Positions 1 to 64,000 of a stretch of 64,000 nucleotides of DNA are shown piece after piece. Source of the stretch: an uncultured Thermoprotei archaeon. GTDB taxonomy: Archaea > Thermoproteota > Thermoprotei > Thermofilales > B15-G2. The DNA lies in contig CBDUKN010000009.1 in the NCBI GenBank assembly GCA_965367815.1, forward strand, positions 1-64,000, written 5' to 3'. The position numbers were made by a program, and so were the translations under genes. Each line of letters opens with the position of its first letter. Position 1 is the stretch's first letter. The notes beneath the pieces were generated by a model, which saw only the letters and a list, made by a program, of their open reading frames with translations, ran no database searches and was not told the DNA's origin.

Positions 1-47
1 CTACACCGTCTAATTCGTCGGCAGCGTCAGATGTGTATAAGAGACAG
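1..47 (+). other. Illumina Nextera i5 adapter contamination (end of P5 + 8-nt index + Read1/mosaic end)
   Basis: CTACAC + CGTCTAAT + TCGTCGGCAGCGTCAGATGTGTATAAGAGACAG; exact Nextera transposase adapter at the contig end. Confidence 0.98.
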
Positions 48-596
48 ATTTCTGATAGAGAAAAATCGGCAAAGGAATTTAAAGATATGATAATGCGTTT
101 AGAGAATATCTTACAAGAAGAAGAAGCAGCCGCATGTCTAGTAGCAGAACTTGAAAAAGATTTGAAAAAAAGTCTAGGAAAAAGACCAGCTATAAAGAAA
201 CTACTAGAGCTCCTAGGAATAAAAAAATATAACCTTACAGAAATTCTAGCATACCTTCTAGCATCATCAATAGACATCAAGTTCAGTAGAAACGCAGAAA
301 TTGATAGAGATAAAGTCATTGAACAAGTATTTGACGTAGTTTGTGCTACTTTAGGAGGAAATAAAGCTAGATTAGAGCTTGTTCCAAAATTTTACATACT
401 AATAGGATTCGATATTGATAGAGGATACGACTCACTGATAAAATATATCCGTGAACAAAAAGAAAAAGCTTCCAATGAAGATGAAAAAGCAAAAATGGAC
501 GCCCTTGAAGTTATTTTTCTTACAGAGAAAGATTACTATAAGAGACGGCTACTTGAACTTTTAGCCGAAATAGGAGAAGAGATTATGAGCACTTAG
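48..596 (+). CDS. 5'-truncated hypothetical helical protein, probable cargo of the integrated element
   Basis: Open frame to stop at 596; the MYKRQ start in the ORF track is adapter-derived; converges on the integrase. Confidence 0.6.
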   Translation: MSDREKSAKEFKDMIMRLENILQEEEAAACLVAELEKDLKKSLGKRPAIKKLLELLGIKKYNLTEILAYLLASSIDIKFSRNAEIDRDKVIEQVFDVVCATLGGNKARLELVPKFYILIGFDIDRGYDSLIKYIREQKEKASNEDEKAKMDALEVIFLTEKDYYKRRLLELLAEIGEEIMST

Positions 597-617
597 TGAA
601 AATACTATGAGAAACAA

Positions 618-1901
618 TTAAGTAAGCAGATATTCTGATATACATGGTGCATTTTTTTCATATATTCTTCTTAGGTCTCTTTCTGTGAAGGGGAGGTAGC
701 GGTTTTGAAGCAATTTGAATTCCTTTGGAGGGAGTCTTCCCTGTAAAAGGTTTACGATTAATGGGGAGACTCCTTTGGCTGTCATGTAGGCTGCAAAAAA
801 TGCTCTTAAATCATATAGTCTAAATTGGCGGCCTAGAGTTTTCTTCATAGCTTCGTAGATTTCTTTTCTTAGTTCGTAGTCGTTGAAGGGGAAGAGCTTT
901 GCTTCCCATTTTGCTGTATTTAGTCCGAGGTTTAGTACTGCTGCTTTGAATTTTTTCACGAATTCTTGCCTAAATAGGAGGTATGTTTCCTTGAGGTACT
1001 TTGCAGTTGTTTTATGTAGAAATGTAATGAAGCTTCTTTTTGTCTCTGAGACTTTCCCTATAACTATTTTCCTATTTTTTAGGTCTATTTGATTGAGCTT
1101 AAGAGAGTATATTTCACTCGGCCTCAGGCCGGTTTCAGCAAGAAGAATAAAGTATGCTTGTGCTCCTAAGTGCTCTACTGCCCTAGCTACCTCAATTACC
1201 TCTTCTAGTGTAATTGCCTCTGCTACAATTTTTTCTCTTGGCTGCGGAGTTTTAAAGGCGTAGTAGAGAGCCTGGTCTTTGAGGACCTTTTTGATAAACA
1301 GCTTTAGTGCGGCCGCAGTGTGGTGTGCAACATACTCTGATTCTTCTTTTAACTCAAGAACATATTCCTCAAGGCGCTCAGGCGTAAGCTCCCACTCTAA
1401 ATTATTTAATGCTCTTAGGAGATACCGTAAATGGTCTTCTCTAGTTTTCTTTGATTTATCCGAGAGTATTTTCTTGAATTTCTCTACGTGCTTCTCAGTG
1501 ACTTTAACTACATGAGGTATTTCGTGGGCCAGATTCTCGTAAAACCATTTCGCAATAAGATACTTCAAGTACTTGTCTTCCTTGGCGACTTCAAGTATCT
1601 CCATAACTAATCCGTAGTCAACTACACCTTCCCTAATAGCCCCTAGGGCCTCCAGCTTTTTTCTGGCTCCCAGCAGCCTAGTGAACTCCTCTTCAGAAAG
1701 AAACTCAAGCAGCCTGGATAGCAACCTATCTGAAATTCTCTTTTCTCCCTTTTTGACACGATATAGATAAGACTTATCGTAGCCTAGCTGCTTATAGCCT
1801 ACTTTAGTTAAAACATAGTCAAAAATCCTCCTCCTATCATCTTCACCTATTCTGCTTAAGTCAACTTGGTCTCTCCAAGTAATTTTTCTTACTTTTTTCA
1901 T
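618..1901 (-). CDS. int: Tyrosine integrase (crenarchaeal tRNA-targeting type) with N-terminal HTH-like region
   Basis: AETGLRPSE (catalytic R), YDLRAF (YxxR variant), LLQGR, NRYL (catalytic Y); lies just downstream of a tRNA 3' end. Confidence 0.93.
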   Translation of the reverse strand: MKKVRKITWRDQVDLSRIGEDDRRRIFDYVLTKVGYKQLGYDKSYLYRVKKGEKRISDRLLSRLLEFLSEEEFTRLLGARKKLEALGAIREGVVDYGLVMEILEVAKEDKYLKYLIAKWFYENLAHEIPHVVKVTEKHVEKFKKILSDKSKKTREDHLRYLLRALNNLEWELTPERLEEYVLELKEESEYVAHHTAAALKLFIKKVLKDQALYYAFKTPQPREKIVAEAITLEEVIEVARAVEHLGAQAYFILLAETGLRPSEIYSLKLNQIDLKNRKIVIGKVSETKRSFITFLHKTTAKYLKETYLLFRQEFVKKFKAAVLNLGLNTAKWEAKLFPFNDYELRKEIYEAMKKTLGRQFRLYDLRAFFAAYMTAKGVSPLIVNLLQGRLPPKEFKLLQNRYLPFTERDLRRIYEKNAPCISEYLLT

Positions 1902-1935
1902 TATTATCCCATCTACTTTTTCACTTAAAAATCTA

Positions 1936-1965
1936 GTTGCCCATCAGAACATCAGATTGGGCAAC
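1936..1965. repeat. Inverted repeat GTTGCCCA-N14-TGGGCAAC between tRNA and integrase start
   Basis: Perfect 8-bp arms; homologous palindrome at 48797-48825. Confidence 0.8.
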
Positions 1966-2008
1966 CGATGGTAATCCCACTCTAGGAGAATTCTCTTTTT
2001 CTTAAAAG

Positions 2009-2082
2009 TGCCGGGGCGGGGACTTGAACCCCGGAAAACCGGATTATGAGTCCGGCGCCTTAGACCCCTCGGCCACCCCGGC
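2009..2082 (-). tRNA. tRNA-Met(CAT), probably elongator
   Basis: GCCGGGG acceptor stem, CCGGA-CT-CAT-AA-TCCGG anticodon arm, GTTCAAG T loop. Confidence 0.93.
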
Positions 2083-2136
2083 ATTATTTTTTCCTTGCTA
2101 GAGAATATATTTCTTACTCCTTAATAGCGAAAAGAG

Positions 2137-3390
2137 CTATTGACCTATCTTAAAGCGCAATATGGCTGCTATTCCTCCAAAAGAGTTTCTAAGCATTTCT
2201 CCTTCTTCCGTATCAACAGATATTATCTCCACGTTGGTTCCTGTTTTTTCTGCTATTTCTATTAAATCGTCTATGAGCTTTTTCTTTTCGACAATATTTG
2301 CAGATACTTTGCATTTCGGACACTTTATTTCGTTGTTAAGGCTCTTTACAGTTTTTTCGAATATTTCTCCGCAGGCAGGGCACTTGGCTTTGATTCTATA
2401 TCCTTCTAGTTTCTCGGATACAAGTAGAGTATCTACTGCTCCCATTAGCAGTGCTCTCCTGACATATTCTTCTCCGTAAGTAGCTAATCCTGTGTCTCTA
2501 GCCACATGATATAAGAATTTTTGAACTATTTTCTTTTCTTTAGTAAACTCTAAATCTTTTAGTACTGACTCTGCTCTTTTAGCTAGTTCATATATTCCTT
2601 CTTCGCCGCTATTTCCTACGTCGAGTACTGCTATTATTTTCTCTTTAAGCCTGTAGTCTAAGTAATCGCCTTCAGCGAATTCGTATTTTGTTGGACCAGG
2701 GCCACCTATTATAAGTCCTTTAAGATTCTTTTCTTCAAGAAATATTCTTTTGGCATACTCGCCTGCTCTTTTTAAGAACTCGTGAGCTAGCTGCTCTATG
2801 ATTCTCTCAAATCTTCTTGAAGACTGTCCTCCTGCTCTATGTTTTCCGGGAACTCCTGATGTTATTTCCTTGATAATTTCTATTCTTTTTCCTTTGAGAA
2901 GAGCGTAGGCTGCTCCTCCTCTGTCTATTACCATCAGACCGTAGACATCTTTTTCCGCGATCATGTCCTCTAGTATTTCTACGTGGAAACGTGAATCACA
3001 TCGGTAGAGGTATACATTTAGTTTTTCTGGAGGCTCTAACACGTGTACTTCCATTTTTTCTGCTCCAGGTATTCCTGTCGAAACGTATCCGCAGAAAATA
3101 ACTAGTCCATTGGATGGAGTTTGCTTGAACAACTTAAGTCTCTGAATAACGCTGGTTAGCGCCTCTAGAACATGGTGTCTCGTTGTTCTGTCTTTAATGT
3201 TTGTTGCTGTCGAATACTCTTGTCTAAGTGTATTAAGTACGTCTGCTATAGGTCTTCCTGCAGGTATATATAATGTTATTAGCTCTGTGCCTCTACCCTT
3301 TTTCTGCTTTAACTCTTCAAGTAATCTTTTGAGCTTATATCTTTCAAGAGAGCTTCTCGTCTGCTTAGACATTGCATGAAAGATTAACAA
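2137..3390 (-). CDS. prf1: Peptide chain release factor aRF1 (true start probably MSKQ near 3372)
   Basis: GTELITLYIP, TNIKD, YRCDSRF, GGQS motifs. Confidence 0.97.
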   Translation of the reverse strand: MLIFHAMSKQTRSSLERYKLKRLLEELKQKKGRGTELITLYIPAGRPIADVLNTLRQEYSTATNIKDRTTRHHVLEALTSVIQRLKLFKQTPSNGLVIFCGYVSTGIPGAEKMEVHVLEPPEKLNVYLYRCDSRFHVEILEDMIAEKDVYGLMVIDRGGAAYALLKGKRIEIIKEITSGVPGKHRAGGQSSRRFERIIEQLAHEFLKRAGEYAKRIFLEEKNLKGLIIGGPGPTKYEFAEGDYLDYRLKEKIIAVLDVGNSGEEGIYELAKRAESVLKDLEFTKEKKIVQKFLYHVARDTGLATYGEEYVRRALLMGAVDTLLVSEKLEGYRIKAKCPACGEIFEKTVKSLNNEIKCPKCKVSANIVEKKKLIDDLIEIAEKTGTNVEIISVDTEEGEMLRNSFGGIAAILRFKIGQ

Positions 3391-3429
3391 CCATAAATTT
3401 AACTTTAACTCTTGATGTTTGCTGTGCTA

Positions 3430-4350
3430 CTATCTATGCGCTAAGCCAACTATACTTTTTATAGACTTGAAACCGTTTTCTTTAAGGTATTTCTCTATTC
3501 CTCTGTTTATTTCAGCAAATATATTTAGTCCTTTTTTAGCTATAGCTGATCCTATTTGAACAGCTGATGCGCCCGCAAGAAACATTTCTACAGCGTCTTT
3601 CCAAGTCTCTATTCCTCCAACACCTATTATAGGTAGCTCAGCTCCTCTGAACAAATCGTATACGCATCTTACAGCAATTGGGCGAATAGCTTTTCCCGAA
3701 AGTCCTCCATATATGGAAGATAAATACGGCTGTTTAGCGTAAATGTCTATCACGACACACTTAATAGTATTTATAGCTACGATGGCGTCGCCTCCTGCCT
3801 TTTCAATATGTTTTGCTAATTCAATAATATTGTCGCATAGACCTAGCTTGACCCATACTTTGAGTTTAGTAGTTTCCTTAATCTTCCTAATGGATTCTAC
3901 CAGAACGTTAATGTTTCTGGACAACTCAAGCCCGTAGCTTTTTACATGAGGACACGAGAAATTCAGTTCTACTGCCCTAAATCCTGTTTCCTCTACTGCT
4001 TCAGCCATTTTAAAGAATTCTTCAGTAGAACTTCCAGCCAAAGAAACAATTATTCTGTCTTTTTCGCTCAAATGCTTTATTTCTTCGAGTAAATGAAGAT
4101 ACCCTGGGTTAGGTAAGCCTAGAGCGTTTACATACCCTACTTCAAGCTCTATGAAACAGGGTGTAGAATGTCCTCTACGGGGATTTAATGTAACTGATTT
4201 AGTTACTACCGCTCCTGCGCCTGACTCAAGTACGCGTTTTATTAGAGAGGCAGAAGATCCGAGAATACCTGAAGCTAAGAAAACTGGCGATGGATACTTT
4301 AGTCCAGCGATCTCCACTTCTAGTGCAGTCATACTGGTATTTTTCGACAA
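3430..4350 (-). CDS. pyrD: Dihydroorotate dehydrogenase catalytic subunit
   Basis: ASG, VTKS, ELNFSCPH, INT, GGLSG, GVGGI motifs; pyr operon. Confidence 0.95.
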   Translation of the reverse strand: MSKNTSMTALEVEIAGLKYPSPVFLASGILGSSASLIKRVLESGAGAVVTKSVTLNPRRGHSTPCFIELEVGYVNALGLPNPGYLHLLEEIKHLSEKDRIIVSLAGSSTEEFFKMAEAVEETGFRAVELNFSCPHVKSYGLELSRNINVLVESIRKIKETTKLKVWVKLGLCDNIIELAKHIEKAGGDAIVAINTIKCVVIDIYAKQPYLSSIYGGLSGKAIRPIAVRCVYDLFRGAELPIIGVGGIETWKDAVEMFLAGASAVQIGSAIAKKGLNIFAEINRGIEKYLKENGFKSIKSIVGLAHR

Positions 4351-5123
4351 AATTCATCCCTCTTAAATTGCCCAAAATCGCTGTTTAAGAGAATATTCCC
4401 TTTTATTACAGGTCCTTCGCAACACACTCTAAGCCCTATTGGGTCTAACACGCAGCTGCCGCAGAGACCTACACCACACCTAATGTATCTTTCAAGACAT
4501 GCCTCCACTTCTACTCTATGGGACACACACAGCGAAACTACTTTATACATCATTTTCTCAGGTCCGCATGTATAAACATAGTCGTATTTTTCCTTAGAAA
4601 AGTGTTTTTTAAACAGATCTGTTATTAGACCTTTAAAGCCGTAAGTACCGTCTTCTGTTGCGATAAATAGTCTGCCTGATACGTCTCTAAGTTCTTTCAA
4701 CAAAATAAGGTCTTCTTTACTTTTAGCCCCATAGAATATATGCACATTCGTACCTTTTTCAAGTAGCTTTTTAGCTAAGTAGTAGAGAGGCGCTATTCCA
4801 TAGCCTCCTGCTACACATGCTACTTTTGCTCCTTCGATTAAAGTGAAACCTTTACCGTAAGGACCTCTTATACTGATGTAGTCTCCTCTTTTAGCATGAT
4901 TGTGAATATACGAAGTAGCTTCACCTACTCTCGCTATAATGAGCCTTATCGTTCTTCCATCTTCGTAAGCTACACTTATAGGTATCTCTTCAGTACCGGG
5001 ATACCACACCATAACGTACTGTCCTGGTTTAGAACATAGTTTTCTTTCAAGTTCAATAGAATACGACTTTATCCTGTAGTTTTCTAGTTTTACTTCTTTT
5101 ACCGCTCCAGCGATGTTTAGCAA
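4329..5123 (-). CDS. pyrK: Dihydroorotate dehydrogenase electron transfer subunit
   Basis: PGQYVM, RGPYG, GGYGIAP, CGPEKM, CGVGLCGSC...C 2Fe-2S motif. Confidence 0.95.
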   Translation of the reverse strand: MLNIAGAVKEVKLENYRIKSYSIELERKLCSKPGQYVMVWYPGTEEIPISVAYEDGRTIRLIIARVGEATSYIHNHAKRGDYISIRGPYGKGFTLIEGAKVACVAGGYGIAPLYYLAKKLLEKGTNVHIFYGAKSKEDLILLKELRDVSGRLFIATEDGTYGFKGLITDLFKKHFSKEKYDYVYTCGPEKMMYKVVSLCVSHRVEVEACLERYIRCGVGLCGSCVLDPIGLRVCCEGPVIKGNILLNSDFGQFKRDEFCRKIPV

Positions 5124-5126
5124 ACA

Positions 5127-5621
5127 CTACCACCGTGAAAGCTGCTCTACTATTTCATTTGAAGTAATGTATCGACCACAGTATTCACACTTTAGTATAA
5201 GCGGCTCTCTGCTAACTACCTTGAATACAGATGTTACAGGCTCTCTTGTCTGCCTTGTTATGCAGTTCGGATTACTGCACTTAATTAAACCAATTACTCT
5301 CTCAGGTACTTTTACTTTATGCTTGGCAACAACTTTATAGTCCTTTATGATGTTTATAGTTGCGTGAGGAGCTATTAGAGCTATTATGTTTACTTCTTCG
5401 GGTGTTAATTCTCTGTTCTCTATTTTTACTATATCTTTCTTACCTAGTTTCTTGCTTTTAACGTTCATAACTACCGCTATTGTAATGTTTTCTGATCCTT
5501 TAATTCCGAGTATCCTTAACACATTTATAGCATTGCCCGCAGTGATATGATCTATAACAGTACCATTTTTTATTTTTCTTACAATAAGTTCACTATTTTT
5601 CACATTAGCCATTTTAATCAC
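5127..5621 (-). CDS. pyrI: Aspartate carbamoyltransferase regulatory chain
   Basis: [23 protein letters not shown]...CEYC. Confidence 0.97.
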
Positions 5622-6573
5622 CTAAAATTAGGTTTAAGAGAGCCATTCTTACGGGAATACCGTAGGCAGCTTGCTTAAAATACTTAGCTTTAGAAAGCTT
5701 GTCTACTTCATACGGTATTTCATCTACTCTGGGAAGAGGATGAAGCACTATCGTGTTCTCTTTAGATTTAGACAAAAGTGTTGCTGTTACTCGGTAGCTT
5801 CCTTTAACTTTTTCATATTCTGAAGGATCAGGAAACCTTTCTTTCTGTATTCTGGTAACGTATAGTACGTCTAGCTCTGAAATTACTTCCTCGAGGTTGC
5901 TAGTTTCTATAAAGGGAATTCCTTTAGACTTTAAGTAGTCACGAACTTCTGCTCTGACTTTAAGTAAAGGAGGCGAAATTAGATAAAGCCTCTTTATGTT
6001 GTATAAAGTCACTCCGTAGATAAACGAGCATGCAGCCCTCCCGTACTTTAAATCACCTATAACACCTATATTTAGTCCATCTATAGTTCCTAGCTCGCGC
6101 CAAATAGTATATAGGTCTATCATAGCTTGCGTTGGATGATGCTGCGACCCATCGCCGCCGTTAATTACAGGTACATCAGCTATTTCAGCTGCAAATTTTG
6201 CTGCTCCTTCGATTCGGTGTCTTATCACAATGGCATCAGCATATGCATTAAGCATAGTAATAGTATCGGCTAGGCTCTCTCCTTTAGCGATTGAAGTTAT
6301 TTTCACTTCACCTAGATGTACCACTTCTCCTCCTAAACGCTTCATAGCAGCTTCAAAGCTGAGTCTAGTTCTAGTGCTTGGCTCGAAAAAGGCTAAAGCC
6401 AATATTTTACCCTTTAAGTAGTCGAAAGTTCTACCTTTGTATTTCTCGAATTTCAGGGCTTCCTCGAATAATGTGCTTAGCTCATCTCTGGAAAAGTCTA
6501 GTATCGATATAACGTCTCTTCCCTTAAACATCATAATTTTTTCAATCATATACTTAATATTTTTATCTTTCAC
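5614..6573 (-). CDS. pyrB: Aspartate carbamoyltransferase catalytic chain (start likely near 6533)
   Basis: [29 protein letters not shown]. Confidence 0.97.
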
Positions 6574-6661
6574 ATGCAGCCTTTTTATATTACCTTATTA
6601 AAATGGCACAAGTGCCTTTGTTACAGGAAAAATAAATATACTACAGCCACATGAAAGACTT

Positions 6662-7432
6662 GTGGAAGATTTCGAAGATTTTTTTGAAAAGAAACTTTAC
6701 AAGAAAAAGTACAAGAAACTTAAAGACTCTGAGCTATTTGAGATTACAGAAGATGTATTTAGTTATTCAACACTAATGGCTCTCTATGAGCTGATTAATG
6801 ACCGCATTATCGATAAAATGTACGGTGTTGTCGCCACAGGTAAAGAAGCCCGAGTATATTGGGCTAAAGCTCCTGATGGAACAGATTTAGCCGTAAAGAT
6901 CTTTAAAGTAGAGACAACAGAATTCAGAAAATCTAGACTAAGTTACATGATCGGTGACCGTAGGTTCTCTAAAATAAGACGAGATTTAAGAAGCATTATC
7001 AGAACATGGTGTTCAAAAGAGTATAGGAACTTAAAACGCGCATATGACGCTGGAGTTAGAGTACCTAAACCCTATGCTTTTAAAGAAAATGTACTTGTTA
7101 TGGAGTTTATTGGAGAAGAAGGCGTTCCAGCGCCTTTAATTAAGGACCTTTCCCCGGAAGATCCTGATGCAGCATATAAAACTATAATATCAAGTATAGA
7201 AAAGCTGTACTGCGAAGCAAAACTAGTTCATGCAGATCTATCTGAATACAATATTTTAAATAAAGACGAAGAACTTGTAATTATTGACTGGGGTTCTGCC
7301 GTTGAGACAAGTCATCCACAAGCACTAGAGTTCCTATTTAGAGACATTAAGAACATCACTAGATACTTTGAAAAACTCGGCGCGGAAGTAGAAGACCCTC
7401 GCGAAGTCTTCAAAAGGATAGCTAAAATTTAG
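6662..7432 (+). CDS. rio1: RIO1-family serine kinase
   Basis: TGKEARVY, AVKIF, VHADLSEYNIL, IIDW. Confidence 0.93.
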   Translation: MEDFEDFFEKKLYKKKYKKLKDSELFEITEDVFSYSTLMALYELINDRIIDKMYGVVATGKEARVYWAKAPDGTDLAVKIFKVETTEFRKSRLSYMIGDRRFSKIRRDLRSIIRTWCSKEYRNLKRAYDAGVRVPKPYAFKENVLVMEFIGEEGVPAPLIKDLSPEDPDAAYKTIISSIEKLYCEAKLVHADLSEYNILNKDEELVIIDWGSAVETSHPQALEFLFRDIKNITRYFEKLGAEVEDPREVFKRIAKI

Positions 7433-7743
7433 AGCAAGTCCTTCAATAGCCCAAGTTTTTCTAGTTCTCTTACTTCGCTAGAAGTATAGCGATGTACTAT
7501 GTCACCTCTTTTATCAGATTGAAATTCCCATGGAGCAACTAATACTATGTCTCCGACTCTCATCCATACACGTTTTTTCATTCGTCCCGGAATTCTACAC
7601 AATCTTATGTAGCCGTCTGCGCATTTTACTCTGACTCGGTCATAGCCTAACATCTCGTCTATTACTCCTAGCACTTCACCTTCTCCAGGTAATCTTAACT
7701 TTACTTCCTCTTCTTCACTCTTTTTACGTTTCTTTTTAGCCAT
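7429..7743 (-). CDS. eif1a: Translation initiation factor aIF-1A
   Basis: RLCRIPGRMKKRVW, VAPWEFQ, RGDIVHRY. Confidence 0.96.
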   Translation of the reverse strand: MAKKKRKKSEEEEVKLRLPGEGEVLGVIDEMLGYDRVRVKCADGYIRLCRIPGRMKKRVWMRVGDIVLVAPWEFQSDKRGDIVHRYTSSEVRELEKLGLLKDLL

Positions 7744-7831
7744 AATATCACCTATTTAAGGTATAAACTCCTAGTAGTTAAATATTTTGCAAAATGTTAG
7801 CTTCGCTTAACTTAATTACATACCCCTGTGT

Positions 7832-8884
7832 TTAAGGCGGGAGTACGTATATTCTTCCACGATAATTGACCGCCTCAATAGTTCCTCCTACTTTGAGCCA
7901 CTGCGGTATTACTGGGAGTCTTGCTTCAATAGTTTCGTAGCTAGCCAAGTTAAGTAACGACACTACAGGAGGTGTAATAGAGTTTACCAAATACTTTTCT
8001 TTTTCTACTGAAACTCTTTTAGTAGATTTGGGGCAAGTCTTAGATGTTACATTAATCGTTTTATATGTAGATAAATTAACGAGCTTTATTATTCCCCTCT
8101 TAATTTCTTTTACGTAAAATAGTGTTCCTTTTATGTCGACAACATCTCCTTTACTGAATGGAGGAAGCTCTACCTTTACTGTAACTTTGGAAACAGGTCT
8201 ACCATTTCTATCTAAACGTATAAGCTTATATGTTTCTTTAATTAGCGCCGGAAACTCTTTTTGAATAGCTGCGGCAAGTGCTCGAGCTACATTAGCAGAT
8301 AATAGCTTAATGTCGAGCCCCTTTTTGTCTTCTATATCAACTATAACTGCATTTCGTTGTTTTCGCTGTAGTTTAGCTATTTCTATTTCAACTATTTCAA
8401 GTATTCTTTTCTTTTCTTCAAGCGAGAGCTCTCTATTAAGCGCTCTTACTTGAAGGATAGCCTTCTCCTTCTTTAAAATAATGTCTCGGCAAACAGGACA
8501 CACTTCGTATCGAACTCTAACTTCAGCCATATATTCTTCCTTGTAGTAAGGCATGTCGTGTCTGGCGCGCCCTACTACTGTTACTAGTACTGTATACTTG
8601 CTTTTGTTTTCCTCAGTTACCGAGATTTCAACATTTTTTATTTCTCCTTTGCTGAGTTTTTTGACTTCTCTTCTTATCAACTGAAGCAGAATACTTTCAA
8701 GGTCTCCTTTAACCCATTTGTTTAAGTAAAAGATACTGTTACATTCTCTACAAATCGTTATTTTAAGTTTGAGAGGTTTAGATAGCAAAGGATGGTTTTT
8801 TCTAAAACAATCTAAACACAGATTATCATAGTACACATCTACTTCTCTTCCACAAATAGCGCAAAATCTTTTCATTATTTTCAC
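7832..8884 (-). CDS. nmd3: NMD3-family ribosome biogenesis protein
   Basis: Four CxxC pairs, AILQVR, conserved context with aIF-1A and DUF424. Confidence 0.88.
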   Translation of the reverse strand: MKIMKRFCAICGREVDVYYDNLCLDCFRKNHPLLSKPLKLKITICRECNSIFYLNKWVKGDLESILLQLIRREVKKLSKGEIKNVEISVTEENKSKYTVLVTVVGRARHDMPYYKEEYMAEVRVRYEVCPVCRDIILKKEKAILQVRALNRELSLEEKKRILEIVEIEIAKLQRKQRNAVIVDIEDKKGLDIKLLSANVARALAAAIQKEFPALIKETYKLIRLDRNGRPVSKVTVKVELPPFSKGDVVDIKGTLFYVKEIKRGIIKLVNLSTYKTINVTSKTCPKSTKRVSVEKEKYLVNSITPPVVSLLNLASYETIEARLPVIPQWLKVGGTIEAVNYRGRIYVLPP

Positions 8885-9183
8885 CTAATTAGCTGTACGT
8901 GTGGTATACCGGCCACTTTGATGGGAGCATCTTTTGATAATAATCCCTTTTCAATAGCTCTATTAATTACATTTTCTCCGAAAAGACTCGCTATTGTAGC
9001 TGCTTCCAGCAAAGCTAGTGCTTGATCTATTTCCATTAATTTTCCTCCGAAGAATGATGAAGAGAAATCTATGACAATATTTCCTTGTTTAAACTTTTTC
9101 CCCAGGAGATCAGCATCACAGATACTGACTACTACTTCTCCTCTAACTTCGTGTACTTTGACATAACACATATTCTTCATCAA
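8881..9183 (-). CDS. DUF424 family protein
   Basis: ICDADLLGK, FFGG, C-terminal PHVQ; typical neighbour of nmd3. Confidence 0.85.
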   Translation of the reverse strand: MMKNMCYVKVHEVRGEVVVSICDADLLGKKFKQGNIVIDFSSSFFGGKLMEIDQALALLEAATIASLFGENVINRAIEKGLLSKDAPIKVAGIPHVQLIR

Positions 9184-9231
9184 GACCGACCTAAACTCCT
9201 ATCTTTTAGTCAGCTTAATATTTTTTACTTA

Positions 9232-9287
9232 AAATCAGCTCTGATGTCTCTCTTCACCAAATCCGCAATACCAGCCCTCATCATAAT
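9232..9287 (-). ncRNA. Box C/D methylation guide sRNA
   Basis: Minus strand: C ATGATGA - GGGCTGGTATTG - D' CGGA - C' GTGAAGA - GAGACATCAGAG - D CTGA; 12-nt guides; the D' guide complements 16S rRNA TAATACCAGCCC. Confidence 0.85.
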
Positions 9288-9297
9288 TCATCGATAT

Positions 9298-10053
9298 TTA
9301 TGCTATAGGTATCGGCAGCGATCTTATATATTCTCTCAGTCTTCCCTTAATCACTATTCCTTTGCCTGGCACTATCTCGAATACATATATCGAAGGCTTA
9401 ACAGGCCTCCACCTCATTTTTCTAACAAGAAGTGTTCGTATATATTCATCGCCTATTCTTTGAAGCCCTAAGACAAGCACTCCACTGGCAAGAAATTCCT
9501 CTACTCCAAAGCGGCTAATAGTATTGCTATTAGTCGGTATTTCAGATGTTATGACAGTAGTGCAGCCAATGTCGTTTTCAATACTTATGATAAGTCTTCG
9601 TATAAATTCTCTCATCCAGACGATATCTTTTTCCTGAAATACTAGCGAAACTATAGGATCTATAACTAGGCGAGACGCTTTTATTTTATCTACCTCCAAT
9701 TTAATGTCAGTTACAATTGACCTAACTACAGTGTCGAGAGGCTTCTCGCTCAGCTTTTCCATAGCTTCTTGTGATAGCGTTAGAATATTGAGCAAACCTC
9801 TTTCTACTAGGGCATCTAGATCCCATCCGAAGTCTTTTGCTCCGCGCATTAAGTCTTCTACTCTTTCATCAACTAAGACGTATACTCCTCTGTCGCCTAA
9901 AGTTATTCCATATACTAGGAAATTGAGTGAGAATAAAGTTTTTCCAGTACCTGTTTCTCCTGAAACTAGGTATGTTCTGCCTTTAATGAACCCACCTCCT
10001 ATTATTGGATCTAATCCTTCTATTCCTGTAGGTACTACCTCGAGTCCTTTCAT
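9298..10053 (-). CDS. Single-domain KaiC/RAD55-like ATPase
   Basis: TGIEGLD, GETGTGKT, RLVIDP, SRFGVEEF, VRKMR. Confidence 0.9.
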   Translation of the reverse strand: MKGLEVVPTGIEGLDPIIGGGFIKGRTYLVSGETGTGKTLFSLNFLVYGITLGDRGVYVLVDERVEDLMRGAKDFGWDLDALVERGLLNILTLSQEAMEKLSEKPLDTVVRSIVTDIKLEVDKIKASRLVIDPIVSLVFQEKDIVWMREFIRRLIISIENDIGCTTVITSEIPTNSNTISRFGVEEFLASGVLVLGLQRIGDEYIRTLLVRKMRWRPVKPSIYVFEIVPGKGIVIKGRLREYIRSLPIPIA

Positions 10054-10137
10054 AGACTCCCGTCTTCCTACTCGCTCTACCTATTTAAACCTATATTAAA
10101 TAACTGCTAATAAACGTACTAAGCAATACACACAATA

Positions 10138-10305
10138 CTATGTACTGAACCGTTTACCAAAGATATCCATCATGTATTCTTCTCTAAAGTAGCATCTAAT
10201 AGCTCTTCGAATGAAATCAGACCGACTCTCAAAAAGACCTTTCTTTACTAGCTCGTCTATAGCCCTCAGCTGCTGTTCAGGTATTCTCACTGATATAGCT
10301 TTCAC
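10138..10305 (-). CDS. 55-aa ribbon-helix-helix regulator, CdrS/CopG-like (below ORF-track cut-off)
   Basis: GTG start; MKAISVRIPEQQLRAIDELVKKGLFESRSDFIRRAIRCYFREEYMMDIFGKRFST; alternating beta strand and SRS.FIR.AI pattern. Confidence 0.85.
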   Translation of the reverse strand: MKAISVRIPEQQLRAIDELVKKGLFESRSDFIRRAIRCYFREEYMMDIFGKRFST

Positions 10306-10449
10306 ATAAACTAAATAGCCTGCAGACTATTTAACTGTTTGTTACATTAAATCAGGTGATGTAACACACAATTAATCAGATAAGTTACCTGTGTCCTAGA
10401 TATATTTCTCGCCATTAGTGAATCTAACACTTATAAGTTCTCTCAAATA

Positions 10450-11274
10450 GTGATGTACGTGAAAGTACCACTATCCCTCATAGACTCCGGGCTGAGAGCC
10501 TTAGATATATTGTTTCCTCAAGGCTTCCCAAGAGGATCATTTATTCTAGTTTCAGGTGAAGCAGGAACAGGAAAAACAATATTTGTATATAACTTAACGA
10601 GAGCGTATTTAAAAAAGAGAGAAAAATGTATATTTATTTCACTAGATGAACCACCTTTTGTTATCGAGGAAAACATTGTCTCATCACCGGACAGCATTCC
10701 TCCAAAGTCTCTCACAATAATAGATTGTTTCAGTTTTAGGTCAAAATATCTACTATATTCAGGAAACAATGTGTCTACCAAACACTCAAATGTACTTTAT
10801 GTAAGTAATCCAAAGGATATTAAAGCTCTACAGAGACTTGTGCACTATACTGTAGAGAAATTCATGTCTATGAACAGAGGCTTAATAGTCATCGACTCTC
10901 TAACTGAAATGATTAGCCTATGCGATGCAAATTCATTTGTAGAGTTCGTTAAAACAATGCGCTCACTCTATGCGAGAAAACTCGGAATAACAGTCGTCGG
11001 CACACTTACTTTTGGAATAAAACTTCTTGAAGGCCTAGACGATCTATTGGACTATGTGGCCGACATAATCATCGACATGCGCTATGAGCCTGAGTATATG
11101 AGACAAGGACTTTTAGTAAGACAGCTTAGAGTAAGGAAAGCAAGAGGATGCCCGCATGACACACGGTGGCTTACATTTAGTGTAGAAAACGGCGAACTAT
11201 GTCCAGTGAACTTAATTTCTAATAAACATTACTTAAAAGTACCTGCTAGTAGAATAGATCCTCCTTTAGAATGA
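10450..11274 (+). CDS. Single-domain KaiC/RAD55-like ATPase
   Basis: SGLRALD, GEAGTGKT, IIDCF, IVIDSL, VRKARG. Confidence 0.88.
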   Translation: MMYVKVPLSLIDSGLRALDILFPQGFPRGSFILVSGEAGTGKTIFVYNLTRAYLKKREKCIFISLDEPPFVIEENIVSSPDSIPPKSLTIIDCFSFRSKYLLYSGNNVSTKHSNVLYVSNPKDIKALQRLVHYTVEKFMSMNRGLIVIDSLTEMISLCDANSFVEFVKTMRSLYARKLGITVVGTLTFGIKLLEGLDDLLDYVADIIIDMRYEPEYMRQGLLVRQLRVRKARGCPHDTRWLTFSVENGELCPVNLISNKHYLKVPASRIDPPLE

Positions 11275-13799
11275 GCTAATTCGTAAGTTTTACACGATAA
11301 TCCGTGCTCTTTTGCAATTTCTTCTAGATATTTTGCGTAGTTCTCGCTTTGAGTTGTAATGATAACCTGCTTCGAGAACTCTCTACTTCCAAGTAGTTTT
11401 CCTAAAGACTTTTTCAACTCTTCATCGATGTTAGGCAGTGGATCATCGAATATTATGAAATCTGCTGAATGGGGAGAAATTTTATTTAACGCAAAGACTA
11501 GCGAAAAAGCGAAGAGAATTTTTTGTCCATCGCTGAGAAACTGAATAGACGGAATTACTGCACCATCGCTGCGCTTTACGTAGAACATATACTTGTATCT
11601 ACCTTTCTTTTCTGCTTCAACAGCCTTAAGATTAATTTCTATTACATCTGGATGCACATAAATTTTTTCAAAAATAGAGTTTATTGTATTAATTATTTTA
11701 GTTATCGACTCATTTCTAATAACATCCTGTGCCTTAATATATGCTTCTTTAATTCTGGAAAACCTTTCAGCTAGCTCAGAGATTTTAGAATATTTTTCGG
11801 AGAGTTTACTGTATTCTTTTTCAAGTTCAGCAATAAGACCAAGCTTCTTTTTCGCCGATGAAATTTCTTTGGTGTAATAGTTAATTTCTTCAAGATATTT
11901 GTTTCTAAGCCTTTTAATTTCTATAAGCCTTTTATTTAGCGATTTTTTCTCATTAATTAATCTAACTCTCTCGGAAACTATAGTCTCTATATTCACTTCC
12001 TTTAACTCTAAGTCAAGCTTATCTAATTGCTCCTTTAAAGTCTCTATTTCTCTTTCTATTTTAGATATCTCATCATATTTACTTAAATAGCTTAATTTAT
12101 CTTCTATTTTAGATAATCTTCTTCGAAAACCGGAAAGAAAATTCCTCAAGTCATTGAGCTTATACTCTAATTCTTCTATTTCTTTATCAAGTTCATTTAT
12201 TCTCTCTTCTATTGCATCAATCTCGCTTTCAATACTACTCTTCAAAAGCCTTAATTCTTCCAATCTATTTATTTTTTCTGAAAGCTCCTCATATTTATTT
12301 AGTAGTTGTTTGTATTCTTCCATTTCAGCTAGTAGTTTTTCTCTTTTAATGAAAAGTTCTGATTTAGATTTAATTATTTCATTTAAATGTTGCTCTAAGT
12401 GCTCCTTTTCATTTTGAAGAATATCTTTACAGCATATAGGGCACTTAATGCGATCTTTTGACTTTAATTGACCCAGTATTTTTCGAATTAAAGCTATTCT
12501 ACAATCATCTTCCTTTAAGATATTATCTATTATACTCAACTCGTTTTCTATTTTCTTTAAATTCTTTTTAGCGTTTTCTATGTCGCCTATTTTAGCTAGA
12601 ATATGTGAGAATTCCTTCTCGGAGCTTTCAAGAAACTCTATCTCACTTATTACGTCTGATAATTGTGCTTGTTTTGAATCTTTAATAGCTTCCAGCTTAC
12701 TTTTCTGTCTTATAAGTTTACTTAATTCGCTTTGCAAATAAGATGATTTATTTTCTATACTGAAGTAGGCTTTTCTAAAGGTTTTAATTACCTCATCTAC
12801 ATTGTCTAAAGATATAGTTATTTTCTCTATTTTTTCAAGCTCATCTCCTAAGAGTAAGTCTGCAAGAAAGCCTGAGAGTTCAGCTTTAATACTCTCTAAT
12901 TGATATATTGCCTCCTCTATGATTTCTTCTTTCGACTGCCCTAGTGCTTTAAGATCTGCTTCTAGCTGGTGTTTTCTTCCGCTTAAATTTTCTAATTTTT
13001 TTATTAATTTTTCTTTTAATCTTTCTTTTTCTTTTATTTTACCATATATACTTGATATTTCGATTATTTTTTTATCAATTTCAGATATTTTCCCTAAGAT
13101 ATCTTTCTCTTCTTCATTAAGTTTGTTTATATTTTCTTTCAACTCATTTATTTTATGCTCATATAGCTTTATTTTTTGTATAATTTCATTTTTATTTAAA
13201 TAGCTAATATCTCTTTCTATTTGCTTCATTTTAAATGCAATATTGTTTTTTACTTCATCTATCTTCTTTACCGGTATACTAGCTGCTATTCTTCTGAATG
13301 CATCTATTCCAAGCATTTTATCTAAGATAATAGTCCTTCTTAAGGGTGAGCCGTAAGCAAGAGTTTCTAGGCTGCGGTGTCGAATTAGTATATAACGGAC
13401 AAAGTTTTCTAGAGATATTTTGAGCAATTCCTCACTTATTATTCTGTTTACTTGAGATGTTGTCGAAGCAATTTTTTGTCTTTCTTTGTAAAGAATACTT
13501 TTGAGAGATTTGTCTTTAAGCTTTTTCCTTTCTACTCGATATTCTACACCGTCTACTACGAAGTCTAATGCTATTCTAAAGTGATTGCTTATATTGTTTA
13601 TGTAGTCGTCAAGCTTAGCGCTTTTTTCTATATTTGTCTCATATGTTGCTCCGTAGAGCGCTAACTCAATAGCATTTAATATTGTAGACTTACCTACACC
13701 TACAGGACCCACTATTAGCGTCAGCTCTGAGGATAAGTCTAGTTTTATTGTTTCCGTGAAACATCTAAATCCATATATTTCAATTGATCTTAACAACAT
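11229..13799 (-). CDS. rkd4: Rad50/SMC-like coiled-coil ATPase, arcadin-4 by context
   Basis: GPVGVGKST Walker A, long coiled coils, central CPIC zinc hook, LSDGQ signature, IFDDP Walker B; last gene of the crenactin operon. Confidence 0.8.
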   Translation of the reverse strand: MLLRSIEIYGFRCFTETIKLDLSSELTLIVGPVGVGKSTILNAIELALYGATYETNIEKSAKLDDYINNISNHFRIALDFVVDGVEYRVERKKLKDKSLKSILYKERQKIASTTSQVNRIISEELLKISLENFVRYILIRHRSLETLAYGSPLRRTIILDKMLGIDAFRRIAASIPVKKIDEVKNNIAFKMKQIERDISYLNKNEIIQKIKLYEHKINELKENINKLNEEEKDILGKISEIDKKIIEISSIYGKIKEKERLKEKLIKKLENLSGRKHQLEADLKALGQSKEEIIEEAIYQLESIKAELSGFLADLLLGDELEKIEKITISLDNVDEVIKTFRKAYFSIENKSSYLQSELSKLIRQKSKLEAIKDSKQAQLSDVISEIEFLESSEKEFSHILAKIGDIENAKKNLKKIENELSIIDNILKEDDCRIALIRKILGQLKSKDRIKCPICCKDILQNEKEHLEQHLNEIIKSKSELFIKREKLLAEMEEYKQLLNKYEELSEKINRLEELRLLKSSIESEIDAIEERINELDKEIEELEYKLNDLRNFLSGFRRRLSKIEDKLSYLSKYDEISKIEREIETLKEQLDKLDLELKEVNIETIVSERVRLINEKKSLNKRLIEIKRLRNKYLEEINYYTKEISSAKKKLGLIAELEKEYSKLSEKYSKISELAERFSRIKEAYIKAQDVIRNESITKIINTINSIFEKIYVHPDVIEINLKAVEAEKKGRYKYMFYVKRSDGAVIPSIQFLSDGQKILFAFSLVFALNKISPHSADFIIFDDPLPNIDEELKKSLGKLLGSREFSKQVIITTQSENYAKYLEEIAKEHGLSCKTYELAHSKGGSILLAGTFK

Positions 13800-13801
13800 A
13801 G

Positions 13802-13984
13802 TTACTTCTCCTCAAGATATTTTTTAATAATTTCTTTAATTTTCTCTTTTAATATAATTCTACCTCCAGTGATGTACGCTTTATACAACTCAATTGCAAT
13901 ACTATAGTCCTCCTCATCACCTATTATCTCTTTAAGAATCTCTTCAGGAGCTCTTAGTTTTACTTCCTCGCTACTATTTCTCAT
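13802..13984 (-). CDS. rkd3: Small protein, arcadin-3 by position
   Basis: 60 aa between arcadin-2 and the SMC-like gene, tightly coupled. Confidence 0.65.
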   Translation of the reverse strand: MRNSSEEVKLRAPEEILKEIIGDEEDYSIAIELYKAYITGGRIILKEKIKEIIKKYLEEK

Positions 13985-13986
13985 AG

Positions 13987-14817
13987 TTATCTACCTCTTT
14001 TGCTCAATACATTAAGCCAAGGATTATCTACAAGATAATCTGGTAACTCCTCATCAGATTCCCTAGACACTGACTTTGATAAACTAACTTCACTTACTCT
14101 TACCGTACTCAGCGCAGTTCTGCCTTTAATGTATTCTATTTCTTTTTCAAGAACTTTAAGCCTACTCAGTATTCTCTCTAGCTCCCCTGAAAAAGCAGCA
14201 CTCGAGCCAGCCGATACCTTAGAGACTTTATTTTCTATTTCTTGGACAATAGTATCCAATTTATCTAAATGCGATTTTATTAATGAAACCTCATCTATTA
14301 ATACCATTAATTTATCTTCAAGCTCTTTTATCTTTGTCTTGAGCTCTCGTATCTCAGATATTGTCTGGACCTTTTTACTTGAAAAAGAAGGAAAAGCTTC
14401 TTCTATTTTACCATGAGAATATATCAGTACACCTACACCACACTCCTTGAGAAGCCTTCCATCAATATATCTTGGTGAGTAAATGCCTTTGGGTAGAAGT
14501 AAGTAAACTTTATCTGCTAAACTAGCATATTTTGACGCTTTAGCTAAATAAGCTAAAATAGTACTTTTACTTATCTCTCCTTTCACTATTCTAGGAACAA
14601 GTACAAATATTATATTATTACCATCTCTTAGTATTAAATCTACATTCTTTACAGTATCTTCATCAAATACTTTTTCTGCTTCAGTAGTAGGAACTATACT
14701 CCATCCTTTACGTGATACAAAATATTCTTTCGCTAATTCCAATAATCTTTCCTTAGAAAAAAGTATGAACTCGTTTACCTCCACTTGTACCATCCCTCTC
14801 TTTTCTCCCAACTCCAC
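13987..14817 (-). CDS. rkd2: Arcadin-2 (crenactin-binding protein)
   Basis: Directly follows crenactin; globular N-domain, coiled coil, C-terminal DNPWLNVLSKR helix resembling the NEWVKILRSKR tail of Pyrobaculum arcadin-2. Confidence 0.82.
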   Translation of the reverse strand: MELGEKRGMVQVEVNEFILFSKERLLELAKEYFVSRKGWSIVPTTEAEKVFDEDTVKNVDLILRDGNNIIFVLVPRIVKGEISKSTILAYLAKASKYASLADKVYLLLPKGIYSPRYIDGRLLKECGVGVLIYSHGKIEEAFPSFSSKKVQTISEIRELKTKIKELEDKLMVLIDEVSLIKSHLDKLDTIVQEIENKVSKVSAGSSAAFSGELERILSRLKVLEKEIEYIKGRTALSTVRVSEVSLSKSVSRESDEELPDYLVDNPWLNVLSKRGR

Positions 14818-16031
14818 TCATAGTCTAATGGTACTGCAACGCTCCAGACTATACATCCCTTCCATACAGCATACTGAGGATCTACAGTGAGCTTTACTCC
14901 TGCATCGATATCAAATCTCTTTAAGAGCAGCTTAACTTTAATAGGAGCATCACACGCTACATCCTCGAGTCCTGGAGGAACTTTCCACATAAAGTTTCCT
15001 CCGCTCAAAATAACTTTCTTGTATACCTCTTCTTGTATTTCTAGAGATACTTTCTCAACCGATCTAACAATAGCTTCTCCTAAGTCTATTTCGCCGGGCA
15101 AGATATCGTCTCCAAGTCTTCCTTCCCTAATAGCAAATCCTCTCTTGTAGTAGCTGGCAAATATTTCGTGAGATGGATTAAACACTATTTCACCTATTAG
15201 AAACCTCATCCAGGCCTCCTTTTCTAGCTCAATACATATGGTAGTTCCAGGAAATCTATAAGATACTTTAAATCTCTCGGGATTTGCTTTAGCTTCAGTT
15301 ATGGCTTTATCTAGGTCTATTGGAACTAGCCCTATAAGCTCCTTTACTTTTCTGACAACAGTTTCTTCTCTAGCCAGATCAGAGTATCCAGCATCTCTTA
15401 GTATTTCTGCAGTTATCATATCGGCTTCAGCTCCACCTCTGTTTAAAACAGCAATAGCATCTGAAATAGCTCTGAGAGAAATTGGACAGATTTGCGTGTT
15501 TCCGTGACCCGACTCTACGACCACACACTTAGTTTCCTTATTGGCAATAGCAACTGCAAGAGGTTGAGGAATTATGCTAACGGCCCTTACCAAACCCGTC
15601 TCTTCATCTATTTTCTCATGAATTTCGAATATTTTTTCATACATATAGTTAGGAGCTACAGCCGAAAGTGCTGCCGTTACGCAGTATCCCTTAAAGTCGG
15701 GACCTAAAACTTTATACTTCATTAAACCGTACTTCGTTACTTCGTAGATTACCCTCCATGCTCTCACATCTTCCTTAGCTATAATACCGTCCTTCATAGG
15801 GTAAACGAGATTGCGCTGCACTTCTTCTTTCGTTCCAAGATAATCTCTATACTCTGGTCCAACTATTAGGTCTTTATCAATACCATAAAGTCTTCTAATC
15901 AGCTTATCTTCTATAAAGTATCCTGCATTTTCAATAATATCGGGTTTCTCCTTAATAGGACCAAATTTATAGAACCGCGTACCGTAGTCCTCGCCGAACG
16001 AATACTTCTTTTTATACTCTTCTATACTCAT
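14775..16031 (-). CDS. Crenactin (archaeal actin)
   Basis: FGEDYGT phosphate-1, YPMKDGII, VESGHGNTQ phosphate-2, LNRGG, VILSGGNF, PQYAVWKG. Confidence 0.96.
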   Translation of the reverse strand: MSIEEYKKKYSFGEDYGTRFYKFGPIKEKPDIIENAGYFIEDKLIRRLYGIDKDLIVGPEYRDYLGTKEEVQRNLVYPMKDGIIAKEDVRAWRVIYEVTKYGLMKYKVLGPDFKGYCVTAALSAVAPNYMYEKIFEIHEKIDEETGLVRAVSIIPQPLAVAIANKETKCVVVESGHGNTQICPISLRAISDAIAVLNRGGAEADMITAEILRDAGYSDLAREETVVRKVKELIGLVPIDLDKAITEAKANPERFKVSYRFPGTTICIELEKEAWMRFLIGEIVFNPSHEIFASYYKRGFAIREGRLGDDILPGEIDLGEAIVRSVEKVSLEIQEEVYKKVILSGGNFMWKVPPGLEDVACDAPIKVKLLLKRFDIDAGVKLTVDPQYAVWKGCIVWSVAVPLDYEWSWEKREGWYKWR

Positions 16032-16169
16032 AGTTTTTTCACCGTGTATTCACTACCCTACTTTACAAAGTCTCTGCGTACTATAAGGATTTTATGCTTA
16101 TTAGCTATTTCAGAGAGAAGACTGAAACTGTTCAGGAACCAATATCCTTAGCACACTATATTTTCAAAA

Positions 16170-16388
16170 TTATCCCCAGGCACCGACGATATATTTTAGC
16201 TGAGCTATCCTATCCATTACTTCAATGTATTTCTTTTCGATATCGCGTTTCTTTCTATCAAAATCTTCTTGAGAAATAATCCCCTTATCTTTCTTCTCTA
16301 TTAATTCTTCCATCTCTTTTTCCAACTCTTCCTTTTTCTTTAGTAGTTTTTCTAATGCTTCTTGAGGAGACTTTCCCTCAAAACTCAT
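16170..16388 (-). CDS. 72-aa coiled-coil hypothetical protein
   Basis: Highly charged helical hairpin; TATA-like TTTAAATA upstream; same strand as crenactin. Confidence 0.75.
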   Translation of the reverse strand: MSFEGKSPQEALEKLLKKKEELEKEMEELIEKKDKGIISQEDFDRKKRDIEKKYIEVMDRIAQLKYIVGAWG

Positions 16389-16441
16389 AATTAGGCTTAA
16401 GTAAACACGTATTTAAACTTAGTCACAACAATACTTATACT

Positions 16442-16822
16442 ATGAGTATCGAAACTCTTGAGGTAGTTTTCGAGTTCGAAAAAGCAGGCACAGCCGAAGG
16501 AATACTACGAAGATATCTAGCCCCCTTAACTATAGAACATTTAGCAAAGAAATTACCTATATTCTCTACAGCTAACTCGATTCAAGGAATAATTTTCATA
16601 CCAATAGACTTAAGAATAGGATTTGAAAAAAGCAAAAATAATGTAAAAGAAAGAGAAATCTTCTACATACCACAGAATAAAGCAATAGGAATTTCCTTAA
16701 CAAATTTCAGTAAACTGCCCTTTAGAGTAAATCCTATGGGCGAAATAACTAGCGAAACTTTAAGCATCTTAAGAAATGTCAGACGAGGAGAGAGAGTTAA
16801 AATACTCCCTAAAAGTAGATAA
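16442..16822 (+). CDS. Cyclophilin-like fold protein
   Basis: LAPLTI...LP, IFYIP...IGI, VNPMG pattern. Confidence 0.65.
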   Translation: MSIETLEVVFEFEKAGTAEGILRRYLAPLTIEHLAKKLPIFSTANSIQGIIFIPIDLRIGFEKSKNNVKEREIFYIPQNKAIGISLTNFSKLPFRVNPMGEITSETLSILRNVRRGERVKILPKSR

Positions 16823-16828
16823 AGAGAA

Positions 16829-17201
16829 TATGTCAACAAGAGATGTAAAGTCGCTAAAAGATATTAGACCCTGCATTAAAGTAAAAGTGTCTTCGATAAA
16901 CGACTTGGCTAGATATGCTGCATCCATAGCCTCTTCTAGGCCTTTTTCTACAACATGTGTTCTTCACTTTAAAGAAAACAACAAAAATATTTACGGAATT
17001 CTCGCTGTGTTTAACGACTACTATAATCTTTACGGACTACCAATATTCTACTACTATGAAACACAAGAAGAACTTAAAGGAAACTACATTCTAGTCAAAT
17101 TAGATGAAACATCTGAGAAAATTCTGATTTCTAATGGATCAAAACCAGGATGGCTTCATATACCAATAATTTCTTTAGCAGAAAAACCTCAGTTTCTATA
17201 G
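16829..17201 (+). CDS. Conserved crenarchaeal hypothetical protein (start probably MSTRD)
   Basis: IKVSSINDLARYA, YYNLYGLPIFYY, IPII; follows the previous stop codon. Confidence 0.7.
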
Positions 17202-17209
17202 GTGAAACA

Positions 17210-17494
17210 ATGTACATAAATAGCTTTTTAAGCATACTCATAGCACTGACAGCCTATGCTACTGTAATAATTCTCGTATTTACAGGAAAAGGGAAAAAGT
17301 ACAGGTTTCAGAGAATTTACGCTAAAGCTCTTACAAGCGTTATTGTATCATACATTCTGCTATCAGTATTCATATTTATTTTACTGACCCCAACTTACGC
17401 AAGCTTTACTGCAGCCACAATACTGTTTATATCATCTCTTATGCTACCTCCTTTCTCCTGGTTCCTAGTGATAAAATACTGGAGCGAAGAATAA
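17210..17494 (+). CDS. Small membrane protein (3 TM segments)
   Basis: GGTGA RBS before ATG at 17210; three hydrophobic stretches. Confidence 0.7.
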   Translation: MYINSFLSILIALTAYATVIILVFTGKGKKYRFQRIYAKALTSVIVSYILLSVFIFILLTPTYASFTAATILFISSLMLPPFSWFLVIKYWSEE

Positions 17495-17596
17495 CAGTAG
17501 AGTTAATACTTAGGAACCGAAGTTTCAGTATTTTTGAAAAACCGAATTAAATAAAAGCGTTGAAGAACTAGAAAAAACTAATTTTATTGAATGCTT

Positions 17597-17890
17597 TTAC
17601 TTCTTTACTCTCTCTAGAACTATTTCAATTGTTGAAACTGTTCTCTCTTTTCCTGGTTCTCCTACCTTCTCGCTACTAATCTTGACTTCTTTTACTGTTA
17701 TCTGGTCGGGTAGGAATCTTGTTCTAGTTATCTCAGCAGTATCTACTGCCTTAGAGATAGCTCTTCCTCGAGCCTTGATAATTACTCGGTCTACACCTTG
17801 GTTAAATTGAATTACTGTTGCTAGTACGTAGTTCATAGTGGGCTTTTGGCCTACTAGTATTATTCCCTCACTAGGTTTTTCGGTAGACAT
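17597..17890 (-). CDS. albA: Chromatin protein Alba
   Basis: VGQKPTMNYV, KARGRAISKAVD, VSTIEIVL. Confidence 0.97.
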   Translation of the reverse strand: MSTEKPSEGIILVGQKPTMNYVLATVIQFNQGVDRVIIKARGRAISKAVDTAEITRTRFLPDQITVKEVKISSEKVGEPGKERTVSTIEIVLERVKK

Positions 17891-18051
17891 TCTCTCACCC
17901 TGTAGCGCCTTTTTAAAAGTGTTGCTTAATATATAAATTTTTCGGGCTAATCAACTATGTTTTTTGCAATATTTTCAAAAATTTAGACAAAATAACTCAG
18001 AGACCTAAGAAGTGAGGTAAGAATATAAAAGTGTAAGCAAAAGAGAAAAGC

Positions 18052-18399
18052 GTGGTATCAACTCATGTAGTTGTGAAAGGAATCGTTGTGAGCAAGAGTC
18101 TTACAACAGACGCTTTAGGAACAAGAATTATTAAAATAGAGATTGCCGAGGAAAGAGAACTGCCAGGGCCTATAATTATGCAGCCTCGTGACTCTACATT
18201 AGCCAAAGAAATTATTCCAATAGTCTCACAGGTAATGAGAGCTCTCCCTCCATTCTCGCAAAATAAAGTAATGACGCCTCGTGCAGTTATCTTTCTAACA
18301 GAAGACGAATGGGATAGAATAATAGATAAATTTGATATAGGCGATGAAGTAGAGATTTTAATAGAAAAAGGAAAAATAAGTATCAAAAAGAGTGGTTAA
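18052..18399 (+). CDS. rkd1: Arcadin-1
   Basis: [38 protein letters not shown] match my recollection of Pyrobaculum arcadin-1; 2 kb from crenactin. Confidence 0.88.
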
Positions 18400-18650
18400 T
18401 CGATCTCCAGTGCTTGTAAAGGTATATCTTGGTACTTCCCATTAGGCAGTCTGCGCCTTATAATTATTGGCAGTACCTTTGCTTTGAGCTCAAGTCTAGC
18501 GATTTCTATAGGATCAGTTAGCCCTTTAGGTATCTCTATCAGTACTGGTGCTCCTAGAGCTATTTGCAGAGCCCTAGCCCCTATGATCCTAGATTTCTCA
18601 TATCTAGTTAACTTAGGCGGCCCTATAATTTTTAAAGTTAAATCACTCAT
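18396..18650 (-). CDS. rpoK: RNA polymerase subunit K (Rpo6)
   Basis: [23 protein letters not shown]. Confidence 0.97.
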
Positions 18651-20314
18651 TCACTCTCAGACTCCTTTTCTTCCTCAAATCCTTTTTCCTCTTCTCCCTT
18701 CTTTTCGCTTTCTTTCGGTGGAGCTGCTGCTATGATATCGTCTATTCTCAGTATCATTATTGCTGCCTCTGTAGCTGACTTAAGTGTCTGTTTCTTTACT
18801 ATAGCTGGCTCTAGTACATTGAGCTCCCACATGTTAGCAATTCTAGCGTTTAGCACATCTACTCCTGCCCATATTTCATTCTTCTCGTGGCGAGCTCTTA
18901 GCTCGACAAGAGCATCTACTGGATCTATTCCAGCGTTATTGGCTAGTATTACTGGTATTGACTCAATGGCCTCAGCGTACTTCAATACAGCTAACTGTTC
19001 TTTGCTTGGTAGCTTCTTGGCAAACTCCCTTAGTCTTCTTGCTACCTCCATTTCAGGAGCTCCTCCTCCTGCAAGAATCTTTGGCTCTCTTATAACGTTC
19101 CTGATTACACACAGTGCATCGTGCAGTGCTCTTTCAGCTTCATCTACTATGTGCTCAGCTCCTCCTCTTATGAGTATTGTCACTGCCTTAGGGGTCGGAC
19201 ACTGCTCTATGAATACCATCTTGTCTTCGCCTACTTTTCTCTCCTCTACTAGACCTGCAGTACCGAGGTCTTCTGGAGATAAGTCCTCTACACTTGTAAC
19301 TATTCTGGCTCCTGTAGCTCTAGCTATTTTCTCCATGTCAGACCTCTTTACTCTTCTTACTGCTAGAATTCCTTTCTTCGCCAAGTAGTGCTGAGCTAAG
19401 TCGTCAATACCTTTCTGCACTATTACTACGTTAGCTCCAGTACTGGCTATTTTGTCGATCATTTCCTTGAGGATTTCTGACTCTTGGTCTAGAAACGCTC
19501 TCAGCTGATCAGGGCTTGTCACATGGATCTTTGTACTCCATTCAGGCTTCTCTATTTCTAGTGGACAGTCTAGTAGAGCTATCTTAGCATTCTCGATTCT
19601 CTTAGGCATATCGGGGTGAACGACTTCCTTGTCAAGTACTATACCCTTAACGAGAACACTTTCTTCAATAGATTTGCCCTTCTTCTTTTCTACCTTAATG
19701 TTGTCTAGATCCAACTTATATCCGCTGTCAGTTTTCTCAACTACGTAGAGTGCTGCTTCTACTGCTAAATCTGCTAAGAATTCCTTAAATTCTGCGACAA
19801 CTTTGCTTCCTAAAGAAGTCATAGCAACGTGCTTGAGTATGTTCTTGTCCAGAGGATCTACTTTTACAGCAATATCATCAATTACTCCAAGGGCAAAGTC
19901 TAGAGCTTTCTTGTATCCGTCACATATTATTGTCGGGTGAATTTCCTGGTCAAGTAGCTCGCTCGCTACTCTGAGAAATTCTCCGGCAAGTACTACCGAT
20001 GTTGTTGTACCGTCTCCAACTTCATCGTCCTGAGCCTTAGCTACCTCTACAAGCATTTTCGCTGCTGGATGCTGAACATCCATTTCTTTCAGGATCGTAG
20101 CCCCGTCTCCTGTTATTGTGGCGCTTCCGAAGGAGTCTACAAGAAGCTTGTCCATTCCCCTTGGACCAAGGGAGCTAGCCAGAGCCTCCGCTATTACTCG
20201 CGCAGCCAGAATGTTAGTTCTTCTAGCCTCTTTACCGACTGTTCTCGAAGTACCTTCCTTTAGAATCAATGCGGGTATACTTGCTTTAGCACTCATATTC
20301 TCACCAGCAAACAA
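18647..20314 (-). CDS. ths: Thermosome (group II chaperonin) subunit
   Basis: [26 protein letters not shown]. Confidence 0.97.
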
Positions 20315-20459
20315 ACTGAACTAGCGCTTCTATATAAATATTTCGATAAAAAACACGTTCAATTCTAATACTTCTCACATACAGCCACTACTAAATGTAT
20401 TTAACAACAATTCGTCTCTAAAAGAGCTTTGTCGCCAAAAGCAGAATTTAAAGAAATAG

Positions 20460-20548
20460 AGCCGGGGCGGGGATTTGAACCCCGGTATAACGGGTTTCTG
20501 TCCACCTGTGGTCTGCAGCCCGCCGCCTGACCCCTCGGCCACCCCGGC
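20460..20548 (-). tRNA. tRNA-Cys(GCA) with ~17-nt intron at 37/38
   Basis: GCGGG-CT-GCA-G, insert, ACCCGT; GTTCAAAT; U discriminator. Confidence 0.9.
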
Positions 20549-20727
20549 AGTGAGAAAATGTTTATAGGAAAATATATCTGTTTCTGTTTGCTGGCCGGCA
20601 TACTTTTATCGACAACTGGTTAATACAGCAAACAACTCCACGTATTATTACGAAAAAGCTTCACTATTACAGTAATTGATAAAAGTATAAAGCGCTTAAA
20701 TAGGGAAAAGACAAAAAATATCTTAAA

Positions 20728-22535
<1,808 letters not shown>

Positions 22536-22664
22536 TAGAAGGCGGATTGCTAGAATATATGTTTTATATTTAACAGATATAAAATACCCGATAAGCTACT
22601 TATTTTGTGCCATTGTGAGAAAAACCTTAAATAGAGAAACTCCATGAATGTATTCTGAAGGTAT

Positions 22665-22955
22665 ATGCCAAAGAAGAGAAAAAACAGAGGACGGAGTAAA
22701 GGAGATAAAGGCAAAGAAGGCATGGTTCAATGTGACAGTTGCGGCGCTCTTGTTCCACGTTCTAAGGCAAAGAAAGTAACGAGAGTAATTTCTTTTATAG
22801 ACCCTCAACTTGAAAAAGAACTTAAGGCTAAGGGCGCAATTATACCCAAATATACCGTCACTAAGTATCTATGCATAAACTGCGCCATTTTCCAAGGAGT
22901 AGTTAAAGTAAGGGCTAGAGATGAAAGAAAGAAGAAAGGACCTCTAGGAAGGTAA
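22665..22955 (+). CDS. rps26e: 30S ribosomal protein S26e
   Basis: MPKKRKNRGR, VQCDSCG, CINCAI, VKVR. Confidence 0.96.
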   Translation: MPKKRKNRGRSKGDKGKEGMVQCDSCGALVPRSKAKKVTRVISFIDPQLEKELKAKGAIIPKYTVTKYLCINCAIFQGVVKVRARDERKKKGPLGR

Positions 22956-22982
22956 TTACCGTCTCATTACCTATAGTTCTTT

Positions 22983-23585
22983 GTGTCGATCTTTAGAATG
23001 ATTTACCTTTTAGAATCTTCTACTGCGGTCACTGCTCCAATATTCAATATAAACAATCCGGCATCAACAGGTGGGAGAATCGATGTAGTATTTAGAAGTC
23101 TCATGGCAAGTATGCCTGAAGAACTCAATAAGAGAAAAAACATTGATTTTTATGTTCTCCTCAACGGCCCTCCTTCACCTCCACTTCTACTAAAATTTAT
23201 TGGGAAAAAGTTTTACATGCACTTTATAAGTGAGAGAAAAGTAGGTCTCCTTTTTAAAGAGATTCTTTCTGGGAAGAAAGTTGAAGGCGTTATTGTAGAA
23301 AAGAAAAGTTTCTCTAAGATAATAGACGAATTAAGAAAAGATAAATACACAATATTTCTTTTAGATGAAAAAGGTACAGATATTCTGAAATTAAAAAATA
23401 AAATTATTCAAGCCTTCCCTCGAGCAGTATTCATTTTAGGAGACCATGATGGCTTAAGCTTAGATGCTCTTAGATTCATTGAGAAAATAGGCGCAGTTAA
23501 GGTGAGTATAGGTCCTAAAGTATATCTCACGTCACATTGTATTCTTTTCATGAATTTTATACTCAGCAAGTGGAGGCTTCTATAA
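22983..23585 (+). CDS. trmY: tRNA (pseudouridine54-N1) methyltransferase, SPOUT family
   Basis: GGRIDV, LNGPP, FILGDHDG, VSIGP..YLTSHCI. Confidence 0.85.
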   Translation: MSIFRMIYLLESSTAVTAPIFNINNPASTGGRIDVVFRSLMASMPEELNKRKNIDFYVLLNGPPSPPLLLKFIGKKFYMHFISERKVGLLFKEILSGKKVEGVIVEKKSFSKIIDELRKDKYTIFLLDEKGTDILKLKNKIIQAFPRAVFILGDHDGLSLDALRFIEKIGAVKVSIGPKVYLTSHCILFMNFILSKWRLL

Positions 23586-23646
23586 GTCTTCGCAATTTCC
23601 TATATAAGGCAAAATAAAATAAATATAGGAGGCAATATCATGTAAA

Positions 23647-23835
23647 GTGATGCCAGAACGAATAGTATGCTCTAAATGTAACTTCGTATTGTATAAGGGC
23701 AACGACCCTGTATCTCCTGAAGAAGTAATCAAAAAGTACGGCGGAAGATGCCCTCGCTGCCTTTCGAGGCTTTCGCTTTCTCCAAGAACCCTTGAAATTA
23801 CGATTTTCAAGCGTAAACTAAGGTATTTACTATAA
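23647..23835 (+). CDS. Small zinc-finger protein
   Basis: CSKC...CPRC; co-oriented upstream of aglB. Confidence 0.75.
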   Translation: MMPERIVCSKCNFVLYKGNDPVSPEEVIKKYGGRCPRCLSRLSLSPRTLEITIFKRKLRYLL

Positions 23836-23848
23836 AAGGTGCTATATC

Positions 23849-26011
23849 ATGAAAATTAAAGCCAGCTTTTTTAAGAAAGTATCTAAAAAGGCAGCTGGGG
23901 GCTTAGTTAGATTTCTCGAAATAGTAGGTTCAGAAAAAGCAGTCATAGTTACAGTACTAGTCTTAACTTATGCAACGGGAGTAATGTTCAGAATACTGCC
24001 AGCCAGATGGGGTATATACCTCAACGAATTCGATCCTTTCTACGAATACTACTTGGCCAAAAAGATAGCAGAGAAGGGCTGGGGCGGAATACTTTGGTGG
24101 TTCTCCTGGTGGTTTGACCGCGGACAACCAGACAAACTATTCTGGTATCCCTACGGAAGAGATTTGAGAGCTAGCAGTGAAGTGGGAATATCAATGATCT
24201 CCGCGATTATATATTTAATACTTAAGTCTCTGGACCTCGAAGTATCTCTCTACGTTATCCACGCACTAGTTCCAGTGTTCTTTGCATCACTCATTCCACT
24301 AACACTTTATCTACTTGCTTCAGAAATTAACAATAAGCCAGCCGGCCTCTTTGCGGCCTCTCTTTCAGCAGTTAGCACAGCACTCCTGACAAGAACTCCT
24401 CTAGGAGGAAAACACGAGAGCGTAGCTATGCCCTTCATGATTCTATCAATGTATTTCTTCATTAAAGCAATTAAAGACAAAAAGCCTCTCTGGGGAGCTA
24501 TCTCAGGAATATTCTTGGGGTTCATGGCATGGAGCTGGGGTGCGTACCTCTATGCCTGGAACATGATTGCACTCTACACACTGACAATATGGATTCTAGG
24601 AAGATCTAATAGAAGTTATGCATTATCCTATGTAAGTTTCTACGCAACTTCAGCGTTCATGTTAACAATTTTCCCGAGAATAGGCTATCGTGTAACATTT
24701 CTATCGCTTTCAGGAGTTCTTCCCTTGATCGCTTTAGTCATATCAATTACAGAAATCTTCGCTATAGGAGCCGCTGAGAAAAAAGCTGTCGGAGAACTCT
24801 TCAAACAGCGCAAAGTACAGGTACTAGCTCTGCTATGCATTATCGCCATTGTGGCCGCTGCATGGTATGCGGGAATTCTAAAAGGACTAAGCGGAAGAAT
24901 TATGGCTATTATATTCCCGTCGCACAGAGGTGCTCTAGTAGAGAGCGTCCAAGAACATAGAATACCTACATGGAGCATGCTTTACAGCGACTATGGTTTC
25001 TTAACAGTAATCGCTGTCGCTGGAGCCGCTTTAGCTATCAGAAAGTGGCGCGAAGAAGACATGTTTCTAGTACTCTTCTTCATAACATCACTCTACGCAG
25101 CAGCGTCTATGGCGCGTTTAACGCTGCTACTCGCCCCGGCAATATACATATGCGCGGCACTTGGAATATGGGAGATTCTGGAGGCTGCCCTGCGTCAACC
25201 AAGAATACATAAGAAAGAAAAAGCTAATCTAACGTCACAGGCAACTATCATAGCTGCGGCAGTGCTGATTCTAGCACTAGTAGCCTCTTCCTTCACTATA
25301 TTTAACACACTGTACTTAGCTGAACAACCACCCTTAATAGCCACGTCCAGCCTCGGCCATAGTCCACTAGCAGGAGACTACAATTTCGATAAAATGGACT
25401 GGATCGCGGCCTTAGAGTGGATGAAAACAAATCTCCCTAAGAACTCTGTAATAGCATGTTGGTGGGACTACGGCTACTGGATAGCAGTTAATACAAACAT
25501 GTCGACTATATGCGACAATGCTACGCTCAATAGTACACAGATAGAACTCATGGCAAGAGCATTCCTCTCAAATGAAAGTGAAGCACTCAAAATATTCCGG
25601 AGACTAGGAGCAGACTATGTAGTAGTATTCCAACCTTTCGTTTCAGCAAAAGTAGGATACATTACTCTATGGTACCCAGCAGGAGGCGGCGACTTCGAAA
25701 AATCATACACAGCTATGGTTAAAATAGCCGGTCTCAATGAATCTAAATACTTTGCATGGATTAGAGTCGGCGGAACAACAATTTTAGCTCCTGCAAATAC
25801 ACCCGAAGCAAGAAATGCAACATTATTCCGCCTAGTATTCATAAGAACTCCTCAGAGAGTAGCATATGTCTTCAACTCAATAGTAAAAATGATGGGAATA
25901 CCTGTAGAAGGAAACACTGTAGATATTCCGCCGCCAGAACACTTTAAGCTAGTGTACATGAGTCCAAGAGGCTGGGTTCTAGTGTACAAAGTAGAATACC
26001 CAAAGTCTTAA
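23849..26011 (+). CDS. aglB: Oligosaccharyltransferase AglB (STT3)
   Basis: EFDPF, SVQEH, WWDYG, DNAT, many TM helices. Confidence 0.96.
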   Translation: MKIKASFFKKVSKKAAGGLVRFLEIVGSEKAVIVTVLVLTYATGVMFRILPARWGIYLNEFDPFYEYYLAKKIAEKGWGGILWWFSWWFDRGQPDKLFWYPYGRDLRASSEVGISMISAIIYLILKSLDLEVSLYVIHALVPVFFASLIPLTLYLLASEINNKPAGLFAASLSAVSTALLTRTPLGGKHESVAMPFMILSMYFFIKAIKDKKPLWGAISGIFLGFMAWSWGAYLYAWNMIALYTLTIWILGRSNRSYALSYVSFYATSAFMLTIFPRIGYRVTFLSLSGVLPLIALVISITEIFAIGAAEKKAVGELFKQRKVQVLALLCIIAIVAAAWYAGILKGLSGRIMAIIFPSHRGALVESVQEHRIPTWSMLYSDYGFLTVIAVAGAALAIRKWREEDMFLVLFFITSLYAAASMARLTLLLAPAIYICAALGIWEILEAALRQPRIHKKEKANLTSQATIIAAAVLILALVASSFTIFNTLYLAEQPPLIATSSLGHSPLAGDYNFDKMDWIAALEWMKTNLPKNSVIACWWDYGYWIAVNTNMSTICDNATLNSTQIELMARAFLSNESEALKIFRRLGADYVVVFQPFVSAKVGYITLWYPAGGGDFEKSYTAMVKIAGLNESKYFAWIRVGGTTILAPANTPEARNATLFRLVFIRTPQRVAYVFNSIVKMMGIPVEGNTVDIPPPEHFKLVYMSPRGWVLVYKVEYPKS

Positions 26012-26193
26012 GAATAGTATTTCTCTCCAAAAGCAAGTTTTTTCATAAGTCTCCTATATTTACCATATCTGTCTTCAGGCGAAAACTTAGGTGGATGAGG
26101 TACTTTAGTTTTCTCTCCACACAGTGGACAATACTCTTCTAGTGTATATATTTTACAGCGAGGACACTTTTTAAGTAAACTTTTAGGGCTCAT
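26008..26193 (-). CDS. nop10: H/ACA RNP protein Nop10
   Basis: CPRCKIYTL..CPLCG, PHPPKFSPEDRYGKYR. Confidence 0.95.
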   Translation of the reverse strand: MSPKSLLKKCPRCKIYTLEEYCPLCGEKTKVPHPPKFSPEDRYGKYRRLMKKLAFGEKYYS

Positions 26194-26996
26194 TTCTTCA
26201 ACTCAATTCTACTGAATGATGCCTTACAACCTAGTTTCTGAGCGTAGGAGAGCACCTCGTCGACTATTTCCTTTAAACACTTCTCAGCTATCTTGTAGTT
26301 AGGCGCTGTTAGGTCCATACGGTATCTAGGAGCCCCCATAGTATACAGCCTTGTCTTAGTCTTTGGATACTTCTCTGCAACTTTAAGCGGTATCTCTAAG
26401 ATTTTCTTTATGTCTTCTACGCCCTTAGGACTATACGACTGAATAACAAAGATTCCACTTATTTTAGCTTCAGGAATTTTTATTCTCTCTTTGGCGAGTG
26501 CCAGTGCTACTTTTGCCCAGTCTTCTGAAACTCCTGCCTCTAGAGCGGCTTGAATTCCTCTTTTAGCTATTTCCTCAAATCCCGCATATATCTCTCCGTA
26601 GTAGTCTTCTAGCTTCCAGCCTAATTCTCTATAAGCATCGTCAATGGTTTTTCCCATTTTTTCAGCTATTATTTCTAGTAACTTATGCGCTGATACAGCC
26701 CGCTTCCACTCCCTCATTTTTCTAGCTCTTTCCTGATCAGTAACTCTCTTCAGTGATACATCAACATGTCCTCTTCTTCTATTAACTCTAATAACTTTGA
26801 ATACTTTTTTCTGTCCTTCACGCATTACATCTCTTATACTCTTAAACCACGAGTGGGATGCTTCGCCTACTGGACAGTAAGCTTCTATTCCACCATACTC
26901 ATCCAGAGTCACGAATGCTCCATGCTCAAATATTCTTTTTACAGTACCTACTACTAACTCGTTTACTCGAGGCAGTTTCTCGCGTTTCTTTATCAT
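26190..26996 (-). CDS. eif2a: Translation initiation factor aIF-2 alpha
   Basis: S1 domain, VDVSLKRV, GAPRYR; conserved L44e-S27e-aIF2a-Nop10 order. Confidence 0.95.
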   Translation of the reverse strand: MIKKREKLPRVNELVVGTVKRIFEHGAFVTLDEYGGIEAYCPVGEASHSWFKSIRDVMREGQKKVFKVIRVNRRRGHVDVSLKRVTDQERARKMREWKRAVSAHKLLEIIAEKMGKTIDDAYRELGWKLEDYYGEIYAGFEEIAKRGIQAALEAGVSEDWAKVALALAKERIKIPEAKISGIFVIQSYSPKGVEDIKKILEIPLKVAEKYPKTKTRLYTMGAPRYRMDLTAPNYKIAEKCLKEIVDEVLSYAQKLGCKASFSRIELKK

Positions 26997-27020
26997 ATTG
27001 ACAGCACCTAATTAATGACG

Positions 27021-27218
27021 TTATTCAAGTATTTTAATTATTTTGGCTTCAATCTTACACTTTCCGCCAGTGGGTCTAGCTAAAACACGGTTACACACAA
27101 GACATCTTACAACAATTGACGCATGGTCGAAAATAATCTGTTCTGTACCGCAGTCAGGGCACCTGACTTTAACAAACCTACTTTTCGGCTCAGGTATCAA
27201 TATTTTACGTTTTTTCAT
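27021..27218 (-). CDS. rps27e: 30S ribosomal protein S27e
   Basis: [20 protein letters not shown]. Confidence 0.96.
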
Positions 27219-27227
27219 AATCTCACC

Positions 27228-27512
27228 TTAGACTATTTCTATTCTCTTGAGCCTAATACCTTTCTTATGATAAGTGTACCCGCAGACTCTACATGTCAGT
27301 TTGAGAGTCTGCTTCTTTGTAACTTTGGCGAATCTCTTTTGTTCAGGTTTTCTCTTCGAACCATAACCTTTCTTCTTTGCAGCATATCTTCTCTCTCCCT
27401 GAGCTAAACTTCGTCTCTTACCATGCTTATAGAGACTTACAGTATGCTCTGTGTGTTTCCTGCATCTCGGACAATATGTTCTGATAACTCTTGGTACCTT
27501 CATTGTCTCCAC
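27228..27512 (-). CDS. rpl44e: 50S ribosomal protein L44e
   Basis: TYCPRC..HT.H, KGYG, KVTKK, CRVC. Confidence 0.96.
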
Positions 27513-27592
27513 ATAGCTATTTTACACAACTTATTAAATATTACTCTACTACACGCATTTCAGCTTAATTAGAGACCCCTTCGACCTTAAGC

Positions 27593-28117
27593 TCATTTAA
27601 GAACTTCGACTAACGTTATTTTATCAGATGGAATTACTCTGAGAGCTTTCAAAGGAAGAACAACTACATCACCTTTAGAAAAAGGTCCTAGAATTAAGTT
27701 CTCTAAATAAACTTTATGTAAAGGTTCTTTAAAGACCACTAAAGCCAGTTTTGTCTCCTCTTCTTTTTCTACCGTTTCAACAACTTTTTCTCTACTAATA
27801 TATTTTGAATAAATTTTCTTTAGATGCTTCAATACTTCAACTTCTTCTACAGATAACTTATCTTCATCTATCTCTACTCCCAAGAAAAATTTTCCTAATA
27901 TTTTGACAAGCCTTATGTACTGCAAAAGATTTAGTAATTTAATTAAGTTACCGCTTTCCTTAATGTTTCCTATCTTATTTGTTATTTTCGAATAAAAGTC
28001 TTTATTAATTGAAGCTATATCATCACTTTTTATTTCATTTGCTATTATCTCCTCTATTTGCTGGATAAGAGATATATCATTTGATAAAGAATCTTTTTTC
28101 TCTGATATATTTTTCAA
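27593..28117 (-). CDS. GINS subunit (Gins15-like)
   Basis: DFY motif, LSVEE, C-terminal GPFSKGDVVVLP B-domain; between priS and rpl44e. Confidence 0.75.
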   Translation of the reverse strand: MKNISEKKDSLSNDISLIQQIEEIIANEIKSDDIASINKDFYSKITNKIGNIKESGNLIKLLNLLQYIRLVKILGKFFLGVEIDEDKLSVEEVEVLKHLKKIYSKYISREKVVETVEKEEETKLALVVFKEPLHKVYLENLILGPFSKGDVVVLPLKALRVIPSDKITLVEVLK

Positions 28118-29235
28118 TACTCATCCCCTACCACTTCGGCAGCTCCTCTTAGAATAAGATACAGCCCCACATTTATAGGTAATTTAACTACTCCGTTTCT
28201 TTTATCCAAAGTGTAATTCAATATTTTTTCAGGAGCATCCTTCAATTTAACCTTAATGTATTCGTTAGAAGATAAAGGAGAAGCCTTTTCTAGGGGATCA
28301 AATAGATCTAAGTCATCTATTATGGAGACAATCATTCCTGTTTTTCCGTGAAGCGAGAGAGGAAGCCTAATTAAACGCTTTATGTCGACTGTAACTCTTT
28401 CATCTATCTGGCACCCATAACGCTCTATACACTCATTTACTAATATATCGACTAATTTTTTCTTCCGAGCTAGTTTTTTGTACACTGATTCAGGCGTTCT
28501 CACACTGAGCTTTTCGTATGCTGTAAACATGAGTCTATTAATCCATCCATAATTTTCCCAGAGCTTAGCTTTTACAAGCGAAGGAAAACTTAAGCCTAAA
28601 CCTCTAACATAGTTTACTACTTCTCTTCTAGCATCTTGGTCTAGCGAATATACTTTTTCAGATAAAACATGTATGTGGAAACCTCTGTGCCCGGAGAAAC
28701 ATACTAGTAGCTCGCTTCGCGAAAAACCGAAGTCTATTAAGAGAAAATCGAGAAGCTTATTTGTCTCCTCTTTAGCTACTTCTAGGCATTCATCACAGAC
28801 CCAGGACACTGTTCTTAAAGCTTCACTTCCACAGACAGGACATGCGGGAGGAGGAGCACCATTACCGCTGTTTCCACAATTAGCGCAGAACCACTTGTCA
28901 TGTTTTTTCTTACATTCTGTAGGAATGTGGTCCACGTCTATGTCGAAAACTAGTTCAGCACCTTTCCACCCTTTCTCCTCCATTGTTGGAGCATCTGGTC
29001 TTTCATAGAAAGCTGTCGAGTAATATACATGAGCTGGAACATGCTTCCTGAGATATAGTGAAAGCTCATTTACGGACTTAAAGGCAGTGTGTCTGACCAT
29101 GCCTTCTTTATTGAAAAACATGAAGCCGAATTCTCTTTGCTCTATTTTTTCTACACTGAAGGGCGATAAGTTCTTGTAGTATCTCCTAAATATTTTCATC
29201 ACAAAATTTAACGATTTATTTTTCTCTTTTTCCAT
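28114..29235 (-). CDS. priS: DNA primase catalytic subunit
   Basis: REFGF, ELVFDIDVD, FSGHRGFH, RLIRLPLSLHGKTG. Confidence 0.96.
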   Translation of the reverse strand: MEKEKNKSLNFVMKIFRRYYKNLSPFSVEKIEQREFGFMFFNKEGMVRHTAFKSVNELSLYLRKHVPAHVYYSTAFYERPDAPTMEEKGWKGAELVFDIDVDHIPTECKKKHDKWFCANCGNSGNGAPPPACPVCGSEALRTVSWVCDECLEVAKEETNKLLDFLLIDFGFSRSELLVCFSGHRGFHIHVLSEKVYSLDQDARREVVNYVRGLGLSFPSLVKAKLWENYGWINRLMFTAYEKLSVRTPESVYKKLARKKKLVDILVNECIERYGCQIDERVTVDIKRLIRLPLSLHGKTGMIVSIIDDLDLFDPLEKASPLSSNEYIKVKLKDAPEKILNYTLDKRNGVVKLPINVGLYLILRGAAEVVGDEY

Positions 29236-30262
29236 ACTTCATCAACCTCAATGCCAGCCTATAGTATTGTAGTGGGTGCTTCACTCTCTTACACAATTTA
29301 TTAGGATAACAGAAACCTAAAGCTTTCATATTCTCACACTTAAACGTAGTATACCGAATACCAGATCCCCTCAATCCAGCTATATGTTCAACTTGATAAC
29401 GTGTCTTGCGCTCATCAAAATCAGGAGCACTGCTGAACAACTCTACTACTTCATCAACAGTTTTCCCTATATTTAGCAAGAAAGCTGTTATAGCAAATCT
29501 GGCTGCATGCGGTACATTCACTCCTCTTTTAATATCATTCATAATTTTAACCATACATGGTGGAATAACTGTAATATTCTCGTCAGATATTTTAACTGCA
29601 GCATGTTCGTCTATTTCTACAGGCTTTAAATATTTTTCGCATAAATTAATTAAATATTGGACCTCCTCGGGAAAAATTTCTCTAATAAGTTCTTTATTCG
29701 ATAAGGGTTGGTCAACCATATTTAATATTTTAATTCTTACTGCCTCCTGTAAAATTCTGTTTAATTGGTTTCTAGTAATTAAAACATAACCATTCTTTAT
29801 TACCTGATTTATAAGACTCCAAGGTCCACTCAATTTTGCCGCGTACTTCAAGTAGTCTACGAAGTGTAGCGAATAAAATTTTGCTCCATAGACTTCCTCT
29901 TCTCTTATACCGATGTTGAACTCTTCTTTAGCAAAACTAAGTATAAAATCTTCTGGTTCTTTACTAAGTAAAGCGTAGTACTTTTTAGCTTCGTGTACAG
30001 CAAACTTACTATTGAGTAATGTATTTGAAACAGTTCTTAGGAATAAAACCGATAAATAAAAAACTAGTAGATTTCTTAGAGGATCATGTATTTCTATAAG
30101 ATAGTTTCTATGGTTTTTTCTCATAAAAACTGATTCTATCTCTCTAATAGTTTCCTCTACTAGACTTTTGTCTCTTCTAATTACATCTAAATCTACCTTA
30201 ATGTTCTTCAAGTAGTCTATAGCCTTTTTTGTAAAAGGATACTTTAGCCATAATTCTTCCAT
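29216..30262 (-). CDS. priL: DNA primase large subunit
   Basis: YPF, PPCM, HAARF, PDFDERKTRYQVEHI, Fe-S cysteines, HPLQYY. Confidence 0.95.
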   Translation of the reverse strand: MEELWLKYPFTKKAIDYLKNIKVDLDVIRRDKSLVEETIREIESVFMRKNHRNYLIEIHDPLRNLLVFYLSVLFLRTVSNTLLNSKFAVHEAKKYYALLSKEPEDFILSFAKEEFNIGIREEEVYGAKFYSLHFVDYLKYAAKLSGPWSLINQVIKNGYVLITRNQLNRILQEAVRIKILNMVDQPLSNKELIREIFPEEVQYLINLCEKYLKPVEIDEHAAVKISDENITVIPPCMVKIMNDIKRGVNVPHAARFAITAFLLNIGKTVDEVVELFSSAPDFDERKTRYQVEHIAGLRGSGIRYTTFKCENMKALGFCYPNKLCKRVKHPLQYYRLALRLMKYGKREK

Positions 30263-30347
30263 TTCCGTAGACTAGTAGACTTAGTCTCTATAATTTTAAA
30301 TTAATGAGAGATAAGAGAAAATATTATTTACGTAATACGTAGGTTAT

Positions 30348-30680
30348 CTAGTCGTATTCTCGCCAAGTGTAGCCGCACTTAGTGCATCTAAAGAACCTTG
30401 TAGGCGCTTCGTCAGCTCTTCTAGTTTGCACCATCCACCAGTAAGCCTCATTGTGTCCGCACTTCGGGCATTCAGCCTTAGTTTTCGGTAAAATTTTTAG
30501 CTCAACAGGAGTTTCGACAATTATTGTCTTGTCTTTAACAGTATGTTCTATTCTTTTCTCTTCTCTAAGCGAAACTCCTTTAGGTAGTTCCTTATAGCCG
30601 CATTTTCTACACACTAAAAACGTTTGATTTCCTTCTCTCTTAGGAATCATTAATGAACCACACTTAGGACAGAAATTCAT
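30348..30680 (-). CDS. tfs: Transcription elongation/cleavage factor TFS
   Basis: FCPKCG, QTRRADE, CTKCG..WREY. Confidence 0.96.
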   Translation of the reverse strand: MNFCPKCGSLMIPKREGNQTFLVCRKCGYKELPKGVSLREEKRIEHTVKDKTIIVETPVELKILPKTKAECPKCGHNEAYWWMVQTRRADEAPTRFFRCTKCGYTWREYD

Positions 30681-30696
30681 TATCTCACCCCCTTAG

Positions 30697-31128
30697 CTAC
30701 TTAATCATTCTAACCGAAGACCTAGCTCCACATGCCTGACACTGTAAATAAAGCATTCTCTTCTCTCTTATTAAAATAGTATCTGGCTCACCGCACACTG
30801 GGCATAGAACATAATTTTTAACATACCTTTCTATTATCGCGTCTATAGTTCTTTTTCTGTGTTCACCGTGTATTATAGCCATACGTCCTTCAAGATATCC
30901 TGGCGCACCCAGTTCTCTTAACAGATATTTCAATAAGTGCTTAGGATCTCTATTTAGGATATTACATATTTCCATGAAATTCTGTATGACTATTTTTCTG
31001 CCTATAACGAGAACTTCAGCCTTCGGTATTTCAAATCTCTCGCGATAAGTTCTTTTTTCAGGTAGCTGCTTAAATGCCCGATCTAGCAGTGCATTATAAT
31101 TATATATAATGCTACCTTTGCTCATCAT
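30697..31128 (-). CDS. eif2b: Translation initiation factor aIF-2 beta (start at MMSKG; the longer ORF-track start runs into a sRNA)
   Basis: ERFEIP, LNRDPKH, YVLCPVCGEPDT, CQACGA. Confidence 0.93.
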   Translation of the reverse strand: MMSKGSIIYNYNALLDRAFKQLPEKRTYRERFEIPKAEVLVIGRKIVIQNFMEICNILNRDPKHLLKYLLRELGAPGYLEGRMAIIHGEHRKRTIDAIIERYVKNYVLCPVCGEPDTILIREKRMLYLQCQACGARSSVRMIK

Positions 31129-31183
31129 GACCGCTTGTGTAGTTAAGCTACTCTGCTTCATAAACTTTCCGCTATTGATAAAA

Positions 31184-31238
31184 TACTCAGCCGACTGTTT
31201 AGTCTTCACTAATCGGATACGGGGGCTTTCATCATTGT
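31184..31238 (-). ncRNA. Box C/D methylation guide sRNA
   Basis: Minus strand: C ATGATGA - AAGCCCCCGTAT - D' CCGA - C' GTGAAGA - CTAAACAGTCGG - D CTGA; the D guide complements the conserved 23S CGACTGTTTA. Confidence 0.85.
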
Positions 31239-31240
31239 GT

Positions 31241-32290
31241 TTATTCTGTGCGACTACTTTGACTCCACTTAATAATATTTACGAGACATTCTCTCAGCTC
31301 TTTTACTCCTATACCTTTCAATGCCGATATTAAAAAACATTTAGTGTAGCCTTTTTCTTTCAAATATTTAAGAGAATTAATTACCGATTTAATATCAGCT
31401 GCATCTATTTTATTCAAAACTATAACTATTTCTTTTCCTTCAAAGTATTTAGATATATCCTCTAAGACTTTAAACTGATAGCTAAGAGGGAAGCCGCATG
31501 ATTCACTTGGATCGACCATGTATACTATTACTCCCTTCAAGTGTTTAAGTGCTAATATAGCTTGGCGCTCCATTTTATTTCTTTCTGAAAGAGGTCTATC
31601 AAGAAGGCCGGGAGTATCTATTACTTGTATCAGTAAATCCTCTGGGTTTAGCCTAATGTGTCCTATGGACAGTTTCTTAGTAGTGAAAGGGTAGCTAGCT
31701 ACCTCCGATTTAGCAGTTGAAATAGAGTTGACTAGAGTAGACTTTCCAACGTTAGGTGCTCCAGCTATGACTATTGTAGGCAAAGATGGGTCAATTGAAG
31801 GAAACTTTTTGAGTATCCTTTGATATTCTCTAATTCTAGCAAGCTCTTCATCCATGCTTTTAACAACAGAGTATACTCTCCCTGTGTACTCTCTTCTGAG
31901 TTTTCGAGCCTCCTTTACGTCTGCTATGTATCTTGCTCTATCGAGATACTCTCTTCTTAATTTATATAAAATCTTTATGCACGCCATAACTTTACCCATG
32001 CGTTTTCTAAAGTCATCCATGTCTACTACTGTGTAAGCTAACTCTCTGTAGAAATCGTCAAGTTCATCTATTCTCGGTATCGAGTATAGCCCCTCCTTAA
32101 TTCTCCTCACTATATTTTCATGAAGTACTTTAATGTAGTTTTGAGTAAGAGTTTTACTTCTTTTAACTGATGCCCAGCGGATAGGACTTTTAACTTCTAG
32201 ACGCTTCGCTCTGTTAAGAGCTATTCTAAAGACCTCCTCCCCATTTTTAGGGACTAATTTTATTTTCGAGAAAGGATTAGTAAACACCAT
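31241..32290 (-). CDS. NOG1-family GTPase
   Basis: GAPNVGKS, YPFTT, DTPGLLDRP, NKID. Confidence 0.92.
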   Translation of the reverse strand: MVFTNPFSKIKLVPKNGEEVFRIALNRAKRLEVKSPIRWASVKRSKTLTQNYIKVLHENIVRRIKEGLYSIPRIDELDDFYRELAYTVVDMDDFRKRMGKVMACIKILYKLRREYLDRARYIADVKEARKLRREYTGRVYSVVKSMDEELARIREYQRILKKFPSIDPSLPTIVIAGAPNVGKSTLVNSISTAKSEVASYPFTTKKLSIGHIRLNPEDLLIQVIDTPGLLDRPLSERNKMERQAILALKHLKGVIVYMVDPSESCGFPLSYQFKVLEDISKYFEGKEIVIVLNKIDAADIKSVINSLKYLKEKGYTKCFLISALKGIGVKELRECLVNIIKWSQSSRTE

Positions 32291-32306
32291 TACTATACTG
32301 TATATT

Positions 32307-32918
32307 TCACGTTAGAGGAACAAATATTTCTTCGGCTCCTTTGCCTGAAATTACTAAGAGATCTATGCCGTCTCCGCTAACAGCATCTCTTGAAATAGCT
32401 GTCTTAATAGCCTTGATAGCAATACTTTTAGCTTTTTCCGCAGTAATATTTTCGCTATACTCTGTTTCTAAGATACCAATAGCTATTTTGGCTCCAGTTC
32501 CTAATGCAGCGTACTTATCTTCTATCAGCGATCCTAAAGGATCTAAGACAAAAATATGTGGACCTGTGTCGTCTATTCCTCCAACAACTGTTTCAGCAAA
32601 GTAAGGCATTAGTCTTCTATTGAATAATATTACGGATAGAAGCTTAGCTACTCCTCTGATGCTAAGTATTTTCTTTGTTTCTAGCTCATATAGATTCACT
32701 TCCGCTGCGAGAGTTTTAGCAATCATCTGCATGTCAGCAATAAGTCCTGCACAAGCTATTCCGACTCGATCGTTTATTTTATAGACTTTCTTTCCAGCTT
32801 TACTCATAAGACTAAAACCATAAGTAACTCTTTTTTCGGCTGCAAGAACGATACCTTTATCGAAAACTAGTCCTACAACTGTTGCGCCGGGAGCATAATG
32901 ATATTCATCATAAGACAT
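32307..32918 (-). CDS. psmB: Proteasome beta subunit, probably non-catalytic (start MSYDE)
   Basis: PGATVVG, AAEKR, GLIAD, LGTG, RDAVSG. Confidence 0.92.
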   Translation of the reverse strand: MSYDEYHYAPGATVVGLVFDKGIVLAAEKRVTYGFSLMSKAGKKVYKINDRVGIACAGLIADMQMIAKTLAAEVNLYELETKKILSIRGVAKLLSVILFNRRLMPYFAETVVGGIDDTGPHIFVLDPLGSLIEDKYAALGTGAKIAIGILETEYSENITAEKAKSIAIKAIKTAISRDAVSGDGIDLLVISGKGAEEIFVPLT

Positions 32919-33015
32919 CTCTCTCACACATTGAAGAAAATACACTTGTTTAAAAAGTTACTGTAAGTATATAATAAGCTAGATTTAATAGAGTCTTCTG
33001 TAAGAATAACATGTA

Positions 33016-33984
33016 ATGGAATCATTTGAAAAATATCTTAGTTTAATGCGTGACGCTTATAAAAAGCAGGGTTATCACTTTGTGGGTGTTCAAGCAGTAG
33101 TTAAGCCCTGCCACTGGATGAAAAGATCTCTACTAACTAGAGGCGAAAAATTCTGCTACAAGCAGAAGTTCTATGGCATACCGTCTCATAGATGCCTGCA
33201 GCTTTCACCAATTATTCAGTGTAGTCAAAGATGCCTTTACTGTTGGAGAGCTCAGCCCCAAGACCTTGGGATAGACTACAACGAGCTCGACGTAAAGGTA
33301 TACGACGATCCCTATACAATAGTAGAGAATAGTGTAAAAGAATGGCAGAAAATACTTAGCGGGTACCTTGGAAACCCAAAGGTTGACCCTGTAATGCTCC
33401 AAGAAGCTATGAGACCAACGCACGCAGCTATAAGCCTAGTAGGAGAACCAACCATGTATCCTAAAATAGGCGAATTAGTAGAAGCTTTCTTCGAGTACGG
33501 ATTTAGAACAACGTTTATTGTAACTAACGGAAACTTTCCTGAAGTTATAAGTAATCTAGAAAAAGAGCCTTCACAGCTGTATGTGAGTCTCTCGGCGCCC
33601 GACGAAGAGACTTTCAGAAAAGTATGTAGACCTATGTTAAAAGATGCTTGGAAAAGAGTTCTCAAGACACTAGAACTACTAAAATCTCTTTCATGTCCAT
33701 CGGTTGTCAGAATAACACTTGTTAGAGGATTAAACATGAAAGGAATAGATAAGTATGCCAAAATACTGTCTCGCGCAGAGCCAACCTATATAGAGCCTAA
33801 GGCAGCGATGAGCCTTGGCTACTTTAGGTACAGGCTAGGTGTAGAGCCTATGCCAAGACACGAAGAAATTAGAGCTTTTGCTGAGAAGCTAGCAGAGTAC
33901 ACTGGATACAATATTATCGACGAGGCTATGGATTCTCGCATAGTTCTACTTTCTAGATTAAATAAGCCTTTAAAACTCATGTAG
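33016..33984 (+). CDS. taw1: 4-demethylwyosine synthase (radical SAM)
   Basis: KPCHW, CYKQKFYGI.SHRC, CSQRCLYCWR, ISLVGEP. Confidence 0.94.
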   Translation: MESFEKYLSLMRDAYKKQGYHFVGVQAVVKPCHWMKRSLLTRGEKFCYKQKFYGIPSHRCLQLSPIIQCSQRCLYCWRAQPQDLGIDYNELDVKVYDDPYTIVENSVKEWQKILSGYLGNPKVDPVMLQEAMRPTHAAISLVGEPTMYPKIGELVEAFFEYGFRTTFIVTNGNFPEVISNLEKEPSQLYVSLSAPDEETFRKVCRPMLKDAWKRVLKTLELLKSLSCPSVVRITLVRGLNMKGIDKYAKILSRAEPTYIEPKAAMSLGYFRYRLGVEPMPRHEEIRAFAEKLAEYTGYNIIDEAMDSRIVLLSRLNKPLKLM

Positions 33985-33994
33985 GTGATATCTC

Positions 33995-36370
33995 ATGAAA
34001 ATAAAGCTATGGATACTTGACGTGAACTACGAAATAGTAGCCGATGAACCTGAAATAAAGCTATGGGGCATAACTAGCGAAGGTAAACGAGCACTAGTTA
34101 AAATTAGAGGCTTTAGACCCTACTTCTACGCAGTTCCAAAAGAAGGAGTACCCATAGAGGACGCAATAAGATCTATTAAAGTACTTGCTACTCAATATAA
34201 GATTTTATCTGTAGAAAAAGTGAAGAGAAAATACTATGGCAGGCCCTTGGATGTGATAAAAATTACTTGCAAGCTTCCTCCTTCGGTTCCGAAACTTAGA
34301 GAAGCTGTCGCGAAATTAAAGGCTATAGAAGATGTACTGGAAGCAGATATAAGATTCTATATGCGCTACTTGATAGATAAAGATGTATATCCATGTGCAT
34401 GGCATGAAATAGAAGTAGAAAAAGACTATGATAAAAATGCTCATGTCGATGAAGTATATAGAGCAGTCTCGGACCCAGTATATTTACCTGAAGAGACACG
34501 TATACCCGACTTGCGTGTTCTGGCTTTTGACATAGAGTGCTACAACCCTAGAGGTACTCCTAAGCCCGAAAGAGACCCCGTGATAATAATCTCCGTCAAA
34601 ACAAGTGATGATGGAGAAAAAATTTTTACCGCAAATGACCATGATGATAGACTTCTTCTTAAAGAATTTATTGAATATGTAAGAAAATATGACCCCGATG
34701 TAATAGTAGGCTACAACAATAATGGATTTGATTGGCCCTACCTTTTAGACCGCTGCAAAAAACTTCACATAAAGTTAGCCGTTACAAGAGCTGATGGCCA
34801 ACCTGCACAAAGTGTTTATGGACACTTCTCTGTAGTTGGTAGAGCTAATGTAGACCTCTACGACTTCGCAAAAGACATGCCTGAAGTGAAAGTAAAAACC
34901 CTAGAAAACGTAGCTGACTACCTTGGAGTAATGAGGAAGAGCGAACGAGTCCTTATTGAAGGAAGCGAGCTGTACAAATACTGGGACGATCCCTCTAAAA
35001 GAAAAACGCTAATCGAGTATGCCCGCGACGACGTAGAGAGCATATATGGTTTAAGCGAAAAAATACTTCCTTTTGCAGTACAGTTATCAAACATCGTAGG
35101 ACTTCCACTAGATCAAGTAGGAGCGGCCTCAGTAGGTTTTCGAGTAGAATGGTACCTAATGAGACAAGCATATAAACTAGGAGAACTCATACCAAATAGA
35201 GTCGAGAGACCATACTCCTCGTACAAAGGAGCAATAGTACTCAAACCAAAGCCAGGATTACATAAAAACATAGTTGTATTAGACTTCTCTGCAATGTACC
35301 CAAGCATAATGATTTCTAAGAACATCTCGCCTGATACTTATGTCCCGCCCTACGAAGAAGTTTCTCCTGACGAAGTTTACGTAGCTCCTGAAGTTGGGCA
35401 CAGATTTAGAAAACATCCACCAGGCTTCTATAAAGTAGTTTTAGAGCGCCTACTCAAAGTAAGGAAAGAGATACGAGAAGCAATGAAAAAACTAGATCCA
35501 TCTAGCTACGAGTACCGTGTTTTATATGAGAGACAGAGAGCAATTAAAGTCATAGCTAACGCTACTTACGGATATTGTGGCTGGGTTGGAGCAAGATGGT
35601 ATAAACGGGAAGTCGCTGAAGCAACTACTGCCTGGGGAAGAGAACTCATAAAGAAAACAATAGAGCTTGCGAAAAGCCTAGGGCTTGACGTAATATACGG
35701 CGACACAGACAGCATTTTCGTACAGTATGATAAAGATAAAGTTGAAAAACTGTGCAGATTAATTCAAGAAAAGTTTGGACTTGAAGTAAAACCAGATAAA
35801 ATTTATATAAAAGTATTCTTTACAGAAGCAAAGAAGAGATACTGTGGTTTACTACCTGACGGTAGAATAGATGTAGTCGGTCTAGAAGCTATTAGAGGAG
35901 ACTGGTCTGAATTAGCAAAGGAGGTTCAAGAAAAAGTAATAGAAATAATACTCAAAGAAGGAGACCCCTATAAGGCTGTAAAGTATGTTTCAAATGTAAT
36001 TTCAGATTTAAGAAACGGTAAAATACCATTATCGAAACTAATTATCTGGAAGAGTGTCACTAAAGATTTAGATAAGTACGAAGTCAGAGCTGCTCATGTA
36101 GCAGCAGCTAAAAGACTTCTAGAGGCAGGCTATAGGCTTGAAATAGGAGACAAAATAGGATACGTAATAGTCAAGAAACCCGGAGACAAACTGGCAGATA
36201 AAGCAATGCCCTACATACTTGTAAAAGATATCAGCGAAATAGATACAGAATACTATGTTAGAAAACAGGTAATTCCTGCAGCTTTAAGAATACTAGAATA
36301 TTTCGGTATTAAAGAAGCACAGCTTGAAGGAGCAACCTATCAAAAAAGCCTATTAGACTTTTTCGCCTAA
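33995..36370 (+). CDS. polB: Family B DNA polymerase (PolB3 type)
   Basis: FDIE, FDWPY, DFSAMYPS, KVIANATYGY, YGDTDS, C-terminal PIP box QKSLLDFF. Confidence 0.97.
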   Translation: MKIKLWILDVNYEIVADEPEIKLWGITSEGKRALVKIRGFRPYFYAVPKEGVPIEDAIRSIKVLATQYKILSVEKVKRKYYGRPLDVIKITCKLPPSVPKLREAVAKLKAIEDVLEADIRFYMRYLIDKDVYPCAWHEIEVEKDYDKNAHVDEVYRAVSDPVYLPEETRIPDLRVLAFDIECYNPRGTPKPERDPVIIISVKTSDDGEKIFTANDHDDRLLLKEFIEYVRKYDPDVIVGYNNNGFDWPYLLDRCKKLHIKLAVTRADGQPAQSVYGHFSVVGRANVDLYDFAKDMPEVKVKTLENVADYLGVMRKSERVLIEGSELYKYWDDPSKRKTLIEYARDDVESIYGLSEKILPFAVQLSNIVGLPLDQVGAASVGFRVEWYLMRQAYKLGELIPNRVERPYSSYKGAIVLKPKPGLHKNIVVLDFSAMYPSIMISKNISPDTYVPPYEEVSPDEVYVAPEVGHRFRKHPPGFYKVVLERLLKVRKEIREAMKKLDPSSYEYRVLYERQRAIKVIANATYGYCGWVGARWYKREVAEATTAWGRELIKKTIELAKSLGLDVIYGDTDSIFVQYDKDKVEKLCRLIQEKFGLEVKPDKIYIKVFFTEAKKRYCGLLPDGRIDVVGLEAIRGDWSELAKEVQEKVIEIILKEGDPYKAVKYVSNVISDLRNGKIPLSKLIIWKSVTKDLDKYEVRAAHVAAAKRLLEAGYRLEIGDKIGYVIVKKPGDKLADKAMPYILVKDISEIDTEYYVRKQVIPAALRILEYFGIKEAQLEGATYQKSLLDFFA

Positions 36371-37564
36371 TTCACTAAATGTACTTATTACTAAGTCTAC
36401 GGGTTTACGAACGACATTACCTACTCTAGCTCCAATAATTATTTTAATACCCTTCTCTTGAGCAATATCTACTACTCTCTGAGTTACAATACCATCAAAG
36501 ACCACTGCATATACGTTGTCTACGCTCTGAAGAGTTGTAACCAGGTCTCTCACAGCTACTCTCTGTATTTCTTGCCAGTTTTTATCAAACAGTATTCCCT
36601 CAAGAGTACCAAGAAGTTCTTCGACAAGACTTTTTACTTTATCTGGAATAACTACCTCTGGTCTAGGAGACGGAGGAGCTTCTTTGACAATTCTTTCAGG
36701 ACCTTTCCCTTCTTTACTTCTTCTAGTTTTTTCAATAGTTTCCATGTACTCCTCTACGGTCATTTTATTTTTTAGACACTTAGCTATCTCTTTAGCTGTT
36801 AACTCTTCTACCTCTTTTCCAGGAGGAGCTCTGGCAATGTAGTCTACGTCAACCTGACTTAGGAGAGCTTTGAGTATCAGGTCGCCTCCTCTATCTCCGT
36901 CAACAAACGCTATTACTGTCTTCTTTTTACTTAGATCTACTATAGTTTTAGGTATTGTGGCTCCCTCGAGCGCAATAACGTTGCGGTAACCGTGTCTAAC
37001 TAAGTTGACTACATCAGCTCTTCCTTCTACAACTATAATCGTATCAGATTTATCGACATCAGGTCCTGCTGGAAGATTCTCTGGACCATACTTTATTACC
37101 TCAGAACTTCTGACCGCTTTAATTACTTCCTCGGCTATTTCTCTGCTCTCAGGTATACTCTCTTCCCACTTCCTTAGAATCTCTATGGCTCTTTCAATAA
37201 TCTTCTTTCTCTTCTCTTCTCTGAGATCAACTATTCTCGAAAGCTTTATTCGAGCATTATAGGGTCCTATTTTATCAACACTCTCTATCATCGCCGCAAT
37301 AATAGCTGTTTCAACGCGGTCCAAATTCGATGGAATTGTTATTTTGCCGCGAGTTTTTCCGTCGACAGTCTCAAGTGATACTTCAATACGCCCTAGTCTG
37401 CCTAATCTCTGCAGTTCGCGTAGATTAAAGCCATTCCCTAAGAGTCCCTCTGTCTGGCCGAAAATGGCACCTATGACGTCGGGTTTTTCTACAACGCCAT
37501 CTATCTCAAACTCAGCTTCTATAACGTATTTAGCAGTAACAGCCAGTCCACCCATCAGCATCAC
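36353..37564 (-). CDS. dnaG: Archaeal DnaG (exosome-associated TOPRIM protein)
   Basis: GAIFGQTEGLLG, VVEGRADV, DGDRGG. Confidence 0.96.
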   Translation of the reverse strand: MMLMGGLAVTAKYVIEAEFEIDGVVEKPDVIGAIFGQTEGLLGNGFNLRELQRLGRLGRIEVSLETVDGKTRGKITIPSNLDRVETAIIAAMIESVDKIGPYNARIKLSRIVDLREEKRKKIIERAIEILRKWEESIPESREIAEEVIKAVRSSEVIKYGPENLPAGPDVDKSDTIIVVEGRADVVNLVRHGYRNVIALEGATIPKTIVDLSKKKTVIAFVDGDRGGDLILKALLSQVDVDYIARAPPGKEVEELTAKEIAKCLKNKMTVEEYMETIEKTRRSKEGKGPERIVKEAPPSPRPEVVIPDKVKSLVEELLGTLEGILFDKNWQEIQRVAVRDLVTTLQSVDNVYAVVFDGIVTQRVVDIAQEKGIKIIIGARVGNVVRKPVDLVISTFSELGEKV

Positions 37565-37665
37565 CTGTTACTGAGATATTTCAAGCCTAGCTCCTCTTAA
37601 ATATTTTATCTACGATGCATAGCTTCATATAACCCTCCATTACGCGCGAAAATAAAGGTAAGCCG

Positions 37666-37764
37666 GCGGGGGATGTATTCCCACCGTTACACCCGTCTTC
37701 ATCACTAGGCGGTACAACGCCTTTAGCTCAACGGGCTCTCTTGCGGTGGGAAATAATCCCCCGC
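37666..37764 (-). ncRNA. Candidate H/ACA guide sRNA with K-turn
   Basis: Minus strand: CCCACCG/CGGTGGG lower stem, pocket, CCCGT/ACGGG upper stem, TTGA..GTGATGA K-turn, ACA 15 nt from the upper stem; TTTAAATA about 27 nt upstream. Confidence 0.65.
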
Positions 37765-38489
37765 TACATTCATAAACATAGCGAAAGGAATATTTAAACT
37801 ATTCATATTAAATAAACATAGCGAACCCTCTTCCTGCTCGGGCGCAAAACGCTCCTTCATCGCGACCTAAGAGTCAGGTGGATTACCCTTATGGGGCTAG
37901 TGAAATGTCTCCCTATCGGATAAAAATTTTATTTTAGTTTATTTAAAGACTTTTTCTCAACCATTTCTGCTCTTTAATTAAGTACATGTATGTCTTAGGA
38001 TAATTAAGCAATCTTTCAATATTGCCCGTCCAAAGAAACACTACCGCTAACCTTCATTATATTATACGCTGCTGCCAGACCAATGTTAAACTGTCCCATT
38101 TCTCACACTACCAGTCCCCTATAAGGACGCTGAATCCGCCGACCACACAGTGGACAATAAGAAGAACCACACAGGATGCTCGAAGCCCTATTGTCTCCGA
38201 ACCAAACCCCCTCAAGAGGGATGTTAGCCTCGGAGACAATAGAGCCCTTCTCCACTTCTCCTTATGTGTAACCAATATACTTTTGAAGAGTATTTTGCCT
38301 CTATGTAATGACTTTTCTCATTAAATTAAAACCATTCGCTAGACACCATTTTAGACAAGCATTAGATGTCTATTTAATCAAGTAATAACTTATTAACTGA
38401 GAAACAGATACTTTAGAAAAACATGTCTATAGATAGAAAGAAGACAAACATAGAAAAATATTTTTGCCCTAACAAAACTATCAATTATG

Positions 38490-38557
38490 GCGGAGGGAGG
38501 TCGCCGCCCGAGTGGCCGTAGGCTACAATGACCGGCGGTATACCCGCCTCCGCTACA
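38490..38557 (+). ncRNA. Candidate H/ACA guide sRNA
   Basis: GCGGAGG/CCTCCGC stem, GTCGCCG/CGGCGGT upper stem, CCGA..CAATGA K-turn-like pair, terminal ACA. Confidence 0.5.
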
Positions 38558-38691
38558 CATCAAGTTATAGGCTCGCGACCTCTACAACAATATCCGCCGC
38601 AGACCTTCTTCATAAAAGCACTGTTCATATCTAGCGAATCGCCGCAGTGGTTACATGGTATTACATTCATCTCTGTGAACTAAATATTTAC

Positions 38692-39162
38692 TTAGAAATC
38701 TGTCCGTAAAAACATTACATAGCATCCTTCGCCATCCTGATAGTAATTTGGCCTGAAAAAGCTATATCGAAAACCGAGACTCCTATATAGCCTTATAGCA
38801 GGAACATTGCTTGCTCTAACTTCAAGTCTAAATACCTTAATTTCTTTCTCCCTCTTTATTCTCTCAATAGCCTCTTTTAATAATAATCTGCCTAAGCCAC
38901 GTCCTCTGTACTTTGGGTCAATAGCCAAAGACAGTATGTGACCCAGATTTCCCCACCTAATAAGAACTATTATGTACCCTACTACTCTTCCATTAACTTC
39001 AATAACAAAAGATGTGTCACCAGCTAGAAATAAGTAATATGACAAAAGGCTCTTAGGATAAGCATCTCTTGGAAAACACTTTAACTCAATTTCATATATT
39101 CTGTCTAGATCTTTTTTATCAACTTTACGAATACAGTAATTCACGAAGTACATGTGCGGCAA
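38692..39162 (-). CDS. rimI: RimI/Ard1-like GNAT N-acetyltransferase
   Basis: HILSLAI, RGRGLG, LEVRASN..AI.LY...GF, YYQDGE. Confidence 0.9.
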   Translation of the reverse strand: MPHMYFVNYCIRKVDKKDLDRIYEIELKCFPRDAYPKSLLSYYLFLAGDTSFVIEVNGRVVGYIIVLIRWGNLGHILSLAIDPKYRGRGLGRLLLKEAIERIKREKEIKVFRLEVRASNVPAIRLYRSLGFRYSFFRPNYYQDGEGCYVMFLRTDF

Positions 39163-39217
39163 TACCTTTAAATATATTCACTTCATTCAACACGGTAGAA
39201 AGTAAAAAGGTGATAGT

Positions 39218-39475
39218 ATGGCCTACGAGAATATTTTTGCTCAAGTAACATTAATTCTAAAAAGAGTAAGCGAAGATCCTGGAGTTCCAAGAAACATTAG
39301 AAGAGCCGCAAACGAAGCTGCAAAAACAATTCAAAGAAAAGACCTAACTCCTGGACTAAAGGCGGCAAACGCAATAAGTATTTTAGAAGAAGCTGCACAG
39401 GACCCCAACATACCACTATTTGCTAGAACAGCCCTGTGGCAAGCAATTTCTTTACTAGAACAAGTCAAAGACTAA
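39218..39475 (+). CDS. UPF0147 family protein
   Basis: D.GVPRNIRRAA, DPNIP..ART.LW..IS.LE. Confidence 0.9.
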   Translation: MAYENIFAQVTLILKRVSEDPGVPRNIRRAANEAAKTIQRKDLTPGLKAANAISILEEAAQDPNIPLFARTALWQAISLLEQVKD

Positions 39476-39592
39476 GCCAAAATAAACTTGGTAAATAGGT
39501 TATTTTAAATACTATTTTTATCTAAATCTAATCCTAGGTTAAAATAAACTAATAAAGAAAATTTATATACGAGACCATAAATGTGTTTTCTT

Positions 39593-39680
39593 GCGGGGGT
39601 GCCCGAGCCAGGTCAAAGGGGCAGGGCTTAGGACCCTGTGGCGTAGGCCTGCGTGGGTTCAAATCCCACCCCCCGCACCA
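39593..39680 (+). tRNA. tRNA-Leu(TAG), CCA encoded
   Basis: CAGGG-CT-TAG-GA-CCCTG, long variable arm, TTTATATA upstream. Confidence 0.96.
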
Positions 39681-40046
39681 CTCCTTTTAACTTATAGAAC
39701 ACTATACACCTTCTTGTCCAATTTACACAGCTACATATCATGGAACAATCATTCAATAGCATATACATAAAATAAAATATTAGACTGCAAGAAAGATAAA
39801 TTAAATGGAGCCCTTCTCTATTCACTTCATTAAAGCTCGATATTTCTCAAAGAACTTTTAAACTAAAATCTCTCTCCATGCCAGTTTCCTAGATGCTTAT
39901 AAAACTTAGATACCTTAGTCTCGAAGAACATGTTTTAAAGCTTCTTAAAGTAAAGCTAAGCCTAAGATTATGTTTTTCTAAATCTGCTACAAGCTTTATA
40001 GGCACAAAATATTTTAGTCTAAATTAAATGCCCTCAAGAAAAATAG

Positions 40047-40143
40047 CGCCCCGGCCGGGATTTGAACCCGGGTTCTGGCGGGATCTACGAGGCCACAGCC
40101 TCTTGACAGCCGCCCATACTAGACCGGGCTATACGACCGGGGC
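40047..40143 (-). tRNA. tRNA-Asp(GTC) with intron at 37/38
   Basis: GGCGG-CT-GTC-A, ~21-nt hairpin insert, CCGCC; G discriminator. Confidence 0.9.
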
Positions 40144-40282
40144 GAGAATATTCTAAGAGCCTCCCTTAATTAAATTTTTCTCTGTGAGCCATGTTCACTG
40201 CTGTAGCGTTTACTATAGATCTATTGTCCTAATATTCTCAGAGAAAGCTGTTTCGTAGGTTTAAAGATTTAAAACATCAAAG

Positions 40283-40355
40283 TGGGCCCGCCGGGACTCG
40301 AACCCGGGACCTCCCGCGCGTCAGGCGGGCGTCATAGCCGCTAGACCACGGGCCC
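40283..40355 (-). tRNA. tRNA-Val(GAC)
   Basis: CCCGC-CT-GAC-GC-GCGGG cloverleaf. Confidence 0.96.
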
Positions 40356-40554
40356 ATTTAGTAGTTTACAGGGCAGAAAATATTTTTTTCTACACTGAGA
40401 CCCTCTCCCAGACCTATGCAGACACTAAGCTCGCTACAAAAGAGTGTGAACAAGTGTCACTTCGCCTTATATATCCCTTGTCTACTGCTACTCCAGGTGC
40501 TATCAGCTAGCGATTTTTCGATAAAAATTTATCTACGCTAAGTACTATTTATGT

Positions 40555-40672
40555 GGGCCCGTAGCTCAGCCAGGACTAGAGCGTCGGCCTTCGGTTCTGT
40601 GTAGAAGACAGCCGATGGTCCCGGGTTCAAAACCCGAGGCTAAGATCCCGGGTGAAAGTCCCGGCGGGCCCG
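40555..40672 (+). tRNA. tRNA-Arg(TCG) with two introns (37/38 and T loop ~59/60)
   Basis: TCGGC-CT-TCG-G[~15 nt]AGCCGA and GTTCAAA[~27 nt]TCCCGG; removing both gives a standard cloverleaf. Confidence 0.88.
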
Positions 40673-40720
40673 CTTCAAATAGTAAAGTTTTTAAGTACAT
40701 TTTGGTAAGGGGTTCTGCTT

Positions 40721-40915
40721 ATGCCGAGAGAGATTTTCGATAAGGAGAAGTTTTTAGAGCTAGCCAAATATGCGAGAGAGTGCAGAGTAAAGAAGCTTGG
40801 CGACGTAGTCAAACTAAAGCTACGTTTAAAGAGATACTTGTACACTTACAAAACTACTTCTGAGGAGGCAGAAGAGCTCCTTAAGCAAATTCAGTGCCCT
40901 ATTAGAGAAGTTTAG
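40721..40915 (+). CDS. rpl38e: 50S ribosomal protein L38e
   Basis: MPREI...FLELA, VKLKLR..RYLYT. Confidence 0.9.
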   Translation: MPREIFDKEKFLELAKYARECRVKKLGDVVKLKLRLKRYLYTYKTTSEEAEELLKQIQCPIREV

Positions 40916-40947
40916 CTCTTCGCAATATAGATGTAGTTACGATGTAA

Positions 40948-42219
40948 TTACCCTAGCGCTATTGTTTCACCATTTCTCGGGATTTTTGCATCAAAGGAAT
41001 ATCTGTCGAGTATTTGAGGAAGCGACTCTTTTACTGCTCTATAGTCTCCGTGGACAAATATACATGTTTCCTTAGGTTTAATTCTATCTAATAGCTCAAA
41101 TAACTGTTTTCTTCCTGCATGTGAAGAGAAATCGAGCCACTCGATTCTAGCTTTTACTTTACTGTTTACTTCAGGTAGTAGCCCTGTTTCAAGTAGAGCT
41201 CTTCCAGGAGTGTAGGGTGCTTGAAAACTCACAAAGACTATCGCACTTCTAGGATCTTTTGCTATTTTCTTTGCGTAGTAGAGCGAAGGACCTCCTTTAA
41301 GCATTCCAGCGGGAGAAACTATTATTGAGGGTACTTCTAAGGCTTTCTTTCTGTCACTCCAATCTCTCACTATAAATACTTTCTCTAGTGCTCTTTCTAG
41401 CAGATAAGGGTCTCTTAAATAACCTGAATACTTGAGCAGTATTTCTATTACTGCTCTCGCCATACCGTCAATAAATATTGGATAGTCTATTCCGTGCTTT
41501 TCTAAGACTAAAAGCACTTCCTGAGACCTTCCTACGGAAAACGAAGGTATTAGTACTTTTCCTCCATTCTCCAACACTTCTTCAAGTATTTCTATGAGCA
41601 TTTTTTCGCAGTAATCTCTTTCCGGGTGTTCATAAGATATGTACGTCGACTCTGTGATCAGTACATCTATGTCGCCTACGCCGCTTAAATCTGCTCCTTT
41701 AAGGAGAGCCGTAGTTGAAGGATTTATGTCTCCTGTATAAAGGATTTTTGTCCCAGATATGTTTAATATGAAGAAACTGCTTCCGGGTATGTGTCCAGCA
41801 TCTTTAATTTCTATTACATGGTCCTTGTCTAAGCTGACTATATCTCCGTAATCTAAAGGATTAAAGCATCTAAGCATTGCTTGAAGTTCTTGGTGCTCGT
41901 AGGGAACATAGTAGCCGGAAATTTTCAGAAAGTCCCTTATGAGCAGTTCACTTAGCTCTAGAGTTAGGCTTGTCGTGTATAGAGGTATTTTAGCATTTAT
42001 GTATAGTAGAGGAAGAGCTCCAGAATGGTCTAAGTGGGCGTGCGAGAGAAATACTGCGTTTAAGTCCTTTGGACGTACATGAAGAGGAAAGAGAGGCTTA
42101 TCCTCTTCGAATATTACGCCGTAGTCTAAGAGTATTTTCTTTTCACCGCTATCGATTAGTATAGCGCTTCTCCCTACTTCTCTACCTCCTCCTAATATTG
42201 TTACAGATATTTTGCTCAT
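40948..42219 (-). CDS. Beta-CASP metallo-beta-lactamase ribonuclease (aCPSF2-like)
   Basis: GGGREVGRS, HAHLDH, AGHIPGS, ESTY, FSSHA, VHGD. Confidence 0.92.
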   Translation of the reverse strand: MSKISVTILGGGREVGRSAILIDSGEKKILLDYGVIFEEDKPLFPLHVRPKDLNAVFLSHAHLDHSGALPLLYINAKIPLYTTSLTLELSELLIRDFLKISGYYVPYEHQELQAMLRCFNPLDYGDIVSLDKDHVIEIKDAGHIPGSSFFILNISGTKILYTGDINPSTTALLKGADLSGVGDIDVLITESTYISYEHPERDYCEKMLIEILEEVLENGGKVLIPSFSVGRSQEVLLVLEKHGIDYPIFIDGMARAVIEILLKYSGYLRDPYLLERALEKVFIVRDWSDRKKALEVPSIIVSPAGMLKGGPSLYYAKKIAKDPRSAIVFVSFQAPYTPGRALLETGLLPEVNSKVKARIEWLDFSSHAGRKQLFELLDRIKPKETCIFVHGDYRAVKESLPQILDRYSFDAKIPRNGETIALG

Positions 42220-42287
42220 CTCAGCTCCCTTCCCTGTCCCTTGTTAAAGGCTACTTGCTTAAAACTCTTTTTTTACTTCAGTTAAGT

Positions 42288-43598
42288 TCAAGGATAATGC
42301 CACTCTTCAATTAACTCACACTGCTTCTCAAAATACTCTAGTCCTTCCCTCTCTTTCGGCTTTGTCAAGTGCCTATAGGCAGCTGGTGCTTGCTTAAATG
42401 GAATAAGTTGTTCTCTTAGAATCTCTTTGAATGAAGGCTGCTTAACGATGTATTTGCAACGTGGGCACTTGTATCCTACAGCCCTTCCTTTAGATTTCAT
42501 TTTCTCTCTGCAGAATGGACATAATGGAGGCACTCTGGTAAGTACTTCAGCCAACTCTATTCTTTGTATTTTTTCTACATTGAGCGTTAGTTTACCTTTT
42601 CTCACTTTCACTCCTCCAGAAAGTTCAACGTAATCATGTTTTCTGAGCTTTAACACCAATACATTTAATCGAGTCTTTCTGTAAAAAATACAGTCAATAG
42701 ACCCAGTACCATCACTTACTTCGATAACAACATGCCCACCTTTAATTACTACTGGCTCGCTTACTACTACGCCACTTATAGTTACAGAGTCGTAAGGCCT
42801 AACTTGAGAAATAGTCTTTCGCATGAAGAGGTGTATTTCTGTACACTGATTTGTTTTAAAAATCAGCCAGCGGTCAATTTTCTCTTCCACTTTAATTTCT
42901 TTCATAGCCTCTACTAGGAGCTGGGGAAAGTCACCTCTTATACCAAAGAGTACAGGATCAGGGCCGTGAGACAGTACTAGAGGTCTTTTTTTCCTATAGT
43001 CTATGTTAGCGTAAATATATGGCCTAAAAGCTCTATCTACTTTAAGTAAACTCTCATACTCCATTTTTCTAACCTTACCCCACATTGACCTCTCTCTGTA
43101 GGCTAGTAGCTCAAATGTATAGTCACTGAAATCTGCTTCATAAAAGCCTACAGCTGCCAATGCTCCTACAAGTCCTCTGCCTCGTCCAATATATCTGCAT
43201 TGGATATTATTTTTAGCGATAACTCGCTTAACGTAGTCTAGAGAAAGCACTTCATGCAGCGCTCTCATAGAAATAATTTTCACAATGCTAGGGATAGTCT
43301 CCTTAATGGCAACAAGTGCAGGTTCCGCCTTACCTAGTCCACTATAATTATCCATAATAGTGTTCCACACTAAGTCTACTACATCTTCTGGATCTTCACA
43401 TAATATTTTAATTGATACAGCAGCATTTCCTCTAGTTTTAAATGGAATATTAGGGTTTAATCTAATTAAATGAGGATAATCAACAAATGTCACTTTTTTA
43501 GACAATTTCTCAACTATGAGCGAACATATGTACGTTGTACAGCCTCCCTTGTAGTGGTCAGTGTCGTCAAATCCTATGTGTAGTAACACGCTACTCAA
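42288..43598 (-). CDS. tiaS: tRNA(Ile2) agmatinylcytidine synthetase
   Basis: GFDDTD..GGCTTY, RLNPNIPFKTRGNAA, GPDPVLFGIRG, OB fold, Zn ribbon, RHLTKP. Confidence 0.95.
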   Translation of the reverse strand: MSSVLLHIGFDDTDHYKGGCTTYICSLIVEKLSKKVTFVDYPHLIRLNPNIPFKTRGNAAVSIKILCEDPEDVVDLVWNTIMDNYSGLGKAEPALVAIKETIPSIVKIISMRALHEVLSLDYVKRVIAKNNIQCRYIGRGRGLVGALAAVGFYEADFSDYTFELLAYRERSMWGKVRKMEYESLLKVDRAFRPYIYANIDYRKKRPLVLSHGPDPVLFGIRGDFPQLLVEAMKEIKVEEKIDRWLIFKTNQCTEIHLFMRKTISQVRPYDSVTISGVVVSEPVVIKGGHVVIEVSDGTGSIDCIFYRKTRLNVLVLKLRKHDYVELSGGVKVRKGKLTLNVEKIQRIELAEVLTRVPPLCPFCREKMKSKGRAVGYKCPRCKYIVKQPSFKEILREQLIPFKQAPAAYRHLTKPKEREGLEYFEKQCELIEEWHYP

Positions 43599-43631
43599 AA
43601 TATTCTTAAGCTATACTGTATTAGTTTTTCG

Positions 43632-44486
43632 ATGTTGTACTTTGTAGGGCTAGGACTTTATAATTGCGAAGATCTATCAATAAGAGCCCTTAGAGTACTT
43701 AAAAAGTGTTCCAAAATATACGTTGACTTATATACGAGTATAGTACCTCAATTTACTTTATCTGAATTCGCCAATATTTTAGAAAAATCCTTAGGTAGCG
43801 AAATAGTCGGTGTTACAAGGAGAGAACTTGAAAACGATATCTTTGTTGAAAAAATACTCGAAGAGTCTTCTGAGAAAGATGTAGCAATAGTCGTTCCAGG
43901 AGACCCCTTTATAGCTACAACGCATCTATGGATTAGACTTGAAGCAGAAAAACGGAAAATTCCGACCGCTGTTATTCACTCTACATCTATTTTAACTGCA
44001 GCTATAAGTGAGACAGGGCTACATCCGTATAAATTCGGTAAGTGTGTTACAATAGTATATCCAGATCTGGAGAAAAACTTCATACCCTACTCTGTTTATG
44101 AAACCCTAGTGGATAATATTGGGCGAGGTTTACACACATTAATGCTTCTCGATTTAAGACTTGAAGAAAAAATAGCTATGACTATAGCCGACGCTATAAA
44201 TGTTTTAGAGTTACTCGAAGAAAAAATAGGTAAAGGAATAATATCATCAGAAACATTAGGTGTAGCACTCTCACGTATAGGTTCTCCTGATTCAAAAATA
44301 GTGGCAGGACCTTTATACAGCTTAAGGAAAATAAATTTAGGTCCTCCTCCTCACTCTCTTATTATACCTGGAGAACTGCATTTTACAGAAGAAGAAGCTT
44401 TAATAGTATTGGCTAAAGCTTCAATAGAGGCTGTGAGAACATGGAAAAAGAAAGTCAGAGACTTGAGAAATATATTAAATCATTAG
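43632..44486 (+). CDS. dph5: Diphthine synthase
   Basis: FVGLGL, YTS, GDPFIATTH, YKFGK, GLHTLMLLD. Confidence 0.95.
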   Translation: MLYFVGLGLYNCEDLSIRALRVLKKCSKIYVDLYTSIVPQFTLSEFANILEKSLGSEIVGVTRRELENDIFVEKILEESSEKDVAIVVPGDPFIATTHLWIRLEAEKRKIPTAVIHSTSILTAAISETGLHPYKFGKCVTIVYPDLEKNFIPYSVYETLVDNIGRGLHTLMLLDLRLEEKIAMTIADAINVLELLEEKIGKGIISSETLGVALSRIGSPDSKIVAGPLYSLRKINLGPPPHSLIIPGELHFTEEEALIVLAKASIEAVRTWKKKVRDLRNILNH

Positions 44487-45121
44487 AAAAGGTATTGAAA
44501 GATATTAAATACGATTCATCTGTAAGCGAAATAGTTCATTTAGCTAAGTGCTATACTGAAGACTCTAAGTATTATTATAGGCTAGGAGACTACTTCACCG
44601 CACTCTCCTGTATAGCTTATGCCGAAGGTCTTTTAGACGCTATTAGATTCTTGAAAAAAGCTGAATTCACTTGGCCTAAAGAAAAACCTTCAAAAGGAAA
44701 TAAAGTCCTAGTAGGAGGCGTTTTCGAAATACTACATCCTGGACACATATTCTTACTGAAGAATGCTAGCAAATATGGAAAGGTCATCGTCATAGTCGCC
44801 CGGGATAAAACAGTGCTTAAATTTAAAAAACGAAAGCCCGTAATTTCTGAAAACCAGAGATTAGAAGTAGTTAGCAACATTAAGTATGTATATAAGGCTA
44901 GACTAGGCGAAGAAGAATTTAATTTAAAGAAAATACTTTTAGAAGAAAAGCCAGACTACGTCATACTAGGCCCCGATCAAGAATTCTTAGAAGATAAACT
45001 CTTAGAAGAAATAAAAAGACTTAACCTTAACACAAAAGTAATAAGAATAAAAGATTTCTATAAGAAATACTCTCTCTGTAGCACAAGTAAAATAATAGAA
45101 AAAATTAAAAAAGAGCTTTAG
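44441..45121 (+). CDS. DUF357 domain fused to a RibL-like (FAD synthetase) cytidylyltransferase domain
   Basis: N-half Y..DSKYY...GD...AL....YAEGLLDA; C-half GGVFEILHPGH, VARD, LGPDQ, STSKI. Confidence 0.85.
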   Translation: MEKESQRLEKYIKSLEKVLKDIKYDSSVSEIVHLAKCYTEDSKYYYRLGDYFTALSCIAYAEGLLDAIRFLKKAEFTWPKEKPSKGNKVLVGGVFEILHPGHIFLLKNASKYGKVIVIVARDKTVLKFKKRKPVISENQRLEVVSNIKYVYKARLGEEEFNLKKILLEEKPDYVILGPDQEFLEDKLLEEIKRLNLNTKVIRIKDFYKKYSLCSTSKIIEKIKKEL

Positions 45122-45803
45122 TGCCTATAGCTTTCGAAGCTTTAGTAGCTTCTTCGTGCGCTTTCTGTAGAGGCACAGGCAGCCTGTACCTGTTAGTAAG
45201 ACACATTGAGGTTAGTTTGTAGGCTGTATCCAAGGATATTTTATGCCCTACACTGACAAAAATTCTTTTAGATTTAACATAAGCTCCTATGATCTTCCCC
45301 TTGTAGACTACTACAGGATACTCTTTATCGCTATTCTCCACTATTTCTCCACATAGAAGTTTTTTAGCTACGCCAATAGTAGGCTTATCTATTAGCACTC
45401 CTAGATGACATGCTATCCCGCAGAAATAAGGATGTATTCTACCCTGACCGTTTACAAAAACTACATCGGGCTCTAAGCTTAAAGAAAGATAGGCTTTATG
45501 CATAGGAAGAAGTTCTCTAAATGCAAGTAGCGTAGGCACATAAGGTACCTTTATCTCGAGTACAGCACACTTTACTTCAAGGACTTCTAGCGAAGGAAAA
45601 CTTAGAACACATGCTGCCGCAACTCCCCATTCAACTCCGTTGATTTTCTTATAGGCAACGTCGAGCCCACATATCTTCTTTATGTTTAATATTTCTATGA
45701 AGTCTTCCTCTACTACTCTCTCTGCAAAAAGCCTCTGTACAGCTCGCGCCTTAGGGACACTAAATGGAAGTTTTCCCGAGTTTTTCGAGGAGCTTTTTCG
45801 CAT
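45105..45803 (-). CDS. nfi: Endonuclease V family protein (third catalytic Asp replaced by Asn)
   Basis: GLDVAY, PYVPTLLAFRE, VNGQGRIHP, IGVAKK, FVSVGH. Confidence 0.92.
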   Translation of the reverse strand: MRKSSSKNSGKLPFSVPKARAVQRLFAERVVEEDFIEILNIKKICGLDVAYKKINGVEWGVAAACVLSFPSLEVLEVKCAVLEIKVPYVPTLLAFRELLPMHKAYLSLSLEPDVVFVNGQGRIHPYFCGIACHLGVLIDKPTIGVAKKLLCGEIVENSDKEYPVVVYKGKIIGAYVKSKRIFVSVGHKISLDTAYKLTSMCLTNRYRLPVPLQKAHEEATKASKAIGTKALF

Positions 45804-46404
45804 AGTCCTCTATTCTTTTTCTTTCGAGCGCTCTTAAATAATCGGCTATTGTTTCCTCGAGTATTCTACGCCCAATATCGCATTTTCTTCTAAGACCAGG
45901 TACAAGCGCGTCAGGAAAATGTATTTGACTTAATGCCGCGACTATATCGTTCATTACTTTAAGTAGTTTTTCAGCCCTCTCCAGGTCATCCTTTATCAGT
46001 GACGAAAGAACAGCTCTTCTAAGCTCTCCTACAACGTCTCCTAATCCACATAAGTAGGACTGAATAGGTACTTTAAGCTCTCTATATCCTTTGATGTCTT
46101 CTTTTCCTTGAAGAATTTTGTAAAATACAACAGCTTCAACATATTCTGCTAAGCAGTCAGAGACATAGCCTGCTTGAAAGAACTCGGGAAAGTTCTCACA
46201 TAACCTATTAAGTTCGTCGACTAAGTTCTTTAATTTTTCTATATTTTCTTTAGCTTCGCTAAAATTACCTATTTGCAGTGCATGTATAGCATTACTAGCA
46301 TTTCTTGTAATTTCTCTAGAGATTTTTATCAAGTTCTCTCTTATTTGGTCCTTAAAAGAAAGCTCTTTAATGCATTCCTCTACAAGCACTCTAAAAACCG
46401 ACAT
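45760..46404 (-). CDS. Translin/Trax-family protein
   Basis: RE.LIK.SREI, EYVEA, YLCGLGDVVGELRR, LRRKCD. Confidence 0.9.
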   Translation of the reverse strand: MSVFRVLVEECIKELSFKDQIRENLIKISREITRNASNAIHALQIGNFSEAKENIEKLKNLVDELNRLCENFPEFFQAGYVSDCLAEYVEAVVFYKILQGKEDIKGYRELKVPIQSYLCGLGDVVGELRRAVLSSLIKDDLERAEKLLKVMNDIVAALSQIHFPDALVPGLRRKCDIGRRILEETIADYLRALERKRIEDYAKKLLEKLGKTSI

Positions 46405-46487
46405 ATGCGTGAAACTACACGTCTCTTAAAAATTTTACCGCACAGTATCAAGGAAAAGCACTTAACCCTCTTTCATAACATTTACTC

Positions 46488-47408
46488 GTGTTGTCAGAGG
46501 AAGAAAAGCTTTACAGACGTGCAGGCGAAATAGCACACAAGGCGCTTGAATACGGAATTAAGTTGACTAAACCTGGTACTAAAATTCTTGAACTATGTGA
46601 AAAAATAGAGAAAAAGATAATAGAATTAGGAGGAAAACCTGCTTTTCCTGTAAATGTGTCAGTGAATAGTGTTGCTGCTCATTATACTTCACCACCTAAT
46701 GATAAGTCTGTAATACCAGATGACTCTCTCGTGAAGATAGACGTCGGAGTACATATAGATGGATGCATAGCAGACACTGCAATTACAGTAGCTCTAGGGA
46801 AAGCAGATGAAAACTTAATAATAGCTGCTGCTGAGGCCCTTCGTGCCGCCGAAGAAGCTATATCCCCTGAAGTTAACACTAAAGAACTAGGAGCAATAAT
46901 TGAAGAAACTATTAAAAAATACGGGTATAGACCTATAGCCAATTTATGTGGCCACCAAATCGAAAAATACAATCTCCACGCAGGTAAAGTCATCCCAAAT
47001 ATTAAAACACAAATAGGTTCTAAAATAGGTAAAAACACAGTATATGCTATAGAACCTTTCTCAACAAATGGTGCAGGATATGTAGTTGAATCGAACGAAG
47101 CACATATATTTAGATTAAATAGAGTAAGAAAAATAAGAAAAATAAAGCTACATAGAAAAACTTTCATACACGATATATACTCCACATGCCGTACATTACC
47201 ATTTGCTTTGAGGTGGTTTACTAATCTTTACTCTACGTTAGATCTTCTAGAAGAAGATATAAAAATGTTAATCGATAGAAAAATAGTGAGTAAGTATCCC
47301 GTATTAATTGAAGTAAAACAAGGCTTGGTAGCGCAAGCTGAAGATACAATAATGGTGTTGGAAAAGGATGTAATTAACTTAACTAATGCTTTAGACCTCT
47401 TAATGTAG
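46488..47408 (+). CDS. map: Methionine aminopeptidase type II
   Basis: AFPVN, AAHYT, KIDVGVHIDG.IADTA, NLCGH, AIEPF, AQAEDT. Confidence 0.96.
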   Translation: MLSEEEKLYRRAGEIAHKALEYGIKLTKPGTKILELCEKIEKKIIELGGKPAFPVNVSVNSVAAHYTSPPNDKSVIPDDSLVKIDVGVHIDGCIADTAITVALGKADENLIIAAAEALRAAEEAISPEVNTKELGAIIEETIKKYGYRPIANLCGHQIEKYNLHAGKVIPNIKTQIGSKIGKNTVYAIEPFSTNGAGYVVESNEAHIFRLNRVRKIRKIKLHRKTFIHDIYSTCRTLPFALRWFTNLYSTLDLLEEDIKMLIDRKIVSKYPVLIEVKQGLVAQAEDTIMVLEKDVINLTNALDLLM

Positions 47409-47465
47409 CTAAGAAAAGAAAATGTTAGTAGATAAAAATAAATTCGCTGAAGCGACGAGAGACAC

Positions 47466-47648
47466 ATGAGCGAAGAAGAAGTAAATAAAGACCTTCAAAG
47501 AGCTCTTGACAACATAGATGAAGCGATATACTTGCTTAGAGAAGTAGCTAAAATAGGAGAAAGTTATGCCGAAATGCTAGAAGATATTCTTTATCACCTA
47601 GAAGAAGCTGCCGAACAACTAGATACATTAATTTCCCGCAAAAGATAA
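47466..47648 (+). CDS. Small acidic helical hypothetical protein
   Basis: 60-aa ORF with coding-like composition filling the intergenic gap. Confidence 0.65.
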   Translation: MSEEEVNKDLQRALDNIDEAIYLLREVAKIGESYAEMLEDILYHLEEAAEQLDTLISRKR

Positions 47649-47651
47649 TAA

Positions 47652-48380
47652 CTATCTTCTTTCTTCATACAGTTTCTTTAATATGGGAATGTTTTTAATT
47701 TGCTCATCTTTAACTTCATCCCAGTATATACCTTCAGGTTTAGAGTACTTACCCTCTGTTTTAATTCGTTTGGTAGGAGTGAATACATAGTCTACTGGAA
47801 CATCGTGCCTAGTTACCGGAATATATTCAACTATTTGGATATCATGGACCGTAGTTACTATAGGAGTCTTCTCGTCTACAAGATTTAGTTCTCTCAGAAT
47901 AGCATATTCTAGGTCGCTATATCCTCCGCCTTTACCTAGCCGCGCCCCCTCTGTTGTAACAGCAACACTACCCGTGACTTTTACGTCGATATGATAAGGA
48001 GGAATCATAAACAATTTTCCATAAATAAAGGCCCCCCTTATAGTGGACGCTTCACGTTCACGACCAAGAGGAACATATTTGCGCTTAATTACCAAAAATC
48101 CTTTGCGCAGTCTAGGAGTTGCCATCACTAATACTTTACCAGCCCTTATTACAGCTTCCCTTATAGGTCTTTGAGGACTATCTGGACAGCAGAAAATAAC
48201 TTCAGCTTTTCTAAACAACTCACTCTCAATAAATCTTCTAGCAGCTAATTCATGTCCCTTAAAGTTAGGAATTCTACCATAAACCGGCCTAGGGAAAATA
48301 GCTATTCCTTTTTCTTCCATAAGCCTCCATATTCTCTTCCTTATCTCCTGCTTTATCTCAGAAATTTCCTCTACACTCAT
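47652..48380 (-). CDS. 5-formyltetrahydrofolate cyclo-ligase-like protein
   Basis: GRIPNFKG, PDSPQ, TPRLR, GSVAV..EGARLGKGGGYSDLEY, HDVPVD. Confidence 0.92.
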   Translation of the reverse strand: MSVEEISEIKQEIRKRIWRLMEEKGIAIFPRPVYGRIPNFKGHELAARRFIESELFRKAEVIFCCPDSPQRPIREAVIRAGKVLVMATPRLRKGFLVIKRKYVPLGREREASTIRGAFIYGKLFMIPPYHIDVKVTGSVAVTTEGARLGKGGGYSDLEYAILRELNLVDEKTPIVTTVHDIQIVEYIPVTRHDVPVDYVFTPTKRIKTEGKYSKPEGIYWDEVKDEQIKNIPILKKLYEERR

Positions 48381-48478
48381 CTAAACCACTCAACTAGACT
48401 AAATTCTAGTAAATAAAATCATTCACTAAAATTAACCTCGTCCACAAAGCTTATATCGAACCCAAGCAAAATACTCTC

Positions 48479-48563
48479 GCCGGGGTCGCCTAGCCTGGTT
48501 AGGGCGGAGGGTTGCTAACCCTCTGGCCGAAAGGCCGCGTGGGTTCAAATCCCACCCCCGGCG
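48479..48563 (+). tRNA. tRNA-Ser(GCT)
   Basis: GAGGG-TT-GCT-AA-CCCTC, GGCC-GAAA-GGCC variable arm. Confidence 0.96.
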
Positions 48564-48661
48564 CCTATTCTAGTAGACCTTTTACCTCACGAAAACATAT
48601 ACATTAACTTAAGAGATAAAATAGAGAAATGCTTATATACAGTTTCATGATAAGAGTTGAC

Positions 48662-48755
<94 letters not shown>

Positions 48756-48792
48756 TTTAAGAAAAAGAGATTTTTCTCCGATGTAAGTTTCC

Positions 48793-48829
48793 GGGTGTTG
48801 CCAAGTTAATGTGCCTGCAGGCAACGCCC
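48793..48829. repeat. Inverted repeat GGGTGTTGCC-N17-GGCAACGCCC
   Basis: 10-bp arms with one mismatch, directly upstream of the TTTATATA box of the integrase remnant. Confidence 0.8.
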
Positions 48830-48860
48830 TTTATATATGACTCTCTGATAATATCCCTGG

Positions 48861-49052
48861 ATGAAGGATTCTTGGAGAGACAGAGTAGACTTAGCTAAAA
48901 TAGACGACGAGACACGGTACCGGATACTCGACTACGTTTTAGCGAAAATAGGGTCGTACAGGGAGCTGGGCTGCGATTGAACCTACATCTACAGGCTGAA
49001 GACACGGAAGCCCAGAGTACCGGACAGCTTTCTGAAGAGGCTTCCCGAATAA
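48861..49052 (+). pseudogene. N-terminal fragment of an integrase homologous to 618-1901
   Basis: MKDSWRDRVDLAKIDDETRYRILDYVLAKIGSYRELGCD*TYIYRLK aligns with WRDQVDLSRIGEDDRRRIFDYVLTKVGYKQLGYDKSYLYRVK; in-frame TGA at 48978-48980; no catalytic domain. Confidence 0.9.
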
Positions 49053-49484
49053 GACCTCTGAGGCCACTTCACTGTGAGGGCTGGGAAAAAACACGGAGAA
49101 GCCTCAGGGCTCTCTGCTAGGCTTTACTCTGAGCACGTCTAAGAAGCCTTTATCGTGCAGTCGAGAGAGCAGCGCGTCAGCCTCCCTCCACTCGATCTTC
49201 ATCTCTCTTGAAAGAGAATTCACAGTGCAGAAACCCATTAAGGTGAGCTTAAGGTGCCTCTACTTCCTCTTCGCTCAGCTTCCTAAGCTGGGCGTTGATT
49301 CTCTGTGTGTCGGGAGTCTCCTGTAAAGTACCTGTAGAGGCTCCTGGAGATACTCTTCTCTCCTCCTTCTCCGTGAGCCTCCGCCTCCAAGAATCAAGTC
49401 CCTCTACCAGCAGCCTTATGGTTTAGTTCCTCGTTTTCTTTTCTCAGCTTGCTGAGTATTTTCTTGTACTGTACTATGAGAGCC

Positions 49485-49781
49485 CTATACTTTTCTTCCT
49501 GAGACCTCTTCTTGAGCCAGATCACCTGCCGCCACCTTTCTCCCGAGTATCTCTAGCCACGGGTTGTCCTGCACCCACGAAGGCAACTTGGGCTCCGAAG
49601 AGACCCCCGCTGCGGCGCCTTCTCTGCCGCGGAGGAAGTCCCTTATCTCGGCTAGGAGCCTGTTCTGCTCCTCTAGGAGCTGGTTCACTGCGGCTGCGAG
49701 CGAAAGCCCCCGTGTCCTCGCGTAGGCCTCGAGCCTCTCCTTAATGCTCCTAGAGACCTTGATAGTAGTATACTCAACCAC
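49485..49781 (-). CDS. RHH DNA-binding protein with an arcadin-2-like DNPW peptide
   Basis: YTTIKVS..IKERLE.YA...GLSL..AV..LL RHH pattern; LPSWVQDNPWLEILGRK; TTTTAA box upstream. Confidence 0.8.
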   Translation of the reverse strand: MVEYTTIKVSRSIKERLEAYARTRGLSLAAAVNQLLEEQNRLLAEIRDFLRGREGAAAGVSSEPKLPSWVQDNPWLEILGRKVAAGDLAQEEVSGRKV

Positions 49782-50112
49782 GGTAAAGGCTGTTGTTACT
49801 TAAAAGGTATATCGGAAGCATACCTGCTCTAGGAAGAAGAGTATGCCGTAAGTATACTGCTCAAAGTACTCTTCTAGGGTTCCGGGTCGGGGAGATAATT
49901 AAGGAGAGAGAGCCTGAGGCCCTCCTCCACTCTAGGAGGAGAGCGGTTCCCAGCAGGAGCACTGTACTATATGTAATGCTGACCTAGTGACACTAGGCTT
50001 CTTCGCACTCCACTGGGTTTACATGCTCACGAAACGAGCACTTCAAACAGCACAAACAACGATAGATATGCTTATATAGTGCTGGACATAGTGTTAGCGC
50101 AGGGAGCCCGGC

Positions 50113-50508
50113 ATGGACCCTACAACTGTTCCTCTACACATGTACTTCCTTCAGCGTTTGGTAATTTCAATCGCGTTCCTAATTCCCCTTATAGTAACTT
50201 GGTGGCTCAAGAGCACCCGTTTAAAGGACACTCCCCGCCCTCTTACCTACATTCTAATAGGTTTCGCTATAGGCTTCCTAGCTAATATTATCATAGGCCT
50301 TCTGGGGGCCTATGTTTTTAAACTACCATTACTTCCACTGCTACTATATCAAAAAGACCTACCTATGCAGTACCTCAGCCACATAGTATTTATTTACAAT
50401 ACTATATTTAATGTTGCATACGTGGCTTCGCTATTCGCATCACTCCTACTAGTAACATACGGAATGTATAAGTTAGCGCTATGGAGCTCAGATAAGAGAA
50501 CTCCGTAG
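50113..50508 (+). CDS. Membrane protein (3 TM segments)
   Basis: Hydrophobic helices; CTTATATA box upstream. Confidence 0.7.
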   Translation: MDPTTVPLHMYFLQRLVISIAFLIPLIVTWWLKSTRLKDTPRPLTYILIGFAIGFLANIIIGLLGAYVFKLPLLPLLLYQKDLPMQYLSHIVFIYNTIFNVAYVASLFASLLLVTYGMYKLALWSSDKRTP

Positions 50509-50943
50509 ATAGTTTCTTATTTAGCTCATTTAAAGAGACTAAGCCTACATCCTAGTTACAGGTATCCTCTTTACCTTACCAAGATCCTTGTTGTCTGAAA
50601 ACATGAAACCTTATATCTAACTTCTTAACAACTTACAATTAGGGATTTCAACAGGAACCTTTAACTATACTGTCACAGCGATAACATTATGATTTACATT
50701 CCACTTAGTGCTGCAGTGATTCAGAAAGTGCTCGCGATGGCTCTTAGTGAAGCCATAGAGCGTACTGTCACATTTTTTAACTTCTATGTAAGTTAGTATA
50801 AGCAAAACTAGCAAAGAATTTATAGAGAAGGGTGAGAGCAATGCCCAGAAACATCAACAAATAATCTATTTTCTCAAAACAATTCCTTTCTCTCAATATC
50901 TTTGCTCCCAGCTAACTTTCTGGTCTTTTAATTTCATACAGTG

Positions 50944-51090
50944 TTATCCCCTTTTTATACCCCAGTACCTTATTCTAGGATTTATTTTGCTCTCTTCAAC
51001 AGCTTGTATATCTTCGTCTTGCTTATACCACTCTTTATTGCTCCACCATGGATTAAGATCATTTAAGATTATCTCGAGACTGTTTTCTCG
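50944..51090 (-). pseudogene. Fragment resembling the N-terminus of AAA_14/DUF4143-type ATPases
   Basis: LEIILNDLNPWWSNKEWYKQDEDI then stop; the NPWW...D.D leader is typical of that family. Confidence 0.55.
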
Positions 51091-51369
51091 TCACTTTTTA
51101 CTTCTGAGTCTGCGTTCAAGCAATACCACCCTTCTGGAGTTAATGTCTACTTTTGCTCTAAGTTCATCTATAGCTAGCTCTAATTTCCTAACTTTCTTAT
51201 CTAGCTCTTCTAAGCTCGGGCGCCTTTTTCTACTATGAACATACTCTTTAAGAGCACAGAGTATTACGGCGTGAACAGTTAATCCCTCCTCCTCAGCTAT
51301 TTTTTGAAGACTCTTGTACAGTTCTTTAGGCATATTTACGGGATACCTTACTCTGCTCACACTAAACAT
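51091..51369 (-). CDS. Arc/RHH regulator with C-terminal coiled coil
   Basis: RYPVNMPKELYKSLQKIAEEEGLTVHAVI..ALKEYV + heptad repeats. Confidence 0.8.
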   Translation of the reverse strand: MFSVSRVRYPVNMPKELYKSLQKIAEEEGLTVHAVILCALKEYVHSRKRRPSLEELDKKVRKLELAIDELRAKVDINSRRVVLLERRLRSKK

Positions 51370-51546
51370 TTTATACTTAAAGTATAAAAATTTTATACTA
51401 AGAGACTAAAAAGATCTTGCTAAACAAGGAAATTCATTTTACCATAATTAGCTTCAGACAGAACGATCGCCTTTGCTTAGCTAAGCTCAGTTGCTTTAAC
51501 CAGAACAGGAAATTGTAGTGGTGTTCTGCAATGTGTCATTGCAGAT

Positions 51547-51611
51547 TCAATGCAGATCCCACTCCCTACATAATTTTTCTCATTAAGTTGATGTAGTGGG
51601 ATCTACATTGA
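51547..51611. repeat. Long imperfect inverted repeat with AT-rich spacer
   Basis: TCAATGCAGATCCCACT..CTACAT / ATGTAGTGGGATCTACATTGA. Confidence 0.75.
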
Positions 51612-51975
51612 TCGCTGACCCGAGGACACACAAACTCTCCTTCAGTTTTTTAGTTTCTATACCACTAGTCCCACTTTAGGTCTCACATCAATTATCTCTA
51701 GATTCTTGGACAGAGACCGCGCGCTATATGCTGAAACGCTGCGGCGCCAGCTCGGCTAGATTTACTGCTCGTATTATTTAAATCTTCTTATAAATATTTG
51801 ATGACATTAAGTTAAGTTTTGCTGTATATCTGTAGAACAGACTTTGCAAAATCTTAAACTTAACAGCGCCGAACAACCGCAAGGAAATGCGCCGCACGCT
51901 ACATAAATTTTTACAAAATACCGAAAAAGAGAAAAATAGCAGAAATTTTATAAAATATGATGTCCTTTACTTTCT

Positions 51976-52455
51976 GTGCTCCTGCTAGTGCTCGACGTCT
52001 CTAAGGGCCCAGGCGGCACTGTTTTCGCAGTCATAGTCGTCGAGGAAGGAAGCTATAGAAAACTAAGGTCAATAATCAGTAGCTGGATCAAACACTATAA
52101 GGACTTGCCCAGTAGACGAAGAAGAAAATATTTGCTTGTTTTTGAAAGAAAATTTAATAAAATTAAAGACATGTTGTATTGCTATGGATGTTTTACTAGA
52201 TTTGATAGTGTTTTAAGGATTATTGATTTATTTGCTGGTAAGTCAAAGTTAATTATTGTCGACGATAAGTTTTACACGCTTATCAAAAGCAAATATGGCG
52301 GTAAAGTCGTGGCAGAGGGGAAAGCAAAGCCCTATTATTCAGCATTTATTTTACTCGCCGATAATTTAGCTAACTTAGTGAGAATTAAACTAAGTAAAGC
52401 GAAGTCTACTCTAAACAAATATAAGATACTCGAAGAATACAGGAAGAAGAAATGA
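51976..52455 (+). CDS. Predicted RNase H-fold protein, DUF3800-like
   Basis: hhhhD.S (LVLDVS), H..DL, IIVDD, hhhAD..AN (ILLADNLAN); TTTATAAA box upstream. Confidence 0.65.
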   Translation: MLLLVLDVSKGPGGTVFAVIVVEEGSYRKLRSIISSWIKHYKDLPSRRRRKYLLVFERKFNKIKDMLYCYGCFTRFDSVLRIIDLFAGKSKLIIVDDKFYTLIKSKYGGKVVAEGKAKPYYSAFILLADNLANLVRIKLSKAKSTLNKYKILEEYRKKK

Positions 52456-52557
52456 CCCCTCACTCAGCGGGCCCATCGGACCCCCAGCTCATCTACACAT
52501 CGCCAGGGTCGCCTCCGCCCGCATCATGCCCCGGGGCCCATCGGGCACAAAGCCCTC
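52453..52557 (-). ncRNA. Candidate structured GC-rich RNA convergent with the DUF3800-like gene
   Basis: Minus-strand TTTTTATA at 52581-52588; stems GTGCCC/GGGCAT, GCGGGC/GCCCGC, GACCCTGGC/GCTGGGGGTC; 11-nt direct repeat; pyrimidine tail. Confidence 0.6.
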
Positions 52558-52790
52558 AAACACTATCTCGCCGCAAACGATATAAAAATTACGTTTTAAG
52601 CAAAAAGTATTGTTTCTCACGAAGCCTCTCCTTTATCTTTAATTGTTTGCTAGCCGTCAGCACACATGCAGCATATGAGGCTATTTTCTTACTGCGGGAA
52701 CGTCCGCTCTTGTGCCAGGTTTTCGCTTATGTTCGGGTTTATAAGTCTCAGCTGAAGCCGCTGTGAGGAAAGTAGACGGCGGGTGAGACT

Positions 52791-53060
52791 TTGAGGTGTT
52801 TCCGCCTAGACAGGCCCTGCGCCTTTAGAGACCAGAAAGGCTTCTGCCAGTTCAGCTCTCAGGTGATCACCGAGGACTGTCCTGAAGACTGCCCATATCT
52901 CTGGAGACAGTTCTTCGGGAAGAAAAGTAGCAGCAGACTGCACAGTTCTCTGCGTATACGAGCTCCCAGACGAGTGCCCGAAGAAACGCCGCCTCCTAGA
53001 AAAGGCTCTGAGAAAATGAAAAATACCCTTTTATTCAAAGTTTTCAGTATTTTGCTATAA
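52791..53060 (+). CDS. Small Cys-rich hypothetical protein, possibly frameshifted or decayed
   Basis: TTTATAA box and GGTGA RBS; five Cys in the first 34 aa. Confidence 0.45.
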   Translation: MRCFRLDRPCAFRDQKGFCQFSSQVITEDCPEDCPYLWRQFFGKKSSSRLHSSLRIRAPRRVPEETPPPRKGSEKMKNTLLFKVFSILL

Positions 53061-53111
53061 ATCTCTATATTCTTGACTAAAGTATTATACTAACTTTTAC
53101 TCTTATTCCTT

Positions 53112-53996
53112 TTAAATATCTCTGATGATCTTTTGCAATACTCTGCATGTAAGATCCCGCGTCTGAATTAGTTCGTCTAACACTTCGGCTTTAGAATCCA
53201 AATTTTTCATCATGCCGAGAAGAATACGTTTAACTCTCAACCCATGTGCCCCTATTACGGATCTACGCTTATAAATTCTCTTGATTAGCTCTTTATCCTG
53301 TGTCGAGAGCTCGAAGCCGTGCTTAGTAAGGACATTAATTATGCTCCCAGCAGAATCTACCTTAAGTTTAGAAATATTATTTCCCCTAACGTAAGCATAA
53401 ATATAGCTTAGTGACTCCAAGATTCTGCACAACTGAACTAGCTTTTCTTCCATTGATAAAATTTCGTGCTCACGGGCTAAATCAGCGAGAACAATCTTTA
53501 AGACTTCTATTAGCCTCTTATCGCTCAGCTTTGACAGTTTATTAAGCTTTTTAAAGGACTCCTTCACGCAGTTCCATGACTTCGTCCTCTTCTTCCCCGC
53601 TGGAAGGAAAAACAGCGTATACTCTGAATTCACTATAGTGCCTGAAGGTTTTAGTGAGCCAGTGTCACCTAAGGGATTCAGCCCAGAGCTCATGCGGGTT
53701 ACCATCCTTAATGCTGTGGACGAGTCTGGCCATATAGCATCCACGTGATATACTGCATTGATAATGACCATATCTGGGTCATATACCTTTAATAGTCCTA
53801 CAGCTTTTCGGAGTTTTTTCAGAGCTTCACTATGAAGTATACAATGTGCTTCGTATATACTCCACCTTCTCGGATCCGGCTGTAAATCAACAGCAAAAAC
53901 CGTCTCTATACATAAATCTTCAAGTGGAGATAACAAAGCTACATCCGAAATCGTCGATGAAGCTGGTGTGTGACCATTAGTCGCCAATATGGCCAT
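53112..53996 (-). CDS. Apea/MAE_28990-like HEPN domain protein
   Basis: C-terminal LCRILESL and YKRRSVIGAHG (Rx4-6H) motif. Confidence 0.7.
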   Translation of the reverse strand: MAILATNGHTPASSTISDVALLSPLEDLCIETVFAVDLQPDPRRWSIYEAHCILHSEALKKLRKAVGLLKVYDPDMVIINAVYHVDAIWPDSSTALRMVTRMSSGLNPLGDTGSLKPSGTIVNSEYTLFFLPAGKKRTKSWNCVKESFKKLNKLSKLSDKRLIEVLKIVLADLAREHEILSMEEKLVQLCRILESLSYIYAYVRGNNISKLKVDSAGSIINVLTKHGFELSTQDKELIKRIYKRRSVIGAHGLRVKRILLGMMKNLDSKAEVLDELIQTRDLTCRVLQKIIRDI

Positions 53997-54077
53997 AGCG
54001 ATAGTTCTTGAAGAATCTCTTCCTTAAAGCCTGAACTATTTAATTTAATGCAGACAAAGTGTATCATCAGTATTCTT

Positions 54078-55673
54078 TTATTCTTCTATAGGAAATCTCA
54101 TAGGAATACCTTGTTTCTTAGATAATTCACGTGCAACAGTTTTTCTTTCATCATCATTAGTGAGTGTAGGTAGGAGTAGTAGCATTTTCAATTCTTCGGT
54201 ATCGGGTTTGAAGTCTAACAATAGGTATTTGCGGCTAATTGATCTTAGATGCTCCTCTACTTCTTCTTTCATTAGAGCCGGTGTTCCCGCTAGAACTACC
54301 AATACGTTCTCTCCTATTATCTCACTTAGTTTCTCTTTTAGCTGATCTTTAGTTAAAGGCTCATTGCTTGCAAGTATTTTAACAGAATATATACCATCTT
54401 CAATATTGACAATAAGTTCTTCGCTTCCTGATAGCGATAGTTCATAAGCAGGTTCTAGTCCTAATAGATTCAAGAACTCAAATACCGCTTCTTCTGTTTT
54501 TCTGTAAAACTCTTCACTTGACAATTTACTTATATCAATAGGTTTAGAGAGAACTCTTCTTCTAATTACTTCTAGGGGCGCCTTGCTTTCATACCATTTT
54601 ATTATCTCATTAGTTACTATCTGCACTACTTCTCCTCTACGCCCTCCTGTTTCCTCATATATCTTCTGATACCATTCTTCTGGAAAAATAGGTATTATAT
54701 CAGTTTTATATACTATTGAAGCTACTTTAGATATTTTTTCTACTAACTTTTTAATATCTTCTATTGTAAAATCTTTGATAGCCAGCTCAAACAGCTTGAA
54801 TCTATTTAAACTATCATACTCTACTAGGATATCATTTAGTCTCTTTTTCTCGCATGCTAGAACTAGAAGAAGGCTTGGTATATCTCTTTCATAAAGCGAC
54901 ATAAGTAGTGAAAGGAATCGCTGTCTTTTAGAAAAGTCCTCTATTCCTAGTACTTCTAGCTCGTCTATTAATAATATGGATATTCCTGCCTGACTCAAAG
55001 TTTTTAGCATAAAAGCTAACTGCGCTAGAGCGTCATGTTCAGAGAGATTAGGAAGAATTATCGTATGTAGATACTCTTTCTTCTCGAACAGTTTTTTAAG
55101 TCGATCCTCGGCGTCAACATCTCCTTTAGCAGCTTTAATCAAGAGCTTGGATATTTCTTTGCCGAAAATTCTACTCATGCTTTTCAGAGTTCTTTCTTCG
55201 AAGTTTTCTGGACTTATAGTAGATTCGATTTTCATTATCTGTGATGCTAGTCCTATCCAAGGAGCCGGGCCTCCCTCTATTATAATACCTTTAATAATGT
55301 TTATCCACGAAATGCCCTGTTCTCTCAGCGAAATATATGGACAAAGAGCCACTCTAACTTTATCAAAAGGCGGCACTTTTTCTTCAGCATATTCTTTAAT
55401 AAGCTGCAAGGCGAAAGTTTTTCCTCCTCTAAAGGGAGCTGTTATTACCACTACTTCAGGTCTTCCAGACTCTTTTACACAGTCTACTTTTTCTGATATA
55501 GCCTCGATAATGTCGTCAACTGCTACAGCTATTGTTGAAGGAGAAGGAGGCACAACACCATTTTTACAATGGTTTAGTATTTTTGCTGCATCTATCTTTT
55601 CGGCCATTTTCTGCTCGAATGCCACTTTTATCTGAGAAATTTTCTGCAGAATTTTTACAATATCTCTAGACAA
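54078..55673 (-). CDS. P-loop (AAA+/BrxD-like) ATPase with extra C-terminal domain
   Basis: VITAPFRGGKTF Walker A variant, ILLIDELE Walker B, SLNRF, TGGRRG. Confidence 0.75.
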   Translation of the reverse strand: MSRDIVKILQKISQIKVAFEQKMAEKIDAAKILNHCKNGVVPPSPSTIAVAVDDIIEAISEKVDCVKESGRPEVVVITAPFRGGKTFALQLIKEYAEEKVPPFDKVRVALCPYISLREQGISWINIIKGIIIEGGPAPWIGLASQIMKIESTISPENFEERTLKSMSRIFGKEISKLLIKAAKGDVDAEDRLKKLFEKKEYLHTIILPNLSEHDALAQLAFMLKTLSQAGISILLIDELEVLGIEDFSKRQRFLSLLMSLYERDIPSLLLVLACEKKRLNDILVEYDSLNRFKLFELAIKDFTIEDIKKLVEKISKVASIVYKTDIIPIFPEEWYQKIYEETGGRRGEVVQIVTNEIIKWYESKAPLEVIRRRVLSKPIDISKLSSEEFYRKTEEAVFEFLNLLGLEPAYELSLSGSEELIVNIEDGIYSVKILASNEPLTKDQLKEKLSEIIGENVLVVLAGTPALMKEEVEEHLRSISRKYLLLDFKPDTEELKMLLLLPTLTNDDERKTVARELSKKQGIPMRFPIEE

Positions 55674-56191
55674 ACTACATCACCTCTAGCTCTATACACT
55701 CGAATACGAGGATCTATTTTTCTTAATTCAAACAAGGCAATTTTAAATCTCAAGGGGTCTATTTTGATGCCCATTTCTTCTTCAACTAGAGTTCTTAGAA
55801 TATTATCCTCTGCTACACTATAGCCTGCAGCTTTAAGCTTCTCGTATGACTTCAAAACAGCCTCGTGTAGCTTATTTAAATCTATTTTTTCTGCGTAAAT
55901 CAATCTCTTTTCTAGACGCTCAAGCTTCAAATTAATGTCTCTAAATAGCTCCCTCACAGAATCTTCCACTATTTTATAAGTCAAGTATACTTTATAACCT
56001 CTACCAACTCTAATTTCCATTATATATCCTTTTTCCTTGAGACTCTCGTAAGCTTTAGCGTACTCCTCTCCTAAATTGGTTATCTTTGACTTACTTATTC
56101 CGCTAAAATAGTGTTTCTTCAGAAGCTCTAACAACTTTCTTTCATAAACTGACAACTCCTCCATAGCCTGTTCACTTGTACTCCTTTTCAA
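55655..56191 (-). CDS. Predicted winged-helix protein (wHTH - coiled coil - wHTH)
   Basis: LSVYERKLLELL, SLKEKGYI, VYLT; overlaps both neighbours. Confidence 0.65.
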   Translation of the reverse strand: MKRSTSEQAMEELSVYERKLLELLKKHYFSGISKSKITNLGEEYAKAYESLKEKGYIMEIRVGRGYKVYLTYKIVEDSVRELFRDINLKLERLEKRLIYAEKIDLNKLHEAVLKSYEKLKAAGYSVAEDNILRTLVEEEMGIKIDPLRFKIALFELRKIDPRIRVYRARGDVVCLEIL

Positions 56192-56495
56192 CTACTATCA
56201 ATAATGTACGTGTTTTTAGGACCGCTTTTACTTGTTTACGCTTTAATTCAAAAGGCAAAATAAATTCTTTATAAAAATCTCTCCCCTCAATATCAGTAGC
56301 GGTTACATGTATGCGATTTCCGTGGACTTTGACCTTAACATCCTCTTTTCTCACAGGAGGCAACTCTATAATAATTTTAACACACTTCCCGTCATCGTAA
56401 ATCTCGCTGTAGGGCTCCTCTATTAACCAGTAACCACTTCTTCGTACTCCAAAGTCATCAAACCAGTCATAATCCTCCTCGAACCCTGAACTCAC
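56172..56495 (-). CDS. Small heat-shock (Hsp20/alpha-crystallin)-like protein
   Basis: EPYSEIYD, IIIELPPVRKEDVKV, FYKEFILP; the usual NGVL motif is replaced by TRTL. Confidence 0.8.
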   Translation of the reverse strand: MSSGFEEDYDWFDDFGVRRSGYWLIEEPYSEIYDDGKCVKIIIELPPVRKEDVKVKVHGNRIHVTATDIEGRDFYKEFILPFELKRKQVKAVLKTRTLLIVVEKEYK

Positions 56496-56654
56496 GATAA
56501 AACTATTGCGCAGTCTCTTAGAAAAACATTTCCTCTAATGTCTGCACCTAATTAGGCCCACATATTAGCAGTATATTTATTTTGAAAATCTCCCGATATT
56601 CGCTTCAAATACTTCGCAGACATCATTATTTAAATACTTAACGAAAAGAATACG

Positions 56655-57008
56655 ATGTCTTACTTTGTTGCAGACTCCTCGGGACTTGAATGCATCTACA
56701 GAATCATCAAAAAGAATAAAACTCCTTTAGCTAGATACAATATAATTCATGTCTCTTCTGAGACCGCTTCTTCCTCAAGAATCAGCGGCAAATTCGCCAA
56801 AAAGCACCTAGTAGTGCATAAAGTACCAGCACTTAAAATAATGAAAACTATGAACTTACTCAAAGTGAGCTATGAAACAGCCTCGGCCCTATCATTAGCT
56901 AAAAGACTAAATGCAATATATCTAACTGCAAGCAAAGAAGCATACATTAAAGCCCGTAAATATGGACTAAAAGCTCTTTTAGTTGAGTATTCACTAAATA
57001 CTGTTTAG
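56655..57008 (+). CDS. Degenerate PIN-domain-like protein
   Basis: FVADSS, SYETASALSLAKRLNA.YLTA pattern lacking the later acidic residues. Confidence 0.55.
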   Translation: MSYFVADSSGLECIYRIIKKNKTPLARYNIIHVSSETASSSRISGKFAKKHLVVHKVPALKIMKTMNLLKVSYETASALSLAKRLNAIYLTASKEAYIKARKYGLKALLVEYSLNTV

Positions 57009-57059
57009 CTCCTTGAGAACAAAATATTAATTTCCTGAGACTAAAATGTATGCTTAGCA

Positions 57060-57830
57060 ATGAGCGAAGACGTAATTAAGGAAGGCGACCACATTCTGCT
57101 TTATTACAATAGAAGGAAAAAATTCTTAGTTAAAGTAATTGCTGACAAAAAAATTCATACACATAAGGGCATAGTAAACTGTAGCGACATAATAGGCAAA
57201 AAATACGGCGAAATCATTAAAACACATGTAGGCGAAGAATTCATTTTATCGAAACCTATCTTTCCAGATTATTTAGCTAAGTTCAAAAGAGCTACTCAAG
57301 TAATACATCCTAAGGACCTGTCTCTTATTGTATTTTTAAGCGGAATAGGACCTGGATCTATCGTAGTCGAAGCAGGAACAGGATCGGGATTCCTTACAGC
57401 AACGCTAGCCTACTATGTAAGACCGGAAGGAAAAGTTTACAGCTACGAAGTAAGGAGAGACTTTCTCGAAGTAGCTAAGAGAAACTTAAAGCTATGCGGC
57501 CTCTTAGACTACGTCATCTTAAAACATAAGAATATAGCAGAAGGAATAGACGAGAAAAATGTAGATGCAGTAATACTAGATATGCCCAATCCTTGGGACG
57601 TAGTAGCCCATGCCAAAAGTGCGCTTAGACACGGTGGCGTCTTCGCTTCATTTTCACCAACTATAAATCAAGTTGAAAAAGTTGTTGAAACTTTACGTGA
57701 AGAAAACTTTATGGAAATAACTTCGCTAGAGGTCTTTCTAAGGAAAATAAAGGTCGAGAAAGGAGAGACTAGGCCAGAAACCTTTATGATAGCTCACACA
57801 GGCTATCTTGTTTTCGCAAGAAAACCTTAA
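57060..57830 (+). CDS. trmI: tRNA (adenine57/58-N1) methyltransferase
   Basis: TQVIHPKD, EAGTGSG, LDMPNPW, HTGYL. Confidence 0.96.
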   Translation: MSEDVIKEGDHILLYYNRRKKFLVKVIADKKIHTHKGIVNCSDIIGKKYGEIIKTHVGEEFILSKPIFPDYLAKFKRATQVIHPKDLSLIVFLSGIGPGSIVVEAGTGSGFLTATLAYYVRPEGKVYSYEVRRDFLEVAKRNLKLCGLLDYVILKHKNIAEGIDEKNVDAVILDMPNPWDVVAHAKSALRHGGVFASFSPTINQVEKVVETLREENFMEITSLEVFLRKIKVEKGETRPETFMIAHTGYLVFARKP

Positions 57831-57831
57831 G

Positions 57832-59784
57832 CTACATTCTTGCAATAGGCTTTATTCCAATGATATTGAGCGTATTGCGCATTATTATTGCAGTGGATGC
57901 TACTAGAACAAGCCTGGCTTTCTTCAATTCTTCATTTTCCGCAGACAGCACAGGATAGTTGTCATAGAACAGATTAAACTGTTTAGCAAGATCATTTGCG
58001 TAATCAACTATATAGTCTGGCCTAAGGTCATCTGCAGCTTTAGCTACAATAGCAGGGAATTTTCCAAGATGCTTAATCAACTGTCTTTCTTCTTTTGAAG
58101 ATAGTAGAGAGAAATCGGCATCTAGAAACAGTGCCTTTTCACCTAGACCACTTTTCGCTATAATATTATGCGCTCTTACGTAAGCGTACTGCAGAAACGG
58201 CCCGCTATTCTGAGAGAAATCTAAAACTCTTTTCCAGTCAAAAGATATAGTCTTAGTTGGAGAAACACACAGCATAGCATACTTTAAAGCTCCCACACCC
58301 ACCGCTTCTGCAATAGCCTCTTTTTCTTCCTCAGGTAAAGCTCTAGACCTCTTCTCTATTTCTGCTCTAGCTCTAGTTACTGCTTCATCCAACAGCTCAT
58401 CTATAGTAATTATCTCTCCTCTTCTACTAGACATTCTTCTGGCTCCTGCTAGTTTTACGTGCTCATACGCATAGTGTACCAGATTTATTGCCTCCTCTTT
58501 ATAGCCTAAAACACATAGTGCTACCTTAAGATGAAGTTGCGCAAGTTTCTGTTCAACACCAATGACATTTATAACTCTTCTTGCTTTTTCAAACTTCATG
58601 ATAGTATAGGCAATGTCTCTGGTAGTATACAGAGTAGAACCATCAGACCTTACAAGAACCATAGATGGTATTTCGTATCTAGGCGATAATCCCAGTAAGC
58701 TCTTAAGTTCAAGCAATTCAGCAGCTCTATTGGCGTCGAATACAAGAGCACCCTCTTTTCTGAAAACAAAACCAGAAGACCTCAATCCCTCTATTACTCT
58801 ATCTACGAGCCCGCTCCACACAACATTACTCTCCCAGTCCCAAGAATCAAAAAATATACCTAGCCTGCTTAAAGTTTCTTTGAATCCCTCCAAACACAAT
58901 TTTACGGTTTTTCTTACAATATCTACTACATCAGGGTCCTTCTGTTCATAGAGTCTATTTATCATAGATACCTTTTCTTCCGGATCTGAGTCAGAGGATA
59001 TAGAAGTGAGAAGCTTTCTAAATACTTCAGGGTTTCTTTCTTCAAGTTTTGAAAGAATACCTAAAGTCTCATCCAGCTCCGACAACTTCTGCTTGTATTC
59101 ATCGAACAGCCCCTCACTTTTAAGTCTCTCAATCTCCTTCTTAAGCGAAATAGTTTCAACAATATTATACGTACACGCATAAATGTACCCTATAAAATGA
59201 TCAGGCTTTGTAGGTGGACCCGGCATACCTAGCTTACTGTAACCGTAAGCAGCGTAAGCAACCTGAAGCCCTACATCATCAATATAGAAGTGTCTTGACA
59301 CTCTGTGTCCTCTTAGCTCTAGTATTCTGGCAAGAGAATCTCCTAAACAACAGTTTCTGAGATGCCCTATATGAAGAGGATGTATGGGATTTGCACTCGT
59401 ATGCTCAACAATAATACTGGTCGGAGACTCAACAGGATTAAAACCATATTTAGCCCCGAGCTCCTTAATAGAGGAAAAAACTACTTTAGCCAATTCAGCA
59501 GAACTTAAAGTAAAATTCACATAACCTCCAGCACACTCAATTTTATCGAGAAAAGATAGCCCCTGTCCACTAAACTTACTTTTAATTCTCTTTGCTACAG
59601 CGTCAGGTCTCTCACCAACTCTTTTAGCTATACTAAAGCACTTAAAGGAAAAATCACCAAACTTTTTCTCCTCTTCTACAACAACATCAACGTCTAGACC
59701 GTACTCTTCACGTATAATTCTCTTTACTTCTTTCTCAATAACACTCACAATAAACTCTACAGGACTGTAAATCATTCCACACAT
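57832..59784 (-). CDS. argS: Arginine-tRNA ligase (start probably MIYSP at 59775)
   Basis: EHTSANPIHPLHIGH, RSDG..LY.TRD, MSSRRG, GPFLQYA, C-terminal RM. Confidence 0.97.
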   Translation of the reverse strand: MCGMIYSPVEFIVSVIEKEVKRIIREEYGLDVDVVVEEEKKFGDFSFKCFSIAKRVGERPDAVAKRIKSKFSGQGLSFLDKIECAGGYVNFTLSSAELAKVVFSSIKELGAKYGFNPVESPTSIIVEHTSANPIHPLHIGHLRNCCLGDSLARILELRGHRVSRHFYIDDVGLQVAYAAYGYSKLGMPGPPTKPDHFIGYIYACTYNIVETISLKKEIERLKSEGLFDEYKQKLSELDETLGILSKLEERNPEVFRKLLTSISSDSDPEEKVSMINRLYEQKDPDVVDIVRKTVKLCLEGFKETLSRLGIFFDSWDWESNVVWSGLVDRVIEGLRSSGFVFRKEGALVFDANRAAELLELKSLLGLSPRYEIPSMVLVRSDGSTLYTTRDIAYTIMKFEKARRVINVIGVEQKLAQLHLKVALCVLGYKEEAINLVHYAYEHVKLAGARRMSSRRGEIITIDELLDEAVTRARAEIEKRSRALPEEEKEAIAEAVGVGALKYAMLCVSPTKTISFDWKRVLDFSQNSGPFLQYAYVRAHNIIAKSGLGEKALFLDADFSLLSSKEERQLIKHLGKFPAIVAKAADDLRPDYIVDYANDLAKQFNLFYDNYPVLSAENEELKKARLVLVASTAIIMRNTLNIIGIKPIARM

Positions 59785-59860
59785 ATCATTAAAGTCACCT
59801 TTATAAAACCTACCTCTAACACCCGAATAAGATTTAAATGAGAGTTACAATAATCTAAAA

Positions 59861-59938
59861 GGGCCCGTAGCTCAGCCAGGAAAGAGCGGCGGCCTGCGGA
59901 GCCGTAGGCCCCGGGTTCAAGTCCCGGCGGGCCCGCCA
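59861..59938 (+). tRNA. tRNA-Arg(GCG), CCA encoded
   Basis: GCGGC-CT-GCG-GA-GCCGT; divergent from argS. Confidence 0.96.
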
Positions 59939-60201
59939 TTAAGAAAAAGAGAATAATTTTCAAGCAATTTTATTTAGTGATGAATCAGAGAACACCACAA
60001 CAAGTATTCCTTGATCACTTAGAAAAACTTCTACAAAGTACTTTTAAACTAAAGTTAAGTCTATAATTAAACAATAAACACTGCAATATCATATCAGACT
60101 CCACATAATAGCATACTAGGAAATATAACTTCACTTCGCAGCCGCAAAATCACCTTGAACAAAATAGCAGTAACATAGTGGCGAGAATTCGCTGAAGGAA
60201 G

Positions 60202-60275
60202 TGGGGCCGCCGGGATTTGAACCCGGGACCACCAGGGCCCAAGCCTGGCATCCTACCAAGCTAGACTACGGCCCC
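60202..60275 (-). tRNA. tRNA-Pro(TGG)
   Basis: CCAGG-CT-TGG-GC-CCTGG cloverleaf. Confidence 0.95.
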
Positions 60276-60315
60276 GATTACTCGGTGCTAGACAGATAAA
60301 TAAACTTTACTAGTT

Positions 60316-61707
60316 CTACCAACTTCTCAAGTGCTCCTTACTTAAAATAGACCTAGCTGCAATAATTCCGGAAATAGATGCTTGAACTAATCCTCTTGTT
60401 AACCCAGACCCGTCTCCTATGCAGTACAGGTTTTTGATAGTAGTTGTTTCTAATTCGCTGTTAACGTCGACTCTGAGTGAATAGAATTTTACTTCAACAC
60501 CGTATAAGAGCGTGTGATCTGAATATACTCCTGGAGCCACTTTGTTTAATGCTTTTAGCATTTCCTTTATGTTCACTAAGTACCTGTACGGTAGTACAAA
60601 ACTAAGATCTCCTGGAGTAGCTGTTTTTAAAGTAGGCTCGACTATTGACCTTTTTATTCTGTCTTTAGTAGATCTGCGTCCTCGGAAAAGATCTCCCAGT
60701 CTCTGGACGATTACTCCGCCTCCTATTATGTTGGCTAGTCTTGCGATATATTTTCCGTAAGCTATAGGGTCTTCAAAAGGTTCAGTGAACTTTGTGCTTA
60801 CAAGTATAGCGAAATTCGTATTATCTGTTTTCTTATCTTCGTAGCTATGTCCATTCACGGTAATTATGTCTTCGTATACTTCTGCTATAACCTCTCCATG
60901 AGGATTCACGCAGAAAGTTCTTACTTTGTCATCAAATGTCTTAGAGTAGTATATAAACTTTGGTTCGTAAAGCCTGCTTGTAAGCTCCTCCATTACTTCA
61001 GCTGGAACTTCTATTCGAACTCCTAAGTCTACTGGATTTACTTTCATTTTCACTCCGATTTTCGTTAAGTTATTTTTAAGCCATTCTGCTCCTCCTCTGC
61101 CGGGAGCTAAAATAACATATTTTGCTTCAACTATATCGCCAGTTTTAAGCTTAATTCCTTTTACACAGTTATTTTTGACTATGACTTCCGATACCTCTGT
61201 ATTTAATATAATATCTACTTTTCTCTCAAGATCTTTTTTCATGTTCGATAAAACTTTTTTGCAGCCATCAGAACCCATGTGTCTTATTCGAGTATAAACG
61301 AGTTTTAAGCCAACTTGTCTAGCCTTCCACTTCAAGTAGTCAAAGAAATCGGGATCAGGTTCGTATATTTTTGAAGAAGCCCCATAATTTAAATAGATTT
61401 TATCAACATAGTCCATTAGCTGAGCAAGTTCCTCTTTTGATATGAGCTCAAGAAGCCAGCCGCCGCTTTCAAAAGAGTAGTTTAATTTACCGTCGCTAAA
61501 CGCTCCAGCCCCGCCCCACCCGCTTATCATATTGCAAGGTTTACACTTTAGGCATTTTCCTTTAATAAGTATATTACATACTCTTTTGTCTATATCTCTC
61601 CCTTTATCTATCAATGCTATCTTCAAGTCTGATTTTTTTGAAAGCTCCATAGCCGCAAATATTCCTGAAGGCCCTGCACCAACTATAACTACGTCATAGC
61701 GCAGCAA
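60316..61707 (-). CDS. FAD-dependent oxidoreductase (COG2509-like)
   Basis: GAGPSG, GGAGAFSDGK, VRTFC.NP.G, GVEVKFYS, GDGSG.TRG. Confidence 0.9.
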   Translation of the reverse strand: MLRYDVVIVGAGPSGIFAAMELSKKSDLKIALIDKGRDIDKRVCNILIKGKCLKCKPCNMISGWGGAGAFSDGKLNYSFESGGWLLELISKEELAQLMDYVDKIYLNYGASSKIYEPDPDFFDYLKWKARQVGLKLVYTRIRHMGSDGCKKVLSNMKKDLERKVDIILNTEVSEVIVKNNCVKGIKLKTGDIVEAKYVILAPGRGGAEWLKNNLTKIGVKMKVNPVDLGVRIEVPAEVMEELTSRLYEPKFIYYSKTFDDKVRTFCVNPHGEVIAEVYEDIITVNGHSYEDKKTDNTNFAILVSTKFTEPFEDPIAYGKYIARLANIIGGGVIVQRLGDLFRGRRSTKDRIKRSIVEPTLKTATPGDLSFVLPYRYLVNIKEMLKALNKVAPGVYSDHTLLYGVEVKFYSLRVDVNSELETTTIKNLYCIGDGSGLTRGLVQASISGIIAARSILSKEHLRSW

Positions 61708-61754
61708 CTATTCACCAGAGTACATTTAGGTGCATAAGGAGTTATTAAATCTTT

Positions 61755-62591
61755 TCAGACAATATACCTTAGTTCTCCTAAGTAAGTACCGTCAGTTAAG
61801 TATATTTCTGCTGTATCCAAGTCAACTACTTGGTTTAAAAGAAATACACCAATTAATTCTTGAGGCCCCATATCTCTTCTATTAACCTTAATTCCTCCCA
61901 TCAATGGATTATATGCGGGAATAATAACCAGATATTTTGTCTTAGGTTCAAAACCGTACATTTCTTTAAAGAGCTTAATAGGATGCTCTATCTCTTTAAG
62001 TCCCTTATACCTTAGGTAGCTTTCAGCCAGTTTTTCAATTAAAACTCTGGCTTTTATCCATACAGGTTCTACTACTCTATACCCTGTAGGATCCCTCAAT
62101 TCTATTGTCGGATGACTGTGAGCAACAATTATTACTTCTGATGAAAACAGTTTAGGCGAAGGCCACGCATGGCCATGTATAAGCGATAACGGATTTCCCT
62201 TAGAATCTACAACTATTCTGCCTCTAGGAGAAACTAGCTCTATTTCTTCAGGTAATGCCTCTTCTATACCGCCATCGTGGTTTCCTGGAACAATACTTAC
62301 TCTAGCTCTATTTTTCAGAAGCGACAACATGTAATGCACCATTTTCGCTTCATAATGTCGAAAACCCACAACCGAGTGTTTAACATCGCCCAGCAAGACT
62401 AGTTCATCTATACCATTTTCTATAACATCTTTCGCGAGACTTTCAGTTATTTTTTTATATTGAAAAACTATCTTTATACCTTTATCAGCATATTCATATT
62501 CTACTCCAATATGTATATCTGCAACAATTCCTATTCTTCTGCTTTCTCCCTCTACTATCAGCATTTTATCGTTAAAAGAAATATCGTACAT
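61755..62591 (-). CDS. Calcineurin-like metallophosphoesterase
   Basis: ADIHIG, LGDVKH, GNHD, HGH, AHSHP. Confidence 0.9.
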   Translation of the reverse strand: MYDISFNDKMLIVEGESRRIGIVADIHIGVEYEYADKGIKIVFQYKKITESLAKDVIENGIDELVLLGDVKHSVVGFRHYEAKMVHYMLSLLKNRARVSIVPGNHDGGIEEALPEEIELVSPRGRIVVDSKGNPLSLIHGHAWPSPKLFSSEVIIVAHSHPTIELRDPTGYRVVEPVWIKARVLIEKLAESYLRYKGLKEIEHPIKLFKEMYGFEPKTKYLVIIPAYNPLMGGIKVNRRDMGPQELIGVFLLNQVVDLDTAEIYLTDGTYLGELRYIV

Positions 62592-62677
62592 TCTCTAGTG
62601 ATATAGCCTACCGTTATATCTATATTTTGCCTACTAAGACAAGTACGCTGATATATATTTTTAGAATTCTCTAACTA

Positions 62678-63040
62678 GTGTCCAGTCTAGATTTAATGAA
62701 AGCTAAAAGAGCTGTAGCTAGTAGAAGAGTATGGAAGATTGTAGTCGAAGACTCTCCTGAGTATTCACTATGGGTAGTTTATGGCCCTAAACTAAAAACA
62801 AGTCATATAGTTTTACCAGGTGTTCACTGTGACTGCTATGACTTTCTATTTAATGTAATCATACGAGGTAGAAAAAGTAAGTGTTACCATATTCTTGCAC
62901 AAGAAATAGCTGAATCACAAGGAAAATATCAAGTAGTTACTATGGATATAGCTACTTTAGCTAAATTTATTCTACTCCAAAAACTTAAAGGAAATATTAG
63001 CGTATGGGCTTTTAGAGCTCAACAGCAACTTCAGCTCTAG
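62678..63040 (+). CDS. SWIM zinc-finger protein
   Basis: CDC..F...CYH. Confidence 0.8.
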   Translation: MSSLDLMKAKRAVASRRVWKIVVEDSPEYSLWVVYGPKLKTSHIVLPGVHCDCYDFLFNVIIRGRKSKCYHILAQEIAESQGKYQVVTMDIATLAKFILLQKLKGNISVWAFRAQQQLQL

Positions 63041-63734
63041 TTTCGATTCTCTCTATCTTTCCGTCTCTGATGTATACTATTCTGTCGCTTACGTCGATCA
63101 TTTTTAAGTCGTGTGTAGCAGTAATGATAGTGACTCCCTTCTCTTTGTTGAGTGTCCTCATCAAGTTAATTATTTCAAGACCTGTGTTTAGGTCTAGGTT
63201 TCCTGTGGGCTCGTCTGCGAGAACAATAGCGGGGTCGTTTGCTAGAGCTCTAGCAATAGCAACTCTCTGCTGCTGACCACCAGAAAGCTCGCCCGGCTTG
63301 TGGTGAAGCCTATCACCTAGACCTACTGCTGTCAGTAGCTCTATAGCCTTCTTAATTCTCTGTTCTCTGGGTACGCCAGCGAATATCATGGGAAGCATTA
63401 CATTTTCCAGAGCTGTGAGTACTGGAATTAAGTTGAATGTTTGAAAGACATAGCCTATTTTTCTGCAGCGCAGCCATGCAAGCTCGTATGCGTCAAGCTT
63501 AGATATATCGACTTCATCTATGTAGACTTTTCCTCTCGTAGGCCTATCTAGACCTCCAATCATGTTAAATAGTGTTGTTTTCCCTGAGCCACTAGGCCCC
63601 ATTATTGACAAGTATTCTCCCCTTCTTACTCTGAGATTTATTCCGTCTAGCGCTTTGACAACATACTTACCCATATAGTAGTACTTCGCGAGATCTTCCG
63701 TTTCTACAGTATATTCATACCTCATGTACACCAC
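63012..63734 (-). CDS. ABC transporter ATP-binding protein (LolD/MacB type)
   Basis: GPSGSGKT, LSGGQQQR, LADEPTGNLD. Confidence 0.96.
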   Translation of the reverse strand: MVYMRYEYTVETEDLAKYYYMGKYVVKALDGINLRVRRGEYLSIMGPSGSGKTTLFNMIGGLDRPTRGKVYIDEVDISKLDAYELAWLRCRKIGYVFQTFNLIPVLTALENVMLPMIFAGVPREQRIKKAIELLTAVGLGDRLHHKPGELSGGQQQRVAIARALANDPAIVLADEPTGNLDLNTGLEIINLMRTLNKEKGVTIITATHDLKMIDVSDRIVYIRDGKIERIETRAEVAVEL

Positions 63735-63736
63735 CT

Positions 63737-64000
63737 TTAGACTTCAAATCTGAATGCTACAGCTGGCTCTAATTTAGCTCCCTTGTAAGCTGGATATAAA
63801 GATGCCGCTAGGCTTATACCGACTGCCACTACTAGCGATAGTATAAGTAAGGCTGGTGCAGTAGGCAGAGGCATAGGCAGAGTACGTAACGCAAAGAGCG
63901 CTGCTGAAATCGCTGCCATGCTTGCTCCCTGGAAAGCAACGCCATAGACTATTGCCGCTACTAATCCGGCTATATAGCCCACTAGGCCTCCGATAAGCCC
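63737..64000 (-). CDS. C-terminal part of an FtsX/MacB-type ABC permease (runs off the window)
   Basis: TM helices ending SLYPAYKGAKLEP. Confidence 0.85.
   Translation of the reverse strand, partial: GLIGGLVGYIAGLVAAIVYGVAFQGASMAAISAALFALRTLPMPLPTAPALLILSLVVAVGISLAASLYPAYKGAKLEPAVAFRFEV

What the first reader, a model, noticed from the sequence alone, without database searches (positions are those of the whole stretch)
49485..49781. Element-encoded RHH protein carrying a copy of the host arcadin-2 crenactin-binding peptide
Seen: residues 66-82 (nt ~49536-49586), LPSWVQDNPWLEILGRK, align without gaps to the extreme C-terminus of chromosomal arcadin-2 (13987-14817), LPDYLVDNPWLNVLSKR: 8/17 identities plus W/Y, V/L, I/V, R/K and K/R. 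The peptide is joined to an N-terminal RHH domain by a short helix and a Gly/Ala/Ser linker, and the gene lies 0.4 kb from the integrase remnant. Known: the C-terminal helix of Pyrobaculum arcadin-2 binds crenactin and blocks polymerisation, and ParR-type RHH adaptors link centromere DNA to actin-like ParM through a C-terminal peptide. Inference: this may be a one-gene segregation adaptor that tethers element DNA to host crenactin, or a mimic that disrupts the host cytoskeleton. No element-encoded NTPase is visible next to it. Caveat: the motif is short, and I recall similar tails on other archaeal proteins, so the shared partner may not be crenactin.
Basis: partly seen in the sequence, partly recalled or inferred. 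Interest (0 to 1): 0.9.

Follow-up and report, generated by a model that had tools for sequence, protein, structure and literature searches.

The report
Portable crenactin-binding tail on DNA-binding proteins
A small DNA-binding gene in a decayed mobile-element remnant carries the same short tail that the host protein arcadin-2 uses to grip the archaeal actin crenactin, and the same tail sits on many other small DNA-binding proteins, almost only in genomes that have crenactin, which suggests that crenactin is used to hold or move DNA.

Summary
ORF 49485-49781 (-) encodes a 98-aa ribbon-helix-helix (RHH) protein. Residues 66-82, LPSWVQDNPWLEILGRK, match the arcadin-2 tail.

- **Not chance.** A profile built from 32 arcadin-2 tails of other genomes finds 5 hits among 43,902 six-frame segments of this genome (RHH ORF E=1e-7). 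The next best is E=1.1.
- **Other carriers.** The other four hits are arcadin-2 and three small DNA-binding proteins (C2H2, HTH, winged-helix).
- **Tied to crenactin.** Across 401 genomes of the phylum the tail occurs in 124 of 140 crenactin-positive genomes and 1 of 261 crenactin-negative ones.
- **Co-fold.** The tail is placed in crenactin's hydrophobic groove (0.88, best control 0.00). A like complex is solved, so this may be memory.
- **Not a one-gene system.** In 7 metagenome loci and 3 genome loci the RHH-tail gene is followed by a conserved ~340-375-aa gene (ORF-B). In 6 of the metagenome loci it is preceded by a GTATAC-N5-GTATAC operator.
- **The window copy is a relic.** ORF-B is broken and truncated, and the integrase is cut to 62 codons. 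The RHH gene has a 16-aa deletion and a frameshift just after the motif.

Best reading: a ParR-like adaptor that links element DNA to host crenactin. It is a new variant of a known kind and is biochemically untested.

The parts
49485..49781 (-). RHH-coiled coil-linker-tail gene (98 aa), a derived copy
   Evidence: ORF. RHH hits. AF2 secondary structure. Alignment with 4 homologues shows a 16-aa in-frame gap between two LLEEQ repeats.
49536..49586 (-). Arcadin-2-type tail LPSWVQDNPWLEILGRK (residues 66-82), the predicted crenactin-groove helix
   Evidence: Tail HMM: 32.6 bits, E 1e-7. Profile hit G000:C9:49536-49586. Co-fold contacts involve residues 65-84, with W75 and L79 central.
49485..49535 (-). 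16-codon read-through plus stop, created by a frameshift just after K82
   Evidence: The neighbouring frame reads KGGGR-stop, which is how homologue P0002 ends. A contig of run X1 covers 48943-49621 without gaps.
49799..49857 (-). Promoter and operator: TATA-like CTTTTAAG (49799-49806) and two hexamer-N5-hexamer units (49807-49823 and 49841-49857)
   Evidence: Two GTATAC-N5-GTATAC units abutting CTTTTAAG are conserved upstream of the RHH start in L073-L078. In the window 3 of 4 hexamers carry one mismatch (read).
49038..49537 (-). ORF-B pseudogene, the second gene of the cassette
   Evidence: tblastn pieces lie in three frames: 49537-49424 (residues 15-52), 49422-49231 (86-151) and 49253-49038 (144-215, 90% to L074). 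The gene is then cut off at residue ~215 of 375. Stops inside the match are listed.
48861..49048 (+). Integrase N-terminal remnant (~62 codons, in-frame stop at codon 40)
   Evidence: 87% DNA identity to the start of the intact 422-aa integrase at C8:102173-103441. That gene has Pfam Phage_integrase at 33.5 bits.
48662..48753 (+). tRNA gene with an intron-like insert, the probable integration target
   Evidence: Rfam tRNA at 48687-48753, 31.5 bits. Its 3' half plus downstream DNA is repeated at C8:102014 next to the intact integrase. ARAGORN missed it.
13987..14817 (-). Chromosomal arcadin-2 (276 aa), tail at about 13996-14046
   Evidence: It overlaps the crenactin gene end. Tail profile hit at 13990-14052. 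Weak N-domain and tail matches to a crenactin-adjacent 198-aa ORF of another family.
14775..16031 (-). Crenactin (418 aa), the proposed partner
   Evidence: Pfam Actin at 49.3 bits. Orthologues found in 140 of 401 genomes. Co-fold.

Best explanation
The ORF is a slightly decayed copy of the first gene of a two-gene mobile-element cassette.

The protein has four parts:
- an N-terminal ribbon-helix-helix domain, which probably binds two GTATAC-N5-GTATAC palindromes lying over its own promoter;
- a long helix or coiled coil that should multimerise it;
- a disordered Gly/Ala/Ser linker;
- a short amphipathic helix of the same family as the C-terminal helix of arcadin-2.

That helix is a portable module. 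It is inferred to dock in the hydrophobic groove of host crenactin, where the D-loop of the next subunit sits in a filament. A DNA-bound multimer would therefore present several tails to crenactin monomers or to the free-groove end of a filament. This is what ParR does on parC with ParM. The difference is that the actin here is the host's and no NTPase is encoded in the cassette.

Shown: the motif, its statistical significance, its conservation, its near-exclusive co-occurrence with crenactin, the cassette, the operator-like repeats, and the decay of the window copy.

Inferred: binding to crenactin, binding to the operator, and any role in segregation or positioning.

In this genome the copy is probably a relic.
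For: 1. **The match is not chance.** The tail HMM from other genomes' arcadin-2 hits the ORF at E 1e-7, with the next non-tail hit at E 1.1.

2. **The tail is conserved where the rest diverges.** L66, P67, S68, W69, D72, N73, P74, W75, L76, I78, L79 and K82 are invariant in 5 of 5 RHH homologues, while the linker varies. In a 12-member HTH-tail family (30-37% identical) the invariant columns lie in the HTH and the tail (P166, N172, P173, W174), with one further invariant Leu (L125) in the middle region.

3. **Co-occurrence with crenactin in 401 genomes of the phylum.**
- Profile at E<=1e-4: 124 genomes with both, 1 with tail only (G301), 16 with crenactin only, 260 with neither.
- Strict DNPW pattern: 88 / 6 / 52 / 255. 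All 6 pattern-only hits lack the LPxF context: four lie in open frames of 31-95 aa, and two had no motif-bearing ORF of 60 aa or more.
- The reversed-pattern control hit 6 genomes, by my reading.
- Families with partial presence match genome by genome. In f21 the same 8 of 17 genomes have both; in f24 the same 5 of 6; in f27 the same 1 of 8.

4. **The tail follows the lineage's own arcadin-2 variant.** In family f6, arcadin-2 ends ..NEWVR[IL]LR.. and 3 of 3 other carriers fetched from f6 (L087, L088, L090) also read NEW.

5. **Published biochemistry** (passages read in PMC5173319).
- The last 17 residues of Pyrobaculum calidifontis arcadin-2 depolymerise crenactin filaments.
- Crenactin and arcadin-2 form a tight 1:1 complex with Kd 31 nM.
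- A 1.6 A crystal structure shows the peptide in the hydrophobic groove, with a Trp making key contacts.
- It binds in the same orientation as ParR on ParM.

6. **Co-fold of crenactin with RHH residues 47-98**.
- Score 0.88 in each of three runs; best of 3 controls 0.00.
- The mark was reached by 58 of 80 solved complexes and 2 of 110 mismatched pairs.
- The runs agree in at least 64% of their contacts, and the partner's pLDDT is at least 59.
- Contacts are crenactin 162-167 and 391-407 with RHH 65-84.
- A like complex is solved, so the pass may be from memory.

7. **Every other carrier whose domain I could assign is a small DNA-binding protein**. The assigned domains are zf-C2H2 and Sigma70_r4/HTH_23 (over the Pfam cut-off) and winged helix and MazE/AbrB-like (weak). 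The carriers include a 132-aa protein 100% identical to a hypothetical protein of plasmid NC_008696.1.

8. **Cassette and operator.** The RHH-tail gene sits directly upstream of ORF-B in 7 metagenome loci and 3 genome loci. Paired palindromes abut the TATA-like box. The more divergent L079 has a different palindrome at the same place.
Against: - There is no binding measurement for this or any non-arcadin tail.
- The co-fold can be memory of the solved crenactin:arcadin-2 peptide complex.
- The window copy has 16 extra residues after the motif, a 16-aa deletion and degenerate operator hexamers. It lies beside a broken ORF-B and a truncated integrase.
- Only 4 half-sites are seen, not a long iteron array as in parC.
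- No NTPase lies in the cassette. ORF-B is a coiled coil, a winged helix and an unassigned alpha/beta domain.
- Free arcadin-2 peptide depolymerises crenactin, so a tail might sequester rather than ride filaments.
- Covariation is imperfect. G174's arcadin-2 reads DNEW, but its two other carriers read NPW.
- One crenactin-negative genome (G301) has a profile hit at E 9.7e-6, which I did not inspect.
- No RHH-tail homologue was found in viral contigs. ORF-B has no hit in known plasmids or phages.
Confidence: 0.6

Rival explanations
1. The element-encoded tail protein is a crenactin antagonist. It sequesters monomers or caps filaments, as arcadin-2 does in vitro, to perturb host shape or division for the element's benefit. 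The RHH domain serves only for autoregulation.
For: The arcadin-2 peptide alone depolymerises crenactin and makes it monomeric (PMC5173319 passages). The groove is buried inside filaments, so a tail can reach only monomers or one filament end. The operator overlaps the promoter, as in plain autoregulators.
Against: Every other carrier whose domain could be assigned pairs the tail with a DNA-binding domain, often through a coiled coil. A pure inhibitor would not need that. Chromosomal paralogues, conserved across genera in housekeeping contexts, are unlikely to be anti-host weapons.
Confidence: 0.15
2. The pair RHH-tail/ORF-B is a self-contained regulatory or toxin-antitoxin-like module. The C-terminal helix binds ORF-B or some other partner, and its likeness to arcadin-2 reflects a shared partner other than crenactin.
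For: A small RHH gene overlaps a larger downstream gene and has a palindromic operator over its promoter. This is the classic antitoxin layout. ORF-B's C-terminal domain has faint nuclease-like hits: HSDR_N_2 at E 0.0049, and low-probability Foldseek hits to endonucleases.
Against: The carriers whose neighbours I read have no ORF-B next to them: the C2H2, HTH and winged-helix genes of G000, and the plasmid protein. ORF-B was found in only 6 of 61 class genomes, against tails in 48 of 61. ORF-B matches no toxin family. The one partner known by experiment for this tail family is crenactin. Tail and crenactin co-occur almost perfectly.
Confidence: 0.1
3. Whatever the intact protein does, the window copy is an inert relic with no present function in this organism.
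For: There is a frameshift after K82, a 16-aa deletion, and 3 of 4 operator hexamers are mutated. ORF-B lies in three frames and is truncated. The integrase is cut to ~62 codons with an in-frame stop.
Against: The ORF is still open. The RHH and tail residues that are invariant in the family are all kept. A TATA-like box remains. In one relative's arcadin-2 (L033) a tail lies 46 residues from the C-terminus, so an internal position may be tolerated.
Confidence: 0.5

Closest known systems
ParR-parC-ParM (type II plasmid partition, plasmid R1; also AlfB-AlfA)
   Same: A small RHH adaptor with a flexible C-terminal helix that inserts into the hydrophobic groove of an actin-like ATPase. Repeats lie over its own promoter. 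Arcadin-2 and ParR bind the groove in the same orientation (PMC5173319 passage).
   Different: No actin-like gene lies in the cassette, so the partner would be the host's crenactin. Only two palindrome pairs are present, not ten iterons. The second gene (ORF-B) has no counterpart. There is no sequence relationship to ParR beyond the RHH fold class.
Arcadin-2 of the arcade cluster (Pyrobaculum calidifontis; Izore et al. 2016)
   Same: The same C-terminal module, LPx[FYW]xx[DNEG]N[PE]W[LVI]xxL, set behind an unconserved linker. It occurs in the same genomes.
   Different: The N-terminal arcadin-2 domain is absent and is replaced by an RHH DNA-binding domain. The gene is not next to crenactin. 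It is carried by a mobile element.
Eukaryotic groove binders (WH2 domains, thymosin beta-4, gelsolin)
   Same: Short helices that occupy the actin hydrophobic cleft and are appended to many unrelated proteins.
   Different: They are unrelated in sequence, and the thymosin peptide binds in the reverse orientation. They are not fused to DNA-binding domains. That WH2 is a portable module on many unrelated proteins is recalled, not from any call.
RHH antitoxin/toxin operons
   Same: Gene order, overlap of the two genes, and a palindromic operator over the promoter.
   Different: The downstream gene is 340-375 aa, with a coiled coil and a winged helix, and matches no toxin family. The tail belongs to a family whose known partner is crenactin.

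Membership tests
Ribbon-helix-helix (CopG/Arc/MetJ) DNA-binding proteins | N-terminal strand followed by two helices, with a significant match to RHH profiles | tested here: inconclusive
   Pfam RHH_1: E 0.0069, 16.8 bits, below the 20.5-bit cut-off. PDB profile: MazE7 E 0.0039, CopG E 0.031. PHROG Arc-like repressor: E 0.0055 for P0002. AF2: extended residues 4-10, then helices 11-23 and 28-56. All results agree, but none is strong.
Ribbon-helix-helix (CopG/Arc/MetJ) DNA-binding proteins | Binds repeated or palindromic operator half-sites about one helical turn apart | not testable with these tools
   Candidate sites exist. GTATAC-N5-GTATAC occurs twice upstream of the gene in L073-L078, and in degenerate form in the window. 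Binding was not measured.
Arcadin-2 | Conserved C-terminal helix behind an unconserved linker | tested here: met
   Tail HMM at E 1e-7. The linker is variable in A1.
Arcadin-2 | Arcadin-2 N-terminal domain and a position next to crenactin | tested here: not met
   The N-terminus is RHH-like. The gene lies 33 kb from crenactin, inside a GC-rich island. It is therefore not an arcadin-2.
ParMRC-type (type II) partition system | Adaptor's C-terminal peptide binds the groove of the actin-like ATPase | tested here: inconclusive
   Co-fold score 0.88; best of 3 controls 0.00; mark reached by 58 of 80 solved complexes and 2 of 110 mismatched pairs; runs agree in at least 64% of their contacts; partner's pLDDT at least 59. 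This is a prediction only, and a like complex is solved.
ParMRC-type (type II) partition system | Own actin-like NTPase gene in the same operon | tested here: not met
   The downstream gene ORF-B has no NTPase or actin match. The DUF87/HerA-type ATPase seen upstream in L078 (30.9 bits) is of another class.
ParMRC-type (type II) partition system | Centromere of many iterons | tested here: not met
   Only two palindrome pairs were found upstream.
Type II toxin-antitoxin | Downstream gene belongs to a toxin family | tested here: not met
   Pfam gives only HSDR_N_2 at E 0.0049. PHROGs gives only a sigma-factor family at E 0.0097 for L074 and nothing for L107.

The most novel reading that the evidence does not exclude
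Crenactin is the shared track or motor of a DNA-handling network in Thermoproteales-type archaea. A single portable groove-binding helix has been grafted onto at least five kinds of DNA-binding domain. The carriers include chromosomal genes, two of them in RadA-paralogue/SWIM operons, a plasmid gene, and an integrative-element cassette. Mobile elements would then segregate by hijacking the host's actin without encoding any NTPase. This would be the first actin-based, host-parasitising partition system in archaea, and a direct clue to how these FtsZ- and ESCRT-less cells move DNA.
Probability: 0.35. Interest if true: 0.9.

Novelty: new variant of a known kind. Interest (0 to 1): 0.8.

Why it matters
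What crenactin does, and how Thermoproteales-type archaea divide and segregate DNA without FtsZ or ESCRT, is still called unclear in recent reviews (passages in PMC7617429 and PMC10936438).

The only experimentally defined crenactin-binding peptide turns out to be a portable module on a set of small DNA-binding proteins, chromosomal, plasmid-borne and element-borne. That gives concrete, cheap experiments: peptides, EMSA, and plasmid-stability tests.

It also points to a DNA-linked role for an actin that is structurally the closest known relative of eukaryotic F-actin, and it would extend the ParR/ParM principle to a case where the element supplies only the adaptor.

I found no paper describing this. 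Four searches bear on it. Searches returned arcadin/crenactin papers; I read passages of four of them (PMC5173319, PMC7617429, PMC10936438 and the Culexarchaeia preprint) and saw the rest only as titles and abstract starts, and none described tails on DNA-binding proteins. One search found 0 papers for 'crenactin-binding', 'crenactin binding', 'arcadin-2-like' and 'arcadin-like'. Ettema et al. 2011 is not held and supplements are closed, so an earlier mention there cannot be excluded.

Tried and rejected
- **Chance similarity:** rejected.
- **CdvA/ESCRT partner:** I had a vague recollection that the CdvA C-terminus is similar. The own genome (99.4% complete) has no match to Snf7 or CdvA profiles. 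I did not compare a CdvA tail.
- **RHH homologues in species genomes:** only two hits, in Cellulomonas (L071, L072). The pattern SWVQDNPW was itself used to select them. The L071 match is followed by a hydrophobic stretch and is taken as chance.
- **Viral contigs:** no RHH relative was found. A degenerate tail pattern gave one hit, L115, in no ORF of 60 aa or more on that strand, next to a methyltransferase-like gene. It is taken as chance.
- **ORF-B in known plasmids and phages:** no match.
- **ORF-B fold:** a confident model (pLDDT 84.1), but Foldseek gave only MarR-type winged-helix hits at E>=4.5e-3 and low-probability nuclease hits. The function is left open.
- **Expression:** no RNA holder is listed. 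Two DNA runs (X1, X2) hold the island. In X2, no listed contig bridges 49522-49549.
- **Bacterial-type promoter and terminator scan:** uninformative for an archaeon.
- **GC-rich patch 52400-53000:** no Rfam hit at E<=0.1, no ORF of note, and no repeat elsewhere in the genome. It remains unexplained.
- **Rows dropped from the tail profiles:**
  - The profile used 32 of the 61 tail rows.
  - Dropped rows: all non-arcadin carriers; near-identical rows L003, L014-L016, L018-L025 and L052; the first of the two tails of L033; and the atypical 393-aa L062.
  - Alignment A3 used 30 rows, also leaving out the two 20-residue rows L050 and L064.
- **Domain classes:** Pfam was run on 13 non-arcadin carriers (10, 3). 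The rest were classed by eye or by alignment A6.
- **Family f6:** I think it is Pyrobaculum/Thermoproteus-like. I never saw the letters of the peptide used in the published experiments.
- **Actin numbering:** the actin cleft residue numbers I used to read the co-fold contacts are recalled. Only the Q137 equivalence comes from a search.
Full report
**1. The observation.**

The 98-aa ORF at 49485-49781 (-) exists. Residues 66-82, LPSWVQDNPWLEILGRK (nt 49536-49586), align without gaps to LPDYLVDNPWLNVLSKR near the end of the 276-aa ORF 13987-14817 (-). I count 8 of 17 identities. That ORF overlaps the 3' end of a 418-aa actin-family gene at 14775-16031 (Pfam Actin 49.3 bits). It is followed by an 856-aa ORF (11229-13799) that looks Rad50-like by eye. 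This is the layout of the arcade cluster.

The host genome G000 is 2.45 Mb in 37 contigs, 38.6% GC and 99.4% complete. It has no match to Snf7 or CdvA profiles.

**2. The match is not chance.**

DNPW occurs five times in all six frames of the genome, three of them in the LPx[FYW]xxDNPWLxxL context near an ORF end.

I built an HMM from 32 arcadin-2 tails of other genomes and scored all 43,902 stop-to-stop segments of G000. Five segments score E 3.9e-10 to 1e-7. The next best is E 1.1. The five are:

| Segment | Protein |
|---|---|
| C9 (window) | arcadin-2 |
| C9 (window) | the RHH ORF (32.6 bits) |
| C13:52950-53291 | C2H2 zinc-finger protein |
| C8:49504-50058 | Sigma70_r4/HTH_23-type HTH protein |
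| C27:20182-20598 | winged-helix-like protein |

**3. The protein.**

The RHH assignment is weak in each library but consistent across them:
- Pfam RHH_1 E 0.0069, below the cut-off;
- PDB profile MazE7 E 0.0039 and CopG E 0.031;
- PHROG Arc-like repressor E 0.0055 for homologue P0002.

The AF2 model (mean pLDDT 68.8) has an extended N-terminus, helices 11-23 and 28-56, a low-confidence linker at 56-63, and helices 68-71 and 74-84.

**4. Relatives and the cassette.**

The large protein database holds only four clusters of relatives, all from metagenomes, 54-74% identical. All end right after the motif (..EILGRKGGGR or ..KILENKR) and all have a helix 16 residues longer.

A metagenome scan gave nine loci, L073-L081. 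In seven of them (L073, L074, L076-L080) the RHH-tail gene overlaps the start of a conserved gene that I call ORF-B, 363-375 aa where complete.

In 61 genomes of the class, ORF-B was found in 6 including G000. In the three places where it is whole (G370:C134, G340:C29, G340:C19; 342-374 aa) an RHH-like gene with the tail lies directly upstream.

The ORF-B model is confident (pLDDT 84.1). It has long helices at 10-107, a winged helix and a C-terminal alpha/beta domain. It matches no NTPase and no toxin family.

The neighbours point to a mobile element. In four loci the C-terminal part of one conserved large protein lies upstream (L077-L080); in L078 it matches DUF87/HerA at 30.9 bits. An NYN protein lies in L078 and a DUF5131 protein in L073. 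No known plasmid or phage has ORF-B.

**5. An operator.**

Upstream of the RHH start, L073-L078 share two GTATAC-N5-GTATAC units. They are 32-34 nt apart in four of these loci and 55 nt apart in L078. The second unit abuts a TATA-like CTTTTAAG about 17 nt before the GTG start. The more divergent L079 has a different palindrome at the same place.

This is what an autoregulating RHH protein, or a small centromere, would look like. Binding is untested.

**6. The window copy is a relic.**

The island from about 48.6 to 50.1 kb has 47-54% GC, against 31-42% in the flanks. Reading from the tRNA end, it holds:

| Coordinates | Feature | Evidence |
|---|---|---|
| 48662-48753 (+) | A tRNA that ARAGORN missed; Rfam 31.5 bits | |
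| 48861-49048 (+) | The first ~62 codons of an integrase, with an in-frame stop at codon 40; 87% identical in DNA to the start of an intact 422-aa integrase next to a tRNA on contig C8 | |
| 49038-49537 (-) | ORF-B in three frames, lacking residues ~53-85 and everything after ~215 | |
| 49485-49781 (-) | The RHH gene | |

The RHH gene itself has lost 16 residues between two LLEEQ repeats. It also has a frameshift directly after K82: the neighbouring frame reads KGGGR-stop, as in P0002. Sixteen residues therefore follow the motif.

Three of the four operator hexamers carry one mismatch.

A contig of run X1 covers 48943-49621 without gaps, so the frameshift is not peculiar to this assembly. X1 may, however, be the source sample.

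**7. The tail is a portable module tied to crenactin.**

In 401 genomes sampled from the phylum, crenactin was found in 140.

| Query | Both | Tail only | Crenactin only | Neither |
|---|---|---|---|---|
| Strict DNPW[LVIMF]x[LVIMF][LF] pattern (94 genomes) | 88 | 6 | 52 | 255 |
| Arcadin-2 tail profile A3 at E<=1e-4 (125 genomes) | 124 | 1 (G301) | 16 | 260 |

- All six pattern-only hits lack the LPxF context: four lie in open frames of 31-95 aa, and two had no motif-bearing ORF of 60 aa or more.
- The reversed-pattern control hit 6 genomes.
- G301 (E 9.7e-6) was not inspected.
- Twelve of the 16 crenactin-only genomes belong to family f6. In a separate class-level sample (15 of 16 f6 genomes matched at E<=0.01) f6 tails score lower.
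- Related genomes are not independent, so I give no p-value weight. The agreement nevertheless holds genome by genome inside families with partial presence: f21 the same 8 of 17, f24 the same 5 of 6, f27 the same 1 of 8.
- Within the class, the two crenactin-less families have no hit (f8 0 of 3, f10 0 of 9), while 48 of the other 49 genomes do.

Outside the class almost every genome has one hit, the arcadin-2. In G000's order most genomes have 2-5.

**8. What carries the extra tails**.

- **HTH family:** 12 proteins aligned, 30-37% identical. The invariant columns lie in the HTH and in the tail (P, N, P, W), with one further invariant Leu in the middle region.
- **Winged-helix proteins** of about 117-133 aa.
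- **C2H2 zinc-finger proteins.**
- **MazE/AbrB-like proteins** (weak assignment).
- **RHH-like proteins** that lie with ORF-B.
- **A plasmid protein:** a 132-aa basic protein on a 31.5-kb second replicon, 100% identical to a hypothetical protein of plasmid NC_008696.1.

In family f6, arcadin-2 ends ..NEWVR[IL]LR.. The three other carriers I fetched from f6 also read NEW. In G051 both the arcadin-2 and the other carrier read NEWVRLLR. One counter-example is G174, where arcadin-2 reads DNEW and the other carriers read NPW.

**9. The partner.**

Published passages that I read (PMC5173319) state the following:
- The last 17 residues of P. calidifontis arcadin-2 depolymerise crenactin.
- Crenactin and arcadin-2 form a tight 1:1 complex with Kd 31 nM.
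- The peptide lies in the same orientation as ParR on ParM.

My co-fold of crenactin (18-row alignment) with RHH residues 47-98 (5 rows) scored 0.88 in each of three runs, and the best of 3 controls scored 0.00. The mark was reached by 58 of 80 solved complexes and 2 of 110 mismatched pairs. The runs agree in at least 64% of their contacts, and the partner's pLDDT is at least 59.

The contacts are crenactin 162-167, 391-407 and neighbouring residues, with RHH 65-84; W75 and L79 have the least expected error. With the invariant Q156 taken as the counterpart of actin Q137, these stretches correspond to the actin cleft. The cleft residue numbers are recalled.

Because a like complex is solved, the pass shows likeness. 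It does not show that this copy binds.

**10. Mechanism and rivals.**

Most likely (about 0.6 for the tail being a crenactin-groove binder on a DNA-bound adaptor; less for segregation itself), the intact protein sits as a multimer on its palindromes. It then offers several tails to crenactin monomers or to the free-groove filament end. This is ParR-like, but uses the host's actin.

Rivals:
- a crenactin-sequestering antagonist;
- a self-contained RHH/ORF-B module whose tail binds ORF-B;
- for this genome in particular, an inert relic.

The first two are disfavoured because the tail sits on DNA-binding domains in many chromosomal contexts that have no ORF-B.

**11. Known or new.**

It works like ParR but fails two defining features of ParMRC: it has no actin gene of its own and no iteron array. 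It shares only the tail with arcadin-2.

I found no description of arcadin-2-type tails on DNA-binding proteins. Searches returned arcadin/crenactin papers; I read passages of four of them and saw the rest only as titles and abstract starts. One search found none.

Verdict: a real feature, a new variant of a known kind, and of high interest because it makes crenactin's role testable. The window copy itself is decayed.

Noticed in passing
G000 C13:50501-53291 and C27:18666-22394 (L085, L084): The C2H2-tail gene and the winged-helix-tail gene each lie in a similar operon. Each operon holds a RadA paralogue (316 and 329 aa), a protein that looks SWIM-type by eye (no family search run), and a ~303-316-aa protein of unknown function. 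This may be a crenactin-linked DNA-transaction module.
   Followed up: partly
G000 C8:102014-110923 (L082): A second GC-rich integrated element lies next to a tRNA. It has an intact 422-aa integrase, a primase-polymerase (PriCT_1 47.3 bits) and a 501-aa protein with a winged helix. It runs to the contig end and has no tail gene.
   Followed up: partly
L033 (G153:C1:479400-481700): This arcadin-2 carries two tandem copies of the tail (..LPSFARDNPWLRILS.. and ..LPSFARDNPWLDFLS..), 34 residues apart.
   Followed up: no
window 48662-48753: A tRNA gene with an insert in the D-arm region, missed by ARAGORN and found by Rfam at 31.5 bits. I read the anticodon loop as TCT (Arg), by eye only.
   Followed up: partly
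window 52400-53000: A second GC-rich patch (49-51% GC) has no convincing ORF, no Rfam match at E<=0.1 and no copy elsewhere in the genome. It might be an unrecognised structured RNA or another remnant.
   Followed up: partly
window 51091-51369 (-): A 92-aa RHH protein (Pfam RHH_1 27.4 bits) with a coiled-coil C-terminus but no tail, in DNA of host-like GC. It has the same build as the finding, minus the tail.
   Followed up: no
L045 (G248:C2:16400-19400), 1509-1631 (+): A 40-aa ORF consists of little more than a tail (..ELPAYFHDNPWIEILRRLG..). It lies in a genome outside the class and could be a stand-alone peptide or a fragment.
   Followed up: no
L107, L108 and L112 (G340:C29, G402:C34, G340:C19): Downstream of ORF-B lies another small RHH-like gene in all three loci. 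In L108 and L112 it is followed by a 347-371-aa zinc-ribbon protein. The set looks like part of an integrated virus or plasmid.
   Followed up: no
G301 (family f32), place not listed: This is the only crenactin-negative genome with a tail-profile hit (E 9.7e-6). It was not inspected.
   Followed up: no
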